From an uncultured Chloroflexia bacterium (lineage in GTDB: Bacteria > Chloroflexota > Limnocylindria > Limnocylindrales > CSP1-4), in assembly GCA_963749705.1 (NCBI GenBank), contig CAVVNQ010000006.1, positions 96,001-160,000 of the forward strand: a stretch of 64,000 nt of DNA, read 5' to 3'. Both the position numbers and the translations under genes were made by a program. Each line of letters starts with the position of its first letter. Position 1 is the stretch's first letter. Under the pieces are notes generated by a model. The model saw only the letters and a list, made by a program, of their open reading frames with translations, was not told the origin of the DNA and ran no database searches. This document shows positions 1 through 64,000 of the stretch, one piece after another.

Positions 1-1563
1 CCCGCCTGTGGGGTCATCGCGCTGTACCTGGAATCGGTGGGCAACCCGCGCAAGTTCTCGCGGATCGCACGCCGCGTCGGGCGGACCAAGCCGATCATCG
101 CGGTCAAGAGCGGACGATCGGCAGCGGGCGCCCGGGCAACCTCGTCGCACACCGGGGCCCTCATCGGCGCATCGGACGTCACGGTCGATGCGTTGTTCCA
201 CCAGGCAGGCGTTGTCCGTACGGACACCCTCGGGGAGTTCTTCGACGTTGCGTCGCTGCTGGCCAACCAGCCGCTGCCCGGCGGCCGGTCCGTGGCGATC
301 CTCACCAACGGGGGCGGACCCGGGATCCTCGCCGCCGACGCCTGTGAGGCGGACGGACTGAGCGTGCCGCCGCTTCCCGACGAGGTCCGACAGGCGCTCG
401 CCGAGTTCCTGCCCGAGGCGGCGGCGCTTGGCAATCCGGTCGATACCATCGACGCTTCCCCGGACTCGTTCCGCAGGGCCATCGGCATCCTCGCCGCGTG
501 CGAGAGCATTGACGCGATCGTCGTCCTGTTCGTCCCACCGCTCGGTGCGCGGACGGAGGACGTCGCGGGCGCCATCCACCGGGCCGTTTCCGAGCTTCCG
601 CGCCAGATCCCGGTCATGGCGGTGTTCATGTCGGCCGAGGGTGGACCGGCCGCCCTCCGCAGCCCGGCGCTGCGGGTGCCGGCGTACAGCTATCCGGAGG
701 ATGCCGTCCGGGCCCTGGCCCACGCTGCGGGGTACGCCGAGTGGCGAAGCGCACCGCCGGGCAACCTGCCCCGGTTCGACGACCTTCGTCAGGACGAGGC
801 GGCGGCGGTCGTCGCGGCCGCGCTCGCCGAGATCGGTCCTGATGCCCGGACCGCCGGTGGCACCCTGGCGGGGTCATCCCTCGAAGGTGCCCCGACCGAT
901 GACCGCTCGCGCTGGCTGCGGCCGGATGAGGTCGCCCGGATGCTGGCGTGCTACGGGATCCCGACCGCCGAATGGCGCCTCGTCGACACGCCCGAGGCTG
1001 CCGGCAATGCCGCCGCCGAGATCGGCGGCGCGGTCGCCCTCAAGGCCGTCGCGCCGGGGATCGTCCACAAGAAGGAGGCGCGAGCCGTCGTGCTGTCGCT
1101 CAAGGGTCGGGCTGCGGTCAGGAAGGCGGCCACGGCGATGGCCAGGGATCTCGCGGCCGCAGGGCACCCGGTCGAGCGCTTCTTCGTCCAGCACATGGTC
1201 CCGGACGGCCTCGAGATGCTGGTCGGGGTGGTCCACGACCGCCTGTTCGGACCGGTCATCGCATGCGGCGCGGGTGGCTCAGAGGTGGAGCTGCTCAAGG
1301 ACGTCGCCGTGCGGATCACGCCGCTGACAGATCGGGATGCCCGCGAGATGGTCCGGTCGCTGGCGATGTACCCCCTGCTCGAGGGCTACCGCAATGCCCC
1401 ACGATCGGACATCGCAGCGCTGGAGGACACATTGCTCCGGGTGAGCACGATGGTCGAGGATCATCCTGAGATCGTCGAGATGGACTGCAACCCGGTCACC
1501 GTGCTGGAGCACGGTGCCGTCGTCGTCGACGCCCGCGTCAGGATCGAGGCACACCGGGCGTAG
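1..1563 (+). CDS. ADP-forming acyl-CoA synthetase / acetate-CoA ligase family protein (CoA-ligase + ATP-grasp domains), 5'-truncated by window edge
   Basis: KSGRS..G..A..SHTGAL, TNGGGPG, NPVD and C-terminal ATP-grasp (GPVIACGAGG, DCNPV, VDAR) motifs; frame is open from position 1. Confidence 0.9.
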   Translation, partial: PACGVIALYLESVGNPRKFSRIARRVGRTKPIIAVKSGRSAAGARATSSHTGALIGASDVTVDALFHQAGVVRTDTLGEFFDVASLLANQPLPGGRSVAILTNGGGPGILAADACEADGLSVPPLPDEVRQALAEFLPEAAALGNPVDTIDASPDSFRRAIGILAACESIDAIVVLFVPPLGARTEDVAGAIHRAVSELPRQIPVMAVFMSAEGGPAALRSPALRVPAYSYPEDAVRALAHAAGYAEWRSAPPGNLPRFDDLRQDEAAAVVAAALAEIGPDARTAGGTLAGSSLEGAPTDDRSRWLRPDEVARMLACYGIPTAEWRLVDTPEAAGNAAAEIGGAVALKAVAPGIVHKKEARAVVLSLKGRAAVRKAATAMARDLAAAGHPVERFFVQHMVPDGLEMLVGVVHDRLFGPVIACGAGGSEVELLKDVAVRITPLTDRDAREMVRSLAMYPLLEGYRNAPRSDIAALEDTLLRVSTMVEDHPEIVEMDCNPVTVLEHGAVVVDARVRIEAHRA

Positions 1564-1641
1564 GCGTCGATCCGTTGAGCCGATGCCGTCCGAAGCGCAT
1601 CTCGTCGGTGCCGGCCGGGCCGGCGGGCCCGAGCGTGCGAG

Positions 1642-1836
1642 CTAGCGGTTGCGGGCCAGGAAGGCCATCACGTCGTCCAGCCGGAACCGGCGGTCGCCGC
1701 GCTTGCACACGCGGTAGAACGGCAGCTCGCCGCGGTCGCCGAGCCGCTTCACGGTGTTGACGTGAAGGTGAAGCATCTCGGCGACCTCACTCGCGGTGAG
1801 CATCGGGCCGAGGTCGTTGATTGCCATTGACGCCAT
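1642..1836 (-). CDS. Stand-alone excisionase/BldC-like (HTH_17) DNA-binding protein, 64 aa
   Basis: MLTASEVAEMLHLHVNTVKRLGDRGELPFYRV..RGDRRFRLDDV; AAGAGG RBS upstream of ATG at 1836. Confidence 0.85.
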   Translation of the reverse strand: MASMAINDLGPMLTASEVAEMLHLHVNTVKRLGDRGELPFYRVCKRGDRRFRLDDVMAFLARNR

Positions 1837-1861
1837 GGGGTGTCGCCTCTTGCGAACGCTG

Positions 1862-2004
1862 GGAGCCGTTCGGTCCGTTGTGGGCACTGTGGTGCAGTCC
1901 GGCTCGCTTCTGGGAGGAGTGTCTCGGTCCGGGGGGCGCGCGCCAAGCCGTACTCTCGACTACCCGGTGGTACCAGACTGCACGGATCGGCAGCGAACGG
2001 CTCC
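1862..2004 (-). ncRNA. Candidate structured RNA or 5' leader (rod-like) upstream of the BldC-like gene
   Basis: Perfect 11-bp inverted repeat 1862-1872/1994-2004, plus nested 11-bp stem 1892-1902/1973-1983 whose single mismatch is G-U on the minus strand. Confidence 0.4.
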
Positions 2005-2256
2005 GGAACGTGCGCGGGAGCGATGTCCACGCGGGCTCCCACCCGGCCAGTGGGCCGGGGCCGACAGGGCCACGCGGTGCATGGGGGCACTGCCATGCGT
2101 CATGCGGCGACGCCTGTCGGCCCCCGGACCGTCGGTCGCCCGGGAGGGATCCCGGATCGCCGATGGCGGCATTGTGGCGCGGTCTCGGCCACCCTGCACG
2201 CGCCGTGGTTCGCGGACGGATCCGGCTCGCCCGGCGCACCGGAGACCAACCCCGGC

Positions 2257-2994
2257 TCAGGCCCCTGCCAGCGTCTCCAGCTCGGGGCGGAGCGCCGCGA
2301 TGTCGCCGTCCTCGCGCGCCCACTCGAGGAGGTCCGGCCGGCGCTTGAACACATCGCGCAGGAGCCGCCGTGCGTCGTCCAGCCGGCCGCCGAGCGCCTC
2401 GAAGCAGGCCACGTTGTAGAGCATCACCGCGGCGTCCCGGTCCGGCAGCCGGCCGCGCAACAGGATCGCCTCGATCCGGTCGGTGAACGCCCGGAACCGG
2501 CGTCCGGCCTCGTCGCCGGCCAGTGCCGCGACCTCGCCCAGGTGCGCGAGCGCATGGTTGGCGCCGTTGGCGCCGATCCCGGCCACCAGCCGGTCCGCGC
2601 GGTTCAGCTCGTCGACGGACGTAGACCTCACCTGGGTTTCGAGGGCATCGATGCTCGCGTCGGCCTCGGCAGCGACCTGGTCCCACGACCAGGCGCCACG
2701 CCTGGCCTGGATCCGCGCGTTCGCCTCGTCGTCCGACGCGGCCGGGGCGTCGCCGTCCGCCATGTCCGGCTGGAGCTCGCGGACACCCGTCCGCAGGCGC
2801 TCCGCCTCGACGCCGCGCCATGCCGCAAGGTGCGCCCGCAGGTCCTTGGCCGACCACTCCCCGATCCGGCCCCTCGCGTCGCGGACCGCGGGCTCGAGCA
2901 TTGCGAAGATGTCGTGCTCCGCCGCCCGGGTCTCCTCGAGCATCTCGATCAGGTCGTCATGGAGCGGCGAAGTGCCGGTTGCATCGGTCGTCAT
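2257..2994 (-). CDS. DinB/ClbS-like helical protein with C-terminal TPR-like module
   Basis: WSAKDLRAHLAAW DinB-like motif; C-terminal YNVACFEALGG..DDA...L....PDL...AREDGD TPR-like end. Confidence 0.6.
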   Translation of the reverse strand: MTTDATGTSPLHDDLIEMLEETRAAEHDIFAMLEPAVRDARGRIGEWSAKDLRAHLAAWRGVEAERLRTGVRELQPDMADGDAPAASDDEANARIQARRGAWSWDQVAAEADASIDALETQVRSTSVDELNRADRLVAGIGANGANHALAHLGEVAALAGDEAGRRFRAFTDRIEAILLRGRLPDRDAAVMLYNVACFEALGGRLDDARRLLRDVFKRRPDLLEWAREDGDIAALRPELETLAGA

Positions 2995-3147
2995 GGTCCG
3001 TGATGGTAACGGCGGCGGCGACGCTGGCAAGGGGGTCGCCCACGCGGATGCGAGCGCGGCTCGAGAAATTGGCACCCGATCGGTCTTGACAGCGCACCTC
3101 GACTCGCGAACGATCACGCCGTTGGTGCGCACAGCCAAGGGAGCGCG

Positions 3148-3609
3148 ATGAAGGCCGTGGCGATGCTCGTCGTCCTGCTGGCCCTCGCCGGCTGTTCCAC
3201 CGTGCAGCCCACACCCGACCCGGGCCAGGTCATCCACCTGGTGAACAACTCGGGTCGCGCGGTCATGCTCGAGGCGGGCAGCCTCCTCGACGACCAGATG
3301 CCCACGGCGGCCCGGCCCTGCGGCGGCGAAGCCTCCGTCGCGGTGACGGCGGCGAGCTACGAGAACGACGGGCGGCTCATTGCCGGGCTCGCCATCGATC
3401 CCAGCGGGAGCCTTGACGTCGCGCTGCGCGGGTACGTCGGAGATCCGATCGACATGCCCGGGACGTTCACGGCGTCGCTCATCTGGTCGGACGGGACGCT
3501 CGCCGGGCGGCTGCCGATGGTCCTCACCGTCGCATCCGACCTGACGGTCACGGAGTCCTCCGAGCCGGGGCCGCCCTCGGCGGTTGGCTGCCTCCCGATG
3601 TACCCGTGA
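3148..3609 (+). CDS. Hypothetical lipoprotein
   Basis: Signal peptide with lipobox LAGC; AAGGGAG RBS. Confidence 0.7.
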   Translation: MKAVAMLVVLLALAGCSTVQPTPDPGQVIHLVNNSGRAVMLEAGSLLDDQMPTAARPCGGEASVAVTAASYENDGRLIAGLAIDPSGSLDVALRGYVGDPIDMPGTFTASLIWSDGTLAGRLPMVLTVASDLTVTESSEPGPPSAVGCLPMYP

Positions 3610-3657
3610 TCCGGTCGGGCCGGCCGCTATCGCCGGACGGAGTCGCGCGACGGCCGC

Positions 3658-4983
3658 TCAGGCGCCGGCCTTGAGCGCGAGGATCCGGTCGTATGAGGCG
3701 TCGAGGGCGGCCCGCGAGATCCGGCCATCGGCAGCGGCCGTCATCAGGGCCGCGTAGACCTTGGCCGTCGACAATTCGGAGCCGGTCACGAGGATCATGT
3801 CCACGCCCGCAGCGGCGGCGCTCAGCGCGAGCTGGCTGGGCGACACTTCGCGGGCGGCCGCCGTGCCGGTCAGGGAGTCGGTGATCGTGACCCCGGTGAA
3901 GCCCATCTGCTGCCGGAGCATTGTCGTCGCGATCGCACCGGACCAGCCGGCCGCCGCGAGCGGGTCGTAGGCCGTGTAGGTGGCGTTCGACAGCATGATC
4001 ATCGGGATCCGCTCCGCGATGGCCTGCTGGTAGGGACGCAGGCCCGGTGTAAGCGCAGTCGCTGACTCCGTGATCGTCACCGCGTGGCTGTCCGTGTTGA
4101 GCGTCGCGAACCCGAGACCCGGGAAGTGCTTCATCACGGGCACCACACCCTCGGACTCGAGCCCCTGGGCAAACGCGTTGGCCAGGCTTGCGGTCGTGGA
4201 CGCGCTGAACGACCACGTCCGATCCTCGAGATACATGAATGAGTCCTCGGACGCCGGCACGTCCGCAACGGGAGCGAGGTCGACGTCGATCCCCAGGTCG
4301 CGCAGCGCACGGCCGGTGGCAGCTCCCTGGGACCGGGCGCCCGAGGCGCTGCCCTGGTCACCCATCTCGATGGTCGATAACGTCGGCGGTGCCCAGGGAA
4401 CCCGCCTGACCTCTCCGCCCTCCTGGTCGACCGCGATCAGCAACGGCGGCTGTCCGCCATCCGCAGCCGCCTCGCGAAGCGTCCGGGTGAGCTCGGCCAA
4501 TGCGTCGGGCGTCGTGATGTTGAAGCCGAACAGGATGACGCCGCCGACCTCACCGCGACGGATCCGACCGAGGAGGCTCGGGGTCGGCTGGGTCCCGTCC
4601 ATCCTCACCATCAGCTTCTGTCCGATCAACTGAGCGAGGGACGAGCCGGCGGACGCCGTGGAAGTGGCCGTCGGCGCAGGAGTGGGCATCGGGGTCGGAG
4701 CGGCCGTGGGCGCCGTGGTCGGAACCGCCGTGGGTGTCGGCGTCGGCGCAGTCAGCGTCGGCGGCACCGTTGGCGACTGGGTCAGGGTCGGGCTTGGGGA
4801 CGACGTACCGATCGAGCTGGCCGGCCGCGTTGCCGGCGCCGTGGCACGCGTGGGCGTCTGGCTCGGCGGAACGTGCGTCACGGGAACCTGGCCGCCGCAC
4901 GCGGCGACGACGAGCAATGCGGCGAGGACGACGCCCACGGGTCTCACGTCCTTCTGACGACCCGCGGGCGGTGTTCCGTTCAA
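3658..4983 (-). CDS. GH3 beta-N-acetylhexosaminidase (NagZ-like) lipoprotein with Pro/Thr-rich linker
   Basis: Lipobox VAAC; PT-rich tract; DQEGG, KHFPG(LG), DSH and ITDSL motifs; single GH3 N-terminal barrel; start uncertain. Confidence 0.85.
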   Translation of the reverse strand: MNGTPPAGRQKDVRPVGVVLAALLVVAACGGQVPVTHVPPSQTPTRATAPATRPASSIGTSSPSPTLTQSPTVPPTLTAPTPTPTAVPTTAPTAAPTPMPTPAPTATSTASAGSSLAQLIGQKLMVRMDGTQPTPSLLGRIRRGEVGGVILFGFNITTPDALAELTRTLREAAADGGQPPLLIAVDQEGGEVRRVPWAPPTLSTIEMGDQGSASGARSQGAATGRALRDLGIDVDLAPVADVPASEDSFMYLEDRTWSFSASTTASLANAFAQGLESEGVVPVMKHFPGLGFATLNTDSHAVTITESATALTPGLRPYQQAIAERIPMIMLSNATYTAYDPLAAAGWSGAIATTMLRQQMGFTGVTITDSLTGTAAAREVSPSQLALSAAAAGVDMILVTGSELSTAKVYAALMTAAADGRISRAALDASYDRILALKAGA

Positions 4984-5420
4984 CGGCTCAACCGCTGAAC
5001 GCCGCCGTGGCCGATGCCGAATTGTCGGGTGGGGCAGTCCCCGAGGACATCATCGCGAGGCTAGCTGCCGAGGGCGATGCCGAGGCCATCTGATGATGGA
5101 GTTGATGGAGCTGCGGCTGGCCGTCATGCGCGTGATGCCGAGGAGGACGCGGCTCGTCCGAGGCCGGGATCAATGAGGCATCCAAAGACCCGCGCTCAAC
5201 GCGCCCTACGTGCCGCCCGTGTGGAGTGGCGCGAGGCCGCTGAGCTCCCGGAACCGTCGCTGACGTTCGGGCGCGACTGTCACCCTCGAAACATGCCTAG
5301 CCGCCGACCTCAAGACAGCACTCGGCCGATTGGATGAAGGTGTGGTCCAGCTAGGTTCCGGAATGGCGCTTCGTGGCCGACGGCCCCGACAGCCGGAGTC
5401 GATCCCCGTGGAATGCTCGA

Positions 5421-5672
5421 TCAGTCGGTCGGCGGCGAGCTTCGGTGGGGGCCGAGGATCTTGCCCCACTCAATGAGTGCGAGTGCCACGAGGGCAAGAC
5501 CAACAAAGATGGCGCGAGCCGCCCAGGTGATGGCGACTGCGCCCGGATCGCCATCGAGGCCACCCGTATTTCCCGGGTTGTCTATCACGCCAGCGCCCTG
5601 CGGAATGAAGCTCACGGCGTTGTAGATGAACCAAGCCGCTGCTCCAGCGGCGAACAGCGAGCGCATCCTCAT
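5421..5672 (-). CDS. Small two-TM membrane protein
   Basis: GGGAGGG RBS immediately before ATG; two hydrophobic segments. Confidence 0.55.
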   Translation of the reverse strand: MRMRSLFAAGAAAWFIYNAVSFIPQGAGVIDNPGNTGGLDGDPGAVAITWAARAIFVGLALVALALIEWGKILGPHRSSPPTD

Positions 5673-5848
5673 TTTCCCTCCCGGATGGCTGTGGACGATA
5701 GCGGTGGACGACCGCGGATGGGCGTGAGGGGCGGAGCCGAAATTTCGCGGCGGCAGGAGCTAGCCGGACAGGGAGACGGTCGCTTTGCAGCGCCCACCTG
5801 ACGTTTGATCTCCGAGGTTCGGGGACGTCCGTTGCTGATACCCGCGCG

Positions 5849-6097
5849 CTACTTGTCCACGCGCTCGCGCTGAGCTTCCCGGATATCTGCCGCAACGTCG
5901 GTTCCGAACGGGGTAAGTAGCGGCGCGGAAGCGGCGTGTGATCGGCCGACGCCGAATTGCGCGATCTGCTCGTGTCCGAACGCGTCGAGGGCGTCGGGAT
6001 CGAGGCGTGGATCCACAGCCGGTGGCCCGTCGGCGATCCCGCGGGGCACTGGGACCAGCGCAACGAGCCAGGAGCGGAGCCGCCGGAGCCTACCCAC
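5849..6097 (-). CDS. Hypothetical protein
   Basis: GTG start preceded by AAGGAAGGA; 82 aa; no recognisable family. Confidence 0.4.
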   Translation of the reverse strand: MGRLRRLRSWLVALVPVPRGIADGPPAVDPRLDPDALDAFGHEQIAQFGVGRSHAASAPLLTPFGTDVAADIREAQRERVDK

Positions 6098-6546
6098 TGA
6101 CGCTTCCTTCCTTCGAGGACGCGGCGACGAGGCTTGGATTCTACTCCGCGGGTGGATCGTCCTGGCGGAACCAGAGCGCGGGGCCACGGGTGAGTCTAGG
6201 TTTTCTCCCGTCAGCTTGACGTTCGCCCGGTCATTACCGCCGGAACATCGCTCGGTGGAGCGCCAACACGTTGGAGGTTCGCTGCGCGGCCACGGCCGGC
6301 GGCTGCCTCGGGATGTTCGTCGGCTTCGTCGCGGGAGCTCTCTAGTGCGGGACGAGATGGTCTGCTGGTTGGACCACTATCGGCAGTGCTCCCTCTGAGT
6401 CGACGGCTGGCACGACCGAGGCTCCAATCTGGGTCACGCGGGCGAAGCGCGAGATGATCCTCCAATGGCGAACCAAGATGCGCTCGGTGCGGACCAGCGA
6501 GGTCTGTGGGCGCTGAGGCACGGACAGTTGTTTGGTGGGTGGTGTC

Positions 6547-6622
6547 TGGCGCCCCCGGCAGGAATCGAACCTGCGACCTACCGCTTAGAAGGCGGCTGCT
6601 CTATCCGCTGAGCTACGGGGGC
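6547..6622 (-). tRNA. tRNA-Arg(TCT)
   Basis: Reverse complement GCCCCCGTAGCTCAGCGGATAGAGCA..CCGC-CTTCTAA-GCGG..GGTTCGATTCC..GGGGGCGCCA; cloverleaf with encoded CCA. Confidence 0.97.
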
Positions 6623-6715
6623 CGGGCCGGAAGCCAGTCTACGCACGATCCGGCGGGCCCGGCGCCGATCGACGTGCCGGCGGCCCGGCACGCGAGCAGC
6701 CGCTATCGTCGGGAG

Positions 6716-7060
6716 ATGCGCGAGGCTGCCCCGAAATCGTCACCACCCGCCCTGCGGTCTTCTCTGGTGCGCCTCGCCCTCGTGACGCAGCTCGCCGACG
6801 TGGCGACGTTCCTCGTCGCGGTCCTGATCGAGCCCGCGCTCGTGTCGTTCGAGGTCGGACCGATCGGGATGATCTACGCGCTGGGTGGCCCGGTCGCAGC
6901 GACGGCGTTCAAGCTGGCCGGGCTCGCCACCGTGTTCGCCGCGCTTGCGATCTACCGGGGACGGCTGACCACGCCGATCCTGATCGCGGTCGTTGTGCTC
7001 GGCTTGGTAGGCGCCACGGCCAACGTCCACGCGCTGCTCGTCGCGCGCCATCTCATCTGA
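6716..7060 (+). CDS. Small multi-TM membrane protein (DUF5658-like)
   Basis: Q.AD..TF, E..P, FK and N pattern across three hydrophobic helices. Confidence 0.55.
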   Translation: MREAAPKSSPPALRSSLVRLALVTQLADVATFLVAVLIEPALVSFEVGPIGMIYALGGPVAATAFKLAGLATVFAALAIYRGRLTTPILIAVVVLGLVGATANVHALLVARHLI

Positions 7061-7111
7061 ATGCGCGCTGGACCGTTCGCAGGCCTGCCGCCAGATTCCC
7101 CGACAGGTCGA

Positions 7112-7246
7112 GACTCAGGCGGCGTGAAACCTTCCCCGCCATCGCGGCGTGAAACCTTCCATGCCGTCGCTGCCTCAGAGAGTCGGCAAAACTCCTCCCG
7201 GGGGAGCCCCGGCTGCCGAATCCCCGTCGGCGGCCGGGGCCCTTTC
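7112..7246 (+). ncRNA. Candidate small structured RNA with duplicated AAACCUUCC motif and terminal hairpin
   Basis: 17-nt direct repeat GCGGCGTGAAACCTTCC (7119-7135, 7144-7160); stems GACTC/GAGTC, AGGCGGCG/CGCTGCCT and GCGGCGTG/CATGCCGT; 14-bp terminal hairpin 7206-7240 followed by CCTTTC; all wobble pairs favour the + strand. Confidence 0.5.
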
Positions 7247-7418
7247 ATGTCCGCGGGCGAACTGCTGGGTACGCTCGGCCCCACCCGAGTCGGATGACGA
7301 CCGTCAGGTGGTCCCGATGGGGCATTCGACCCACTGCGCGCAGGGATTCGCCGGTGCTATGCTCCGCACCCCTTCGTCCGGGATGCCCAGTCGCCGGACG
7401 ACCTCGTCGAGCCCGGGA

Positions 7419-8813
7419 ATGCCCGACCAACACGCCATCTCGAACCCTGCCCAGCTCGCGCTCGAGCTTCCGAGCGCCCTGCCGACCCTCGGGATCGAGC
7501 CCGAGTGGAAGGCCCAGGCACGCCTGTGGGGCCCGACCCTCCACCCGATGTGCTCGTACCTGGCGAGCTTCCCGGCCGCGCTCGCCCACGCGTTCATCGC
7601 CCGCTACAGCCGTCCCGGCGACGTGGTCATCGACCCGTTCTCGGGTCGCGGGACGACGCCCCTCCAGGCCGATGCGGAGGGCCGGATCGGGGTCGGCAAC
7701 GACCTGAACCCGTTCGCCCACCTGCTCACGGCCGCCAAGGTTGACCCCGCGCTCGCGGCCGAGACACGCACCCGCCTCGCCGCGCTCCGGCTGGCCTGGT
7801 CGGCCGACACGCCCGAATGGCTGGCCCTGGGCACGCGCGTGGTCACCCACCCGCACCACCCGGCGTCGAGGGTCCCGGCGGCCGGCAGCGGCGACGGTCC
7901 GACCTCGCGCACGGAGCCCGTCCCCGACGAGGTCGCGATCGCGTTCCATCCGCGCACGCTCGGCCAGCTGCTGCTGGTCCGCTCGCAGCTCCGCCTCGAG
8001 AACCGGGTGGACCGGTTCCTGGCCGCGGCATTGTCCGGGATCCTCCACGGCAAGACGCCGTCGTACCTGTCGACGGTCATGCCCAACACGTTCAGCATGG
8101 CCCCCCGCTACGTGCGCGACTTCGCAGAACGGACCGGCTTCCAGGCCCCGGAGCGCGACGTGTTCGATGCGCTGTCGGCGAAGCTCGACCGCGTGTACCG
8201 TCAGCCGGTGCCCGACGTGCGAGGGCTCGCCCTCCACGGGGACGCGCGAACCGCGGGCCGGCGGGCTCGCGCCGCGCTGCGTGCCCGAGGGCTCCCGGAT
8301 CGCGCCCGCCTGGCGGTCACCTCACCCCCCTACCTGCGGGTCCTCAAGTACGGCTACTACAACTGGCTCCGTACGTGGCTGCTGGGGTTCGACGCCCGGG
8401 CCATCGACGCGGAGCTCGACGATGCACACCAGCGCGCGCCGTACCTCGTGTTCATGCGCGAGGTGCTGGCGGACCTGCGGCCCGCGATGACCGACGACGG
8501 GATCGTGGTCCTGGTGATCGGCGAGGTCGAGATGGACCGCGGCAAGCGGTCGAGCACCGGGCTGGGGCTCGCGGAGCGGGTGTGGGAGGAGGCCGCCTGG
8601 CCGGCCGGCTACCGGCTGGCTGGCGCCGTTCGCGACGAGATCGCCTCCAACCGCAAGATGACCCGGCTGTGGGGCGACGAGGCGGGGCGGGCGACGAAGA
8701 TGGACCGGATCCTGGTGCTGGGGGCGACCGAGGCGGGACGGCGACGAGCGCTGGCCTCGGCCGAGCTGCCCGTGGACTGGACCTGGCCACCGACGCGGTT
8801 GCGGGCGCTGTAG
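7419..8813 (+). CDS. Site-specific DNA amino-methyltransferase (N4-C/N6-A), apparently orphan
   Basis: Motif I DPFSGRGTT precedes catalytic motif IV TSPPY; HPMCSYLASFP N-terminal motif; start uncertain. Confidence 0.85.
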   Translation: MPDQHAISNPAQLALELPSALPTLGIEPEWKAQARLWGPTLHPMCSYLASFPAALAHAFIARYSRPGDVVIDPFSGRGTTPLQADAEGRIGVGNDLNPFAHLLTAAKVDPALAAETRTRLAALRLAWSADTPEWLALGTRVVTHPHHPASRVPAAGSGDGPTSRTEPVPDEVAIAFHPRTLGQLLLVRSQLRLENRVDRFLAAALSGILHGKTPSYLSTVMPNTFSMAPRYVRDFAERTGFQAPERDVFDALSAKLDRVYRQPVPDVRGLALHGDARTAGRRARAALRARGLPDRARLAVTSPPYLRVLKYGYYNWLRTWLLGFDARAIDAELDDAHQRAPYLVFMREVLADLRPAMTDDGIVVLVIGEVEMDRGKRSSTGLGLAERVWEEAAWPAGYRLAGAVRDEIASNRKMTRLWGDEAGRATKMDRILVLGATEAGRRRALASAELPVDWTWPPTRLRAL

Positions 8814-8910
8814 GCAGCCGCGGCGACGGCGATCGGGCCGGTTCGCCGTGGCGGGCCGTCCACGAGAGCGTCCCGCCCGACACCCCGTCGTTGGGCTAGC
8901 ATGGCTGGCG

Positions 8911-9138
8911 ATGAACGAGATGTACCCGCCCTCGGACCTCGCCTCGATGGATCCGCTGGTGCTGATGAAGAACCTCGATCACGTGCGGATGACCAGCCGC
9001 CGCCTGTCCTACATCCTCCAGCAGCAGGTCCACCTGTACGCGCCGGAGGCGAACCAGCTGCGCGAGCAGATCGACCGCTACGTGGAGGCGGAGCGCCAGA
9101 TCGAGGGCGAGATGGCCCGGCGGCGCATCCGAGCCTGA
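8911..9138 (+). CDS. Small helical hypothetical protein
   Basis: 75 aa with strong GC3 codon bias and coiled-coil-like composition. Confidence 0.65.
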   Translation: MNEMYPPSDLASMDPLVLMKNLDHVRMTSRRLSYILQQQVHLYAPEANQLREQIDRYVEAERQIEGEMARRRIRA

Positions 9139-9243
9139 CCCGGCGGCACATCCGGCCTGGCCCGCCTCGAGGCGCCGCCCGCGCGCCGGCAGCGGTGGCG
9201 TCCGGATGATCCAGGTCCGCCCCGTGGGACGGACCGCATCGTC

Positions 9244-9582
9244 CTACGCGGCGCCCGCCAGCACGGGGGCCTGGCGCCGCTCCTCTTCGGCGATCCGGGC
9301 AGCTTCGATGGCCGCCGCCCGTGCCGCGCGGCGCGCCGCCTGCTCCTCGGCCGCGATCCGGGTCACCAGCTCGGCCAGCCGGGGCGTCTCGAACAGGCTG
9401 AACCCGACGCCGATCTCGGCCAGGTCATCGTGGCCCATGCCGCGAAACAGGCCCCGCGTCGCGACCGCGCACATCTCGTCGTACAGCTCCGGCCAGCCGA
9501 CGCGTCGGCGCTGATAGCAGAACTTGACGAACGCCTCGGCCTCAGGGGTCGACGGACAGGCGGCGGGGCCGGCGGGCAGCAT
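9244..9582 (-). CDS. Hypothetical protein
   Basis: AAGGA RBS; protein-like core FVKFCYQRRRVGWPELYDEMCAVA..GLF. Confidence 0.65.
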   Translation of the reverse strand: MLPAGPAACPSTPEAEAFVKFCYQRRRVGWPELYDEMCAVATRGLFRGMGHDDLAEIGVGFSLFETPRLAELVTRIAAEEQAARRAARAAAIEAARIAEEERRQAPVLAGAA

Positions 9583-9864
9583 CGATAAAGGTTCCTTCCA
9601 CTCCCACGGGGATCCGGGCTCGGTCGACAGCAGCGCGGATCGTGCGCGACCGTCGACGGTGATGATTGCGATGTCGCCGCCCCTCCCTCGTCCTCCGACG
9701 ACGACCCCGCAATGCTACGCCGACCGCCGGGGGCCACGGTAGGGGCTTCTCCACCATGTTGCCCCCCGACTTGTCCACACCAATTCCGAGTCGGTGGACA
9801 GGACCTCGAGATGCCCCGAAGGCTGTGGATCCATCCTCCGCCGGGTGTGCTTGCCCCGCCGCGA

Positions 9865-10938
9865 TCAGCGCCGGGACAGCCCCAGTCCGGGGGCGTCGGG
9901 CAGCCGCCAGCGCTTGTCAGGCCCGAGCTCGAGGCCCGCAACCGGGTCGTCGTCGAGCAGCAGGCAGCCGTCGAGGTCCACCCATTCCGCGAGCGGGGCC
10001 ACGGCCGCCGATGCCGCGATCCCCACCGACGTCTCCTCCATGCAGCCGAGGAACGTCCGGAACCCGAGCTCTCTGGCGCGCGTCAGCATCCGCCCGGCCG
10101 GGCCCATCCCCCCGCACTTCGCGAGCTTGACGTTCACGCCATCGACGACGCCGACCAGCGCATCCAGGTCCTCGATCGTGACCGCGCTCTCGTCGGCGAC
10201 GACCGGGAGCGAGGAGCGCTCCTGGAGCCAGCGCAGCTGGTCGAGACGGCGGGCCGGGAACGGCTGCTCGATCAGCTCCACGCCGAGCCGCTCCAGGTGC
10301 GGCAGCATCGCCACGGCCCCCTCCGGCGTCCAGCCCGTGTTGGCGTCGACCCGGATCGGACCGCCGAACACGACCCGGACCGCCTCCAGCGTCTCGATGT
10401 CGGCAGGCCCCCCGACCTTGACCTTGAGCGCCGGAAAGTCCCCTGCCCGCCGGGCGCGCTCGGCGACCACGGCCGGCTCGTCGATGCCCAGCGTGAAGTC
10501 GGTGGGTGGGATCTGACCGGGGATGTCGAGGATCGCCCGCACCGGCAGGCCCAGCCGCTTGCCCACCAGGTCGTGGAGGGCGATGTCGATCGCGCACTTG
10601 ATCGCGCCGTGGTGCCCGATGGCCGCATGCATCAGGCCGTCGGCCGCCTCGAGCGCTGCCCGAACATCGTCGAGCGAGCCGCGCAGGTCGGCCTCGACGG
10701 GGGCGAGCGCCTCGAGCAGTCGCGGAGCCACCGCTGCCATCGTCTCGGGGGTCTCGCCGTAGTAGGGGCCCGGGTAGCCCTCACCCAGCCCGAACGGACC
10801 GTCGGGACCGTCCGCCTCGTCGCGCAGCTCGACCAGGACGGTCGTCACGGCTCGACCCGCGCCGTGCGACGCCCGGGCGATCACGAACGGGTCCCGCAGC
10901 GCCAGGACCAGCGTCTCGAGCCGGAGGGTCAGGCTCAC
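9865..10938 (-). CDS. Enolase-superfamily dipeptide epimerase / N-acetyl-D-Glu racemase (AEE/DgcA-like)
   Basis: KVK, DAN, EQP, ADES, NVKLAKCGG, GCM.E and DLDG motifs; GTG start overlaps stop of DUF1611 gene. Confidence 0.9.
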   Translation of the reverse strand: MSLTLRLETLVLALRDPFVIARASHGAGRAVTTVLVELRDEADGPDGPFGLGEGYPGPYYGETPETMAAVAPRLLEALAPVEADLRGSLDDVRAALEAADGLMHAAIGHHGAIKCAIDIALHDLVGKRLGLPVRAILDIPGQIPPTDFTLGIDEPAVVAERARRAGDFPALKVKVGGPADIETLEAVRVVFGGPIRVDANTGWTPEGAVAMLPHLERLGVELIEQPFPARRLDQLRWLQERSSLPVVADESAVTIEDLDALVGVVDGVNVKLAKCGGMGPAGRMLTRARELGFRTFLGCMEETSVGIAASAAVAPLAEWVDLDGCLLLDDDPVAGLELGPDKRWRLPDAPGLGLSRR

Positions 10939-12074
10939 GTCGCCGGCCCCGGCTCGTCTTCCGGCAGCGTGACCCAGGGCAGCCCGTCGACCGCGGCCAT
11001 GATCTCGTCCCACAGCGCGCCGCCACCGAACCGGACCGGGTCGTCGCACGGAAGGCCGGTCTCGGCCGCCGTGGCCTCGATGATCCGGCGCGCCTCGGCC
11101 TCGTCATGGATCAGCGAGGTGTTGAGCGCGACGGCGACGACGCGGGACGGCGCCACGACGGCGGCGAGCTCCTCGTGCAGCCTGATGAACCCGGGCAGCG
11201 CGGCGATCGGGAACCGGGCGTCGGGCACGTGCTCGAAGTCGTGATCGGCCATGCCCGGCTTGTGGACCATCACCATCGCGTGCGGCGTTGCGCCGTGGAT
11301 CAGGCCCAGGGTCACGCTGCTGTAGGCGGGGTGGTCGAGCGAACCCTGGCCCTCGACGATCACCCAGTCGCCGCGCTCCTCGCCCTCCTCGATCAGCCAC
11401 TCGACCGTGCCCTGGAGGAAGTCCGCGATGACCCGGTCGACGGCGACACCCCAGCCCTCGATCATGATCCCCGTCTGCCCGGTGGGCACGAACGCGGCCG
11501 AGCACCCGGCGGCCACCGCCGCGCGCCGCAGCTCGAGCGCGACCGACATCTTGCCGATGGCGCAGTCGGTGGCGACCGTCAGCAGCACGCGCTTGCCCGG
11601 ACCGTGGCGGCGCCCGACCGCGGTCTCCTCGCGCTCCGGCGGCCGGCGATAGTCGACGATCCGGACACCCGACGCCCGTGCGGCCTCCGCGAACTCCGGG
11701 TCGTCGCCCAGGAACGTGTGCAGCCCCGACAGGACGTCGAGGCCGGCCCGGATGGCGGCCAGGATCGCCTGACGCCACTCGTCGGGCAGCCTGCCGCCGG
11801 TGGGTGCGATGCCCACGAGCATCGCGTTGGCGCGGGGCACGAACCCGATCGCGTCGCTCAGCGTGGCGACGATCGGGATGTCGAAGCGCCCGCTGTCGCC
11901 CAGCCACTCGCGGACGTTGCGGCCGGCCTGCGTCGAGTCGATCACGGCAACGACGCGGTCCGATCCGTAGCGGATCACGCCCATGGCGGTCTTGCCGTGA
12001 TGGAACCCGAAGTTGCCTTCGGCAAGGATCACGAGGCGGCGGTCGGCGATCGGGGGCATCGGCGTCTCGGGCAC
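10935..12074 (-). CDS. DUF1611 domain protein (DgcN-like D-Glu N-acetyltransferase)
   Basis: GKTA.G..RY, SGLH, TDCAIGKM, TGQTG, EGQGSL.HP.YS and DPVR motifs. Confidence 0.9.
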   Translation of the reverse strand: MPETPMPPIADRRLVILAEGNFGFHHGKTAMGVIRYGSDRVVAVIDSTQAGRNVREWLGDSGRFDIPIVATLSDAIGFVPRANAMLVGIAPTGGRLPDEWRQAILAAIRAGLDVLSGLHTFLGDDPEFAEAARASGVRIVDYRRPPEREETAVGRRHGPGKRVLLTVATDCAIGKMSVALELRRAAVAAGCSAAFVPTGQTGIMIEGWGVAVDRVIADFLQGTVEWLIEEGEERGDWVIVEGQGSLDHPAYSSVTLGLIHGATPHAMVMVHKPGMADHDFEHVPDARFPIAALPGFIRLHEELAAVVAPSRVVAVALNTSLIHDEAEARRIIEATAAETGLPCDDPVRFGGGALWDEIMAAVDGLPWVTLPEDEPGPAT

Positions 12075-12161
12075 CAGGTGCGATGGCAGGGATGGCGCCG
12101 AGTCTAGGCCATCGGACCACCGGCGCGACGGGCGACCGTCGTCGGTCGACCAGCGGGCCGC

Positions 12162-12779
12162 CTACTCCGCCGGGCTCCCGGGTCCCGCCAGCCCGCGCAG
12201 GACGAGATCGATCACCAGGAGCCTCGCGCGCTCGGTCCGCACGTCGTGCGCGCTGCGCAGGTGGACGAACGTCCAGCACACGGTGTTGAACACGACCTCG
12301 GCGGTCTCGGCCAGGTCGGTGTCGACCGGTCGGAGGCTGCCGTCGGCCGCGCCCTCGGACAGGAACCGGGCGAAGGGATCGACGAAGTTCACCCCGGCCG
12401 CGCCGTGCTGCACGCGGAACCCGTGGTGGAACGCACGATCGGACGCGACGAGGAGCGGCAGATGACGGTCGATGACGTCGCACAGCCGGTCGAGTCCCAG
12501 CCGCAGCCGCTGCGCGCCGGTTCCATCGGCCGTGAGCACCGGCCACAGCGTCTCGCGGAAGTCGACCCCGAGCCGGTCGAGCAGGGCGCCGATCAGCCGC
12601 TCCCGGGTGATGCCCTGGCGCCAGGTCGTGACCCGGGACATCCCGGCGCGCTCGGCGACCCGCTCCTGGGTGAGCCCGTCCCACCCGGACTCGGCCAGGA
12701 CCGCCGTTGCGGCATCGACCAGGCGAGCATCGAGTGCGCTCGCCGATTCGTCGCGGGTGGGCTGGTCCGAGGCTTGCAT
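12162..12779 (-). CDS. TetR/AcrR family transcriptional regulator
   Basis: LVDAATAVLAESGWDGLTQERVAERAGMSRVT.WR HTH. Confidence 0.85.
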   Translation of the reverse strand: MQASDQPTRDESASALDARLVDAATAVLAESGWDGLTQERVAERAGMSRVTTWRQGITRERLIGALLDRLGVDFRETLWPVLTADGTGAQRLRLGLDRLCDVIDRHLPLLVASDRAFHHGFRVQHGAAGVNFVDPFARFLSEGAADGSLRPVDTDLAETAEVVFNTVCWTFVHLRSAHDVRTERARLLVIDLVLRGLAGPGSPAE

Positions 12780-12820
12780 CATGACAGGGATCATACCAGT
12801 CCATGAGCACCTGTGCACCC

Positions 12821-12850
12821 TTGACGCAACAGGAATGTTTCGCCTAGGAT
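12821..12850 (+). promoter_or_regulatory. Sigma70-type promoter for the HIT-chrA-LLM operon
   Basis: TTGACG-18 bp-TAGGAT, followed by AAGGAGGT RBS. Confidence 0.6.
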
Positions 12851-12883
12851 GCCCGCAGGATACATCGAGAAAGGAGGTCCCCG

Positions 12884-13381
12884 ATGCAACTGCCGTACCA
12901 GGAGCCGCACGTGCCGCGCCGGCCCGGCGCGCGGGTGATCCCGGAGCCACCGCGGCGTGGCGAACCCGGCGGGGCGCCGTGCGGGATCTGCTCCCGCGAG
13001 ATGAGCAGCGAGGTGTGGTCGGACGAGCACTGGACCCTCCATCCGGCGGTCAGCGGCAGCCTGCCCGGGACGGTCTGGCTCGCGAGCCGGGTCCACGTCG
13101 ACTCGTTCGCCGACCTGCCACCGGCGGAGGCAGCCGCGTTCGGCCCCGTCGTGGCCCGCGTCGAGCGCGCGATCCTGAGCCTGGGCGACATCGGGCGCGT
13201 CCACCTCTACCGGTGGGGCGATGGCGGGGCGCACTTCCACGTCTGGTTCATCCCGCGCCCGCTGGGAATGCTCGAGGCGTCGGGCATGATGCTGCCGCTC
13301 TGGGAGGACGTCCTGCCCAACGTGACGGACGCGGAGCTCGCGGATGCGGCGCGGCGCGTCGCCGCGGCCATGGACGGCTGA
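12884..13381 (+). CDS. HIT-like family protein
   Basis: CGIC, R.HVDS..DL and GGAHFHVW..PRP motifs. Confidence 0.75.
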   Translation: MQLPYQEPHVPRRPGARVIPEPPRRGEPGGAPCGICSREMSSEVWSDEHWTLHPAVSGSLPGTVWLASRVHVDSFADLPPAEAAAFGPVVARVERAILSLGDIGRVHLYRWGDGGAHFHVWFIPRPLGMLEASGMMLPLWEDVLPNVTDAELADAARRVAAAMDG

Positions 13382-13385
13382 GGTC

Positions 13386-14567
13386 GTGCCCCGACCGTCG
13401 TCCGCGCTCGAGGTGCTCCTGGTCGCAACCAGGCTCGGCCTGACCTCGTTCGGCGGCCCGGTCGCGCACCTCGGCTACTTCCGCCGCGAATACGTCGAGC
13501 GCCGGCGGTGGCTCGATGACGCGACGTACGCGGAGCTGGTCGCGCTGTGCCAGTTCCTGCCCGGTCCCGCCAGCAGCCAGCTCGGGATCGCGATCGGGAC
13601 CCGGCGCGCCGGCATGATCGGCGGGATCGCCGCCTGGATCGGCTTCACCCTTCCCTCGGCGGTGGCGCTGGTCGCCTTCGGGCTGCTGACGGCGTCTACC
13701 GACGTGTCGAATGCGGGCTGGGTCCACGGGCTGAAGCTGGCGGCCGTCGCCGTCGTGGCCCAGGCGGTCTACCTCATGGCCAGGCGCCTCGCTCCCGACT
13801 GGCGCCGGCGTGGCCTGGCGGCCATCGCCGCCGGGATCTCGCTGGCCTGGGCGACGCCACTCTCGCAGGTCGCGATCATCGCCGGCGGGGCGCTCGCTGG
13901 CTGGCTGCTCATCTCGGCGCCGGCCGCGACGACCGACACCGAGGAGACCAGCCCGGTGTCGAGGCGTACCGGAATCGTCGCCCTCGCGTTGTTCTTCGTC
14001 CTGCTGGCGGTGCTGCCCGGGCTGCGCGCGCTGGACGGACAGCCCGTCGCGCTCGTCGATACCTTCTACCGCGTCGGGGCGCTCGTGTTCGGCGGGGGGC
14101 ACGTGGTGCTGCCGCTGCTGCACAGCAGCGTGGTCGATCCCGGTTGGGTCAGCAACGACCGCTTCCTCGCCGGCTATGGCGCCGCGCAGGCCGTCCCGGG
14201 CCCCCTGTTCAGCTTCTCCGCGTACCTGGGCAGCGTCGGATCGCTGGCACCCGCCGGGGTCGTCGGTGCCGCGCTCGCGCTCGGCGCGATCTACCTGCCG
14301 TCGTTCCTGCTGATCTTCGGGACGCTGCCGTTCTGGCACCGGCTGCGGGCGTCCGTCGGGTTCCGGCGAGCGCTGGCGGGCACGAACGCCGCGGTGGTCG
14401 GCCTCCTGCTCGCGGCGCTGTACACGCCGATCTGGACCAGCGCCGTGCACGCGCCGATCGACGTGGCGATCGCCGGTGTCGGGCTCGTCGCGCTCATGAC
14501 CGGCCGGGTGCCCCCGATCGCTCTCGTCACGGCCTGCGCGCTGGCTGGACAGCTCATCGGCGCCTGA
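13386..14567 (+). CDS. chrA: Chromate efflux transporter (CHR family)
   Basis: LGLTSFGGPVAHLGYF, CQFLPGPASSQ, FGGGHVVLP and AQAVPGP motifs. Confidence 0.93.
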   Translation: MPRPSSALEVLLVATRLGLTSFGGPVAHLGYFRREYVERRRWLDDATYAELVALCQFLPGPASSQLGIAIGTRRAGMIGGIAAWIGFTLPSAVALVAFGLLTASTDVSNAGWVHGLKLAAVAVVAQAVYLMARRLAPDWRRRGLAAIAAGISLAWATPLSQVAIIAGGALAGWLLISAPAATTDTEETSPVSRRTGIVALALFFVLLAVLPGLRALDGQPVALVDTFYRVGALVFGGGHVVLPLLHSSVVDPGWVSNDRFLAGYGAAQAVPGPLFSFSAYLGSVGSLAPAGVVGAALALGAIYLPSFLLIFGTLPFWHRLRASVGFRRALAGTNAAVVGLLLAALYTPIWTSAVHAPIDVAIAGVGLVALMTGRVPPIALVTACALAGQLIGA

Positions 14568-14591
14568 TCGGCGCCAGAAAGGAGGAAGGTC

Positions 14592-15422
14592 GTGCAGTTC
14601 GGCGTGATCCTGCCGGGTGGAACCGCGGACGAGCAGCTGGACCAGGCCGTGCTCGCGGAGGCGGCCGGCTGGGACGGCATCTTCGTGTGGGAGGCGGCCT
14701 ACGGGGTCGATGCCTGGACGCTCCTCGGGGCGATGGCGTCCGTCACCCGCCGGATCCAGCTCGGGACCCTCCTGACGCCACTGCCCTGGCGCCGGCCGTG
14801 GAAGCTCGCGAGCCAGGTCGCCACGCTCGATCAGCTGTCCGGCGGCCGAGCCATCCTCACCGTCGGCATCGGAGCGCTGAACGAGGACCTGCCGATGACC
14901 GGCGAGGTCACCGACGTCAAGGCGCGAGCCGCGCTCCTCGACGAGGGCATCGATCTCCTGCACGAGCTGTGGTCCGGTAGCCAGCATCACCGCGGCAAGG
15001 CCTACCAGTTCGAGTGCGAGCTCCCCGACCAGATCCAGGTGGGCCGGCCGGTCCAGGAACGGATCCCGATCTGGGTCGTCGGGGTATGGCCGGTGGAGAC
15101 GTCCATGCGTCGCGTGCTGCGATGCGATGGCGTGGTGCCCCAGTACAACCTCGATGGCCGCGAGGAAGGTCCCGCCGACGCCCGCGCGGTCCATGCCTGG
15201 CTCACCGCGCACGGCGCTCGCGAAGGGTTCGACATCGTGGCGCAGGGAGAGACACCGGCGGCGGCCGACGCCGCGTCGAGCATCGTCCGGCCATGGGCCG
15301 ATGCCGGATGCACGTGGTGGCTCGAGACCAACTGGGAGATGCCACACCACGCCGACGAGCGGATGACGCAGATCCGCCAGCGGATCGCCGCCGGACCCCC
15401 GACGATCCGCCCGGTGGTCTGA
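14592..15422 (+). CDS. LLM class flavin-dependent oxidoreductase
   Basis: AEAAGWDG.F.WE and RRPWKLASQVATLDQLSGGR motifs; AGGAGG RBS. Confidence 0.88.
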   Translation: MQFGVILPGGTADEQLDQAVLAEAAGWDGIFVWEAAYGVDAWTLLGAMASVTRRIQLGTLLTPLPWRRPWKLASQVATLDQLSGGRAILTVGIGALNEDLPMTGEVTDVKARAALLDEGIDLLHELWSGSQHHRGKAYQFECELPDQIQVGRPVQERIPIWVVGVWPVETSMRRVLRCDGVVPQYNLDGREEGPADARAVHAWLTAHGAREGFDIVAQGETPAAADAASSIVRPWADAGCTWWLETNWEMPHHADERMTQIRQRIAAGPPTIRPVV

Positions 15423-15606
15423 CGGCATGCCCTGTGGCGGTTGCCAACCGCCACAACACGTCCTCCGACGATGTCCCCGAGACCGCGCCCCGAGCATCGC
15501 AGCGCTCGCTGCTCCCGTAACGATGTGGGAACGGTCAACGGCGACCATTCGCCTGAGGGTCCGGGCACGAGGATCGGACCGGTGTCCCAGAAAGGAAGGG
15601 AGCAGG

Positions 15607-16014
15607 GTGACCACTCGACGAAGGACACGTAGGCTGGCAGGCGTCGCCATAGGCGCGGTGGCCAGCATCGCAATCGCCACATCGGCACTGGCCTACGACT
15701 GCACGAACGCAAGCAAGCCACCGGCTTCCGGCGTGCAGGTCATCCTCAACATGCAGACCGGTGAGATCGAGTGGACGACCCCGGGTCTGGCCAACCGGGT
15801 GGGACAGGGTCTCGTCGATCCGGATACGGGCGAAGGATTCCACGGGCTCATTGGCTTCGACTTCGACGGCGATGGCACCGTCGACGTGAGCACCTGGGCC
15901 GGCGTGGGGCCGACGGGCCTGGAGATCCCCGTGCAGGCCCAGGTCAACGGGCCAGCAGACAGGGGCGTCACGAGCATCTGCCTGCTCTACCCGGAGCTGT
16001 GCGCCGGCGACTGA
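15607..16014 (+). CDS. Secreted hypothetical protein with EF-hand-like DxDxDG loop
   Basis: Signal peptide ending ALA; DFDGDGTVD; GGAG RBS before GTG. Confidence 0.6.
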   Translation: MTTRRRTRRLAGVAIGAVASIAIATSALAYDCTNASKPPASGVQVILNMQTGEIEWTTPGLANRVGQGLVDPDTGEGFHGLIGFDFDGDGTVDVSTWAGVGPTGLEIPVQAQVNGPADRGVTSICLLYPELCAGD

Positions 16015-16183
16015 TCTCCCCGCGGCGAGCCCGGCCCTCGCCGATCGATCCCGGCGGCGTCCCTGGACCCGCCGGGATCCTCACAACCTGTGGATCGCAA
16101 GCTGACTGACGCCCCCGAGCAGCGCTCGCTCCCATCAGGTGCGCCGGTGCCTCGTCGTCCGCCTCGTGTAGTAGCGTTCGGCC

Positions 16184-16474
16184 ATGAGCGAGCAGGGATG
16201 GCGTGACTTCCTTTCCGCGGAAGGCGTCGAGGATTGGGTGGTGCTCCACGGCGGTCCGACGGCGGTGTTCAGGGTCGGGTTGCGCCGCGACGTGTCGGTC
16301 GCTCGCGAGGTCGCGGAGAAGCGGCTGGCGGCCGCGCTCGCGGCCGGTGGTCACATCGTCGACGAATCGAGCGCTCCCGCGGCCTGGATCCTCGCGGACC
16401 GCGCCGGGAACAAGGTCTGCATCGCCGCCTGGCCCGATGGAGCGGCTCCGGCTGACCCCGACGCACAGGCCTGA
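16184..16474 (+). pseudogene. VOC/pterin-carbinolamine-dehydratase-like protein with apparent in-frame internal deletion
   Basis: N-terminus EGVEDWVVLHGG.TAVFRV is joined directly to VOC C-terminus DVSV......RLAAALAAGG.IVD...AP..W.LAD.AGNKVCI. Confidence 0.55.
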
Positions 16475-16482
16475 CCGCCGAC

Positions 16483-17070
16483 ATGCTTCCCGAGAACTTC
16501 GCGATCATCGGCGCCGTCATCGGTTCGCTCGGCGGCTTCTACTACCTGTACGCAACCATCGCCGGCAAGGCACAGCCCAACCGCGTCACGTGGCTGCTGT
16601 GGGGAATCTTCCCGATGGTCATCTTCGTGGCGCAGCGGGCCCAGGGTGTCGAGGGCCTGTCCTGGACCTCGTTCGTCGCCGGCTTCACGCCGTTGCTCAT
16701 CGTGGCCGCATCGCTGTTCAATCGGAAGGCCTACTGGAAGACCGAGCCCCGCGACTACTACCTGATGGCGGCGGCCATCCTCGGAATCATCCTGTGGGCG
16801 ATCACCGACGATCCGATCCTGGCAATCCTGTTCTCGCTGCTGGCCGATCTGCTGGCAGGAATACCAACGCTCATCAAGTCGTATCGCCATCCGCGCTCCG
16901 AAAGCTGGATCGCCTATGCGATCAGCACCCTTGGCTTCGGCATCAGCCTGCTGTCGGTCCAGACCTACGACGTGGAGAACACCGCCTTCGTCGCCTACAT
17001 CGTCGTGTTCAACGGCATCTGCGCATTGCTGTCATCGCGTGGTCGCAGGCGACAGCCGGTAACCAGCTGA
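16483..17070 (+). CDS. Multi-pass membrane protein (PQ-loop-like)
   Basis: G...PNRVTW..W and AGIPT..KSY..P.SE motifs; 7 hydrophobic segments. Confidence 0.7.
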   Translation: MLPENFAIIGAVIGSLGGFYYLYATIAGKAQPNRVTWLLWGIFPMVIFVAQRAQGVEGLSWTSFVAGFTPLLIVAASLFNRKAYWKTEPRDYYLMAAAILGIILWAITDDPILAILFSLLADLLAGIPTLIKSYRHPRSESWIAYAISTLGFGISLLSVQTYDVENTAFVAYIVVFNGICALLSSRGRRRQPVTS

Positions 17071-17086
17071 GCCGAACAGGACGAGC

Positions 17087-17539
17087 ATGGGAATGGGAGG
17101 ACCGCGGCGAAGGCCGGCAACGAGCGGATTGGGACGTCGACTGGCGTGGTTGGCCGCCGCGGTTGCCCTGGGAGCATTCGCGATCTACGAGGTCATCGTG
17201 CATGACCTCGGCCCGCTGCCGATCCTCATCTTCGTCCTGCTGCCCGATGTCGCGTTCCTGGCGGGGGTCGGACGGCGGCACGAGCCGGGACAGCTGCCGC
17301 CCCGGGTCGTGCCCGCCTACAACTTCGCCCACCAGCCGCGCATCCCGCTCATCCTGATCGGACTGGCCCTGGGCGCGCTGCTGATTGTCAGGCTGCTGGT
17401 CCATGCGCCCGCGCCGTACGAAGAGGCGAGGTTCATCCCGCTCGTGGTGTACGTCGCGGCGATCTCCTGGCTCGCGCACATCGCGTTCGATCGTGCGCTC
17501 GGCCTCGGTCCGCGGACAGCCGACGGCTGGCCGCGCTGA
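17087..17539 (+). CDS. DUF4260 family membrane protein
   Basis: LPD, YN.AH and W.AHI.FDRALG.G motifs. Confidence 0.75.
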   Translation: MGMGGPRRRPATSGLGRRLAWLAAAVALGAFAIYEVIVHDLGPLPILIFVLLPDVAFLAGVGRRHEPGQLPPRVVPAYNFAHQPRIPLILIGLALGALLIVRLLVHAPAPYEEARFIPLVVYVAAISWLAHIAFDRALGLGPRTADGWPR

Positions 17540-17639
17540 GCCAGGTCGGCACCGGGCGCATTCGACCCGGCAATCGCGACGCATGCCATCGAACCTCCTG
17601 CCGGCGTCAGCGGGCTGCTCCCAGCATTCGTGCCGGGGG

Positions 17640-17688
17640 TTGACATCGGCAGAGCGTAAGTGATAACTTACCGTAAGTGACTACTTAC
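17640..17688 (+). promoter_or_regulatory. Promoter (TTGACA / TGnTAACTT) with two tandem GTAAG-N6-CTTAC operators
   Basis: Palindromes at 17656-17671 and 17673-17688 overlap the -10 box and the GTG start of the ArsR gene. Confidence 0.7.
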
Positions 17689-18036
17689 GAATCAGTCATG
17701 GATGCGGTCGGAGACGGCACGCGCCGGGCGATCCTCGAGCGGCTGCTGGAGGCTCCCTCGGCGGTCGGCGAGCTTGCAGCAGGTCTGCCGGTCAGCCGCC
17801 CGGCGGTGAGCCAGCACCTGCGCGTGCTGAAGGACGCTCGCCTGGTGCAGGACCGGCAGGTCGGCACGCGGCGGATCTATGCCGTCGATCCGCAGGGCGT
17901 CCGTGAGGTGCGTGAGTACTGGGAGCGCTTCTGGTCACAGGCATTGGCGGGCTTCAAGGCGCTTGCCGACGCCGAAGCACAGCAGCGGGCCGCGAGCGAC
18001 GGCCGCAAGGAGAGTCCTGATGGTGATGGAGGCTGA
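17677..18036 (+). CDS. ArsR/SmtB family transcriptional regulator
   Basis: A.GD.TRRAIL.RL and VSRPAVSQHLRVLK.A.LV motifs. Confidence 0.9.
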   Translation: MTTYESVMDAVGDGTRRAILERLLEAPSAVGELAAGLPVSRPAVSQHLRVLKDARLVQDRQVGTRRIYAVDPQGVREVREYWERFWSQALAGFKALADAEAQQRAASDGRKESPDGDGG

Positions 18037-18472
18037 CGTGGCGCTGGAGGTGCGCAGCTCGGTGGCCGTGAAGCTGCCGCGCGACGAGGCATTCCGCCTC
18101 TTTACGGAGCGGATCGGCAGCTGGTGGCCGTTGGCGAGACACTCGGTCTACGGGGCCGATGCAGTCGAGGTGACCATGGAGCCGCGCGTCGGTGGACGCC
18201 TCTACGAATCGGCAGCCGACGGGCGCACCTCGGATTGGGGCTCGGTCACGGCGTGGCAGCCCGTCGATCGGCTCGCGGTGACCTGGCACCCAGGATATGG
18301 AGAGGAGCTGGCGACGCTGGTGGAGGTGACGTTCTCGGACACAGCCGACGGCGGCACGCAGGTCGACCTGCTCCATACGGGCTGGGAGATCCACGGCGCG
18401 ACTGCCAGCGAAGCGGCCGCCACGTACCGATCGGGTTGGCCGGGGGTGCTGGAGCGCTTCGCCAAGGCCTGA
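18020..18472 (+). CDS. SRPBCC/AHSA1 domain protein
   Basis: AF.LFT..I..WWP, T.VEVTF, H.GWE and GW..VL.RF motifs. Confidence 0.85.
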   Translation: MVMEADVALEVRSSVAVKLPRDEAFRLFTERIGSWWPLARHSVYGADAVEVTMEPRVGGRLYESAADGRTSDWGSVTAWQPVDRLAVTWHPGYGEELATLVEVTFSDTADGGTQVDLLHTGWEIHGATASEAAATYRSGWPGVLERFAKA

Positions 18473-18507
18473 ACAGGGTCCAGATGGGCGTCGGCGGGCA
18501 ACGAAGA

Positions 18508-18529
18508 GGCCCGATCCGTGGATCGGGCC
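18508..18529. terminator. Hairpin between convergent SRPBCC gene and tRNA-Glu
   Basis: GGCCCGATC-CGTG-GATCGGGCC, with TCTT tail on the minus strand. Confidence 0.6.
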
Positions 18530-18543
18530 GAAGCTGGCGGATC

Positions 18544-18620
18544 TGGTACCGCATACCGGATTCGAACCGGTGATCTCCGCCTTGAGAGGGCGGTGTCCTG
18601 GGCCTCTAGACGAATGCGGC
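18544..18620 (-). tRNA. tRNA-Glu(CTC)
   Basis: Reverse complement GCCGCATTCGTCTAGAGGCCCAGGACA-CCGCC-CTCTCAA-GGCGG..GGTTCGAATCC..ATGCGGTACCA. Confidence 0.97.
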
Positions 18621-18694
18621 GAAGGGTCTGACCGGCGCGACCGGCCGGGCGGGAGGATAGCAAGAGCCCGCGCGATCGGCAACCGAAGGGGTCG

Positions 18695-19576
18695 TCAGAG
18701 TCGGTTGGACTCGAGGAACGCGCGCAGCGTCTCGACCACCTGCTGATAGCTCTGCTCCCCGAGCACGAGCCCGAAGTGCGAGTGGGCGCCGAACGGCTCG
18801 TAGGGCGCGTCGAGCCACTCGGCGAGGCGCTCGACGTCCGGCTCCGGCACGTACACGTCCAGTCCGGCACCGATGACCAGCCGCGGGACATCGGGCAGCG
18901 CGCTGCGGTCGACGGGCACGCCCTGGAGCACCTGGCGCCTGGCGCGACCGGACTCGAACGGCTTCTGGCCCAGCATGTGCTGGATCCGGAGGACGTCGGC
19001 GATCGTCAGGTCGCGGTGCTCGCGGGCGAGCTTCTCGGGCAGCGTCTCCCAGCCCAGGGCGGCTCGCCCGTAGACGTCGGGAATGTCGCGCACGATGTGT
19101 GGTCGGACGGGTTCGCGCAGGTCCTTTGGCGTCTCGGGCGCGATCAGGACGTACGCCGATACCGGCGCCCGCTCGATCCCCTTGAGCACCAGCAGGCCGC
19201 CCAGACCGTGGCCGACCGCGACCACGCCCGGCCCCAGCCGCTCCATCGCGGCGACGACGTCCTCCGTGTAGGACTCGATGTCGAGCGTCTCCGGATCGGC
19301 GGTCTGCGACCAGTAGTGGTTGCGCAGGTTGAGGGCATGGCCCTCCCAGCCGCGGGCGGCGAAGTGATGCAGGTAGCGCTCCCACACCCAGGAGCCGCCG
19401 AGCTCGCCGTGCACGAACAGGATCGGCTTTCGCCGCGACCGGCGCTCCGGGAGCCAGGATTCGATGTACAGCCCCCGGTCGACGAGCTCGATCTCGTCCT
19501 TGCGCACGGGGCGCCCGTGGGGCGGCGGGGTGGTGCCCCCGCTGAGGAGGCGTTCAGGAGCGTTGAGGTCGGTCAT
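18695..19576 (-). CDS. Alpha/beta-hydrolase fold protein lacking the nucleophile Ser
   Basis: LFVHG, GHGLGG (in place of GxSxG) and C-terminal SHFG His motif. Confidence 0.8.
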   Translation of the reverse strand: MTDLNAPERLLSGGTTPPPHGRPVRKDEIELVDRGLYIESWLPERRSRRKPILFVHGELGGSWVWERYLHHFAARGWEGHALNLRNHYWSQTADPETLDIESYTEDVVAAMERLGPGVVAVGHGLGGLLVLKGIERAPVSAYVLIAPETPKDLREPVRPHIVRDIPDVYGRAALGWETLPEKLAREHRDLTIADVLRIQHMLGQKPFESGRARRQVLQGVPVDRSALPDVPRLVIGAGLDVYVPEPDVERLAEWLDAPYEPFGAHSHFGLVLGEQSYQQVVETLRAFLESNRL

Positions 19577-19593
19577 GGTCTCCGGTCCGCGGC

Positions 19594-20910
19594 CTACCAC
19601 TCGTGCGGGTTGAACACGAGCCCGGTGAGGGCCTTGGGATAGAAATAGGTGGATTTCTGGGGCATCACGTCGTGCTCGCGGGCGACGGCCAGGATCGCGG
19701 ACACCGGGGTCGGCTCGAGCAGGAACGCGGCGTCCGCATCGTCTCCCGAGGCCACCAGCGCCGCCGCCTCGGCGGCCGACTTGGTGTAGCGGATCCGCTG
19801 TCCGCCCGAAACCGCGTCGGCTCCGATCCCGCACAACGCGTCCAGCGTCGCACCCAGCAGCGACACGTCGAGGGAACGGACGGCCTCCCCTCCCCCGCCG
19901 ATGCGGCCCCTGAACGCCGCTCGCCGAGCGGTGAGCAGCGATGCACCGTCGCGGGTCAGCAGGCCCATCCGGCCCTCGCCACCCGGGAGCTCGCCGGCAG
20001 CCTCGAAGCGGGCAACCAGCGCGTCGGTCGTGGTCGCCTCGACCATGAACAGCTCACCCAGCCCGTCGGACAGCCGCCGGAGACCGCCCTCGCCGAGACC
20101 ATTGACGACCCGGTGGGTGGGCAGCACCGTCAGGTCGTCGGCCGCGTCGAGGAACAGCATCAGCAGGAAGTCGAATGGCGGGTCGGGCTCGCAGGAGCGC
20201 GTCATGCGTCGCTCGTCGCGGTAGCGGACGGCCGTCTCGTACCGGTGGTGGCCGTCCGCGATGGCGATCGGCCGCGCGCCGGCTGCCGTGACGATCTCGG
20301 CCACGGCACCATCGGGCGCACCGTCGTCGGGCGTCACCCACAGCCGGTGGCGGACGCCGTCATCGTCGGTCACCTCGACATCCGGGGCGGCGGCGGCGAT
20401 GGACGCCAGCCGGGTCGCGGCCGTCGAATCCGGATCCTGGTACAGCCCGATGACCGGCGAGGTGTTGACCCCGGTTGCCCGGAGCAGGCGATACCGGTCC
20501 TCCTTGGGCCCCGACATCGTCCGCTCGTGCGGCAGGATGCCACTGTCCGGCCCGAACGACTCGATCCGCAGCCGGCCGAAGAAGCCGCGCTGGGTACGCT
20601 CGACGGTGGTGCCCGGCACCCGGTACGCCTGCTCGTACACGTAGAGGCACGGACGCGGGTCCTTGCGCAGCGTGCCATCCGATCGCCACGCGGCCAGCGC
20701 GCGGGCTGCCCGACGATAGCGCTCGTCCGGGTCGTCGCCGGGCTCGGCAGCCGGCAGATCCAGCCGGACGGCATTGCTGGGGTGACGGGCGATCAGGTCG
20801 CGACGTAGATCGGCGCCGATCACGTCGTACGGCGGCGCGACCACCATGCCCAGGTCGCCGACCACGCCGGGATCGTAGCGAAGCGCGCGGAACGGGCGGA
20901 TGTCGGGCAC
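19594..20910 (-). CDS. DUF1015 family protein
   Basis: PFRALRY, APPYDVI, PHERT, IADGHHRYETA and MPQKSTYFYPK motifs. Confidence 0.92.
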   Translation of the reverse strand: MPDIRPFRALRYDPGVVGDLGMVVAPPYDVIGADLRRDLIARHPSNAVRLDLPAAEPGDDPDERYRRAARALAAWRSDGTLRKDPRPCLYVYEQAYRVPGTTVERTQRGFFGRLRIESFGPDSGILPHERTMSGPKEDRYRLLRATGVNTSPVIGLYQDPDSTAATRLASIAAAAPDVEVTDDDGVRHRLWVTPDDGAPDGAVAEIVTAAGARPIAIADGHHRYETAVRYRDERRMTRSCEPDPPFDFLLMLFLDAADDLTVLPTHRVVNGLGEGGLRRLSDGLGELFMVEATTTDALVARFEAAGELPGGEGRMGLLTRDGASLLTARRAAFRGRIGGGGEAVRSLDVSLLGATLDALCGIGADAVSGGQRIRYTKSAAEAAALVASGDDADAAFLLEPTPVSAILAVAREHDVMPQKSTYFYPKALTGLVFNPHEW

Positions 20911-21082
20911 GGGATCCTCTGGCACGCCGGGCGCAGGGCGCCGCGGGTTCGACGGGAAACGGGCCCCCGCATCGTACGACAGCCACGCGCCGACGGCCAA
21001 CGGAAGCCCCGATCCGCGGACCTCGACACCGCCGGATCCGCACCGGCGGCGGACCGCCGGCCGCGGTGCTACCGTCGCCTAC

Positions 21083-21559
21083 ATGGCTTCCCCGGCTGTC
21101 GCCCGTCGCGCGATCCGATCCGTCCTGCTCGCCCTCGGCCCGCTCGTCCTCGCGGCCTGCGGGACGCTCTCGATGAGCCCGCCCCCGGCCACGCCGACCG
21201 ACTTCCCCGGGCTCAGCGGCCGGCTCCACGCCGTCGGGATCGGCGTCGGGGACTATGTCTCGGGCGATGCGGGATGCACGGACCCGGACCTCGTGCCCGC
21301 CTCGATCAGCTTCCACGCCAGCGGTCTGGACCAGGCAGCCCCGGTCAAGCTGTACCTGTACGTGTTCCGGAACCTGGACGCCTTCGACCGCCACCGGGAC
21401 CAGATCGGGCCGTGCGCGGAGGCGTTCGTCACGGACCCCTCGACATTCGAGGAGATCGAGCAGTCGCCGTACGTCGTGGTGGGCCAGGGTCCCTGGGCAC
21501 CGCAGTTCGAGGCGGCGCTGCGGACGGTCCTGGCGCAGGCCGCCGGCACGGGCGGCTGA
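21083..21559 (+). CDS. Hypothetical lipoprotein
   Basis: Lipobox LAAC-G; two further Cys residues. Confidence 0.7.
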   Translation: MASPAVARRAIRSVLLALGPLVLAACGTLSMSPPPATPTDFPGLSGRLHAVGIGVGDYVSGDAGCTDPDLVPASISFHASGLDQAAPVKLYLYVFRNLDAFDRHRDQIGPCAEAFVTDPSTFEEIEQSPYVVVGQGPWAPQFEAALRTVLAQAAGTGG

Positions 21560-21727
21560 CCGGGAGGCTCCGCATCCGCGCCGGATCGGCGCCCCGGGTC
21601 CTGCCCGGGTACTGGCAGCGTCCGCAGCGAACCACACCGCTCCACACCGGGACCGACCCCACCGTCCCGTGATGCTCGGGACCAAGGAGCCGTCGATGTG
21701 GTGCGGCCACGCCCCGACGATCGGGCC

Positions 21728-22510
21728 ATGGAGCTCACCCCGCGCCGGCGACACGCCATCTCGACGATCCTGGCCATCGCCCTGGCCATCGAGTCCGTCA
21801 CCGCCGTCGCGGCCGCGGCCCACGTCAACGCCGCCCAGCGGAGCGGCCCCGTTGCGCCCCCGGTCGCCGGCGCACCGGCCGTCTCAGCCGCCGCGCCGGT
21901 GGCGGACATCAGCTGGTCGCCCGCCACGCTCGCCTCGGCCCGCCTCGAGATCTCGGCACCCAGGCCGGGAACCGTCGCCGCTGCGACCTCCGTCTCGAAG
22001 CCCGCCCGTCCCGATGCTCCACCCACGCCCGTCCGGTCGACGCAGGTCAACCAGTCCCCGGCGGCCGGCTCCGCCACGGCGACCGGCTCGACCACGGCGG
22101 CGATTCGCTACAGCGGCAGGAACCACGTCTGGATCCCGGCGCTGGGCATCAACCGGTCGGTGAACCTGTTCCCGTGCGACCGCAAGCGCCCGCCGGACAA
22201 CCTCGTGTACCGCTGGGGCTGCGCCGGGACCAACAACGTCTACCTGCTGGGACACGCCTACAGCGTGTTCAAGCCGCTCCACGACGCGTACACGAGCCAT
22301 CGGCTCAAGGCGGGCCTGAAGGTGTACTACGCCGATGGCAACGGCAAGGTGCACGTGTATGCCGTCAAGTGGTGGAAGACCACGCCACCCACCACCTCGG
22401 CGTCGTGGGCATGGGCCGCGCAGCCGACGCCGTCGATGACGCTCCAGACGTGCGTCGGCGCCAACAGCGAGCTGCGGCTGATGGTGCGCCTGGTCGAGGT
22501 GCGGTCCTAG
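21728..22510 (+). CDS. Sortase-domain protein (class F/D-like) with N-terminal membrane/signal segment and Ala/Pro/Thr linker
   Basis: IPALGIN, GHA (His), TLQTC (Cys) and RLMV (Arg) catalytic triad pattern. Confidence 0.75.
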   Translation: MELTPRRRHAISTILAIALAIESVTAVAAAAHVNAAQRSGPVAPPVAGAPAVSAAAPVADISWSPATLASARLEISAPRPGTVAAATSVSKPARPDAPPTPVRSTQVNQSPAAGSATATGSTTAAIRYSGRNHVWIPALGINRSVNLFPCDRKRPPDNLVYRWGCAGTNNVYLLGHAYSVFKPLHDAYTSHRLKAGLKVYYADGNGKVHVYAVKWWKTTPPTTSASWAWAAQPTPSMTLQTCVGANSELRLMVRLVEVRS

Positions 22511-22568
22511 CGTCCGTCCGCGCGCCCCTGCGCGGCCACGCCGCTGCGCGGCGCGCCTCGATCGCGAG

Positions 22569-23735
22569 TCAGACGACCCGCAGGCCCAGGATCCTGCGTG
22601 CGATGACCAGCCGCTGGATCTGGCTGGTCCCCTCCCCGATCTCGGTCAGCTTCGCGTCACGCATGAACCGCTCGACGTGGTAGTCCTCCACGTACCCATA
22701 GCCGCCGTGGACCTGGATCGCGGCGTTGGTGACGCGCGACGAGACCTCCGAGGCGAACAGCTTGGCCTGCGCGGCGGCGAGTCCGTAGTCGCGGTCCTGG
22801 TCCTTGAGCCAGGCGGCGCGGTACACGAGCGCGCGGGCGGCCTCGATCTCGGTCGCCATGTCGGCGATCATGAACGCGACCCCCTGGAACGTCCCGATCG
22901 GGCGTCCGAACTGCTCGCGTGACCTTGCATACGGGACCGCTGCATCGAATGCAGCCTGGGCCAGCCCGAGTGCGAGCGCCGCGACCGAGATCCGGCCACC
23001 GTCGAGCACCTTGAGGAACGCACGGAACCCGGCGCCCTCGTCGCCCAGCAGGTTCGCGGCCGGGACCCTGACCCCGTCGAAGTTGAGCTCTCCCGTCGCC
23101 GAGGCGTGGAGCCCCATCTTCTCCTCGAGCCGGCCGACGTTGAACCCGGGCGTATCGGCGGGCACGATGAATGCGGAGATCGACCCCGAGCCGTCCGTGG
23201 CGGGTCCGGTGCGGGCGGTGATGATGTACGTCCCGGCCTGCCCGGCATTGGTGATGAACCGCTTCTGGCCGTTGATGACGAAGGTCGCCCCGTCCGGACC
23301 ATCCTCGCGGCGAGCGGTCGTCCGGGTGCCCCCGGCGTCGGATCCGGCGTCCGATTCGGTCAGCCCGTAGGCGCCCAGCACCCTGCCCGCGGCCATCGGC
23401 GGCAGGAAGCGGTCCCGCTGCTCGTCGCTGCCGGCGATCAGCAGCGGCCCGCAGCCCAGGCTCGTGTGCGCCGCGACGATCAGGCCGAGCGACCCCCAGA
23501 CGCGGCCGATCTCCTCGATCGCGATCGCGTAGGCCAGGGTGTCCATCCCGGCACCGCCCCAGCGCTCCGGCACGTTGATCCCCAGCCAGCCCATGTCGGC
23601 GATCCGGGCGACGATCTCGGTCGGGAAGCGTCGCGCCCGCTCGTGCTCGTCGACGACCGGCTCCACCTCCGTGGTCATGAACTCGCGGATCGTGTCGCGA
23701 AGGAGGACGTGGTCGGGTGACAGGTCGAGGTCCAT
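22569..23735 (-). CDS. Acyl-CoA dehydrogenase
   Basis: GLTE..AGSD, K.FITNA, REQFG.PI..FQ, QVHGGYGY and EIGEGTSQIQR motifs. Confidence 0.93.
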   Translation of the reverse strand: MDLDLSPDHVLLRDTIREFMTTEVEPVVDEHERARRFPTEIVARIADMGWLGINVPERWGGAGMDTLAYAIAIEEIGRVWGSLGLIVAAHTSLGCGPLLIAGSDEQRDRFLPPMAAGRVLGAYGLTESDAGSDAGGTRTTARREDGPDGATFVINGQKRFITNAGQAGTYIITARTGPATDGSGSISAFIVPADTPGFNVGRLEEKMGLHASATGELNFDGVRVPAANLLGDEGAGFRAFLKVLDGGRISVAALALGLAQAAFDAAVPYARSREQFGRPIGTFQGVAFMIADMATEIEAARALVYRAAWLKDQDRDYGLAAAQAKLFASEVSSRVTNAAIQVHGGYGYVEDYHVERFMRDAKLTEIGEGTSQIQRLVIARRILGLRVV

Positions 23736-23830
23736 CACCGGAGCGTAGCACCGGGCCTCGGGCGGCCAGCGGCGTGCGCGTCACGCGTCGCTCACGCGCG
23801 CCCGGCGCGTTCTTGTTAGCCTCTGCCCGC

Positions 23831-24547
23831 ATGCCCGAGCCCGCAGTCCCGCCCGCCTCCAGCCCCACAGCCATCGCCGGCTCCGAGTCCGCGCTCCGGC
23901 GCGCGATCCTGCACCACCTCCGGCGCACGGGCCCGTCGGCGCCCGATGCGATCGCGACGGCGCTGGGTGCCAGCCGGAGTGGCGTTGCCCAGCAGCTGCG
24001 CGCCCTCGACGGCGCCGGACTCGTGACGCGCACGAAGGAGCGCCACGGCGTGGGGCGGCCGCGGCACGTGTACGACATCACCGCCGATGCGCAGGACCTG
24101 TTCCCGACCAACTACGACGGGCTGGCCACGGGCCTGATGACCGCGATCCTCGAGGTCGGCGGCGACAGCCTGCTGGACGACGTGTTCGCGGCGCGACGTC
24201 GCCAGGCCGAGGCCCAGCTGCGCGAGCGGATGGCCGCCGTCCTGCCCGCCGGCGCCTCGATCGTCGACCGGGTGCGAGAGCTCGCGCGCCTCCAGGACGA
24301 GCTGGGCTACCTGTCCGAGGCCGTGTTCGACGACGGGGAGATCCGGCTCGTCGAGCACAACTGCGCCGTGCTCGACGTCGCGCGCACGAACCCGGCCGCA
24401 TGTGCGGCGGAGCTCGAGCTGTTCCGGGGCGTGCTGGGCGCGGAGGTTACGAGGGAGCGGCACATCGCCGTCGGCGATCGCTGTTGCGAGTACCGGATCT
24501 CGTCGTCGCCGCCCGCGACGTCGGCCACGGGTCACCGCCCGGACTGA
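23831..24547 (+). CDS. SufR-like (ArsR-HTH, Cys-containing) transcriptional regulator
   Basis: HTH followed by GVGRP...Y, FP..YD, HNC-x12-C-x2-E and C-terminal CC. Confidence 0.75.
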   Translation: MPEPAVPPASSPTAIAGSESALRRAILHHLRRTGPSAPDAIATALGASRSGVAQQLRALDGAGLVTRTKERHGVGRPRHVYDITADAQDLFPTNYDGLATGLMTAILEVGGDSLLDDVFAARRRQAEAQLRERMAAVLPAGASIVDRVRELARLQDELGYLSEAVFDDGEIRLVEHNCAVLDVARTNPAACAAELELFRGVLGAEVTRERHIAVGDRCCEYRISSSPPATSATGHRPD

Positions 24548-24632
24548 CCGGCCCGATCTCACCGGCGGGTACCCGCCCGGACCCAGGGGACTCACGGGGC
24601 GGGTGGATGCCCGGACCCGGTGACGCGCCGCC

Positions 24633-25688
24633 CTACGCCTCTTCGCGCTCCACGACATCGCGCGAGGCGGGCTCGCGGCGGGGCAGCGGGATCTCCGAGA
24701 CGTTGGGCACGAACGACGCGGCGAGCGATGTCGCGGCGATCTGCTCCTGCTCCTCGAGCGACAGGATGCCCAGCCGCCCGAGCGTCGCCATCTCGTCCCG
24801 GATGTAGGTCTTGAGCATCTCGGGGCCGTCGGTGCTGATGACGTACCGGACCCCGTTCCGCCGGAACTGGTCGAAGATCCAGCGGAACTCGTCCCAGCCG
24901 GAAACGACGCCGGTATTGAGGTTCGACGTGGGGCAGACCTCGAGCACGATGCCCCGGTCGCGAAGCATGTCCATCGCCCGCGGATCGAAGGCCGCCTTGA
25001 CCCCGTGGCCGATGCGGTCCGGCTCCAGCAGCTCGATGACGCGGGCGATCTCCTCGACCGGACCCGATTCACCGGTATGGACGGTGATCCCCAGGCCGTA
25101 CTGGCGCGCGCGCCGGAACAGCCGTCGATAGTCGGCCACCCGGAACGTCGCGGACTCGGGGCCGGCGATGTCGATGCCGACCACGCCCCGGTCGCGCCAG
25201 GTGATCGCCTTCTCCGCGATGATCTCGTTGAGCTCGAACGGGAAGGCGCGATCGAGGCAGAAGATGAGGCCCGGCCGGACCGGGTACTCGAGGGTCGCCC
25301 GGTCCATGCCGCGCACCGCCGCGGCGATGATGTGGTCGAGATCCTGCTCCCCGCCCCGGTTCCGCTTCATCGGGTTGAAGCGAAGCTCCATCGTGGTCAC
25401 GTTGTTCTTGCGATACGCCCCGCCGACGACCTCGTAGACGGCACGCTCCACGGCGATCGGGCTGGACTGGATCAGCTCGGTCCAGTGGAACAGCTGCAGG
25501 TACCCGTCGAAGCTCTTGGGCCGGCGCGGATGGACGGTGATCAGGTCCCGGAAGTCCCAGTAGTCGCGGGTCGGGAGCTTGATGCCCTGCGCGTGGGCGA
25601 TCGACCACATGATCGCCGGCGTGACGGCCGCGCCCAGGTGGCAGTGGAGCTCTGCGAGGGGGACCTTGCGGCTGAGTCGGGCGACCAT
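24633..25688 (-). CDS. add: Adenosine deaminase family protein
   Basis: ELHCHL, E.RF.P, HTGE, RIGHG, CPTSN and STDGP motifs. Confidence 0.82.
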   Translation of the reverse strand: MVARLSRKVPLAELHCHLGAAVTPAIMWSIAHAQGIKLPTRDYWDFRDLITVHPRRPKSFDGYLQLFHWTELIQSSPIAVERAVYEVVGGAYRKNNVTTMELRFNPMKRNRGGEQDLDHIIAAAVRGMDRATLEYPVRPGLIFCLDRAFPFELNEIIAEKAITWRDRGVVGIDIAGPESATFRVADYRRLFRRARQYGLGITVHTGESGPVEEIARVIELLEPDRIGHGVKAAFDPRAMDMLRDRGIVLEVCPTSNLNTGVVSGWDEFRWIFDQFRRNGVRYVISTDGPEMLKTYIRDEMATLGRLGILSLEEQEQIAATSLAASFVPNVSEIPLPRREPASRDVVEREEA

Positions 25689-25733
25689 CCCCGCGAGCAT
25701 AACGGGTATGGGGTCAGCCCATGCAGACCTCGA

Positions 25734-27378
25734 TCAGCCGACGCAGACCTCGTACGCGAGCGCCGGGCCCGAGGACGGCACGAGCTCCAGCCGGTAGCGT
25801 CCGGCGGCAAGCCCGACGGCCGGCAGCGCCACGAGCGTGAGCCCGCCCGTCGCCGGCTCGCCGGCCATCAGCCGCGTCGGCAGCGGTTCCGCGCCACCGG
25901 TCCTCGACAGACGCACGCCCACGATGGTCGTCCCGCGCGGCGTCTGGACCGCGAGCAACCGGTCGGCGGGCGTGACGGTCGCGCCTCGGCCACAGGTCCC
26001 GGTGCCCGGACCGCCCACCAGGTCGAGGTCGGTCACGATCGGCTGCCCGGCGACCCCACCCGGGGCCGCGACTGCGGCCATCCAGCGGCCGAGCAGCGCC
26101 AGCGGCGAGGACGGCGACGCGGTCGCCGGCGACGGCACGATCTCCACGTGCCAGACCCGCGCCTGGTAGCTCCCGTCCGGACCCGTCCACGACGCCGTCA
26201 GCTCGTACACCCCGGCGGCAAACGAGGCGCCCGCCCCGGCTCGCTCCAGGACGACGACCCCGGCGCGCGCGGACGCCGGCGGATCCGGTCCGGCGGTCGG
26301 GGCATGTGGCGCGGCGGCATCTGCCGCCACGACCTCGACCGGCGCCCGCACGCTGCCGCCGACCGGTGTGAGCATCTCGATCCACAGGTACGGATCGCGC
26401 GCGCCCGGGGGCAGCGCGGCGCCAAGGGCGGCGACATCGGTCGACGGCACCGGCGCCACCAGCGGCTGCCGCCCCGGCCGCGCCGATGCGAGCCAGGCCT
26501 CGTGCTCGGTCAGCGGCTCCGACACCTCCGCGTCGACCGCGATCACCTCGCCACCGACGACGGCGATCGGGCCCTCGGGAAGCCCCCCGATGCTGCCGGC
26601 GATGTCCGCCGGCGGGCCCGACACCGACGCCGGCGCGACCGACCCGATGTCCCCCGGGACGGTCGTCAGCAGCCGCGTGATCCCGGACCCGAGCAGCACG
26701 TCGAAACGGTACCTGCCAGCGGGCCAGGCCCCGGCAACCGCGGTGGCCGTCGCGTCGGGGAGCCATAGCCAGGACCCGGGGTCGGGCCCGGGAAGGCGCG
26801 ACCGCACCGATCCGACGCGGCGTCGCCACGGAACCCAGCTTCCAGATCCGGATGTCGAGCGGGAGACGGTCGGCGGGCGTGGTCACGCCGACGGCGACGA
26901 CGACATCGCCCGTCGCGGCGGGCGACACGACGGTCCCGAGATTCCAGGTGTCACCGGTGAGATCGGCCGGGCTCCAGCGTTCCTCGAGACCGGTCCCCGA
27001 ACCGTCGCCCGGCGGCCGCTCGCCCGGTCGCACCACGATCACGCGGATCCCCCAGTCATCGTGCGGTCGGGCCGCCGCTTCGATGTCGGCGGCCTGCAGC
27101 CGGCTCGCAGCCTGGGCGCCTGCGCCGGTGGCGCCCTGGTCAGCGAGGCCGCCGGAACCCAGCGCGTCGCGCTCACCCGCGGAAGGGTCGCTCACCGCCC
27201 AGGGTCGGAGGACCGTCACGAGCAGGAACACCACCACCACGATCGCCGCGCCCGATCGCGATCCGCGGCATGCGGCCGCCACCGACGCGCCTCGGCTCGA
27301 TGTCGATCCCGCCGGCCGCTCGGCTTGCTGACGTGCGGTCGGGCTTGATGCTGCCCGGCGCGCCGGCACCGCGGGGCA
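25734..27378 (-). CDS. Membrane-anchored extracellular hypothetical protein, frameshifted near 27250 and 26800
   Basis: Protein-like segments continue across three frames (MPRIAI / AAIVVVVFLLVTVLRPW...LDIRIWK / LPGPDPGSWLWLP..WPAGRYRFDV); follows lipA. Confidence 0.5.
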
Positions 27379-27398
27379 TGGCCCCGATCCTGCCCCGG

Positions 27399-28454
27399 TC
27401 AGCTCGCCGCGGGGACGACGCGGCCGTGTGCGTCCAGGGTCGCCTGCCGGCGCAGCGCACGCAGCTCGGCACCCGGGACCTGGTCGCGTGCGTGGTAGCT
27501 CGAGCGGACCAGCGGGCCCGACTCCACGTGCTTGAACCCCAGCGCCAGGGCCTCGGCCTTCATCTCGGCGAACTCGTCGGGGTGGTAGTAGCGGACCAGC
27601 GGCAGGTGATCCGTGGTCGGGCGCAGGTATTGCCCGATGGTCAGGATGTCGCAGTCCACGTCGCGCAGGGCCGTGAAGCACTCGGTCAGCTCGGCCCGTG
27701 TCTCGCCCAGCCCGACCATGAGCGACGACTTGGTGTGCGCCTCGTGGCCGTACTCGGCCGCATAGGCCTTGGCGCGCTCGAGGACCGACAGCGTGCGGTC
27801 CCAGCGGGCGCGCTTGCGGACCGGCCTCTGGAGCCGCTTCACGGTCTCGAGGTTGTGGTTGAGGATGTCGGGTCCCGCGTCCATCACGGCCCGCAGCGGC
27901 GCTTCCTCGCCGTTGAAGTCCGGGATCAGGACCTCCACGCCCATGCCCGGGCTGCGGGTGCGGAGCTCGCGGATGGTCGCCGCGAACGCGCCCGCTCCCC
28001 CGTCCGGCAGGTCGTCGCGGGCGACGCTCGTGACCACCACGTGGTCGAGGTTCATGGCGGCGACGGCCTCGGCGACCCGCCGCGGCTCGTCGTCGTCGAA
28101 CCAGGTGGGCTTGCCGGTCTTGATCGCGCAGAAGCCGCAGGCGCGGGTACAGGTGTCGCCCAGGATCATCACCGTCGCGGTGCGCTGGTCCCAGCACTCG
28201 CCGACGTTCGGGCAGCGGGCTTCCTCGCACACGGTGTTGAGGTTCAGGCCGGAGAGCAGCCCCTTGAGCTCGTGGTAGTTGTCGCCCGACGGCATCCGGG
28301 ACTTGATCCAGTCCGGGTGGCGGCGGAGCGGCATCGTGCCGTCCGCGGCCGCGCCGAATGTGCCGCCGCCCATCGCGATCGAGATGGGCGTGGCCGGTGC
28401 GTGGTCGTGGCCCTTGCCGGGGCCGGGATCGAAGATCGGGAGGTCGCGGGTCAT
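27399..28454 (-). CDS. lipA: Lipoyl synthase
   Basis: CEEARCPNVGEC, CTRACGFC, NHNLETV, GQYL.P and RSSY motifs. Confidence 0.97.
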   Translation of the reverse strand: MTRDLPIFDPGPGKGHDHAPATPISIAMGGGTFGAAADGTMPLRRHPDWIKSRMPSGDNYHELKGLLSGLNLNTVCEEARCPNVGECWDQRTATVMILGDTCTRACGFCAIKTGKPTWFDDDEPRRVAEAVAAMNLDHVVVTSVARDDLPDGGAGAFAATIRELRTRSPGMGVEVLIPDFNGEEAPLRAVMDAGPDILNHNLETVKRLQRPVRKRARWDRTLSVLERAKAYAAEYGHEAHTKSSLMVGLGETRAELTECFTALRDVDCDILTIGQYLRPTTDHLPLVRYYHPDEFAEMKAEALALGFKHVESGPLVRSSYHARDQVPGAELRALRRQATLDAHGRVVPAAS

Positions 28455-28479
28455 CGTCGTCTGTCGCCGTCCGGATCCG

Positions 28480-29919
28480 CTAGTACAGCGCGGTCTCGGG
28501 ACCGACGCCCTCGAGCCACGCCTTGATATCGCGGAGCAGGGCCGCCCCGCCGGCGCCATCGTTGGCGCGATGGTCGACACCCAGGACCATGTTCATGATC
28601 GGCCGGATCGCGATCGTGTCACCATCGGGCGTGCTCAGCACGACCGCGCGCTTGGTGATCGCCTCCATGGTCACGATCCCGACCTCGGGCACGTTGAGGA
28701 TCGGCATCACGAGGTTGGTGCCGAGGTACCCGGTGTTGTCCACCGTGAACGTCCCGCCGCCGAAGTCGTCGAGGCGCAGCTTGTTCGCCTTGGCGCGACC
28801 GGCCACGTCCGCGATCGCGGCGTTGAGGCCATGGATCGAGAGCTGGTCCGCGTCCCGGATGACCGGCACGATCAGCCCGTCGTCGACCGCCACCGCGACG
28901 CCGATGTTGACGCGTCGCTTGGCGAGCAGCCCCTGGTCGGTCCAGTGGGCATTGAACGTCGGGTTGCGCTTGAGCGCCTCGGCGGCCGCCTTGACGACAA
29001 ACGGGACGTAGCTCAGGGAGAGCCCTTCCTTCTCCTGGTACGTGCGCTTCGTCCGCTCCCGCAGCTGGACCAGCCGCGTCGCATCGACCTCCATCTGGAC
29101 GTATGCGTGCGGCGCCTGGAGCGACCGCGTCATCTGGGCGGCGATCCCCTTGCGCATCTGGGTCAGGGGAACGAGCACCTCGTCCGCGCCGGCCGGGAAG
29201 GCGATCGTCGCCGGAGCCGGTCCGCCGCCGCGAGCTCCCGCCGAGGCTGCCGGTGCCGGGGCGGCGGACGCCGATGTCGCAGAGGTCGCCTGCTGCCGGG
29301 TCTCCGCCGTCGCCGGAGCGGTGCCGGTGCGAACGGCCTCCACGAAGGCGATCACGTCCTCGCGGGTGATCCGGCCGCCGCCACCGGTGCCCGAGATCTG
29401 CGCGGGCTCGAGGTTGTGCTCGCGAAGCAGGCGGCGGACCGCCGGGGTCATCCGGGCGTTCGGATCGCCGGCGGGTTCGGCGGCGGCCACGCTGGGGGCA
29501 GCCGATGCGACCGCGGGCTGTGCGGGAACCGGAGCGGCTGGAGCTGATGTGGGCGCCGCGGTCGGCGAGGACGTCGCCGCGACGGGGCGCTCGTCGGACC
29601 CGGCGGGGCCGTGGGCAACCTCGGGCTCGGCGGCGGCGGCCGGCGCAGCGGCTTCGGCCGGCGCCGCTGCCCTGGCCCCGTCGTCTGCCGTCTCGATCAC
29701 GGCGATCTCGGCGTTGTTGGGGACCGTGTCGCCCTCCTGGGCCAGGATCTCCTTGAGCACACCGGCGAACGGCGATGGAACCTCGGCGTTCACCTTGTCG
29801 GTGATCACCTCGAGCAGCGGCTCATACTTCTCGACGGTGTCGCCCGGCTGCTTGAGCCAGCGGCCGATCGTCCCTTCGGCCACGCTCTCGCCGAGCTGGG
29901 GCATCGTCACCTTGGCCAC
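28480..29919 (-). CDS. bkdB: Dihydrolipoamide acyltransferase (E2) of 2-oxoacid dehydrogenase
   Basis: Lipoyl domain MPQLGESV..TDKV, E3-binding GTG.GGRIT..D and catalytic DHR..DG. Confidence 0.9.
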   Translation of the reverse strand: MAKVTMPQLGESVAEGTIGRWLKQPGDTVEKYEPLLEVITDKVNAEVPSPFAGVLKEILAQEGDTVPNNAEIAVIETADDGARAAAPAEAAAPAAAAEPEVAHGPAGSDERPVAATSSPTAAPTSAPAAPVPAQPAVASAAPSVAAAEPAGDPNARMTPAVRRLLREHNLEPAQISGTGGGGRITREDVIAFVEAVRTGTAPATAETRQQATSATSASAAPAPAASAGARGGGPAPATIAFPAGADEVLVPLTQMRKGIAAQMTRSLQAPHAYVQMEVDATRLVQLRERTKRTYQEKEGLSLSYVPFVVKAAAEALKRNPTFNAHWTDQGLLAKRRVNIGVAVAVDDGLIVPVIRDADQLSIHGLNAAIADVAGRAKANKLRLDDFGGGTFTVDNTGYLGTNLVMPILNVPEVGIVTMEAITKRAVVLSTPDGDTIAIRPIMNMVLGVDHRANDGAGGAALLRDIKAWLEGVGPETALY

Positions 29920-30031
29920 TGGGCAAATCCTCCGATGGGGCGCTGCGGGAGGCGCGGGATCGTCGGGTCCTAGTGTCGCGCATCCGGGGCGTCCATGCCC
30001 AACCCGGCCACGAACGCGGCCACGAACCCGC

Positions 30032-31297
30032 TCACATGACCGGCGACGGCCTGCGGCTCGACGACACCGCATCGTCACGGAGCCAGATTCCGACGGTTGC
30101 GGGCCGCATTGCGTCGCCCACCGTCGCACGGATGTCGCCGACAACGGCGTCGAGGTCGACGGCGTCCCGCTGGCGCGCACCAAACGCCGCGACGGTCATG
30201 GCCGCATCGACCCGGGCTCGGTCGAACCGGCGGTCGACGGCGCCCTGGACCCATCGCCGGATCGGCTGGAAGGCGGCGAATGCCGCGAGCGTGGAAGCTG
30301 CCACTGCCAGCGTGTTGCGCGATGTCATGTCCGCGAGCAGCGCCTGCAGGGCAAGGTTCCCGAGTGCGAACACCCCCAGCAGCGTGACGGTGACGACCAC
30401 GTAGGTGATCGTGCGGCTGATCAGCTGGTCGATGTCGTAGAGCCGATAGCGCAGAATCGCGAGCGTTACGGCGGCCGGGATCAGGGCCAGCGCAAGGGGA
30501 CCCAGGACGGACAGCAGGACGGAGCTCACCCCCACGAACGTGGGCAGGACCGTCACCCCGGACAGCACCATGGCGGCCAGCATCCACTTGAGCTGCTGCC
30601 GTTCGTCCCCGCGACCTCGCCGGAAGCGTACGACGATCGAGACGACGCCCATGATCGCGCCGAGCATCATCACGATGACCGCAAGCGCGGTCCCGGCCGG
30701 GCGGGTCCAGTCCGGGAGGAACGGGATCGCCATCGGGTTGGGCGGGATACCAGGGTCGATCTGCCCGGGCCCCAGGATCGTCGCCGTCGTGGACACGATG
30801 AGCAGGCCCGTGACGACAGCCACCGGACCTCGCCATCCGGGGCCGGGCAGACGCCCGTCGGGGAACAGGATCGGCATGAACGCGAGCAGGAGCACAACGA
30901 ACACGACGAGCCCCGCGATCGCGATCGTGCCCGCGGCACCGGCCAGCGCCGGCATCGTGGTGGCTGCGGAGGCCACGATGCCGAAGCCCACGAATGGGGC
31001 CGCCCCGAAGGGCGGCGCGAGCAGGAACAGCCAGCCGACGGCGTGACCCGGGCGCAGGCGCACGAGCAGCCAGCCCAGCGACGCAAACCACAGCAGCGCC
31101 GGGACGAGCTCGACGACGGAAAGGGGGGTGCCATCGCCGACACCGTTGTCGATCACCGCCGGGAGGTACAGCCATGTGAGGGTGGTGGCAGAGGCGACCG
31201 ACACGAGCCATGCCGCGCTCGCCAGGCGCAGCTCGCGGCCTGACGCCCGCCGGTCGGTGCGGGCGCGTGCGGCATGGGGGTCTGACCGCGCTGTCAC
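30032..31297 (-). CDS. Multi-pass membrane protein resembling the sensor-membrane module of Actinobacteria/Chloroflexota kinases, with no output domain
   Basis: RP...VGWL, FPDGRLP...WR, ERQQLKW, AILRYRLYDID and FQP.RR.VQ..VDRRFDR motifs. Confidence 0.75.
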   Translation of the reverse strand: MTARSDPHAARARTDRRASGRELRLASAAWLVSVASATTLTWLYLPAVIDNGVGDGTPLSVVELVPALLWFASLGWLLVRLRPGHAVGWLFLLAPPFGAAPFVGFGIVASAATTMPALAGAAGTIAIAGLVVFVVLLLAFMPILFPDGRLPGPGWRGPVAVVTGLLIVSTTATILGPGQIDPGIPPNPMAIPFLPDWTRPAGTALAVIVMMLGAIMGVVSIVVRFRRGRGDERQQLKWMLAAMVLSGVTVLPTFVGVSSVLLSVLGPLALALIPAAVTLAILRYRLYDIDQLISRTITYVVVTVTLLGVFALGNLALQALLADMTSRNTLAVAASTLAAFAAFQPIRRWVQGAVDRRFDRARVDAAMTVAAFGARQRDAVDLDAVVGDIRATVGDAMRPATVGIWLRDDAVSSSRRPSPVM

Positions 31298-31355
31298 GAC
31301 CCGATCCTCGCGCGGGTCCGTTCCGGGAGCGTTACGGAGGGCCCCTCTGCGCCCC

Positions 31356-32339
31356 TCAGTAGGCGGCGAGCTTCCGGATCGCATCCGCGATCTTGATCGG
31401 GTTGAGCATGAACCAGTCCTCGAGGACGTGGTTGTAGGGAACGCCGGGCACGTCGGGTCCGGCGATCCGGGACACGGGTCCGTCGAGGTAGTCGAACGCC
31501 TCCTCGGCGACGATCGCGGCGATCTCCGCCCCGTACCCGCCGAACCGGTTGTCCTCGTAGGCGATCAGGCACTTGCCCGTCTTGCGCACGGACATCAGCA
31601 GGGCGTCCCGATCGAGCGGCCGCAGCGTCCGCAGGTCGAGCACCTCGACATCGATCCCGTCGGCCTCGACCCGCTGCGCCGCCTCGAGCGCGTAATGGAC
31701 CATCAGCCCGTACGCGACCACGGTCACCTGGCGGCCCGGCCGGCGGATGAGCGCCCGCCCGAGGGGCACCGTGAACTCGCCGTCGGGAACCTCGCCGCGC
31801 ACGCTGCGGTACATCTTCTTGTGCTCGAAGAACAGCACCGGGTCCTCGTCCCGGATCGCCGACCGCAGCAGGCCCTTGGCATCCGCGGGCGTGGACGGGA
31901 TCACCACCTTGAGCCCGGGGACGTGGGAGAAGAACCCCTCGACCGACTGCGAGTGGTACAGCGCCCCGTGGACCCCGCCGCCGTACGGCGCACGGACGAC
32001 CATCGGCACGCCGAACCCGTTGTTCGAGCGGTAGCGCATCCGGGCGGCCTCGGACACCAGCTGGTTGAACGCTGGGTGGATGAAGTCCGCGAACTGGATC
32101 TCGGCCACCGGGCGCAGCCCGTTCATCGCGGCCCCGATGGAGGCGCCGATGATCATCGATTCGGTCAGCGGGGTATCGATCACCCGGTCGTCGCCGAACT
32201 CGGTCCACAGGCCGTCGGTGGCCAGGAACACCCCGCCCTTCTTGCCCACGTCCTCGCCCAGGACAACGACCGATTCGTCGCGCCGCATCTCCTCGGCCAT
32301 GCCGTCGCGGATCGCCTCGATGAACGTGCGAACGGCCAT
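31356..32339 (-). CDS. bkdAB: 2-oxoacid dehydrogenase E1 beta subunit (branched-chain type)
   Basis: GEDVG..GGVF, DTPL.E, EIQFADF, HSQS.E and FFEHK motifs. Confidence 0.92.
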   Translation of the reverse strand: MAVRTFIEAIRDGMAEEMRRDESVVVLGEDVGKKGGVFLATDGLWTEFGDDRVIDTPLTESMIIGASIGAAMNGLRPVAEIQFADFIHPAFNQLVSEAARMRYRSNNGFGVPMVVRAPYGGGVHGALYHSQSVEGFFSHVPGLKVVIPSTPADAKGLLRSAIRDEDPVLFFEHKKMYRSVRGEVPDGEFTVPLGRALIRRPGRQVTVVAYGLMVHYALEAAQRVEADGIDVEVLDLRTLRPLDRDALLMSVRKTGKCLIAYEDNRFGGYGAEIAAIVAEEAFDYLDGPVSRIAGPDVPGVPYNHVLEDWFMLNPIKIADAIRKLAAY

Positions 32340-33418
32340 CAGCCCGCGCCCTCGGCCGGGGCCACGTGCCACGGCGGCGCCGTCTCGCCCGGCCAGTGCT
32401 CGGCGTAGACCCAGTCGAGCGCGGTCGCGGGGTCGGGATCCGGCTGCGCCTCGGCGTAGTCGGTGGCATCGGTGACCAGCCCCTTGATCTCGGCGGTCAG
32501 CTCGGCCTCGATCGCGTCGGTCAGCACGCCGGCGTCGCGCAGCTGTGCCCGAAAGATGGGCAGCGGATCGTGGGCCTTGCCCTCGGCGAGGTCGTCCTCG
32601 GTCCGATACTTCGTCTGCTGGTCGTCCGACGAATGCGCGGTCAGCCGGGTCACCTTGGCCTCGATCAGGGTCGGACCGCCGCCGCTCCGTGCCCGGTCGA
32701 CCGCATCGCGGCCGGCCGCATAGCAGGCGAGCACGTCGGTGCCGTCGACCACGACCCCGGGGATGCCGTAGCCCGAGGCCCGGCTCGCGACGTCCCTGAC
32801 CGACAGCTCCTTCTCCGCCGGCACGCTGATCGCGTAGCCGTTGTTCTCGACGATGAATACGAACGGCAGGCGATGGATGGCGGCGAAGTTGAGCGCCTCG
32901 TGGACGTCGCCCTGGTTCGAGCTCCCCTCCCCCATGATCGCCACCGCCACCTGGTCGGTTCCGCGGGTCTTGGCGGCCAGGGCGATCCCCACCGCGTGGA
33001 GGATCTGGGTCGCGACGGGCGACGACACCGACACCAGGTGATGCTCCGGGTAGCCGTAGTGGCCGGGCATCTGTCGGCCGCCCGACGAGGGATCGTTCGC
33101 GGTGGCGTACTGGGCCGTCATCATGTCGCGCGGCGACATCCCGAACGTCAGGCAGGTGGCGATCGAGCGATAGAACGGCGCGATCCAGTCGTGATCGCGA
33201 CGGAGCGGCCATGCGAGACCGACCTGGGCGCCCTCGTGGCCCTGTCCGCTGATCACGAACGGGATGCGTCCGGCGCGGTTGAGGATCCACATCCGCTCGT
33301 CGACCGCGCGCGCCAGCGCGACCAGCCGGTACATCGCGACGAGGTCGGCATCGGTCAGCCCGACCGAGGCGGCAAGTGGGCTCGTCGCGGCGTTGTCGCT
33401 GTGGCCGGTGACCGTCAT
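32339..33418 (-). CDS. bkdAA: 2-oxoacid dehydrogenase E1 alpha subunit (branched-chain type)
   Basis: LNRAGRIPFVISGQGHE, GGRQMPGH, GEGSSNQGD..E..NFA, ENN and HSSDD motifs. Confidence 0.92.
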   Translation of the reverse strand: MTVTGHSDNAATSPLAASVGLTDADLVAMYRLVALARAVDERMWILNRAGRIPFVISGQGHEGAQVGLAWPLRRDHDWIAPFYRSIATCLTFGMSPRDMMTAQYATANDPSSGGRQMPGHYGYPEHHLVSVSSPVATQILHAVGIALAAKTRGTDQVAVAIMGEGSSNQGDVHEALNFAAIHRLPFVFIVENNGYAISVPAEKELSVRDVASRASGYGIPGVVVDGTDVLACYAAGRDAVDRARSGGGPTLIEAKVTRLTAHSSDDQQTKYRTEDDLAEGKAHDPLPIFRAQLRDAGVLTDAIEAELTAEIKGLVTDATDYAEAQPDPDPATALDWVYAEHWPGETAPPWHVAPAEGAG

Positions 33419-33530
33419 CCCGTCCTCCGTGCACCTGGCCGGCTCGCTCGACCGCGCCGGCATCTCCGGCGTCGTGCCGGCGCTGCTGGCCGTGCCGACG
33501 TCGCCGGTCCAGCCGGCGCCGTATCGCCGG

Positions 33531-34973
33531 CTAGAAGTTGATCGACCGTCCGTCGACCGCCATCGCGGTCTCCCCGAGGATCTCCGAGTATGTCGGATGG
33601 GCGTGCGTGGCGGCGCCGATCTCCCATGGCGCCGCCTCGAAGGTCAGCGCCAGGGACGCCTCCGCGATGAGGTCCGTCGCATGCGGCCCGATGATGTGGA
33701 TGCCCAGCGTCTCATCCGTATCGCGGTTGGCGATGATCTTCGCAAACCCCTCGTACTCACCGCCGATGATCGCCTTGCCGACCGCCTGGAACGGCACCTT
33801 CGCGGTCTTGACCGGCAGCCCGCGCTCCTCGCACTGCTGCTCGGTGAGGCCCACCGACGCGATCTCGGGCCGGCTGTACGTCGCGCGAGGCTGCTTGACG
33901 TAGTCCATGGGGTGGACGTCCGGGTCGCCGGCGATCGTGTGGGCAGCGATCATCCCCTCGTGCGCCGCGGTGTGCGCGAGCATCAGGCCGCCAACGATGT
34001 CGCCGATGGCGTACAGGTGCGGCTCGCGGGTGCGCATGTGGCCGTCGACCTTGACGATGCCCCGATCGACCTCCGCGCTCGTGGTGTCCAGCCCCACGTC
34101 CTCGACGTTGGTGGCCCGGCCCGCGGCGACCAGAAGCATCTCGGCCTCGAGCTCGGTGGCCTCCTTGCCATCGGGGCCGACGGTGATCCGGACGCCGTCC
34201 TTGCCCGCCTTGACCGACTTCGCATCGAACCGGGCGCTGGTGATCACCTTGATCCCACGCCGGTTGAACGTGCGCTCCAGCTCCTTCGAGACCTCGCGAT
34301 CCTCGAGTGGGACGATCGCGGGCAGGTACTCGAGCAGGGTGACCGACGCGCCGAGGTCGTGGTACATCGATGCGAACTCGACGCCCACCGCGCCGGCGCC
34401 GATGATGACGATGCTGGCCGGCATCGAGTCCATGCGCAGCACGTCGTCCGAGGTCACGATCCGCTTCCCGTCGGGGGTGATCCCGGGCAGCGACTTGACC
34501 CGGGACCCGGTGGCCAGGATCACGTCGGTCGCGTTGAGGATCCGCTCTCCCCCGGCGCCCGGCGCGCCGTCCTCGGCAGGCTGCATGACCCTGACCCGGG
34601 TCGCACCGTCGAGCCGGCCGCGGCCCTGGACCCAGGTGACGCCGTACTTCTTGACCAGCGTCTGGACGCCCTTCCACATGCGGGTCACGACCTGGTCCCG
34701 GCGCTTGGCGATCTGTGCGTAGTCCACGCTCGTCTCGCCGCCCAGCACCAGGCCGAAGTCGGCCGCGTGGCGCAGCCGCTCGTTGAACGCGGCCAATTCG
34801 AGCAGCGCCTTGGTCGGGATGCAACCGCGGTGGAGGCAGGTGCCGCCGAGCTTGTCCTCGTCCACGAGGGCCACCTTGAGCCCGAGCTGCGCGGCGCGGA
34901 ACGCCGCGGCGTACCCGCCGGTTCCCGCGCCCAGGACGACGAGGTCGAAGTCATTCGAGGAGCCGACGGCCAT
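33531..34973 (-). CDS. lpdA: Dihydrolipoyl dehydrogenase (E3)
   Basis: GAGTGG, GGTCLHRGCIPTK, GAGAVG.E and HAHPT.SE motifs. Confidence 0.96.
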   Translation of the reverse strand: MAVGSSNDFDLVVLGAGTGGYAAAFRAAQLGLKVALVDEDKLGGTCLHRGCIPTKALLELAAFNERLRHAADFGLVLGGETSVDYAQIAKRRDQVVTRMWKGVQTLVKKYGVTWVQGRGRLDGATRVRVMQPAEDGAPGAGGERILNATDVILATGSRVKSLPGITPDGKRIVTSDDVLRMDSMPASIVIIGAGAVGVEFASMYHDLGASVTLLEYLPAIVPLEDREVSKELERTFNRRGIKVITSARFDAKSVKAGKDGVRITVGPDGKEATELEAEMLLVAAGRATNVEDVGLDTTSAEVDRGIVKVDGHMRTREPHLYAIGDIVGGLMLAHTAAHEGMIAAHTIAGDPDVHPMDYVKQPRATYSRPEIASVGLTEQQCEERGLPVKTAKVPFQAVGKAIIGGEYEGFAKIIANRDTDETLGIHIIGPHATDLIAEASLALTFEAAPWEIGAATHAHPTYSEILGETAMAVDGRSINF

Positions 34974-35301
34974 CGGTCAGGGATTCTCCGCTGCGGTCAG
35001 CGCCTGGCCGGCGAGCGGCGGTCGCGGCCTTGGCTGGCGTGAAGGGACATCGCGGTCGATCGTACTACGGGCGTCCGCCGATGTCGGACCGGGGCGCGGC
35101 GGGTTGCAGCGACGCGGACGGCGAACCCGTGGGCGCGGCACACGGCCCGGGACATCGTTCGACACCGGATCGGCGGACTCACCCCGGTTCGACCCCGGGT
35201 CGGCGACATCGGAGCATCGTTCGAGCCGCAGCCCGCGACCCGGTGCTAGATTCCGCCCCTGCGGCGGGGACCGGTCCCGCCGCCACCGGAGGTGCTGGAC
35301 G

Positions 35302-35940
35302 GTGAGCGCGGGCGAGCTCCTGGTCGCGATCCTGCTCGCTGTGCTGTCCTACGTCGGCGGCTCCGTCCCGTTCGGGGTCGTCGTCGCGAAGCTCACCGGG
35401 GCCACCGACCCGCGGACACTGGGCAGCGGCCGCACCGGGGGCACCAACGCCCTGCGCGCGATGGGCCGGCGACGGGCGCTGGTCGTGGTCACCGGAGACG
35501 TGCTCAAGGGCGTGCTGCCCGTCCTGGCCGCCCGCTTCCTGACCGGCAATGCCGGCGTCGAGGTCCTGTGCGCGATCGCCGCCATCCTGGGCTCCACCCG
35601 GTCGATGTTCGTGGGCTTCCGTGGCGGACGCGGCGTGGGCACGAGCGTGGGCACGATGCTGGTGATCTTCCCGCCCGCGATCCTCGTCGGGGCGCCCGTG
35701 TTCGTGGTCGTGATCCTGGTGACCCGCTACGTGTCGCTGGGTTCGCTGATGTCGACCGCCGCCGGGGCGCTCCTGGTCGGGATCTGGTGGCTCGCCGCAA
35801 ACGGGACGGTCCCGGTGGCCTACCCGGTGTACGCGACGCTCGGGTCAGCGCTGGTCTGGCTGGCGCACGCGGACAACATCGGCCGACTGATCCACGGCAC
35901 CGAGCGTCGCTTCGACCTGGACCTGCTGTCCCGCGACTGA
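35302..35940 (+). CDS. plsY: Glycerol-3-phosphate acyltransferase PlsY
   Basis: Y..GS.PFG, GSG..G.TN..R, D.LKG, F.GG.GV.T, RYVSLGS and H..NI.RL..GTE motifs. Confidence 0.92.
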   Translation: MSAGELLVAILLAVLSYVGGSVPFGVVVAKLTGATDPRTLGSGRTGGTNALRAMGRRRALVVVTGDVLKGVLPVLAARFLTGNAGVEVLCAIAAILGSTRSMFVGFRGGRGVGTSVGTMLVIFPPAILVGAPVFVVVILVTRYVSLGSLMSTAAGALLVGIWWLAANGTVPVAYPVYATLGSALVWLAHADNIGRLIHGTERRFDLDLLSRD

Positions 35941-35954
35941 GGGCAGCGGCCGGA

Positions 35955-36068
35955 TGGCGCCAGGGGCCACGGCGATGGCGAGGGGGACGGGCCGGGCGGG
36001 GTTTCGTGGCGCCAGGGGCCACGGCGATGGCGAGGGGGACGGGCCGGGCGGGGTTTCGTGGCGCCAGG
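35955..36068. repeat. Perfect 52-bp tandem repeat (about 2.2 copies), G-rich
   Basis: Unit TGGCGCCAGGGGCCACGGCGATGGCGAGGGGGACGGGCCGGGCGGGGTTTCG at 35955 and 36007, partial at 36059. Confidence 0.9.
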
Positions 36069-36072
36069 AACG

Positions 36073-36106
36073 AAAAGACCGGGCCGCGGCATCCGCGACC
36101 CGGTCC
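36073..36106 (-). terminator. Intrinsic terminator of the zinc-ribbon gene
   Basis: Minus strand GACCGGGTCGCGG..CCGCGGCCCGGTC hairpin followed by TTTT. Confidence 0.65.
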
Positions 36107-36119
36107 AGACTGTCGAGTG

Positions 36120-36488
36120 TCAGCCGCCGCGCTGCGTCCGGAAGCAGTCCGAGCAGTAGACGGGCTTGCCGTTGGTCGGGCGGAACGGGACGCGGGCCTC
36201 GTTGCCGCAGCTCGAGCACGTTGCGGTGAACATCTCCCGCGGTGCGCTGCTCCGGCCGTAGCCGCCGGCCGAGTAGCCGCCGCCACCGCCATAGCCGCCG
36301 GCGTCATAGCCGCCGGCAGATGCGCCGTAGCCGCCATCGCCCGCGGCACGCGCGGCCTTGCGGCTGGCGCGGCATGACGGACAGCGCCGGGGCTCGGTGA
36401 ACCCCTTCTCGGCGTAGAACTCCTGCTCGCGCTCGGTGAATGCAAACTCCATTCCGCAATCGGAACAGGTCAGGGTCTTGTCGGCCAC
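36120..36488 (-). CDS. Zinc-ribbon / CxxC-x17-CxxC domain protein with Gly-rich linker
   Basis: DKTLTCSDCG.EF.FT..EQEFY.EKGF..P.RC..CR and REMF...C..CG....VPF.P...KPVYC.DCF; GGAGGA RBS. Confidence 0.92.
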   Translation of the reverse strand: MADKTLTCSDCGMEFAFTEREQEFYAEKGFTEPRRCPSCRASRKAARAAGDGGYGASAGGYDAGGYGGGGGYSAGGYGRSSAPREMFTATCSSCGNEARVPFRPTNGKPVYCSDCFRTQRGG

Positions 36489-36676
36489 GTGCCGATGTCC
36501 TCCAGCTGTCGCCGCCTCTTGCCCGGGGTCCTCGAGTGATAGCCGGAGGAAACCAAGTGTCGAACGTGCGATCGGGTTATGTCCGTGCACGGCGATCCGC
36601 GCACGGGCGCAGTGTACGTAGGAACCCGCCCGATGGCGATACCGTATTTTCGGGTCGATCAGAAGGCCCTTCGGCC

Positions 36677-38176
36677 CTAGCCGGCTGCCCAGCCCTTCGA
36701 CCGCTCCACGGCTCGCTGCCAGTCACGAAGCAGCGCGGTCCGCCGCTCCGGGGTCATGGCCGGCTGGAACCGGCGGTCGACCGTGCGGATCGACGCCAGC
36801 TCGTCGAGGCCCGACCACATCCCCGTCGCGAGCCCGGCCAGCGACGCGGCGCCCCAGGCCGTGGTCTCGGTCACGGTCGGGCGCTCCACCGGCACGCCCA
36901 GGAGATCCGCCTGGAACCTGAGCAGCTCATCGTTGCGAGCCGCGCCCCCGTCCACCCGCAGGTCCGCCAGCGGCGCCCCACGGTCGGCCTCCATCGCAAC
37001 GAACACATCGTGGACCTGGTACGCGATCGACTCGATCGTCGCGCGCGCAATCTCGGGCAGCCCGGTGCCGCGGGTCATGCCGATCAGCAACCCGCGGGCG
37101 TGCGGGTCCCAGTGCGGCGCGCCGAGGCCGGTGAACGCCGGCACGAGGTACACGCCACCGGTGTCCTCGACGCCACGAGTCAGCTCCTCGACCTCGCTCG
37201 ACGATCCGATCGCGCGCAGGCCGTCGCGCAGCCACTGGACGGCCGCTCCCGCGATGAACACCGAGCCCTCGAGCGCGTACGCGACCGGACCGCCGTCACC
37301 AAGCTGCCACAGCGCCGTCGACAGCAGGCCGTGCCCGGAGGCAATCGGCATGTCGCCGACGTTCGCGAGCAGGAACGCGCCGGTGCCATAGGTGTTCTTG
37401 GCGTCGCCCGGCGCGAAGCACGCCTGCCCGAACATCGCCGCCTGCTGGTCACCCGCCACGCCGGCGATCGGGATCGGGCGACCCAGGACATCGGCGTCCG
37501 ACTCGGCCCACACCGCCGACGACGGTCGGACCTCGGGCAGCATCGAGCGCGGCACCTCCATCAATGCCAGCAGCTCGTCGTCCCACTCGAGGCTGCGCAG
37601 GTCGAGCAGCAGGGTTCGCGAGGCATTCGATGCATCGGTCGCGTGGACGCGGCCGCCGGTCAGACGCCAGATGAGCCAGGAGTCGACCGTCCCGAACGCC
37701 AGCTCGCCGCGCGCGGCGCGGGCGCGCAGGCCGCCCTCCTCGAGGATGTGCCGGATCTTCGGACCGGAGAAGTAGGCGTCGAGGGGCAGGCCTGTCCGCT
37801 CGCGGATGAACGGCTCGTGGCCGGCCGCCCGGAGCTGCTCGCAGAACGGCGCGGTGATCCGGCTCTGCCACACGATCGCCGGTGCCACGGGACGGCCCGT
37901 CGCACGGTCCCAGACGATCGTGGTCTCGCGCTGGTTGGTGACGCCGATCGCGGCGATGCTCGCGGGCCCACCGACCGCATCGACGACCTCACGGGCGACA
38001 CGAACCTGGCTCGACCAGATGTCCTCCGGGTCGTGGGTGACGTGCCCGGGCGACGGGTAGCCCTGCGGGAACTCGCGCTGCGCGCTGGCGACGGGGACGC
38101 CGTGACGGTCGAAGGCGATCGCGCGCGAGGAGGTCGTGCCCTGGTCGAGCGCGAGCACGAACGGCCCATCGGACAT
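36677..38176 (-). CDS. glpK: Glycerol kinase
   Basis: [37 protein letters not shown] and DGGA motifs; own GGAG RBS. Confidence 0.96.
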
Positions 38177-38193
38177 CGGAGCTCCTCCCGGCA

Positions 38194-39856
38194 TCAGCCT
38201 GGCGGCGGCACGTCGAACTCGCGGTGCGCGCCCTCGAGGTACGTGCGGACCTCGGCGGCGCGCCGCTCGTCGTCCCAGCCCAGGATCGCGCCCATGATCT
38301 GGGCCACCCTCGGCGCACATCCCGCTCCCCGATCGCGAACCTCGGGCGCCAGCCGGATGCGGCGGGCCAGCATGTCGTCGAGCGACATCGCCAGCTCGTG
38401 CTCGGCGGCCCACGCGACCTCGGCCTCGAGATACGGGAACCCGGGCTCGAGCGGCGCGGACCATGTCCCGGGCTCGACCGAGCGCGAGCACATCCGGCGC
38501 CTCCGTCCCATGGCGATCGACGAGCGACCGGGCTGCCTCGGCGTCGACGTCACCGGTGGCGGTGAGCCGCGAGGCGAGCGCGTCGAGGTCGGCGGAGGCC
38601 GCCGCCCCGATGATCGGCAGGTCACCGGTCGCCGTGCGACGCACGCGGGCGGCGTCGCCCAGGACCGCATCCACGGCATCGCGCGCCATCACCCGGTACG
38701 TCGTGTACTTGCCGCCGCTGACCCGGACGAGACCCGTCGCCTCGACGCTGACCTTGTGCTCGCGCGAGATCCTGACGCTCGACCGCGCCGTCGACGGGGC
38801 GATCAACGGGCGCAGGCCGGCGTACGTGCCCACGATGTCGTCGCGGGACAGCTCGAGGTCGAGCGCCCCGTTGAGCGTGCCCAGGATCTCGTCCACCTCG
38901 GCGGCGCTGGTCGCCGGGCGGTCGATCGGGCCATGGAACGGCTGATCCGTCGTGCCGATCAGCCAGTGCCGCGGCCAGGGCACGAGGAACGCGACGCGCC
39001 CCGGGATCCTCAGCGTCATCCCGCCCAGCGCCGGGATCCGCTCGCGCGGGATCACCAGGTGGCTGCCCCGTGCGGGCAGGACGCTGAACGATCCGCCGCC
39101 GAACGGCCGGTCCGGTTGCGCTCCCCACACCCCGGTCGCATCGAGGACCGTCGCCGCTCGCACGTCGAACGTCGTCCCCGTTACCCGGTCCTCCACCGCC
39201 GCTCCGATGACGCGGCTGCCGTCGAGCAGCGGAGCCGTTGCCCGGACCCGGGTGACCGCCGCCGCCTCGTCGGGCGCATGGGCGATCGCGGTCCTGACGA
39301 CCGCGAGCGCAAAGCGGGCGTCGTCCTCCATCGCGTCGTGGTACAGGAGCGCGCCCCGCAGGTTCTGCCTCCGGAGGTGCGGGGCGTAGTCGAGCGTCGC
39401 TGCGAGCGAAAGGTGCCGGTGCGGGCCGCCGGACCTGGCCGACCCCAGCACGTCGTACATCGTCATGCCCGCTTCGTAGAACGCCCGAGTGATCGCGGGC
39501 GGTCCGTACAGCGGGAACAGGAACGACTCGAGGCGGACCAGGTGGGGCGCCAGTCGCAGCAGCCGGGCGCGCTCCGCGAGCGCCTCGCGCACGAGGCCGA
39601 TCTGCATCTGCTGGAGGTACCGCAGCCCGCCGTGGATCAGGCGGCTTGAGCGCGACGACGTCCCGACCGCGATGTCGTCCTGCTCGACCAGCGCCACGCG
39701 CATGCCGCGGCTCGCGGCATCGAGCAGGGCCCCGGCCCCCACGATCCCGCCGCCCACGATCAGCAGGTCCCAGTGCTCGTTGGCAAGCCGCTCGAGGTCA
39801 TGGCCCCGGCGGGCGAGCGGAGCGTGCAGGAGGTGTGGATGCTGGGGATCGGTCAC
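38194..39856 (-). CDS. glpD: FAD-dependent glycerol-3-phosphate dehydrogenase, frameshifted near 38455
   Basis: [28 protein letters not shown] and GGKYTTYR motifs; true C-terminus (YLEAEV.WA..HE.A.SLDD.LARR.RL) lies in another frame ending at 38194. Confidence 0.9.
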
Positions 39857-40068
39857 GACGGACCCCTCGTCCCGGGCGAGCGCAGGATCCGCCACAGGAT
39901 GTAGGCGGTGCCGCCGACCAGGATCACGATCAGCAGCGGCGTGTGGAACACCAAGGCCTGGCCGTCGCTCGGGAGCAACGCGGTGACGCCGGCGGCCGCG
40001 AGCACGGTCACCACGACCGCCGCGGCGACCAGCAGCACCTCGCGGATCCCCGGCTGCCGCTCAGCCAC
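39853..40068 (-). CDS. Small two-TM membrane protein
   Basis: Translationally coupled between nnrE and glpD; two hydrophobic helices. Confidence 0.7.
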
Positions 40069-40843
40069 GGTCTGCGTCTCCCGGGATGCCGATGGGTGCG
40101 ACCAGCACGCGCCCGGCGAGCGCGCGGCCGCGGCGCGTCTGCAGGCCGATCTTCGGCCGGTGGAAGGTCACGGTCATGTCCGCCCGGACGACCGGGTCCG
40201 ACGGGTCGCCGGACGTGAGGTCGACGGCCGTCGGGGTGTCGACGGCCAGCACCGGAACCCCGGCGTCGCGGGCTCGACCGATCATCTCGACCGCGGCGCG
40301 CACAGGCTCTCGAAGCCGGCCCTGGACCCCCGTGCCGAGCAGGGCATCGACGATCACGCCGGCCTTGTCCAGCCCCTGGGCGAGGATGGCGATGTCGCGC
40401 GCGACCGGTGCATGGACGCGCGTGACGCCGGTCAGGCCCTCGAGCCGCTTCCAGTTCCGGAGGGCATCGGGCGTCCCCGGGCGCTCCGCGGTGGACACGA
40501 GGACGGCGATCACGGTTCCGCCCCAGCCGGCCAGGCGACGCGCGGCGACAAGGCCGTCGCCGCCGTTGTTGCCGGGTCCGGCGAGGACGAGGACCGGCCG
40601 GTCCGCTCGCCCGTTGTGGGCGGCAAGTGCGCGGGCACCCGCCGCCACGGCCGTACCCGCGTGCTCCATGAGCGTCTCACCGGGGACGCCGAGCGCCTGG
40701 GCCTTGCGATCCATGCCCGTCATCGCCGCGGCCGAGATCGCCGTGCGCGCCGCGGTGTCCGCCCAGCGAAGCTCGAGCTCGTCGAGGCTGAGCTCCGCCA
40801 GCTCTCGATCGTCCGCGGGAAGGAGGGTCGGGGGGTTGGCCAC
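40061..40843 (-). CDS. nnrE: NAD(P)H-hydrate epimerase (YjeF_N)
   Basis: LME.AG, GPGNNGGDG, DALLGTG, AVD.P, T.TF..PK.G and IGIP motifs. Confidence 0.92.
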   Translation of the reverse strand: MANPPTLLPADDRELAELSLDELELRWADTAARTAISAAAMTGMDRKAQALGVPGETLMEHAGTAVAAGARALAAHNGRADRPVLVLAGPGNNGGDGLVAARRLAGWGGTVIAVLVSTAERPGTPDALRNWKRLEGLTGVTRVHAPVARDIAILAQGLDKAGVIVDALLGTGVQGRLREPVRAAVEMIGRARDAGVPVLAVDTPTAVDLTSGDPSDPVVRADMTVTFHRPKIGLQTRRGRALAGRVLVAPIGIPGDADRG

Positions 40844-40988
40844 GGTTCAGAGGGTACCCCGCAAATTGCCGCTCGTCGGGGCGCCTGTCGCAGGGTGGGT
40901 CGTCCTGCGTGAGCGGTTCCTCGGCGCCACGACCGTCGGCGAGGCGCAGCGCCCGACGCGCGGCGCGATCCTTGCCTTGCGATCCACG

Positions 40989-41102
40989 GATGGGGTGCGT
41001 GGTAACGGCGGTGCCGGACGAGCCTTCCTGCGACCGACCGATGGGGTGCGTGGTAACTGCCGCGCGGGCGATTCTCGTCGGCAGCGACCGATGGGGTGCG
41101 TG
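40989..41102. repeat. Three-copy interspaced repeat (core GATGGGGTGCGTG, period 50-51 bp)
   Basis: Cores at 40989, 41040 and 41090; copies 1 and 2 share GTAAC extension; copies 2 and 3 share CGACC prefix. Confidence 0.8.
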
Positions 41103-41350
41103 CTTGGCGAGCTCCATGTGGCGAACCACGCGGGTGGTCGGTACCTGGCCGGATCAGCGGCAGCGCCCACTCTCGCGTCGGTCGAGGACCGGACCCGCGA
41201 ACGCCGCAGCAATGGCGACGGCCGAGATACCACGCGTGTCACCGGTCAGCGGCCAGGTCCGTGCCGTCGCGAGACCTGTGGCGGACGGCGGCGGATCGAG
41301 GCGTAGGGAACGAGGCGCGGATCGCTGCCGGCCCTCCGGGCGGCGACGCC

Positions 41351-43551
41351 TCACACCAGCTCTGCGATCAACCCGGCCGCGCGGCGGGCGCCATCGGTGG
41401 CAACCGGGTGACTCGGTCACCGGACGCTCGATCTCCTCGGCCATCGCCGCGGCGAGGGCCTCGGGATTGCTGCGGCTCGTAGTCCATCGCCCGCCCGGCG
41501 CCGTATCGCTCCAGCCGATGCCGGACGTGGCGGCTCTGCTCGAAGTGGTTGCGCAGCGGGAAGTACAGGAACGGCCGGCGGGCCGCGACAAGCTCCATCG
41601 TCGTCGTCAGGCCCGCCCTGCACCACGGCCAGGTCGCACACGGCGAGATGGCGATACAGCTCGCGGAACGTAGCCGCGGACCTCCACGCCGGCGCGGCGC
41701 CCAGCGAAGCGGGATCGATCCGGGGCCCCGCGACCGCGACCATCCGCAGCCCGGGGACCCGCCGCCGCGCCTCGGGAAACGCCGCGACAACCCGCCGCAG
41801 CAGCGCTCCGCCCACGCCCGAGCCGCCGACCGTCACGATCGCGATCCGCTCGTCCGGGTGGTAGCCGAGCTCGCCGCCGGAGCTCTTCCCGGCGCTCGAG
41901 CAGCGGGGCGGGATCAAACCCGGTCACGTAGCCCGCTGAACTCATAGTGCCTCTCGGTCCAGTCGCGAATCGCCGGCAGCCCCGGCCCGAACGCGTCGGG
42001 CACAATGTCGGCGGGATCGCCCACGAAGATCGCGCGGTCCCGGATCCGCGGGAAGCGCTCCACGTGCTAGATCATCTCCGCGTTGTGGTCGGCCGTCAGG
42101 AAGGCCTCGCGTCGCCGCCGTCGGGCATCGGCAGCCAGCCCACGAAGTCGGTCATCCACGCGAACGCGGTCCGCTTGAGCTCGGGGTTCTCGTGCAGGAA
42201 GTGGTCGACGTCCCATAATTCGTCGCCGATCACGAGGTCGTATTCGCCATCGGCGACCGCATCGTGGAACACCATGAAGTTCGCGACCAGGATCTCGTCC
42301 ATCCGCCGGATCGCCTGGAATGCGTTGAGGTCGTGCTCGTGCCGCCTCGGCGGCGATATGGCCGGACTCGCTGGCGAGCTCGGCGCTCAGCGGATGGATC
42401 CGCTCGCCGCGTGCCGCGAGGACGGTGGTCACCGGGTGCTGCGCAAGCCAGTCGATCTCGAGGTCGGGACGAGCGGCCCGCAGCTCGTCCGCGATGGCGA
42501 CGTCGCGCTGGGCGTGCCCCAGGCCGATGGGCGACGAAAGGAACAGCGCACGCCGGCGCCGCGCCAGGCCGCGCGTCCATGTCCGCGGGGCGGGCGACGC
42601 GGACGCAGTCATCGCGGTCATCTGGGTCCCTCACTGGCAGCCGGTCCACGAACGCCCGGATCAGCAGGTTGGTGCGCACCGGCTCCCGCGCGGGCAGGAT
42701 GTGCCCCGAGCCCTCGAACGTGACCAGCTCGCCGCCGGTCGCCGCGCCAGTGCCTCGCCATGCGCGTGGCGGACGATGCGGTCCTCGGATCCGTGCAGCA
42801 CGAGGACCGGGCAGCGGACCTGTCGGGCAAGCGCGGTCAGCTCGTCACGGTCGCCGAGCGTCGGCGCGTCCTCGGTCCGCAGCAGCGTCTCGGCATCGGT
42901 GTCGAGGCCCCAGCCCACGCAGTCCTCGATCGGCTTGGTCGAATGGGGCTCGTAGACGCACTCGGCGAAGAAGAACTCGAGGAAACCCCGGTAGTCGCGG
43001 CGCCAGTAGTGGCGGTTGTACTTGTCCCAGCCCTCGTAGACCTCGAGCTCGTCGTCGAACGAGGCGCCCTTCACGACGGACGGGTCCGGCGGCGCGAGCG
43101 GCAGCGCCGGACCGATGAACACCGCGCCCGCCACCCGCTCAGGATGCGTGGCGGCGAGCAGGAGCGACCACTGCGCCCCCATCGAGAGCGAGACGAGCAC
43201 CGCGCGCGGGGTCGAGGTCGCGTCCATGACCGCCAGCGCGTCTGCGCTGAACTCCCCGACCGCGTACGCCGCGACCGACGCGGGCCGGTCCGAGCGGCCG
43301 TTGCCGCGGCCGTCGAACGCGAGCACCCGGTACGACCGGGCGAGGTACGGGACCTGTGCCTTCCACAGCCGGGCATGCACGATCGACCAGCTCGGCATCA
43401 GCAGGATCGTGGGCGGATCGCCCGGCGCGACGTCGGCCGGCCCGTACCGGTCCCATGCCACGCGGACGCCATCGCGGTCGATGAACCCGCTCTCGTCGGG
43501 CAGGCGGGGACGCGAAACCGGTGGATCGATGGCAGGGGACGCGATCACCAT
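41351..43551 (-). pseudogene. Alpha/beta hydrolase :: glycosyltransferase fusion gene with many frameshifts (possibly assembly errors)
   Basis: N-terminal DGRGNGRS, SLSMG and HGSED motifs; GT part SSPIGLGHAQRD, GDE.WDVD..LHENPE.KR, VTVGGSGVG, TTTMEL, HFEQ, ending DGARRAAGLIAELV-stop, spread over several frames. Confidence 0.75.
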
Positions 43552-44295
43552 CGTCGCCAGATTGTCCTCCTGCTGTCACCCCGGTTGCAGCCGTCAGCCC
43601 GGCGACCGCCATCGCGGTTCCCATCGGCCCCGGCAGGCGACCCACCGTCGTCATCGACCGGCATCCCGTGCTGCTCGACGGCCCGAAGCAGGGCGCCGAC
43701 CTTGCGCAGGGCGCTCCGGGTGGGCATCTCGTCCTCGTCGAAGCCCAGCAGGAGCATCGGCTCGGCGCCCACGAACGGGAGGCCCATCAGCGCCCCGACC
43801 TCCGGCGCGGTGAACGGGCCAAGACTCCACCCCGTCCTGCTCGACCCGCCGCGCGACATCGGTGAGCAGCCGGAACCAGCCACCCACCAGCTCGCGGACG
43901 GCGCTCGCCAAGGCCGGGTCGGACCAGCTGGCGGCGACCATCTCCTGGAGCACCCGCACATAGCCGGAGCGCAGGTCTTCGTCGAGGTAGTCGCACGCCT
44001 GCTCCCATTGCCGCCACAGCGGCTGGGGTCCCGCGTACATCTCGGCCTGCCGCTCGAGCAGCCGCTCGTTCTCGGCGGCAAGGATCCGCAGCACGAGCTG
44101 GCGTTTCGAGCCGAAGTGATAATGGATCTGGCTGAGCGGCACCGCTGCGGCGTCGGCGACGCGGCGGGTCGACAGCCGCGCATCGCCATCCTCGAGCAGG
44201 CAGGCTCGGGCAGCGGCCAGGATCGCCGCAGGCGCATCCCTGGGTCGCGCCTCGATGCCATCCGCCGATGGCTCGGTCGTACCCGCTCCGGTCAC
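43545..44295 (-). CDS. TetR family regulator, frameshifted near 43825
   Basis: ILAAARACLLEDG.A.LSTRRVA..A.VPLSQIHYHFGSK; C-terminus LGPFT..EV..L.GL.F.GAE..LLLG in another frame; ends approximate. Confidence 0.75.
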
Positions 44296-44396
44296 GATGG
44301 CCGGGGAGCCCGGAGCGGCGCCGTCCGATCCATTCGCTGCACGCCACGCCCGACTCACCCGATGAGGATACCTGCGCCCATCGGCCGTCCGTCCGG

Positions 44397-45198
44397 TCAG
44401 CTCGCCAGGATCGTGCCGCCGGCAAGCAGCAGCACGACGCCCAGGCCTGCCCAGGCGGCGGCCGCCGGGCCGGTTCTTCTCCACCGCCATCACGACGCCC
44501 GCGCCGAGCATCCAGGCGAGGTTGCCCATCCCGAGCGAGAACAGGACCAGCATGACGGACCAGCAGCGCCGACGCAGTACGCGGCGTGGCGGATCCCGAT
44601 CTCGAACGCCTCCCGGCCCGGCCGGGCGGCATGCCAGTGGCCCATGACGAACATGAGCGGCGAGCGGCACGCCTCGAGGCAGCGGTACTTGAGCAGGCGT
44701 GAACTGGTAGGCGCCGGCAGCGAGCAGGGTCAGTGCCACGACGACATTCGGGTGCGCCGACAGCCACGGGATGGCATCGACCGCGGCATGCACGCCCAAG
44801 TCCATGACGAACAGCGCGAGGCCGACTGCGGTCCAGGTGGCGACGTACCCGCCGACCACGAGCAGGGCCAGCCGGTCGGGATGCGGCCGGCGGCCGACCA
44901 CCGCGCGGAAGGTCGCCAGCAGCGGCAGGCTGGTCGGCAGCATCATCGCCACCGTCATCAGCAGCCAGCCGGCGACGAACAGCGCGATCGTCAGCGGCGA
45001 CAGCCCGTCGGCATCGAGATCGCGATGATCGAGGTAGCGCGCGGCGGGCGAGGTGCTCCACGCCCAGAGCGCGGCCCAGGCGATGCCCACCAGCGCGACG
45101 AGGACCACGAGCAGCAGCCGGCCGCCCCGGACCGCGGGACGCGACGGCGGCCGCGCCCCGCTTCGACCGATTGCCGGGAGGCCTGGAATGGCGGTCAT
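44397..45198 (-). CDS. DUF2182 predicted metal-binding integral membrane protein, frameshifted
   Basis: W.LM..AMM.P, AG.YQFTP, K..CL..CRSP, CW..M..LF..G.GNL.WM and EK motifs; frame changes near 44695, 44570 and 44450. Confidence 0.8.
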
Positions 45199-45208
45199 CC
45201 GGGTCGCC

Positions 45209-45820
45209 CTACGCGGCGAACTTGAAGTGACCCTGGATCGCGTTGTGGTCGCGCAGGTCCTTCACGTCGGGAAGGCCGTGTCGTGAGCCATCGCGGCTGA
45301 AATGGCTGGCCACGGACACGTACGCCGGTGACCCCGGGATGGTGCTGAACGCCGTCTCCTGGAGCACGGTCGGCAGGCCGGTCGCGCCGTGGAGCGGCGC
45401 CAGCTCGGCATCGGCGATGTCGCCGATGCGCAGCATGCCCTTGCCGCCCTCGACGGTGAACGTGATCGGTGCTCGCTCGACGGCGACGACCTCGCCGATG
45501 AGGCCGGCGAGGTCCGCGATGGCTCCGCCCGCCTGACCGGTGAACACCTTGAGCAGCGCGGCCTGCTGCTCATCGGTCGAGCGATCGTCGACGAACACGG
45601 CGGCCTTCCACGAGCCCGGCGTAAGGACGTTGCCCGGGATGTGGACCGACAGGGCGACGGTGAGCCCGGAGACGTCGACGCCTTCGATCGTCCCCTTGTC
45701 GATCCCCCAGGCAAGCGCCGAGTCGCACTTGCCGCCGTCAGGATCCAGCCCGACCCAGCACGGGCAGACCACTGCACACGTGCAGACTTCGAGCAGCCTG
45801 CCTTCGACTTCGTAGGACAT
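45209..45820 (-). CDS. DUF1326 domain protein
   Basis: E.C.C...CPC..G..PD...C, I..G....VD.SGL, PGN and F.G..GG motifs; GGAGG RBS. Confidence 0.88.
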   Translation of the reverse strand: MSYEVEGRLLEVCTCAVVCPCWVGLDPDGGKCDSALAWGIDKGTIEGVDVSGLTVALSVHIPGNVLTPGSWKAAVFVDDRSTDEQQAALLKVFTGQAGGAIADLAGLIGEVVAVERAPITFTVEGGKGMLRIGDIADAELAPLHGATGLPTVLQETAFSTIPGSPAYVSVASHFSRDGSRHGLPDVKDLRDHNAIQGHFKFAA

Positions 45821-45992
45821 CGGGACGCCTCCGCTGTGTGCGCGGACCTCGGTCGGGACGCCGGCGTTCGCGCGGGGGTTGGTTGCTTCGGTCGGTCGAT
45901 CGACCGAATAGGCGCATTGTGCGAATGTCGCGCCACGGTGTCAAGAGGGGACCTTCGAATCCGCGTGGTTCGTCGGCGGACGCCGCGTCCCG

Positions 45993-46912
45993 TCAGCCTT
46001 CCGGCAGACGTGCCTCCGGACCGTGGGGCGTATCGCGGACCTCGAGCAATCCCTCCCCACCGAGCGCGACGAGCGCTTCGCGGACCGAGGCGGGGTCATG
46101 GCCGCCGATCGGGTCTCCAAACGGGATCAGCGCGCCGTCGGCGGCTTCCCGGGTACGCGCGATGATCCGGCCCCGCAGCCAGCGGGTGGTCGATGGGAAC
46201 GCCGCAGCCGGGCGTCGCGCGCTCGCGCCGACGGAGGCCGGTCGGGGCGCCGCCCGCTCCCCCGCCGCGTACCGGCACCAGGCGATCGCCGGGCAATCGG
46301 CGCAGCGCGGGTTCCGCGGCGGCACAACCCCGCCCCGACGTCCATCAGCGCGTGCGTCCAGTCCCCCGCCCGGTCGGGCGGGACCACGGCGTCGGCCAGC
46401 GCCTGGAGCTCCGCGGGCGCAAGCGCCTCGGCCCCGCCGGCCGCGATCCGCCCCAGGACCCGCCGGACGTTGGTGTCGACCGCCCCGACCGGCAGTCCGA
46501 ACGCGATCGCCGCGACGGCCCGCGCCGTATACGGTCCGACGCCGGGCAGGCGCTGCAGCCCCTCCACCGAGTCCGGTACCGAGCCGCCGTGCTCGGCGAC
46601 GATCGCCTTCGCCGCCCGATGGAGATGGATCGCCCGGCGGTTGTAGCCCAGCCCGGCCCACGCTCGAAGGACGTCGGCAGCCGGTGCCGCCGCGAGCGCT
46701 TGGACCGTCGGAAAGCGGGTCATCCACGCGCTCCACGCTTCCGCGGCGCGAGCCGCCTGCGTCTGCTGCGCCATCAGCTCCGAGACGAGGATCGCGTATG
46801 GATCGCGCGTCGCTCGAAAGGCGAGCTGGCGCCCGGCCACCTCGAACCAGGCGAGGATCGCGTTGCGCAGGGCGGTCGGCAACGGCTCGGACGGCGGGTC
46901 GGGATCGGCCAC
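45993..46912 (-). CDS. mutY: A/G-specific adenine glycosylase, frameshifted near 46320
   Basis: PYAILVSE.M.QQT, W.GLGY.RRA, LPGVGPYTA.A, VDTNVRRV and Fe-S loop C......C..CP....C split between frames. Confidence 0.88.
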
Positions 46913-46942
46913 ACCCCTACGATACGGGTGAGGAGGCGATCG

Positions 46943-47876
46943 ATGGCGATGCGGTTCGGGGCGGCGTTCTGGATCCAGCGCGTCGGCTGGCCGGAGCTCC
47001 GCGACGGGATGCTGCACGCCGAGGCGGCCGGTTTCGACGACCTGTGGCTCGACGATCACCTGCTGTCGGACGAGGGCGACTGGCCCGATCCCAAGCTCGA
47101 GGGCTGGTCGACGCTCGCCGCTGCGGCAGCCGTCACGACCCGGGCCCGACTTGGCCTGATGGTCGCCGCGAACACGCTGCGCAACCCGGGGCTGACGGCG
47201 AAGATCACGACCACGGTCGACCACATCTCGGGTGGCCGGGCGATGCTGGGCATCGGCGGAGGATGGTTCGAGCGCGAGCACGACGCCTTCGGGTTCGATT
47301 TCGGCAGCGGGTTCGGCGAGCGGCTCGACCGACTGGGCGAGGCGGTGCCGCTGATCCGGCGCCTGCTCGACGGTGAGCACGTCACGCACGACGGCCGCTT
47401 CTACCGGTTCCGGGATGCAGTCTGCGCGCCCCGTCCGGTCCAGGCCCATCTGCCGATCCTGATCGGCGGCTCGGGTCCCCGGAAGACGCTCCCGCTGATT
47501 GCTCGCCACGGCGACATGTGGAATGCCTACGGCACGCCCGAGCAGCTGGCGGCCAGCGACGCGATCCTGCGCGCGGCCTGCGACGCGGCCGGTCGTGACG
47601 AGCGCGAGATCGAGCGGACGGTCAACCTCAACGTCGTCATCCGCGCCACGCGGGCCGAGGCCGAGCGCGACTGGGGCGGCGTACGTGGCGGCGCACCTCC
47701 CCCAGGAGGACGAGCGCGGGCTCGATGCGGGTGGTTCGCTGGACGAGGTCGCCGCGGCGTTGGCGGGGTACCGGGCCGTCGGGTTCGCGCATCCCATCCT
47801 GATCTTCCGCAGCCCGTTCGACTTCGAGACGATGGATCGTCTGCCGGAGCTCCGGGCGATGCTGGGCGAGGGGTAG
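46943..47876 (+). CDS. LLM class flavin/F420-dependent oxidoreductase, frameshifted near 47674 in a G run
   Basis: GFD.LW.DDH, RNPGL.AK...T.DHISGGR..LGIG.GW and P.LIGGSG..KTL motifs. Confidence 0.85.
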
Positions 47877-48215
47877 CCCGCGGTGGTCCGGTGCGTCCGG
47901 GCCGCACGGCACACCCACGCCGCGCATGGCGCTCGCGCCCGCTCCGGCGGACGGCGCCCTTGATCGTCGCCTCCAGGGCTCCCGCATACCTGGCAGGTTT
48001 ACGAGAGCGCAAACTCTCGAGGCGAACCGGGTTCGAGGCCGTCTCCGACCCAGTTCCGGTACGGCACATACGTTTCGGGTATCAGGTGCACGACAAGCAG
48101 GTACCCGATGCGCGACAAGCCGACAAGGGGGGCCGTCCAGCCGTCTCGGAAACCTGGCACGCATACGCTGGATGGCAGCGCAGCCTCAGGGGCGAACGCG
48201 GCGGGCGGCCCGGCG

Positions 48216-49700
48216 TCAGGCGACCCGGACGGGCTCCCGCGCCCGCTCCTCGATCGCACCGCCCAGGCGCGCGCGCACCCTCGCAGCGGCGGCGTGCGCC
48301 TGCGAGATGCAGTCGGGCAACCCCACGCCGCGGTACGAGGCACCGGTCGTGACGACCGCGGGCCAGGCGGTCATCGCCGCCTCGATGGCCGCGACGCGGT
48401 CGAGGTGGCCAACGGTGTACCTGGGCATGGCGCCCGCGTTCCGGAACACGCGCACCAGCGACGGCGGTCCTGCGATCCGGAGCGTGCGCTCAGCATCGGC
48501 GCGCGCGGCGGCCACCAGGTCCGCCTCGGGCAGCGAGGTCCACGCGCCCTCGTCGCGTACGAACATGCGCAGCAGTAGCGTCTCGGCGGGCGCCCGGTCG
48601 GGCCACTTCTCGGACGACCAGGTACACGCGGCGATCGCGCCGCCCTCGGTCGGCGGGACGAGATAGCCGTGGCCGACGATCGCGCGCCCCACGCTCGCTC
48701 GCGGATACGCGAGCGTGACCAAAATGCTGGTTCCGTGCGGGATCGTCCGCAGCACCCGCGAGGCGCCCGGGACCTCGTCATCGAGCAGCGCCGCCGCAGG
48801 TGGCGCCGGAGTGGCGAGGATCACCGCGTCGAAGCGGCCGGCCGTCCCGTCCGCGAACGTGGCGCTCACGCCCGCACCCGCACGCGCAAGGCTCCGGACC
48901 GCCAGGCCCGTCCGGATGTCCACCCCCGCCTCGGCCAGCGAGGTCGCGAGCACATCGATGAGCGTGTCCATGCCACCCCGGAGGCTCGCGAACACGCCCA
49001 GCGGCTTCGGCATCGGCCCTGGTCCGGCGATCGGCGCCGTCGCCGCGGCAGACCTCGCCGCGGCAGCCCTCGCTGCAGCTGCACGCCGCATCGCCCGGCC
49101 GTCGGCAAGCCCCGCGAGCAGCAGGCTCCGGTGGTCGCGCTCGGCGGCTCGCAGCTGGGGAACCACCGCGTCCAGGCTGAGCTCGTCGATCGGCGTCCCG
49201 TAGACGCCGCCGACCAGGGGCCCGGCCAGCCGGTCCACCAGCGCGTTCCCGAGACGGCGCCGCAGGAACGTGCCCACGGCGACGTCATCGTCATCGAGCA
49301 CGCGGCGCCAGGCGACATCCTTCGCCATCCGCGCCTTCTCGGGCCACGAGAACAGCCGCGTCCGCGCGAACGGCATTGCCCGCGTGGGCAGCACCAGGCC
49401 CAGCCCCTCGGGCATCGGGACCAGGTCGCCGCGGTGGCGGATGTAGACCGCCCGCGGGTTCCTCGTGCCCACCAGCGCGTCGGCCAGGCCGAGCTCGCGC
49501 GCCAGGGCGACGGCCGCGGGGCGCGTGGTCAGGAACGAGTCCGGGCCACGCTCGATCACCAGGCCCTCGACCCGCTCGGTCGACACCTTGCCCCCCAGCC
49601 GGTCGCCCGCCTCGACGAGCGTGACGGGGACACCGTCGCGGGCCAGCTCCCAGGCGGCGGCGAGCCCGGTGATCCCGCCACCGACGATGAGGACGCTCAT
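48216..49700 (-). CDS. hemG: HemY-type coproporphyrinogen/protoporphyrinogen oxidase (CgoX)
   Basis: GGGITGL, E...RLGGK, E.GPDSF, W.S.KWP.RAP, MP.Y.VGH and GVG.PDC motifs. Confidence 0.92.
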   Translation of the reverse strand: MSVLIVGGGITGLAAAWELARDGVPVTLVEAGDRLGGKVSTERVEGLVIERGPDSFLTTRPAAVALARELGLADALVGTRNPRAVYIRHRGDLVPMPEGLGLVLPTRAMPFARTRLFSWPEKARMAKDVAWRRVLDDDDVAVGTFLRRRLGNALVDRLAGPLVGGVYGTPIDELSLDAVVPQLRAAERDHRSLLLAGLADGRAMRRAAAARAAAARSAAATAPIAGPGPMPKPLGVFASLRGGMDTLIDVLATSLAEAGVDIRTGLAVRSLARAGAGVSATFADGTAGRFDAVILATPAPPAAALLDDEVPGASRVLRTIPHGTSILVTLAYPRASVGRAIVGHGYLVPPTEGGAIAACTWSSEKWPDRAPAETLLLRMFVRDEGAWTSLPEADLVAAARADAERTLRIAGPPSLVRVFRNAGAMPRYTVGHLDRVAAIEAAMTAWPAVVTTGASYRGVGLPDCISQAHAAAARVRARLGGAIEERAREPVRVA

Positions 49701-49728
49701 CGGATTGCGCGCGGCGCCGCGGCCGCGA

Positions 49729-50958
49729 TCAGCCCGCAGCCGCCGCGGCGGCGGGGACGATCCCATACTGCGGGACGTTGCCCGACGGCACGTACGGGCA
49801 CAGCGGGTCGGCCTCGAGCGGATCGCCCGTCCACGCCCACGCGCGCGCCCGCGAGCCCCCGCAGATCCGCGCGTACTCGCACGCCCCGCAGCGACCCTTG
49901 AAGCCCTCGGGGTCTCGCAGGCCGCGCATCACCGGGTGGTCGCGATAGAGGTCGACGATGCTCGCCTCGCGAACGTTGCCCAGCGGGATCGGCAGGAAGC
50001 CCGACGGGTTGACCGTGCCGTCGTGGCTGATGAACACGATCCCGTTGCCGTCGCGGATGCCGAACCCGCGACCGACGGACGAGCCGGCGATCGCGTCCGC
50101 GTCCATCCCGTCGGCCTCCATCGCACGGACGGCGATCCGGCGGTAGTGCGTGGCCTCGGTCGTCTTGACCTGGAACGGCGCCGTCTTCGACAGCCCCCAC
50201 AGCCACTGGTTGAGCTTCTCCGACTCGCCCGGCGACACCTCGCGGAGCGCGGACCCGCGGCCGGTGGTGATCAGCATGAACAGCGCCCAGCGCAGGATGT
50301 CCATGCCCTTGAGCAGCTCGTAGATCGCCGGCAGGTCCGCCAGCGTCTCGTCGGTGACCAGCGTGTTGACCTGGATCGGCAGGCCCGCGGCGCGCGCCCA
50401 CCTCGCCGCCTGGAGCGTCTTGTCGAACGTGCCCGGGACCATCCGAAAGCCGTCGTGGCGCGCGGCGTCGGAGCCGTCGATCGAGAGCGAGATGTTCTGG
50501 ATCCCCGCGTCGCGCAGCGACTCCAGGACCGGCTGGGTCAGGAGCGGAGTGGCCGCAGGCGCGAGCGAGGCGCCGATCCCGCGCGCGGTGGCGGCGCGGA
50601 CGAGGTCGTGGAGGTCGGGGCGGTTGAGCGGGTCGCCGCCGGTGAACACGACGTGCGGGTAGGGGCGGCCGAACCCGGTGATGTCGTCGAGCAGGCGGTA
50701 CCCCTCCTCGGTCGTGAGCTCGAGCGGGTTCCGCTCGGCCTGCGCGGTGGCCCGGCAATGGCGGCAGGCGAGCCCGCAGGCGAGCGTCGTCTCCCAGTAC
50801 ACGAGCATCGGGGCCCGGGCGTAGACGTAGCCCTCGGCGCGAACGGCGCCCACGCCCGTGATGCCACCGGGATGGCCGCCAGGGTGCCCGCCGGGGTGTC
50901 CGCCCGGATGGCCATTTCCGGGGTGTCCGCCGGGTGCACGGTCCGTGATCGTCGTCAT
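49729..50958 (-). CDS. Radical SAM/SPASM protein (TIGR04053/AhbD-like) with N-terminal GHP repeats
   Basis: WETT.AC.LAC.HCRA, TGGDP, PSGF.P and C..CE....CGGSRARA....GD....DPLC motifs; five G-H-P repeats. Confidence 0.85.
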   Translation of the reverse strand: MTTITDRAPGGHPGNGHPGGHPGGHPGGHPGGITGVGAVRAEGYVYARAPMLVYWETTLACGLACRHCRATAQAERNPLELTTEEGYRLLDDITGFGRPYPHVVFTGGDPLNRPDLHDLVRAATARGIGASLAPAATPLLTQPVLESLRDAGIQNISLSIDGSDAARHDGFRMVPGTFDKTLQAARWARAAGLPIQVNTLVTDETLADLPAIYELLKGMDILRWALFMLITTGRGSALREVSPGESEKLNQWLWGLSKTAPFQVKTTEATHYRRIAVRAMEADGMDADAIAGSSVGRGFGIRDGNGIVFISHDGTVNPSGFLPIPLGNVREASIVDLYRDHPVMRGLRDPEGFKGRCGACEYARICGGSRARAWAWTGDPLEADPLCPYVPSGNVPQYGIVPAAAAAAG

Positions 50959-51905
50959 CGGATGTCTCCTCCGGCCGCCGCGGCGACCGTCTCGGGGGCC
51001 AGCGCCGCGGCGGCGAGATCGGCCAGCCCGGCGATGAATGTGGGGTCGGTGTTCATCGAGCGCGCCCGTTCGAGCCGGATGCCCGCCTCGCGGGCGACCG
51101 CCTGCGCCTCGATATCGATGTCGTAGAGCACCTCGAGGTGGTCGGCGACGAACCCGACCGGCCGGATCACGAGGTCGGTGACACCTTCGGCGGCCAGGCG
51201 CCGGATCTCGTCGAGGATGTCCGGCCCAAGCCACGGCTCGCCCGTCCGGCCGGCGCTCTGGAACGCGAAGTCGTAGCGCTCGAGGCCAAGCCGTTCCGCC
51301 ACCAGCCGGGCCGTACCCGCGAGCTCGTCGGGGTAGGGGTCGCCGTCGGCGAGGACGCGGGCGGGCAGGCTGTGCGCGGTGAACATGACCCGTACGGCGG
51401 ACGGGTCGTCGAACCGATCCAGCGCCTCGCGCGTGGTGCGCGCCATCGCCTCGATGAACCGCGGCTGGTCGTACCAGGAATCGACGTAGACGACCGCCGG
51501 AGCGCCATCGCCGAGCGAGGCCAGCGCCGCGTCGACCGCCCGGCGATACCCGGCGGCGTTGGACGACCTCTGGGGCGCCAGGGCGATGGCGACGAGGCGC
51601 TCGACACCGTCCGCCGCCATCCGCGCGACCACGTCGCCGATCCGGGGCTCGATGTGGCGCATCCCCGCGTACACCGGCATGGGCCGACCGCGCGCCGCCA
51701 GGTCCGCCTCGACCGCCGCTCGCTGCGCCTCGACGATCCGCGACAGCGGCGAACCGCCCCCGATGGCCCGGTAGCGGCCCAGGAGCTCCTCGAGCAGGTG
51801 CGGCGGCGGCGGGCTGCCGCGCCGGATGTCGGTGTAGTAGGCCTCCACCTGGTCGAGCCGGTCGGGGCTGCCATAGGCCATCAGCAGGACGGCGTCGTGG
51901 GTCAT
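50955..51905 (-). CDS. hemH: Coproporphyrin ferrochelatase (CpfC/HemH)
   Basis: LMAYGSP, RY..IGG.SPL, FTAHSLP, QSAG.T.EPWLGPD and GFVADHLEVLYDID motifs. Confidence 0.95.
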   Translation of the reverse strand: MTHDAVLLMAYGSPDRLDQVEAYYTDIRRGSPPPPHLLEELLGRYRAIGGGSPLSRIVEAQRAAVEADLAARGRPMPVYAGMRHIEPRIGDVVARMAADGVERLVAIALAPQRSSNAAGYRRAVDAALASLGDGAPAVVYVDSWYDQPRFIEAMARTTREALDRFDDPSAVRVMFTAHSLPARVLADGDPYPDELAGTARLVAERLGLERYDFAFQSAGRTGEPWLGPDILDEIRRLAAEGVTDLVIRPVGFVADHLEVLYDIDIEAQAVAREAGIRLERARSMNTDPTFIAGLADLAAAALAPETVAAAAGGDIR

Positions 51906-52981
51906 CGGGACGCTCCATGGTCGTGGACGAGGTCGACGAGGCGGGCGAGGTCGTCGGGATCGGTGCCCGGCAGGACGCCGTGTCCCAGGTTGAAGATGTG
52001 GCCCGGCCGGCCGTCGTTCTGGTCGAGGATCCAGCGGGCGCTCTCCTCGACGGCATCCCACGGGCCGAGCAGCAGGGTCGGGTCCAGGTTCCCCTGGACC
52101 GCGCGGTCGCCGACCAGCTCGCGCCCGTCATCGATGGCGATCCGCCAGTCGAGCCCGATCACGTCGCCGCCCGCTGCGGCCTGCTGGCGGAGGATCCCGG
52201 CCGTGCCGACGCCGAAGTGGATGATGGGCACGTCGAGCGGGGCGATGCCATCGAACAGGCGCCGCATCCACGGCGCGAGTCGGCGCTCGTAGTCGAGCGG
52301 GCTCAGGCCGCCGACCCAGGAATCGAACACCTGGACGGCCTCGGCGCCCGCGGCGACCTGCGCCGACAGGTACCGGATGGTGGTCTCGACCAGCTGGTCC
52401 AGCAGGGCAGCCCACGCCTCGGGGTTCTCGTGCATCAGCCGCTTGGTGTGCAGGAAGTCGCGCGACGGGCCGCCCTCGACGAGGTAGCACGCGAGCGTGA
52501 ACGGCGCCCCGGCGAACCCGATCAGCGGCACAGGTGATTCGGCGCGGACCAGACGGATCGCCTCGAGCAGGGCTGGGACCGCTGCCTCGGGCTGGAAGGT
52601 GCGAAGCGCCCGGACGTCCGCGATCGTGCGCACCGGGTGCTCGATGACCGGGCCGACGCCCTCCCGGATGTCGAACCCGACCCCCATCCCGGCGAGCGGC
52701 GTCGTGATGTCCGCGAACAGGATCGCGGCATCGACGCCCAGGCGCCGGACCGGCTGGAGCGTGACCTCGGCGCACAGGGCCGGGTCGCGGGTGATCTCGA
52801 GCAGGGTGGCCCGTTCGCGGACCTTGCGGTATTCGGGGAGGGCCCGGCCCGCCTGGCGCATGAACCACACCGGCGTTGCGTCCACGCGCTCGCTGCGGGC
52901 GGCGCGCAGGAACCGCGCATCCGGGCGAGGCTCGGGAGCCGGGGCGACGGGGAGCGGCCCTCGCAGCGCCTTCACGGTCAT
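51902..52981 (-). CDS. hemE: Uroporphyrinogen decarboxylase
   Basis: PVWFMRQAGR.LPEY, DAAILF.DI, GF.GAPFTL..Y, QGNLDP and NLGHGV motifs. Confidence 0.97.
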   Translation of the reverse strand: MTVKALRGPLPVAPAPEPRPDARFLRAARSERVDATPVWFMRQAGRALPEYRKVRERATLLEITRDPALCAEVTLQPVRRLGVDAAILFADITTPLAGMGVGFDIREGVGPVIEHPVRTIADVRALRTFQPEAAVPALLEAIRLVRAESPVPLIGFAGAPFTLACYLVEGGPSRDFLHTKRLMHENPEAWAALLDQLVETTIRYLSAQVAAGAEAVQVFDSWVGGLSPLDYERRLAPWMRRLFDGIAPLDVPIIHFGVGTAGILRQQAAAGGDVIGLDWRIAIDDGRELVGDRAVQGNLDPTLLLGPWDAVEESARWILDQNDGRPGHIFNLGHGVLPGTDPDDLARLVDLVHDHGASR

Positions 52982-54291
52982 GCCGCGAACGCCGCTCGGG
53001 CCGCGGCCAGCGTGTGCTCGACCTCGGTGTCGCCGTGCGCGACCGAGATGAACCAGGCCTCGAACTGCGACGGCGGGAGCAGGACGCCCTCGTCCAGCAT
53101 GGCGCCGAAGAACCGGGCATACGCGTCGCGGTCCGCGGCCAGCGCCTCGGCGGCGTTGCGCGGTGCCCCGTCACGGAAGAACACGGTGAGCAGCGACCCG
53201 ACGCGGGAGATCGCGACCTCGCGACGGGCGTCGGACGCGGCTTCGCGAAGCCCCGCCTCGAGCCTGGCGCCGGTGTCCTCGAGCCGTGCGTAGGCGGCGG
53301 GGGTCAGCAGGTCCAGGGTCGCGACGCCGGCGGCCATCGACAGCGGGTGCCCGCTCAGCGTGCCCGCCTGGTACACCGGACCCTCGGGGGCGATGTGGGC
53401 CATCAGGTCGGCCCGGCCGCCGTAGGCGCCGATGGGCATGCCACCACCGATGATCTTGCCCAGCGTGGTCAGGTCGGGCCTGATCCCGAACCGCTCCTGG
53501 GCACCGCCCCGGGCCATGCGGAACCCGGTGATCACCTCGTCGAAGATGAGCAGCGCGCCATTGGCGGTGGTCTGCTCGCGCAGGGCCTCGAGGAAGCCCG
53601 GTTCGGGGGCCAGGACGCCCACGTTGGCGCCGACCGGCTCGACGATGATCGCGGCGACCTGGTCCGGGTGGCTGCGGAACACCTCCGCGATCGCCGGGAT
53701 GTCGTTGTACGGGATCACGATCGTGTCCCGCGCGGCCGCGGCGGTGACCCCGGCCGAGCCCGGCATGGCGAGCGTGGCCAGCCCGGACCCCGCCTCGACG
53801 AGCAGGCTGTCGCCGTGGCCGTGGTAGCCACCCGCGAACTTGACGATGAGGTCGCGGCCGGTCGCCCCGCGCGCGAGCCGGATCGCGCTCATCACCGCCT
53901 CGGTGCCCGACGAGACGAACCGGAGCCGCTCCATCGACGGCATCGCCTCGCGGATCCGTTCGCCGAGCTGGACCTCGCGGGGTGACGTGGCGCCCAGCGC
54001 GAACCCGTCGAGCGCCGCGTCCACGACCGCCACGACGACCGATGGCTCCGCGTGACCCAGGATCCCGGGGCCCCACGAGCCGATGTAGTCGAGGTACCAG
54101 CGACCGTCCGCGTCGCGGACGCGGGGCCCCTCGCCGGCCTCGAGGACCAGCGGGGCCCGGCCGACCGAGCGGAACGCCCGGACCGGGCTGTTGACCCCGC
54201 CCGGGAACAGCGACTCGGCCCTGGCCCGCAGGTCGTCCTGGCGGCTGCCTGCGTTCGGCGAGGCCGATGGCGTCGGCGCGAAGGTCGTCAT
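52978..54291 (-). CDS. hemL: Glutamate-1-semialdehyde 2,1-aminomutase
   Basis: PGGVNSPVRAF, SSGTEA.M, YHGH.D, FDEVITGFR, GKIIGGG.P and YQAGT.SG motifs. Confidence 0.96.
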   Translation of the reverse strand: MTTFAPTPSASPNAGSRQDDLRARAESLFPGGVNSPVRAFRSVGRAPLVLEAGEGPRVRDADGRWYLDYIGSWGPGILGHAEPSVVVAVVDAALDGFALGATSPREVQLGERIREAMPSMERLRFVSSGTEAVMSAIRLARGATGRDLIVKFAGGYHGHGDSLLVEAGSGLATLAMPGSAGVTAAAARDTIVIPYNDIPAIAEVFRSHPDQVAAIIVEPVGANVGVLAPEPGFLEALREQTTANGALLIFDEVITGFRMARGGAQERFGIRPDLTTLGKIIGGGMPIGAYGGRADLMAHIAPEGPVYQAGTLSGHPLSMAAGVATLDLLTPAAYARLEDTGARLEAGLREAASDARREVAISRVGSLLTVFFRDGAPRNAAEALAADRDAYARFFGAMLDEGVLLPPSQFEAWFISVAHGDTEVEHTLAAARAAFAA

Positions 54292-54293
54292 GA

Positions 54294-55335
54294 TCAGGAC
54301 TCCCGGGACCAGGCCGCGAGGTCGCCGGCGGCATAGGTGATCACGAAGCCGGCACCGGCCCGCAGGATGGCGGTCGTGCTCTCGGTCAGGGCGCGGCGCC
54401 GGTCGAGCCAGCCGCGCTGCGGCGGCCGCTTCGATCGAGGCGTACTCCCCGCTCACCTGGTACGCCCCGATCGGGACGTCGAAGCGGCGCCGCGCCTCGG
54501 CCAGGATGTCGAGCGACGGCAGCGCCGGCTTGACCAGCAGCATGTCCGCACCCTCGGCGAGGTCGATCGCCATCTCGCGCATCGACTCCCGCCCGTTGGC
54601 CGGGTCCATCTGGTAGCCGCGCCGGTCCCCGAACGACGGGGTGGATCCTGCGGCGTCACGGAACGGGCCGTAGAACGCGGACGCCGTTTTCGCGGCGTAG
54701 GCGAGGATCGCCGTGTCGTGGTGCCCGACGGCGTCCAGCCCGCGACGGATCGCGGCAACCTGGCCGTCCATCATGCCGCTGGGCGCGACGATGTCGGCAC
54801 CCGCCTCGGCCTGCGAGGCGGCGGTCCGCGCGTACAGCTCGATCGTGGCGTCGTTGTCGACCCGTCCGTCGGCGAGCAGCGGGCCGCAGTGGCCATGATC
54901 CGTGTACTCGCACAGGCACGTGTCGGCGATCAGGACCATTTCGAGGTCCGCGTCGCGGAGCTGGCGCAGCGCCTCCTGGACGATCCCGTCGGCGACCCAG
55001 CCGCCGGTGCCCACGGCGTCCTTCCCGGCCGGGAGCCCGAACAGGATCAACCCGCCGACGCCCAACGCGGCTAGCGCGCGAGCGTCACGCACGGCCTCGT
55101 CAGGGGTCACGCGCTCCACGCCGGGCATCGAGCCGACCGGATCGCGGCGTCCGTGCCCGGGCTGGACGAACAACGGCGCGACCAGCTGCCGGGGATGGAT
55201 CCGCGTCTCGCGCACGAACGCGCGCAGGGCATCTGTTCTACGCGTGCGACGCAGCCGGTGGGCAGGATCCGGGACGGCTGCGGCGCCATCGGCGGGCAGA
55301 TCGGCGACGGCCGGCCGGTCGGCGATGAGGCTCAT
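54294..55335 (-). CDS. hemB: Porphobilinogen synthase (Zn-type), frameshifted near 54420
   Basis: CLCEYT.HGHC, APS.MMDG, S.FYGPFR.A, YQMD, VKP and YQVSGEY motifs; C-terminus GWLD...ES...I.RAGA..VITY.A in another frame, stop at 54294. Confidence 0.92.
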
Positions 55336-57098
55336 CGGGTTCCTCCGGGAGTGAGGCCGGTGGCGTACGCGACCGGCGGGACGAGGACAGCGGTGTGGGC
55401 GGTCAGCGGTTCGTCGCTCCCCGACACCCCGAGCGAGGCGGCGACGAACCCGGCGAGCTCGGCCGCTGCGGGCGACGGGGCGACGAGGACGGTGGTGAAG
55501 CCGAGCGAGCTCGCGGCCTCCGCGGTGGGCACGCCGATCGCCACGACCGGCGTCGCTCGCAGCCGCTCGTGCGTCTCGGGCGCCGAGGCCAGGGCGAGCA
55601 GCCCGCGCACGGTGGATCCGCTGGTGAGCACCAGGGCGTCGACCGGGCCGTCGTCGAGGGCGCCGGTGAGGAGCACCCGCGAGGCCTCCGGGCCCTCCAC
55701 GGTGCGGTAGGCGATCACCTCGGTGACCGTGGCGCCACGCGCCTCGAGGGCGTCCGGGAGCGCGGGGTCGGCGATGTCGGAGCGTGGCAGCACGACGTGG
55801 TCGCCGGCTGCGATGGGCAGCTCGCGGGCCAGCACTCGCGCACTCGCGGTCGACGGTCGGAACGCCACGCCGATCCCCGCAGCGCCGAGAACGGCGGCCG
55901 TGCCGTCGCCGATCGCACTCCATCGACGGTGGCGAGGATCGATCCCGCTCCGGATGACCGCTTCAACCGCGGCCACGGCGGCGTTGCGACTGGTGATCAC
56001 GAGCCAGTCGCCCGCCCCACCGCCGGCCAGCGCCTTGTCCAGCGCGCCGTCCGGCACGGCCGGCAGGATCTCGATGGCCGGGACGTTGACCGCGGCGACG
56101 CCCGCGTTGTCGAGCGCTGCCAGCAGCGGCTGCGCCTGGCCCGCCGCCCGGGCGACCAGCACCCGCGGAGCCCGGCGCAGCGTCACGATGCGTGCCGCGA
56201 GGCGCTCCGCCAGGGCGACGTGATCGACGGCGGGCGCCTCCCCACGGACGCGGACGACCGGGGACGGGGCGATCGGCGCATCGGGCGTCGGTGTCCATTC
56301 TCGTTCGGCAGCAGCCACCAGCCGGAGCCGCCCGCGCGAGACCGTCCCGATCGCGCCGATCGGCGACCGGCAGCCGCCGCCGGTCGCGTTGAGCAGCGCC
56401 CGCTCGGCCTCGACCGCCACCCGCGTCGCCGGGTCGTCGAGCCGCCCGACGGCCTCGATCGCACGGGCGTCGTCCGAACGCACCTGGATCGCGAGCGAGC
56501 CCTGGCCAGGAGCGGAGACGACATGGCTGGAGGGCAGGATCTCGTCGATACGGTCCGCGCGGCCGAGCCGCGTGAGGCCGGCGACCGCGAGCACCAGCGC
56601 ATCGCTGTCGCCACGATCCAGCTTGGCCAGCCGCGTGTCCACGTTCCCGTGCAGCGGGTGCATCTGCAGATCCGGGCGGAGCGCGTGGAGGAAGGCCGTG
56701 CGTCGCGGGCTGTCGGTGCCGACGCGCGCACCCTCGGACAGCGTGGCCAGGGTCGTCCCGCGGACGCGGCACACCAGCGCGTCGCGCGGATCCTCGCGCG
56801 GCGGATAGGCAGCGATCACCAGGCGCGCGTGCTCGTCCGTCGGCACGTCCTTCGCGCTGTGGACCGCGATGTCCACGGAACCGTCGAGCAGGGCGCCGAC
56901 GATCGCCCCCACGAACGCGCCCTCGCCCCACGCGGTGTCGACAGGTCGATCATCGCCCTCGGTCCGGATGATCACGAGCTCGGCCGGCACGCCGTCCTCG
57001 GCCAGCCGGGCGGCGACCCAGCGCGCCTGGACGAGCGCGAGCGGACTGCCACGGGTGCCGATGCGAAGCGGGACGGTCATCTCGGGATCCACGGGCAT
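55332..57098 (-). CDS. hemC: Fused hydroxymethylbilane synthase (HemC) / uroporphyrinogen-III synthase (HemD)
   Basis: GTRGS.LA..Q, AVHS.KD.P, GNVDTRL.KL and GGC..PIG, then in-frame HemD motifs ITS.NA, IG..TA, Y.T, TS.STV and IG..TA. Confidence 0.9.
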   Translation of the reverse strand: MPVDPEMTVPLRIGTRGSPLALVQARWVAARLAEDGVPAELVIIRTEGDDRPVDTAWGEGAFVGAIVGALLDGSVDIAVHSAKDVPTDEHARLVIAAYPPREDPRDALVCRVRGTTLATLSEGARVGTDSPRRTAFLHALRPDLQMHPLHGNVDTRLAKLDRGDSDALVLAVAGLTRLGRADRIDEILPSSHVVSAPGQGSLAIQVRSDDARAIEAVGRLDDPATRVAVEAERALLNATGGGCRSPIGAIGTVSRGRLRLVAAAEREWTPTPDAPIAPSPVVRVRGEAPAVDHVALAERLAARIVTLRRAPRVLVARAAGQAQPLLAALDNAGVAAVNVPAIEILPAVPDGALDKALAGGGAGDWLVITSRNAAVAAVEAVIRSGIDPRHRRWSAIGDGTAAVLGAAGIGVAFRPSTASARVLARELPIAAGDHVVLPRSDIADPALPDALEARGATVTEVIAYRTVEGPEASRVLLTGALDDGPVDALVLTSGSTVRGLLALASAPETHERLRATPVVAIGVPTAEAASSLGFTTVLVAPSPAAAELAGFVAASLGVSGSDEPLTAHTAVLVPPVAYATGLTPGGTR

Positions 57099-58317
57099 CA
57101 CAGCGAGAACAGGGCTCGGGCAGCACGTTCCAGGTCGCCGGTCGAGTCGTCGCGCAGCGTGGCCAGCGGGTCGTGCAGCAGGCCCGCCACCAGCCGATGG
57201 CTCATCTGCTCGACCAGCTCCCGCTGGTGGTCGGCGAGGTCGAGCCGACGGAACAGGCGATCCAGCTCCTCCAGCCGCCGCGTCTCCGCGCGGTCGCTCA
57301 GGGCCTGGATCGCCGGGACGCTGTTCCGCGTGGCGACCCACTGGCTGAACTTCGCCTCCGCGGCTTCCAGCACCCGCTCGAACCGCCGGCGGAGCCGCGC
57401 ACGCATCTCGTCGTGCGGGTTTCGGGCAAGGTCGTCGACCGACACGTGCCGCCCGGCGATCCTGGCGCGGAGGTCCGGGTCGAGCGCGGGCGGCGACGAC
57501 AGGTCGGCGACCGGAAGCTCGTTCGCGATGAGCGCGGAACGCGCCGCGGACGACAGCGGCCAGCGGGCACTGATCGCGACCACGACCGCGTCCACCTCCG
57601 GCAGCGGCTCATCCGATCCGAACGCCGCCGGCTCGCCGTTGACGTCATACGCCAGCGCCGCCGCTCGTTCGCTGCTGCGATTGGCGACCAGGACGTGGGC
57701 GCCCTGCCGTGACGCCGAGACGGCTGCCAGCCGGGCCATGCGTCCGGCACCGACGACGAGGACCTTGCGTCCGAGCAGCGGCCCGGTGAACGGGAGAAGG
57801 CGGTCGAGCGCAGCGTCGGCAAGCGAGCGCGGCGGACCTTCGCGCCACGAGCGCGTCTCGCGGCCAAGGTGGAGCGCGATCTGGAACAGGCGCTCGAGAG
57901 CCGGGTGCAGCCCGATGGCATGCGAGCTCGCCGAGCCGATCGGTTCGGGGCATCGTTCGGCGCCCGGAACACGACGATCGGAGAGGCACTCGCGCAGCTG
58001 GTGGAGGATCTGATCCTCGCCCACCACCACCGAATCGAGGCCCGCCGCCACCGTGAACAGGTGCCGGGCCGCGGCGGCCCCCTCGAGCCGGCGACCGCCG
58101 CGCGGCAGGGCAGGCAGGGGTGGCAACGGATGGCCATCGAGGGGTTCATCGACGACGTACAGCTCAGCGCGATGGCAGGTGCGAACGAGGATCGCGCGCG
58201 GATCATCGGCGATCGATGCGGCCGCAGCGGCGAACGCCTCGCGCTCGTCGCTCTCGACATGGCGCGCGTGGAGCACGAGGGCGACTGCAGACGCAGATCG
58301 GCGCGGGGATCGGTCAC
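57098..58317 (-). CDS. hemA: Glutamyl-tRNA reductase (probable frameshift near the 5' end)
   Basis: TCHR.E.Y, HLF.VA.GLDS.V.GE.QI..Q, VGAG.M, ANRS, D...P...DP and LLH.P motifs; GTG start at 58317 overlaps the upstream stop but is out of frame with the body. Confidence 0.88.
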
Positions 58318-59012
58318 GAAGGGCTCCCGGGATTGGGGTTGGATGCTCGACGCGAGCGTCGGCTGGCCCCCAGCGCCGCGGGCTCCCAGCCGCGAAGGGT
58401 TGCGAGCAGCAGGTCGTCGAGCGCCGTGTTGGCGTCCGTGAACAGCCTGGAGGTAGCGTCGGCATCGAACTCGCGCCGACGGGCGATCGCGCCCAGCTCG
58501 GCGATGAACGGGCGCCGGAAGCGCAGGAACAGGTCGGCCGTCGTTGCCGACCCGAGGCCCTCGCGTCCGGCGATCCGGCCGTACTCGGTGCAGGCGTCCT
58601 CCGCATCCCTGAGGAGCTCGCGCCGGCGGCGCTCATCGGAGGTGTCGAGCGCGGCAACGAGCGCCGTCACGATGCCGCGGCCGTACTGGCGAAAGCGCTC
58701 GCGACTCTCGTCGCTGAGCTCGGCGACCCACGGGATTCGGCTGGGCGTCTCGTCGGCCGCGCGACGGTAGCCCCGTGCCATCCGGCCCGGTGTCTCGCCA
58801 AGGGCGGTGAGCGACGGTCGACCGCTCGGCTGGTCCGGCAGCAATGCCTGGAGCCCGCCTCGCGAGAAGCGGCGGTGACCGCCCGGGGTCACGAATGTCC
58901 GAACCATGCCGCCGTCACCCCAGCGGCGCACCGTGGACGGCGAGACGCCGAGCAATCGGCAGGCCTCGGTGAGCGTGACCCAGTCGGGGTCGGCGGCTGC
59001 TCGGGCTCGCAT
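58314..59012 (-). CDS. Xis/BldC (MerR-like) HTH regulator with all-helical C-terminal domain; first gene of the heme operon
   Basis: WVTLTEACRLLGVSPSTVRRWGDGG...TPGGHRRF; about 150-aa helical C-terminus; stop overlaps the hemA start. Confidence 0.85.
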   Translation of the reverse strand: MRARAAADPDWVTLTEACRLLGVSPSTVRRWGDGGMVRTFVTPGGHRRFSRGGLQALLPDQPSGRPSLTALGETPGRMARGYRRAADETPSRIPWVAELSDESRERFRQYGRGIVTALVAALDTSDERRRRELLRDAEDACTEYGRIAGREGLGSATTADLFLRFRRPFIAELGAIARRREFDADATSRLFTDANTALDDLLLATLRGWEPAALGASRRSRRASNPNPGSPS

Positions 59013-59022
59013 CGGGGACGCA

Positions 59023-59065
59023 AAACCTCCCAAATCTACCAAACCTTCGCGGAAATCAAAGCATA
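59023..59065 (-). promoter_or_regulatory. Heme-operon promoter/leader with 9-bp head-to-tail direct repeats
   Basis: Plus strand AAACCTCCC, AAATCTACC, AAACCTTCG (59023-59049) and AAATC (59053); minus-strand -10-like TATGCT at 59060-59065; AT-rich island. Confidence 0.6.
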
Positions 59066-59317
59066 GTAGGTTTCCCTCGGGGGGGTATCGACAGGGCCGT
59101 CCGGTCCGCGTATGGCCCGCCGAAGGCACGGGTCGGCCGGGACTTCTCGCCGCTCGGTGATGAAATCGGTGGGCCACGCCGACGGCCCGGTTGGCCGCAA
59201 CGCGCTACCGTTGGCAGCCTCGGACCGCGGCCCGTAATCGCCGGTGTCGTTCGGCCCTCGGCCTCCCCGACCGGCAGGCGCACGACGTCGCTACCGGCTG
59301 CCATGCAGGAGCGTTCC

Positions 59318-59995
59318 ATGACCAGCCCCGATCCCAACAGCACGGTTCGCTACGCCGTGTGGGCCGTCTATGCACGCGTCGGGTCGCCGCCGGACGGGAC
59401 CGGTGCTGCGACCGAGCTCGAGGCGTGGGCCGCGGCACTCGCCGACGACGATGTCGTCCTCCGCGGCTGGTACGACGTCTCGGGCTTGCGCGCCGATGCC
59501 GACGTGATGCTCTGGCTCCACGGACCGAGCGCCGAATCCCTCCAGGCCGCGCTGCGCGGCTTTCGCCGGACGGCCGTCGGTGCGGCCACTGATATCGCGT
59601 TCTCGATGATGGGCACCCACCGACCGGCCGAGTTCAGCCGTGACCACGTGCCGTCGTTCATGCTCGGAACTCGTCCCCTCGGGTGGCTGTGCGTCTACCC
59701 CTTCGTCCGGTCATATGAGTGGTACCTGCTGCCCGACGACGAGCGGCGGGCGATGCTCGCCGAGCACGGCACGGCGGGCCGGGCATTTGCGCGCGTCCAG
59801 GCGAACACGGTCGCCGCCTTCGCTCTCAACGACTACGAGTGGATCCTGGCCCTCGAGTCTGACGATCTCCACGATCTCGTGGACCTCATGCGCGATCTCC
59901 GCTCCACGGGGGCGCGGCGGCATGTGCGCGAGGAGATCCCGTTCCACACCGGCCGGCGGATCGAGGCCGACGGGGTCATCGACGTCCTGCGGTGA
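59318..59995 (+). CDS. hemQ: Coproheme decarboxylase (ChdC/HemQ, chlorite dismutase family)
   Basis: RG.YDVSG.RADAD.M.W.H, HRPAEF.R.H.P.F, YPFVRSYEWYLL, M..EHG, F.L.DYEW.LA.E and HVREE.PF motifs. Confidence 0.92.
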   Translation: MTSPDPNSTVRYAVWAVYARVGSPPDGTGAATELEAWAAALADDDVVLRGWYDVSGLRADADVMLWLHGPSAESLQAALRGFRRTAVGAATDIAFSMMGTHRPAEFSRDHVPSFMLGTRPLGWLCVYPFVRSYEWYLLPDDERRAMLAEHGTAGRAFARVQANTVAAFALNDYEWILALESDDLHDLVDLMRDLRSTGARRHVREEIPFHTGRRIEADGVIDVLR

Positions 59996-60039
59996 CCAGC
60001 AACCACGACGCCATCCTCCTGGTCTCGTTCGGCGGGCCA
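59992..60039 (+). pseudogene. 16-codon N-terminal remnant of an actinobacterial-type ferrochelatase
   Basis: GTG overlapping the chdC stop encodes MTSNHDAILLVSFGGP; similarity then ends abruptly. Confidence 0.6.
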
Positions 60040-60066
60040 CCCCCGAGTGGTCGACCCCCCGGGGCG

Positions 60067-61521
60067 CTACTCGCCCGTGTTGATCGTGATGTGCTTGACG
60101 AACGTGTAGTCCTCGAGCGCGTACTTGGAGCCGTCCTTGCCGTAGCCCGATTCCTTCACGCCGCCGTGGGGGGTCTCGGACGACAGCGTGAAGTGCTCGT
60201 TGATCCACACGGTGCCGTACTGCAGCCGACGCGCGACGCGCATCGCCTTGCCGATGCTGCCGGTGAACACCGACGACGCGAGGCCGAACTTGACGTCGTT
60301 CGCCCACTGGACGGCCTGCTCCTCGTCGGAGAACCGCTGGACCGTGACGACCGGGCCGAACACCTCGTCCTGGACGATCTCACTGCCCTGGTCCGGGTTG
60401 GCGATGACCGTGGGCTCGAAGTAGGCGCCCGGCCGATCCGGCCGGTGCCCACCAAGCACCAGCTCGGCCTTGGCCTCGAGCGCTCGATTGACCATGCCCT
60501 CGACCTTATCGGCCTGCGCCTGCGCGATGAGCGAGCCCATGTCGAGGTCGTCGGCGTCGGCGGGGTTGCCCCACTTGATCGTCTTCACCTGGTCGGCGAG
60601 CGCCGCGATGAGCGGCTCGTAGACCTTCGGCCCGGCGATCACGCGGCAGGCCGCGGTGCAGTCCTGGCCGCTGTTCCAGTAGCCGGCCGACTTGAGGATC
60701 TCGGCCGCGAGGTCGACATCGGCGTCGTCGAACACGATCACGGGCGCCTTGCCACCCAGCTCGAGATGGAGCTTCTTGACCGTGCCGGCCGCCAGCTCCG
60801 CGATGTGCTTGCCGGTCACGGTGTCGCCCGTGATCGAGACCATGCGCACCTTCGGGTGGGACACCAGGAAGTCGCCCATCGCGCCGCCCGAGCCCGCCAG
60901 GACGTTGAGCACGCCCGCCGGCAGCTGGTCCGCGATCAGCTCGGCGAACCGGAGCGCCGACAGCGGCGTCCGCGCCGACGGCTTGAGCACGACCGTGTTG
61001 CCCGTCGCGAGCGCGGGCCCGAGCTTCCAGGCCGCCATGTACAGCGGGTAGTTCCAGGGCGCGATCGAGGCCACGACGCCGATCGGGTCGCGGCGGATCA
61101 TCGAGGTGTGGCCGTCGAGGTACTCCGTGACCGCGAGCCCCTCGGGGATGCGGCAGGCGCCGGCGAAGAACCGGAACAGGTCGCTCGAGGTGGCCATCTC
61201 GTCGATGGCGGCCGCGGTCGGCTTTCCCGTCTGGCTCGACTCCAGCCGGCCGAGCTCGTCGCCGTTGGCGTCGAGGATGTCGGCGATCCTGAGCAGCGCG
61301 AGGCTGCGCGTCTGGGGCGTGGTCAGCGACCAGCTCTCGAACGCGTCCGCGGCGGCGTCGACGGCGCGGTTGACGTCCTCCAGGCCTGATGCGGGGACCG
61401 TGGCGACGACCTCGCCCGAGGCGGGGTTCTCGACATCGAGCGTCGCTCCTGAGACGGCGTCCACCCACTGGCCGCCGATGAACTGCTGGTACGACTTGAC
61501 GGGGTTGAGGGTCTCGGTCAC
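60067..61521 (-). CDS. Gamma-aminobutyraldehyde dehydrogenase-type aldehyde dehydrogenase
   Basis: PWNYP, ELGGKAP, NSGQDCTAA, EVFGP and PHGG.K.SG.GKD motifs; GGAGG RBS before GTG 61521. Confidence 0.9.
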   Translation of the reverse strand: MTETLNPVKSYQQFIGGQWVDAVSGATLDVENPASGEVVATVPASGLEDVNRAVDAAADAFESWSLTTPQTRSLALLRIADILDANGDELGRLESSQTGKPTAAAIDEMATSSDLFRFFAGACRIPEGLAVTEYLDGHTSMIRRDPIGVVASIAPWNYPLYMAAWKLGPALATGNTVVLKPSARTPLSALRFAELIADQLPAGVLNVLAGSGGAMGDFLVSHPKVRMVSITGDTVTGKHIAELAAGTVKKLHLELGGKAPVIVFDDADVDLAAEILKSAGYWNSGQDCTAACRVIAGPKVYEPLIAALADQVKTIKWGNPADADDLDMGSLIAQAQADKVEGMVNRALEAKAELVLGGHRPDRPGAYFEPTVIANPDQGSEIVQDEVFGPVVTVQRFSDEEQAVQWANDVKFGLASSVFTGSIGKAMRVARRLQYGTVWINEHFTLSSETPHGGVKESGYGKDGSKYALEDYTFVKHITINTGE

Positions 61522-61639
61522 TGGAGCCTCCATCGGCACGGATGCGCGCTCGTCGCTGACGGGATGATCACCCCGGATTGTGCGCCTGCCCGCGGCGGCG
61601 TTCCACCCCGGGCCCACGTCGCGCGACGCCCCGCAACCC

Positions 61640-62953
61640 CTACCGGGTCACCGGCGCGTGCGTCGTCGCCAGCTGTTCGATCAGGTCCGCGGCGCGGGAT
61701 GTCCCGGCGGCCGCCCGCATCCGGGCGGCAATCCCCGCCATTCGATCTCGCAGCGCCGCATCGCCCAGCAGCTCGTCGATCGCCCCGGTCAGCTCCTCGT
61801 CCCGGAATCCGTACGTCGACAGCCGTCGCCCGAACCCGGTCTCGTCGACCCGCTGCGCGTTGTCGACCTGATCCCAGAACAACGGCAGCACGACCATCGG
61901 CTTGCCATGGTGGAAGCATTCGACCACGGTGTTGTTGCCACCGTGCGTGATCACGAGGTCGACCTGCGGCAGGATCGCGGGCTGGGGCAGGAAGGACTCG
62001 CCGGTCATGTTCTCGTGGAGCCGGATCTGGTCGGCCAGCGGACCCTTTGACACCACGACCCGATGCGGCGTCCGGCCCAGGACGTCGACCAGCCGCTGCA
62101 TCAGCTCCACGTCCGCCGAGCCGAGCGACCCGAGCGACAGGTAGATCAGCGCGCCGGGCCGCTCCGCGAGGTGCGCGGGCAGCGTCCAATCGCCGTCCGT
62201 CGCCCGGACCGTCGAGTCCAGCTGGTGCCACGTGGGAGCGAGCGGATTGACCCGTCGGTAGTCCGCCTCGGCCGGGTACGAGTACATGTTGAGGTACGGC
62301 GACTCGTGCATGAAGTCGGGGCCGAGCTCTCCGCTCGCCAGGCCGCCGGCGCCATGATCCCGGCAGAACGCGTCGAAGTCGGACCACAGCGGCTGGTGGG
62401 CGCGACCGTACTCGGCGAGGAACCCGGCCCAGCGCCGCGGATCGGCGGCCGGGTACCCGGACGAGAACGGCGCGATCAGCGGGTCCTTCACCTCGGCCGG
62501 GTTGCAGGACACGATCCGGACCCACGGCCGGCCGCTGGCCATCACGGCCGGGAACGAGACGACGTTGTCCTCCACGATCGCGTCCGGCGCGAGCTCGCCG
62601 ATGATCTCCTCGAGCCGCGGGTTGACGTACTTCGCCCCGTCGATCAGCGCCTGCCAGGTGGGCTGGATGAACTCGCTGATCTGCTCCAGGGTCGACTTGC
62701 GGAACACCGGGGCCGTGTCGCGGATGAAGTCGATCCAGAACTGGCCGGGAACCTCCGGCTCGGCGGGCGGCGGCCCGAGCCGCATGAGCCGCTCCTCGAA
62801 GCCCTTCGCCTCGAGATTGCCGGCGAACGACTCCTCGACGATGAACACGACCCGATGGCCGCGCGCACGCAGCACGCTCCCGATGCCGACGCAGTTGTTC
62901 GTCGGCCCGTAGGCTCCCTCGGGAAAGAACACGATCGTCCGGCCGTCTGCCAC
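61640..62953 (-). CDS. GT1 (MGT/UDP-glucuronosyl-type) glycosyltransferase
   Basis: YGPTN.C.G, YLSLGS, PQ..IL...D..ITHGGNN...E and P.F.DQ.DNA.R (PSPG-like box). Confidence 0.9.
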   Translation of the reverse strand: MADGRTIVFFPEGAYGPTNNCVGIGSVLRARGHRVVFIVEESFAGNLEAKGFEERLMRLGPPPAEPEVPGQFWIDFIRDTAPVFRKSTLEQISEFIQPTWQALIDGAKYVNPRLEEIIGELAPDAIVEDNVVSFPAVMASGRPWVRIVSCNPAEVKDPLIAPFSSGYPAADPRRWAGFLAEYGRAHQPLWSDFDAFCRDHGAGGLASGELGPDFMHESPYLNMYSYPAEADYRRVNPLAPTWHQLDSTVRATDGDWTLPAHLAERPGALIYLSLGSLGSADVELMQRLVDVLGRTPHRVVVSKGPLADQIRLHENMTGESFLPQPAILPQVDLVITHGGNNTVVECFHHGKPMVVLPLFWDQVDNAQRVDETGFGRRLSTYGFRDEELTGAIDELLGDAALRDRMAGIAARMRAAAGTSRAADLIEQLATTHAPVTR

Positions 62954-63214
62954 CCTCGCACCTCGTGCTGCTCGCGGCAATCCTGCCGCGCCGTGCGGTC
63001 GATCCAGAGGCCGATGATCGCACGGCACCGGACGTCGGTGGCGCCCGTTCCCGATCCCGCGGCCGGGGCCGAACGACCCGGCCCGGTCCGTCCTGCCGGC
63101 CCCTCCGATCCGCCGCGATGGCACGGGCACGAGGTGCGGGCAGAGGTGACACTCTCTGGACCAGCGGTGACGGACGCGTCGCCGCTGCACGCGTGCAACG
63201 GAGGACGACGACTC

Positions 63215-64000
63215 ATGGCACTGGTGATCGAGGGGCTGCGCAAGCGGTTCGGCGAGGTGCAGGCGCTCGACGGAATCTCGCTCGAGGTAGGCCCCGGCCA
63301 GGTGTTCGGGTTCCTGGGTGCCAACGGGGCGGGCAAGACCACGACGATGCGCATCGTGCTGGGCCTGCTGCGTGCCGACGAAGGGACGGTCACCTGGAAC
63401 GGGCGGCCCGCGCGCGAGTGGCCACGCAACACGTGGGGATACATGCCCGAGGAGCGTGGCCTCTACCTGCGGATGCCGGTCATGGACCAGCTCCTGTACT
63501 TCGCGTCCCTGTACGGGATCAGCCGGACGAAGGCGCGCGACGACGCGCTCGCGTGGCTGGCCAGGTTCCGGATCAGCGAGTACGCCGACCGCCGGGCGGA
63601 GACCCTGTCCAAGGGCAACCAGCAGAAGGTCCAGTACATCGCGACGATCATCCACAGCCCGGATGTGATCGTGATGGACGAGCCGTTCTCCGGCCTGGAC
63701 CCGGTCAACGTCGCATTGCTCAAGGCCGCGTTCACCGAGATGCGCGACCGCGGCAGGACCCTGATCTTCAGCACGCACCAGATGGAGCAGGCGGAGGAGC
63801 TGTGTGACTCGGTGGCGATCGTCGACCACGGCCGCATCGTGACCGCCGGCACGACGCGCGACGTCAAGCGGTCGACCGGCCACCAGGTCGTGCGCGTCGC
63901 AACGGCCGGCGACGGGACGGGCGCGTGGCTGCGCGAGCTCCCGCACGTGACCGTGACCCGCGACGGTCGCGACTACACGGAGCTCCTGGTCGATGCGGGC
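63215..64000 (+). CDS. ABC-2 transporter ATP-binding protein (YhaQ/NatA-like), 3'-truncated by window edge
   Basis: Read from DNA: ATG at 63215, GANGAGKTT, GYMPEERGLY, LSKGNQQK, MDEPFSGLDPVN and STH; GGAGG RBS. Confidence 0.93.
   Translation, partial: MALVIEGLRKRFGEVQALDGISLEVGPGQVFGFLGANGAGKTTTMRIVLGLLRADEGTVTWNGRPAREWPRNTWGYMPEERGLYLRMPVMDQLLYFASLYGISRTKARDDALAWLARFRISEYADRRAETLSKGNQQKVQYIATIIHSPDVIVMDEPFSGLDPVNVALLKAAFTEMRDRGRTLIFSTHQMEQAEELCDSVAIVDHGRIVTAGTTRDVKRSTGHQVVRVATAGDGTGAWLRELPHVTVTRDGRDYTELLVDAG

Follow-up and report, generated by a model that had tools for sequence, protein, structure and literature searches.

Repression from direct repeats and the sensing of a tetrapyrrole (B12) are combined in the CarH/LitR proteins, and Irr, Rex and HrtR are known regulators of the heme pathway. 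In the available part of a 2024 review on how Gram-positive-type bacteria regulate heme synthesis, HrrSA/ChrSA, DtxR, PerR, SpxA1 and HemX are given as known regulators; the review deals with two-component, iron and peroxide regulators, considers that more probably await discovery, and in that part names neither a regulator of the kind described here nor any for Chloroflexota (PMC10991733). For the DNA-binding half of the protein, the closest described system is BldC, which binds 9-bp AATT-X4-C repeats head to tail in either orientation and needs R30, G44 and H46 to do so, according to the accessible text of PMC5859096. Globin-type sensors also occur with DNA-binding domains. The available text on photoglobin places it with HTH_17/MerR domains, too, in proteins that carry B12 domains (PMC8717448), and MabR (Rv2242) is described as a globin-GGDEF-like-PucR HTH protein that is largely limited to Actinomycetia (PMC11617747, part available).

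The regulator gene, its operon and its relatives

The window is the whole stretch of DNA that was analysed, 64,000 nucleotides from one contig of an uncultured Chloroflexia bacterium. It contains a minus-strand open reading frame of 232 codons, running from an ATG at 59012 to a stop at 58314, which is followed by the genes of heme synthesis:

58314..59012, minus strand: regulator gene, 232 aa, BldC/Xis-type winged HTH plus predicted globin-fold C-terminal domain (from the ORF, domain matches and a model)
58839..58982, minus strand: HTH domain, aa 11-58, with the BldC-equivalent R30, G44 and H46
58368..58823, minus strand: predicted non-heme globin-sensor-like domain, aa 64-215, dimer predicted via the last two helices
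57098..58317, minus strand: hemA (glutamyl-tRNA reductase), GTG start overlapping the regulator stop; frameshift near the start, C22 copy intact
55332..57095, minus strand: hemCD fusion, start approximate
54306..55335, minus strand: hemB, frameshift near 54420 as assembled
52978..54310, minus strand: hemL, start approximate
51902..52981, minus strand: hemE
50955..51905, minus strand: hemH / coproporphyrin ferrochelatase
49729..50958, minus strand: TIGR04053 radical SAM/SPASM protein, AhbD-like, below the AhbD cut-off
48216..49700, minus strand: hemY
59303..59995, plus strand: chdC/hemQ, divergent (HemQ_actino 321 bits, cut-off 235); control by the operator only putative

The first-pass annotation had placed the regulator at the head of hemA-hemCD-hemB-hemL-hemE-hemH-radical SAM-hemY. 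Domain and family profile matches bear out this order, and orthology shows that the reported overlap of the regulator stop with the hemA start (GTGA) is right. As assembled, hemA is frameshifted near its start, with 28 nt missing relative to the copy in a near-duplicate of the region on contig C22, in which both hemA and hemB are intact; the hemA and hemB frameshifts in the window are likely assembly errors, although no DNA contig from the sequencing runs spans the hemA junction. The divergent chdC is indeed present next to the regulator, but the divergent arrangement is not conserved and so lends no support to co-control of chdC, and the repeats described below lie about 250 nt from its start. 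An Rfam scan of positions 57500-60500 gave no match.

The N-terminal HTH matches PF12728 HTH_17 (E 3e-7) and PF00376 MerR. These matches, with homology and structural likeness to BldC, agree with the excisionase/BldC type first assigned to it, at a score of 41 bits against NF033787 HTH_BldC that is below the 77-bit cut-off of this model. R29, G44 and H46 are invariant across 131 homologues, and R30 is retained in only 18 of the 39 out-of-class homologues. Outside the HTH, the regulator has no Pfam match, and none of the curated NCBIfam models reaches beyond the HTH. No long helix follows the HTH in the AlphaFold2 model, so the coiled-coil dimer that marks classical MerR activators is not seen there.

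The C-terminal domain was found in 121 of the 151 genomes of the host class, and matches to the full profile occur, mostly in single copy, in 136 of 301 Chloroflexota genomes; these genomes are related, so the counts overstate independence. The class-genome tallies of the regulator, hemA and the exact motif include the unpublished G087, G106 and G123, and the conclusions are independent of them. All of the taxon-bearing matches seen are from Chloroflexota, bar one weak partial match. Homologues in named genomes of Chloroflexus, Oscillochloris and Chloroploca are 55-100% identical to the member from the phototroph family, and those of Anaerolineae about 35% identical to it. Open-literature searches, with subscription journals and regulon databases (RegPrecise) outside their scope, gave no description of the family; it is widespread in Chloroflexota and apparently undescribed.

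Within the host class, 80 loci fall into four neighbourhoods. The regulator precedes hemA (or chdC) in neighbourhood A and adjoins M20 peptidases in B and C, and a second paralogue stands ahead of unknown genes in D; B, C and D are each a supported group in a quick tree that sampled 27 of their 56 rows. Out of class, hemA and the gene are at most 5 kb apart in 32 of 86 genomes, from 17 of 23 families, among the matches listed (the 86 are the genomes with both genes among these matches, and 17 further genomes are without a listed hemA position). Linkage of homologues to hem genes thus extends through the phylum, in those 17 of 23 out-of-class families, but does not hold for clades B, C and D with their peptidase or unknown neighbours. 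Among 40 loci spread by hand, the gene directly adjacent encodes a tetrapyrrole enzyme at 20 and a PucC-type transporter at 7, and one or the other type of gene lies within 5 kb in 30 (the regulator ORF was uncalled at three of the 40 loci, and labels come from one representative per cluster). Genes of the chdC route and of the siroheme route (cysG-N, ahbAB, AhbD-like radical SAM) are both represented among the neighbours.

The two genes do not always occur together. Family f4 has the regulator in 41 of 50 genomes and a hemA found in 22 of 50, and the near-complete G137, G008, G050 and G089 likewise keep the regulator without a detected hemA; hemA is present with no regulator match in several families (for example none of 13 genomes in f9 and none of 12 in f18). 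Longer or fused forms number two among 8000 candidates. One is extended at its N-terminus, and the other, running into HemA, is probably a frameshift read-through; such scarcity is weak evidence against other architectures. A mobile-element excisionase was also considered and, as far as tested, rejected, the gene being mostly single-copy in chromosomal neighbourhoods, with clades that largely track host families in the quick tree.

The C-terminal domain

The AlphaFold2 model has a pLDDT of 89.7 at full length and 90.4 for the C-terminal domain alone. Foldseek against the PDB gave no match at E <=0.001 for either the full model or the domain, and the globin fold call rests on structural alignment with VIA-align. 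The best match is pXO2-61 (Z 12.3, rmsd 2.7, 132 of 132 residues aligned), followed by MtR (10.2), BpeGReg (9.3), RsbR-N (9.0), MabR-N (8.9), DosC (8.8) and AfGcHK (8.8); all of the top 14 rows are globin-fold, with the caveat that a Z under about 13 between helical proteins may be mere common arrangement. The query is without a match to RsbRD_N, which matches weakly in 9 of 72 members (best E 0.0016), and one relative carries a precomputed PF14361. A PDB sequence search with the domain profile returned nothing relevant, and B12-binding Pfam domains occur neither in the query nor in the families listed for the 72 members. The globin/RsbRD-N-like fold proposed at first reading therefore gains from the VIA-align matches to globin sensors and from the weak RsbRD_N matches, and we predict that the domain has a non-heme globin-sensor fold.

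Two copies of the domain are predicted to pair, with a score of 0.72 against 0.00 for the best control and a mark that is reached by 20 of 30 solved pairs and by 1 of 23 single chains. The runs agree in at least 86% of contacts, with pLDDT of at least 79. Heme was present in these runs but outside the score, and the pass may reflect resemblance to solved globin dimers. Since the predicted interface includes D199, L202 and L163, some of the conserved residues may be structural.

The C-terminal domain had been described as free of DxHxxG and His, with two YG motifs and a Cys. This is accurate: the only His of the protein is H46, in the HTH, the YG pairs are at 110-111 and 144-145, and the Cys is Cys141. 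The prominence given to the Cys and the first Tyr does not survive comparison, because Cys141 is found in 5 and Y110 in 3 of the 27 hem-linked homologues. Conservation over 131 homologues falls on G111 (98%), R166 (97%), D199, G152, R108, R104, F162, W95, Y144 and F165. Y144 occurs in 22 of 27, 19 of 19, 20 of 20, 8 of 9 and 32 of 39 members of the hem-associated groups, with His in its place in 7, and is absent from the second-paralogue clade D (0 of 17), where W95 and F165 are lost too. The F-helix region has no conserved His, position 148 being A, L, S, M or T in the tabulated residues. By eye, G145-x-x-A148-x-x-x-G152-L153 has the spacing of G-x-x-H-x-x-x-G-L in the protoglobin alignment, and in this register Ala148 appears to occupy the proximal His position, with Tyr144 one turn before it. 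Profile-profile alignment (hhalign) against 18 Chloroflexota protoglobin domains gave a probability of 0.4%, which is no support for such a His-F8 register.

The repeats at the regulator promoter and at unlinked hemA promoters

The promoter region of the regulator in the window contains the following elements:

59023..59049, minus strand: predicted operator, three direct repeats of period 9 with cores AGGTTT / AGATTT / AGGTTT, in the 5' leader
59053..59058, minus strand: degenerate fourth repeat, TGATTT
59063..59068, minus strand: likely -10 element TACTAT, inferred from orthologues that have TAnnnT 15-16 nt before the first repeat
59068..59073, plus strand: inverted half-site, AGGTTT, abutting the -10

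The three tandem 9-bp repeats noticed at first reading are present at 59023-59049, as AAACCTCCC (59023-31), AAATCTACC (59032-40) and AAACCTTCG (59041-49), and overlap a GGAGG Shine-Dalgarno-like sequence. The -10 had been placed at TATGCT (59065-60); TACTAT (59068-63) is likelier because of the spacing in same-genus orthologues. A consensus promoter scan found no promoter at the regulator, and a generic repeat finder missed the three operator repeats. The tandem pattern has two matches in the window, both at the operator, against a mean of 0.03 in shuffled sequences, none of 100 of which reaches two. Throughout the genome of the host, the operator scores 26.5 bits and the next site outside the C22 duplicate 18.8, and only these two copies exceed 19 bits.

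The repeats are conserved in Chloroflexota: a core AGRTTT with a period of 9-10 stands ahead of homologous genes phylum-wide. The host genus has a period of 9, and most lineages one of 10. Neither of the genomic findings that were to refute the annotation, homologues unlinked to hem genes and unconserved repeats, holds for the family as a whole. When one mismatch is allowed, the tandem RGRTTY-N3/4-RGRTTY is found ahead of the gene in 20 of 27 loci of neighbourhood A, 11 of 20 of B, 5 of 19 of C and 14 of 17 of D (shuffles 1-3%; one locus skipped and one mis-anchored), a count that is circular because the pattern was derived from the same regions. Many clade C genes lack their own promoter and are coupled to the gene upstream. 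Out of class, a site of at least 12 bits lies ahead of the regulator at 22 of 39 loci (0.3 expected, 2 on the other strand), and the own promoters of the other 17 score below 12 bits. By hand count, the exact motif has 96 matches in the 151 class genomes against 14 for a backwards control. Among own promoters, TAnnnT lies 8-35 nt upstream of the site in 51 of 81 scored loci (a count with no control).

Promoters distant from the regulator were scored with a matrix made from its own upstream regions only, in 40 of the roughly 54 available f3/f4 genomes in which hemA is unlinked. Sites of at least 15 bits are found at 22 of the 40 hemA promoters, with 0.1 expected from shuffles and none of 40 inside the gene; the other 18 promoters are below 15 bits. 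All 22 sites are inverted relative to hemA, which argues for a DNA operator and against an RNA motif, a reading rejected for this reason. Three of the 40 genomes are without a regulator match: the site at hemA is strong in G144 (88% complete), weak in G094 and absent from G042 (95% complete; -0.8 bits). Out-of-class hemA loci carry sites of 10.8-22.5 bits within 200 nt in 7 of 10 cases, scored with no shuffle control (one of these loci is 3 kb from the regulator, and two of the three without a site are internal operon genes).

The position of the inverted sites is constrained. Of the 37 loci with an inverted score of at least 5, 28 have a TTG 8-10 nt beyond the site, where shuffled sequences give 1.3, and 27 have TAnnnT 30-35 nt beyond it, where they give 1.0. 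The f3/f4 hemA site is upstream of the -35, at about -45 to -64, with an additional half-site over the -35 box in f4, and at the out-of-class hemA promoters L285 and L289 the site is downstream of the -10. The predicted operators are thus direct repeats after the -10 or before the -35, unlike the palindromic MerR operator in a 19-20 bp spacer. Further high-scoring sites are found at parA promoters in three f3 genomes, ahead of a 69-aa membrane ORF at five f4 loci and ahead of a DUF4491 pair in two f15 genomes; those at parA and the small membrane-protein genes are lineage-limited. Ten hemA-less genomes have 24 one-mismatch matches against 8 in the control, four of them at the gene's own promoter, and no alternative target is common to families.

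A model of control and its place among known systems

The regulator probably binds the AGRTTT repeats and controls hem genes, acting as a repressor in the window. It would be a transcription factor of the one-component type, conserved throughout Chloroflexota, that acts on tetrapyrrole (heme) synthesis. Its conserved residues and the repeat period suggest that the HTH domains bind head to tail on AGRTTT repeats spaced 9-10 bp, as BldC does, and the globin-fold domains are predicted to form a two-fold dimer. Because the repeats occupy the first ~35 transcribed bases and cover the ribosome-binding site, binding should repress, and the regulator would be silenced together with the coupled hemA-to-hemY operon. 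The autoregulatory repressor proposed in the annotation suits the window, where the site comes just after the -10; in two families the hemA site is upstream of the -35, so this role may not hold everywhere. A tetrapyrrole, either the end-product or an intermediate (heme b or coproheme), may then enter a His-less pocket with W95, Y144, F165 and Arg residues and alter DNA binding, which would give feedback control.

This choice of ligand is the weakest step, and we hold it tentatively, as a near-probable guess. It draws on the regulon, the fold family, the conserved aromatic and Arg residues, the Tyr/His exchange at position 144 and the fact that clade D has lost W95, Y144 and F165; against it are the heme-free nearest folds, the absence of His and the retention of the gene in genomes with no hemA found. 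There is also a substantial chance that the ligand is a different small molecule, or that there is none. The fullest version, a phylum-wide feedback sensor whose His-less globin binds heme or coproheme via Tyr144 and conserved Arg and so switches a BldC-type filament, is possible but rather doubtful. Such a filament would act as a repressor on the leader, and perhaps as an activator when it forms upstream of the -35. The regulator accompanies both the chdC and the siroheme/ahb route, and coproheme is an intermediate of both.

The same regulator and operator could also work with a globin domain whose input is not a tetrapyrrole (but a partner protein, a redox or energy signal, or a fatty acid or acyl-CoA) or that only dimerises, and this is a serious possibility, if short of probable. 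The pXO1-118 family binds a fatty acid, the best fold matches (pXO2-61, MtR, RsbR-N, MabR-N) are heme-free, part of the residue conservation may reflect the predicted dimer interface, and the protein persists in genomes without a detectable hemA. MabR-N is described, in the part of the paper available, as having no heme-chelating residues and an effector yet to be identified (PMC11617747). Such a ligand sits less easily with the sole target that recurs across classes, which is tetrapyrrole synthesis or PucC-type transport, and with pocket-side W95, Y144 and F165, which the hem-associated clades keep and clade D has lost; heme- and bilin-binding globins also score nearly as high as the heme-free ones (BpeGReg 9.3, DosC 8.8, AfGcHK 8.8).

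As to mode of action, a protein that represses its own promoter and activates unlinked hemA from -45 to -64 would explain the fixed orientation and the constant spacing of 8-10 nt from the -35 TTG at 28 of 37 loci, and BldC is known both as a repressor and as an activator (accessible text of PMC6428758). Yet BldC also acts as a repressor of whiI, where its inverted site lies at -50 to -80 (PMC5859096, available part), the f4 half-site overlaps the -35 box, and the site follows the -10 in the window and at the L285 and L289 hemA promoters; the cis arrangement would be at odds with activation of hemA, and we find such an activating or dual role unlikely. The high-scoring sites at parA, the 69-aa membrane ORF and the DUF4491 pair, and again the genomes that keep the regulator without a detectable hemA, might point to a broader BldC-like or nucleoid-type protein with hem genes as just one target. 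This is quite unlikely given that sites above 19 bits in the host's own genome are confined to the operator and its duplicate, and that the ten hemA-less genomes have few one-mismatch matches and no target shared across families. It is very improbable that the repeats are a promoter feature or another protein's site and that the gene merely travels with hem operons. AT-rich tracts are conspicuous in 70% GC DNA, but the motif tracks the regulator into four unrelated neighbourhoods, matches the repeat geometry of the HTH family, survives dinucleotide shuffling controls and is missing at hemA of G042, the single case of its kind, where the regulator was not found.

In the available part of a 2022 proteomic study of Chloroflexus aurantiacus, the regulation of its scattered photosynthesis genes is called unclear (PMC9316378). 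The family supplies a protein, a predicted operator and target promoters in the cultivable Chloroflexus and Oscillochloris, which makes the question directly testable, and offers a system where the regulon allows a guess at what a non-heme globin sensor binds. If true, the feedback-sensor model would be a new way of reading the tetrapyrrole level, would give a ligand to an RsbRD-type "non-heme" globin and would make the protein a candidate for controlling the tetrapyrrole supply of phototrophic Chloroflexus.

Among described proteins, Streptomyces BldC (PDB 6AMA/6AMK) has an HTH homologous to that of the regulator (E 1e-12; Z 7.5, rmsd 1.8, 52 aligned). R30, G44 and H46 are kept in the window, and the BldC repeat at smeA, GATTTCCCC, resembles the motif (PMC5859096, accessible text). 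As far as the available descriptions go, BldC consists of a 68-residue HTH, lacks an effector domain and has a large regulon of developmental genes, whereas the regulator adds a ~150-aa domain of predicted globin fold and has a narrow predicted regulon. With its effector domain and 41 against 77 bits for NF033787, it is outside the BldC family proper. CarH/LitR and the MerR-B12 proteins of Chloroflexota and Acidobacteria (PDB 5C8D, 8JBS) likewise join a MerR-like HTH to a sensor domain, but the regulator has neither B12 domains nor DxHxxG, its predicted fold is globin instead of a helical bundle plus Rossmann fold, and its predicted targets are hem genes where theirs are carotenoid genes.

The predicted fold of the C-terminal domain, its lack of a proximal His and its predicted dimerisation via the last two helices are shared with pXO2-61/HisK_N, RsbR-N/MtR and the RsbRD_N domain of MabR. 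Identity to these non-heme globin sensors is 11-16%, and the domain differs from them in following a BldC-type HTH in the chain; the combination of non-heme globin and HTH in MabR has another architecture. The globin-coupled sensors HemAT, DosC, AfGcHK and BpeGReg have the same overall fold (Z 7.9-9.3), and the regulator differs in having no conserved His in the F-helix region. Photoglobin and the photocobilins share the fold too, with B12 domains that are absent from the regulator. HrrSA/ChrSA, DtxR, PerR, SpxA1, HemX, Irr, Rex and HrtR also control hemA or hem operons, partly through heme feedback, and differ from the window regulator in fold and phylum.

Paralogues and distribution of the regulator

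Three loci carry two divergent regulator paralogues each, placed back to back (L103, L099 and L113, in Chloroflexota genomes G005, G038 and G125), and in each pair one paralogue leads hemA while the other leads chdC. The genes of a second paralogue clade, clade D (L074-L092), keep the predicted operator, have lost W95, Y144 and F165, and precede a gene of about 360 aa of no known function. Clade D paralogues are present in genomes where hemA was not detected, and they possibly have a different ligand or none. In family f2, neither the regulator (0/6) nor hemA (0/6) was found in six genomes of 1.0-1.4 Mb. The same is true of genera g9 and g10, and in genus g4 the two genes occur together in only one of nine genomes.

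Genes of the heme operon and their neighbors

The window features concerned are the following:
57098-58317, window copy of HemA
58270-58300, frameshift in hemA
about 54420, frameshift in hemB
50958-50860, minus strand, five G-H-P-G repeats opening the TIGR04053 radical SAM protein

HemA is divergent in the host class, window copy included, with GlutR_N E-values of 1e-16 to 1e-29; among the matches listed, those of most other Chloroflexota are 1e-40 or better. The window copy and its class homologues read TCHR at the catalytic Cys motif. Both hemA and hemB are intact in the near-duplicate region on contig C22 of the same genome, which is 96.6% identical to the window over 11.9 kb, with further blocks at 91.7-99.9%. 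Strain mixture or assembly error probably accounts for this. A 389-aa metagenome protein (P0272) has the regulator joined to the N-terminus of HemA, probably through frameshift read-through. The G-H-P-G repeats might form a metal- or heme-binding tail. PucC-type MFS transporters (PF03209) are neighbors of the regulator and of hemA alike (L150, L161, L169, L283 and L288), in family f11 as well, where they stand beside ChuX/HutX and tetrapyrrole methylase genes. These transporters are candidate porphyrin or heme exporters.

The motif at promoters other than those of hem genes

In family f3 genomes (L252, L255, L259), the direct-repeat motif lies ahead of parA-parB, between a -10-like element and a parS-like palindrome. 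Two f15 genomes (L265, L276) have an exact site with a -10-like TATACT on one side and two paired DUF4491 membrane genes on the other. In family f4 (L228, L232, L233, L238, L347), strong sites stand ahead of a two-helix membrane ORF of 69-100 aa near parAB; at four of these loci they score 28-33 bits. This ORF has no meaningful match in Pfam, and it may resemble the N-terminus of actinobacterial CtaF.
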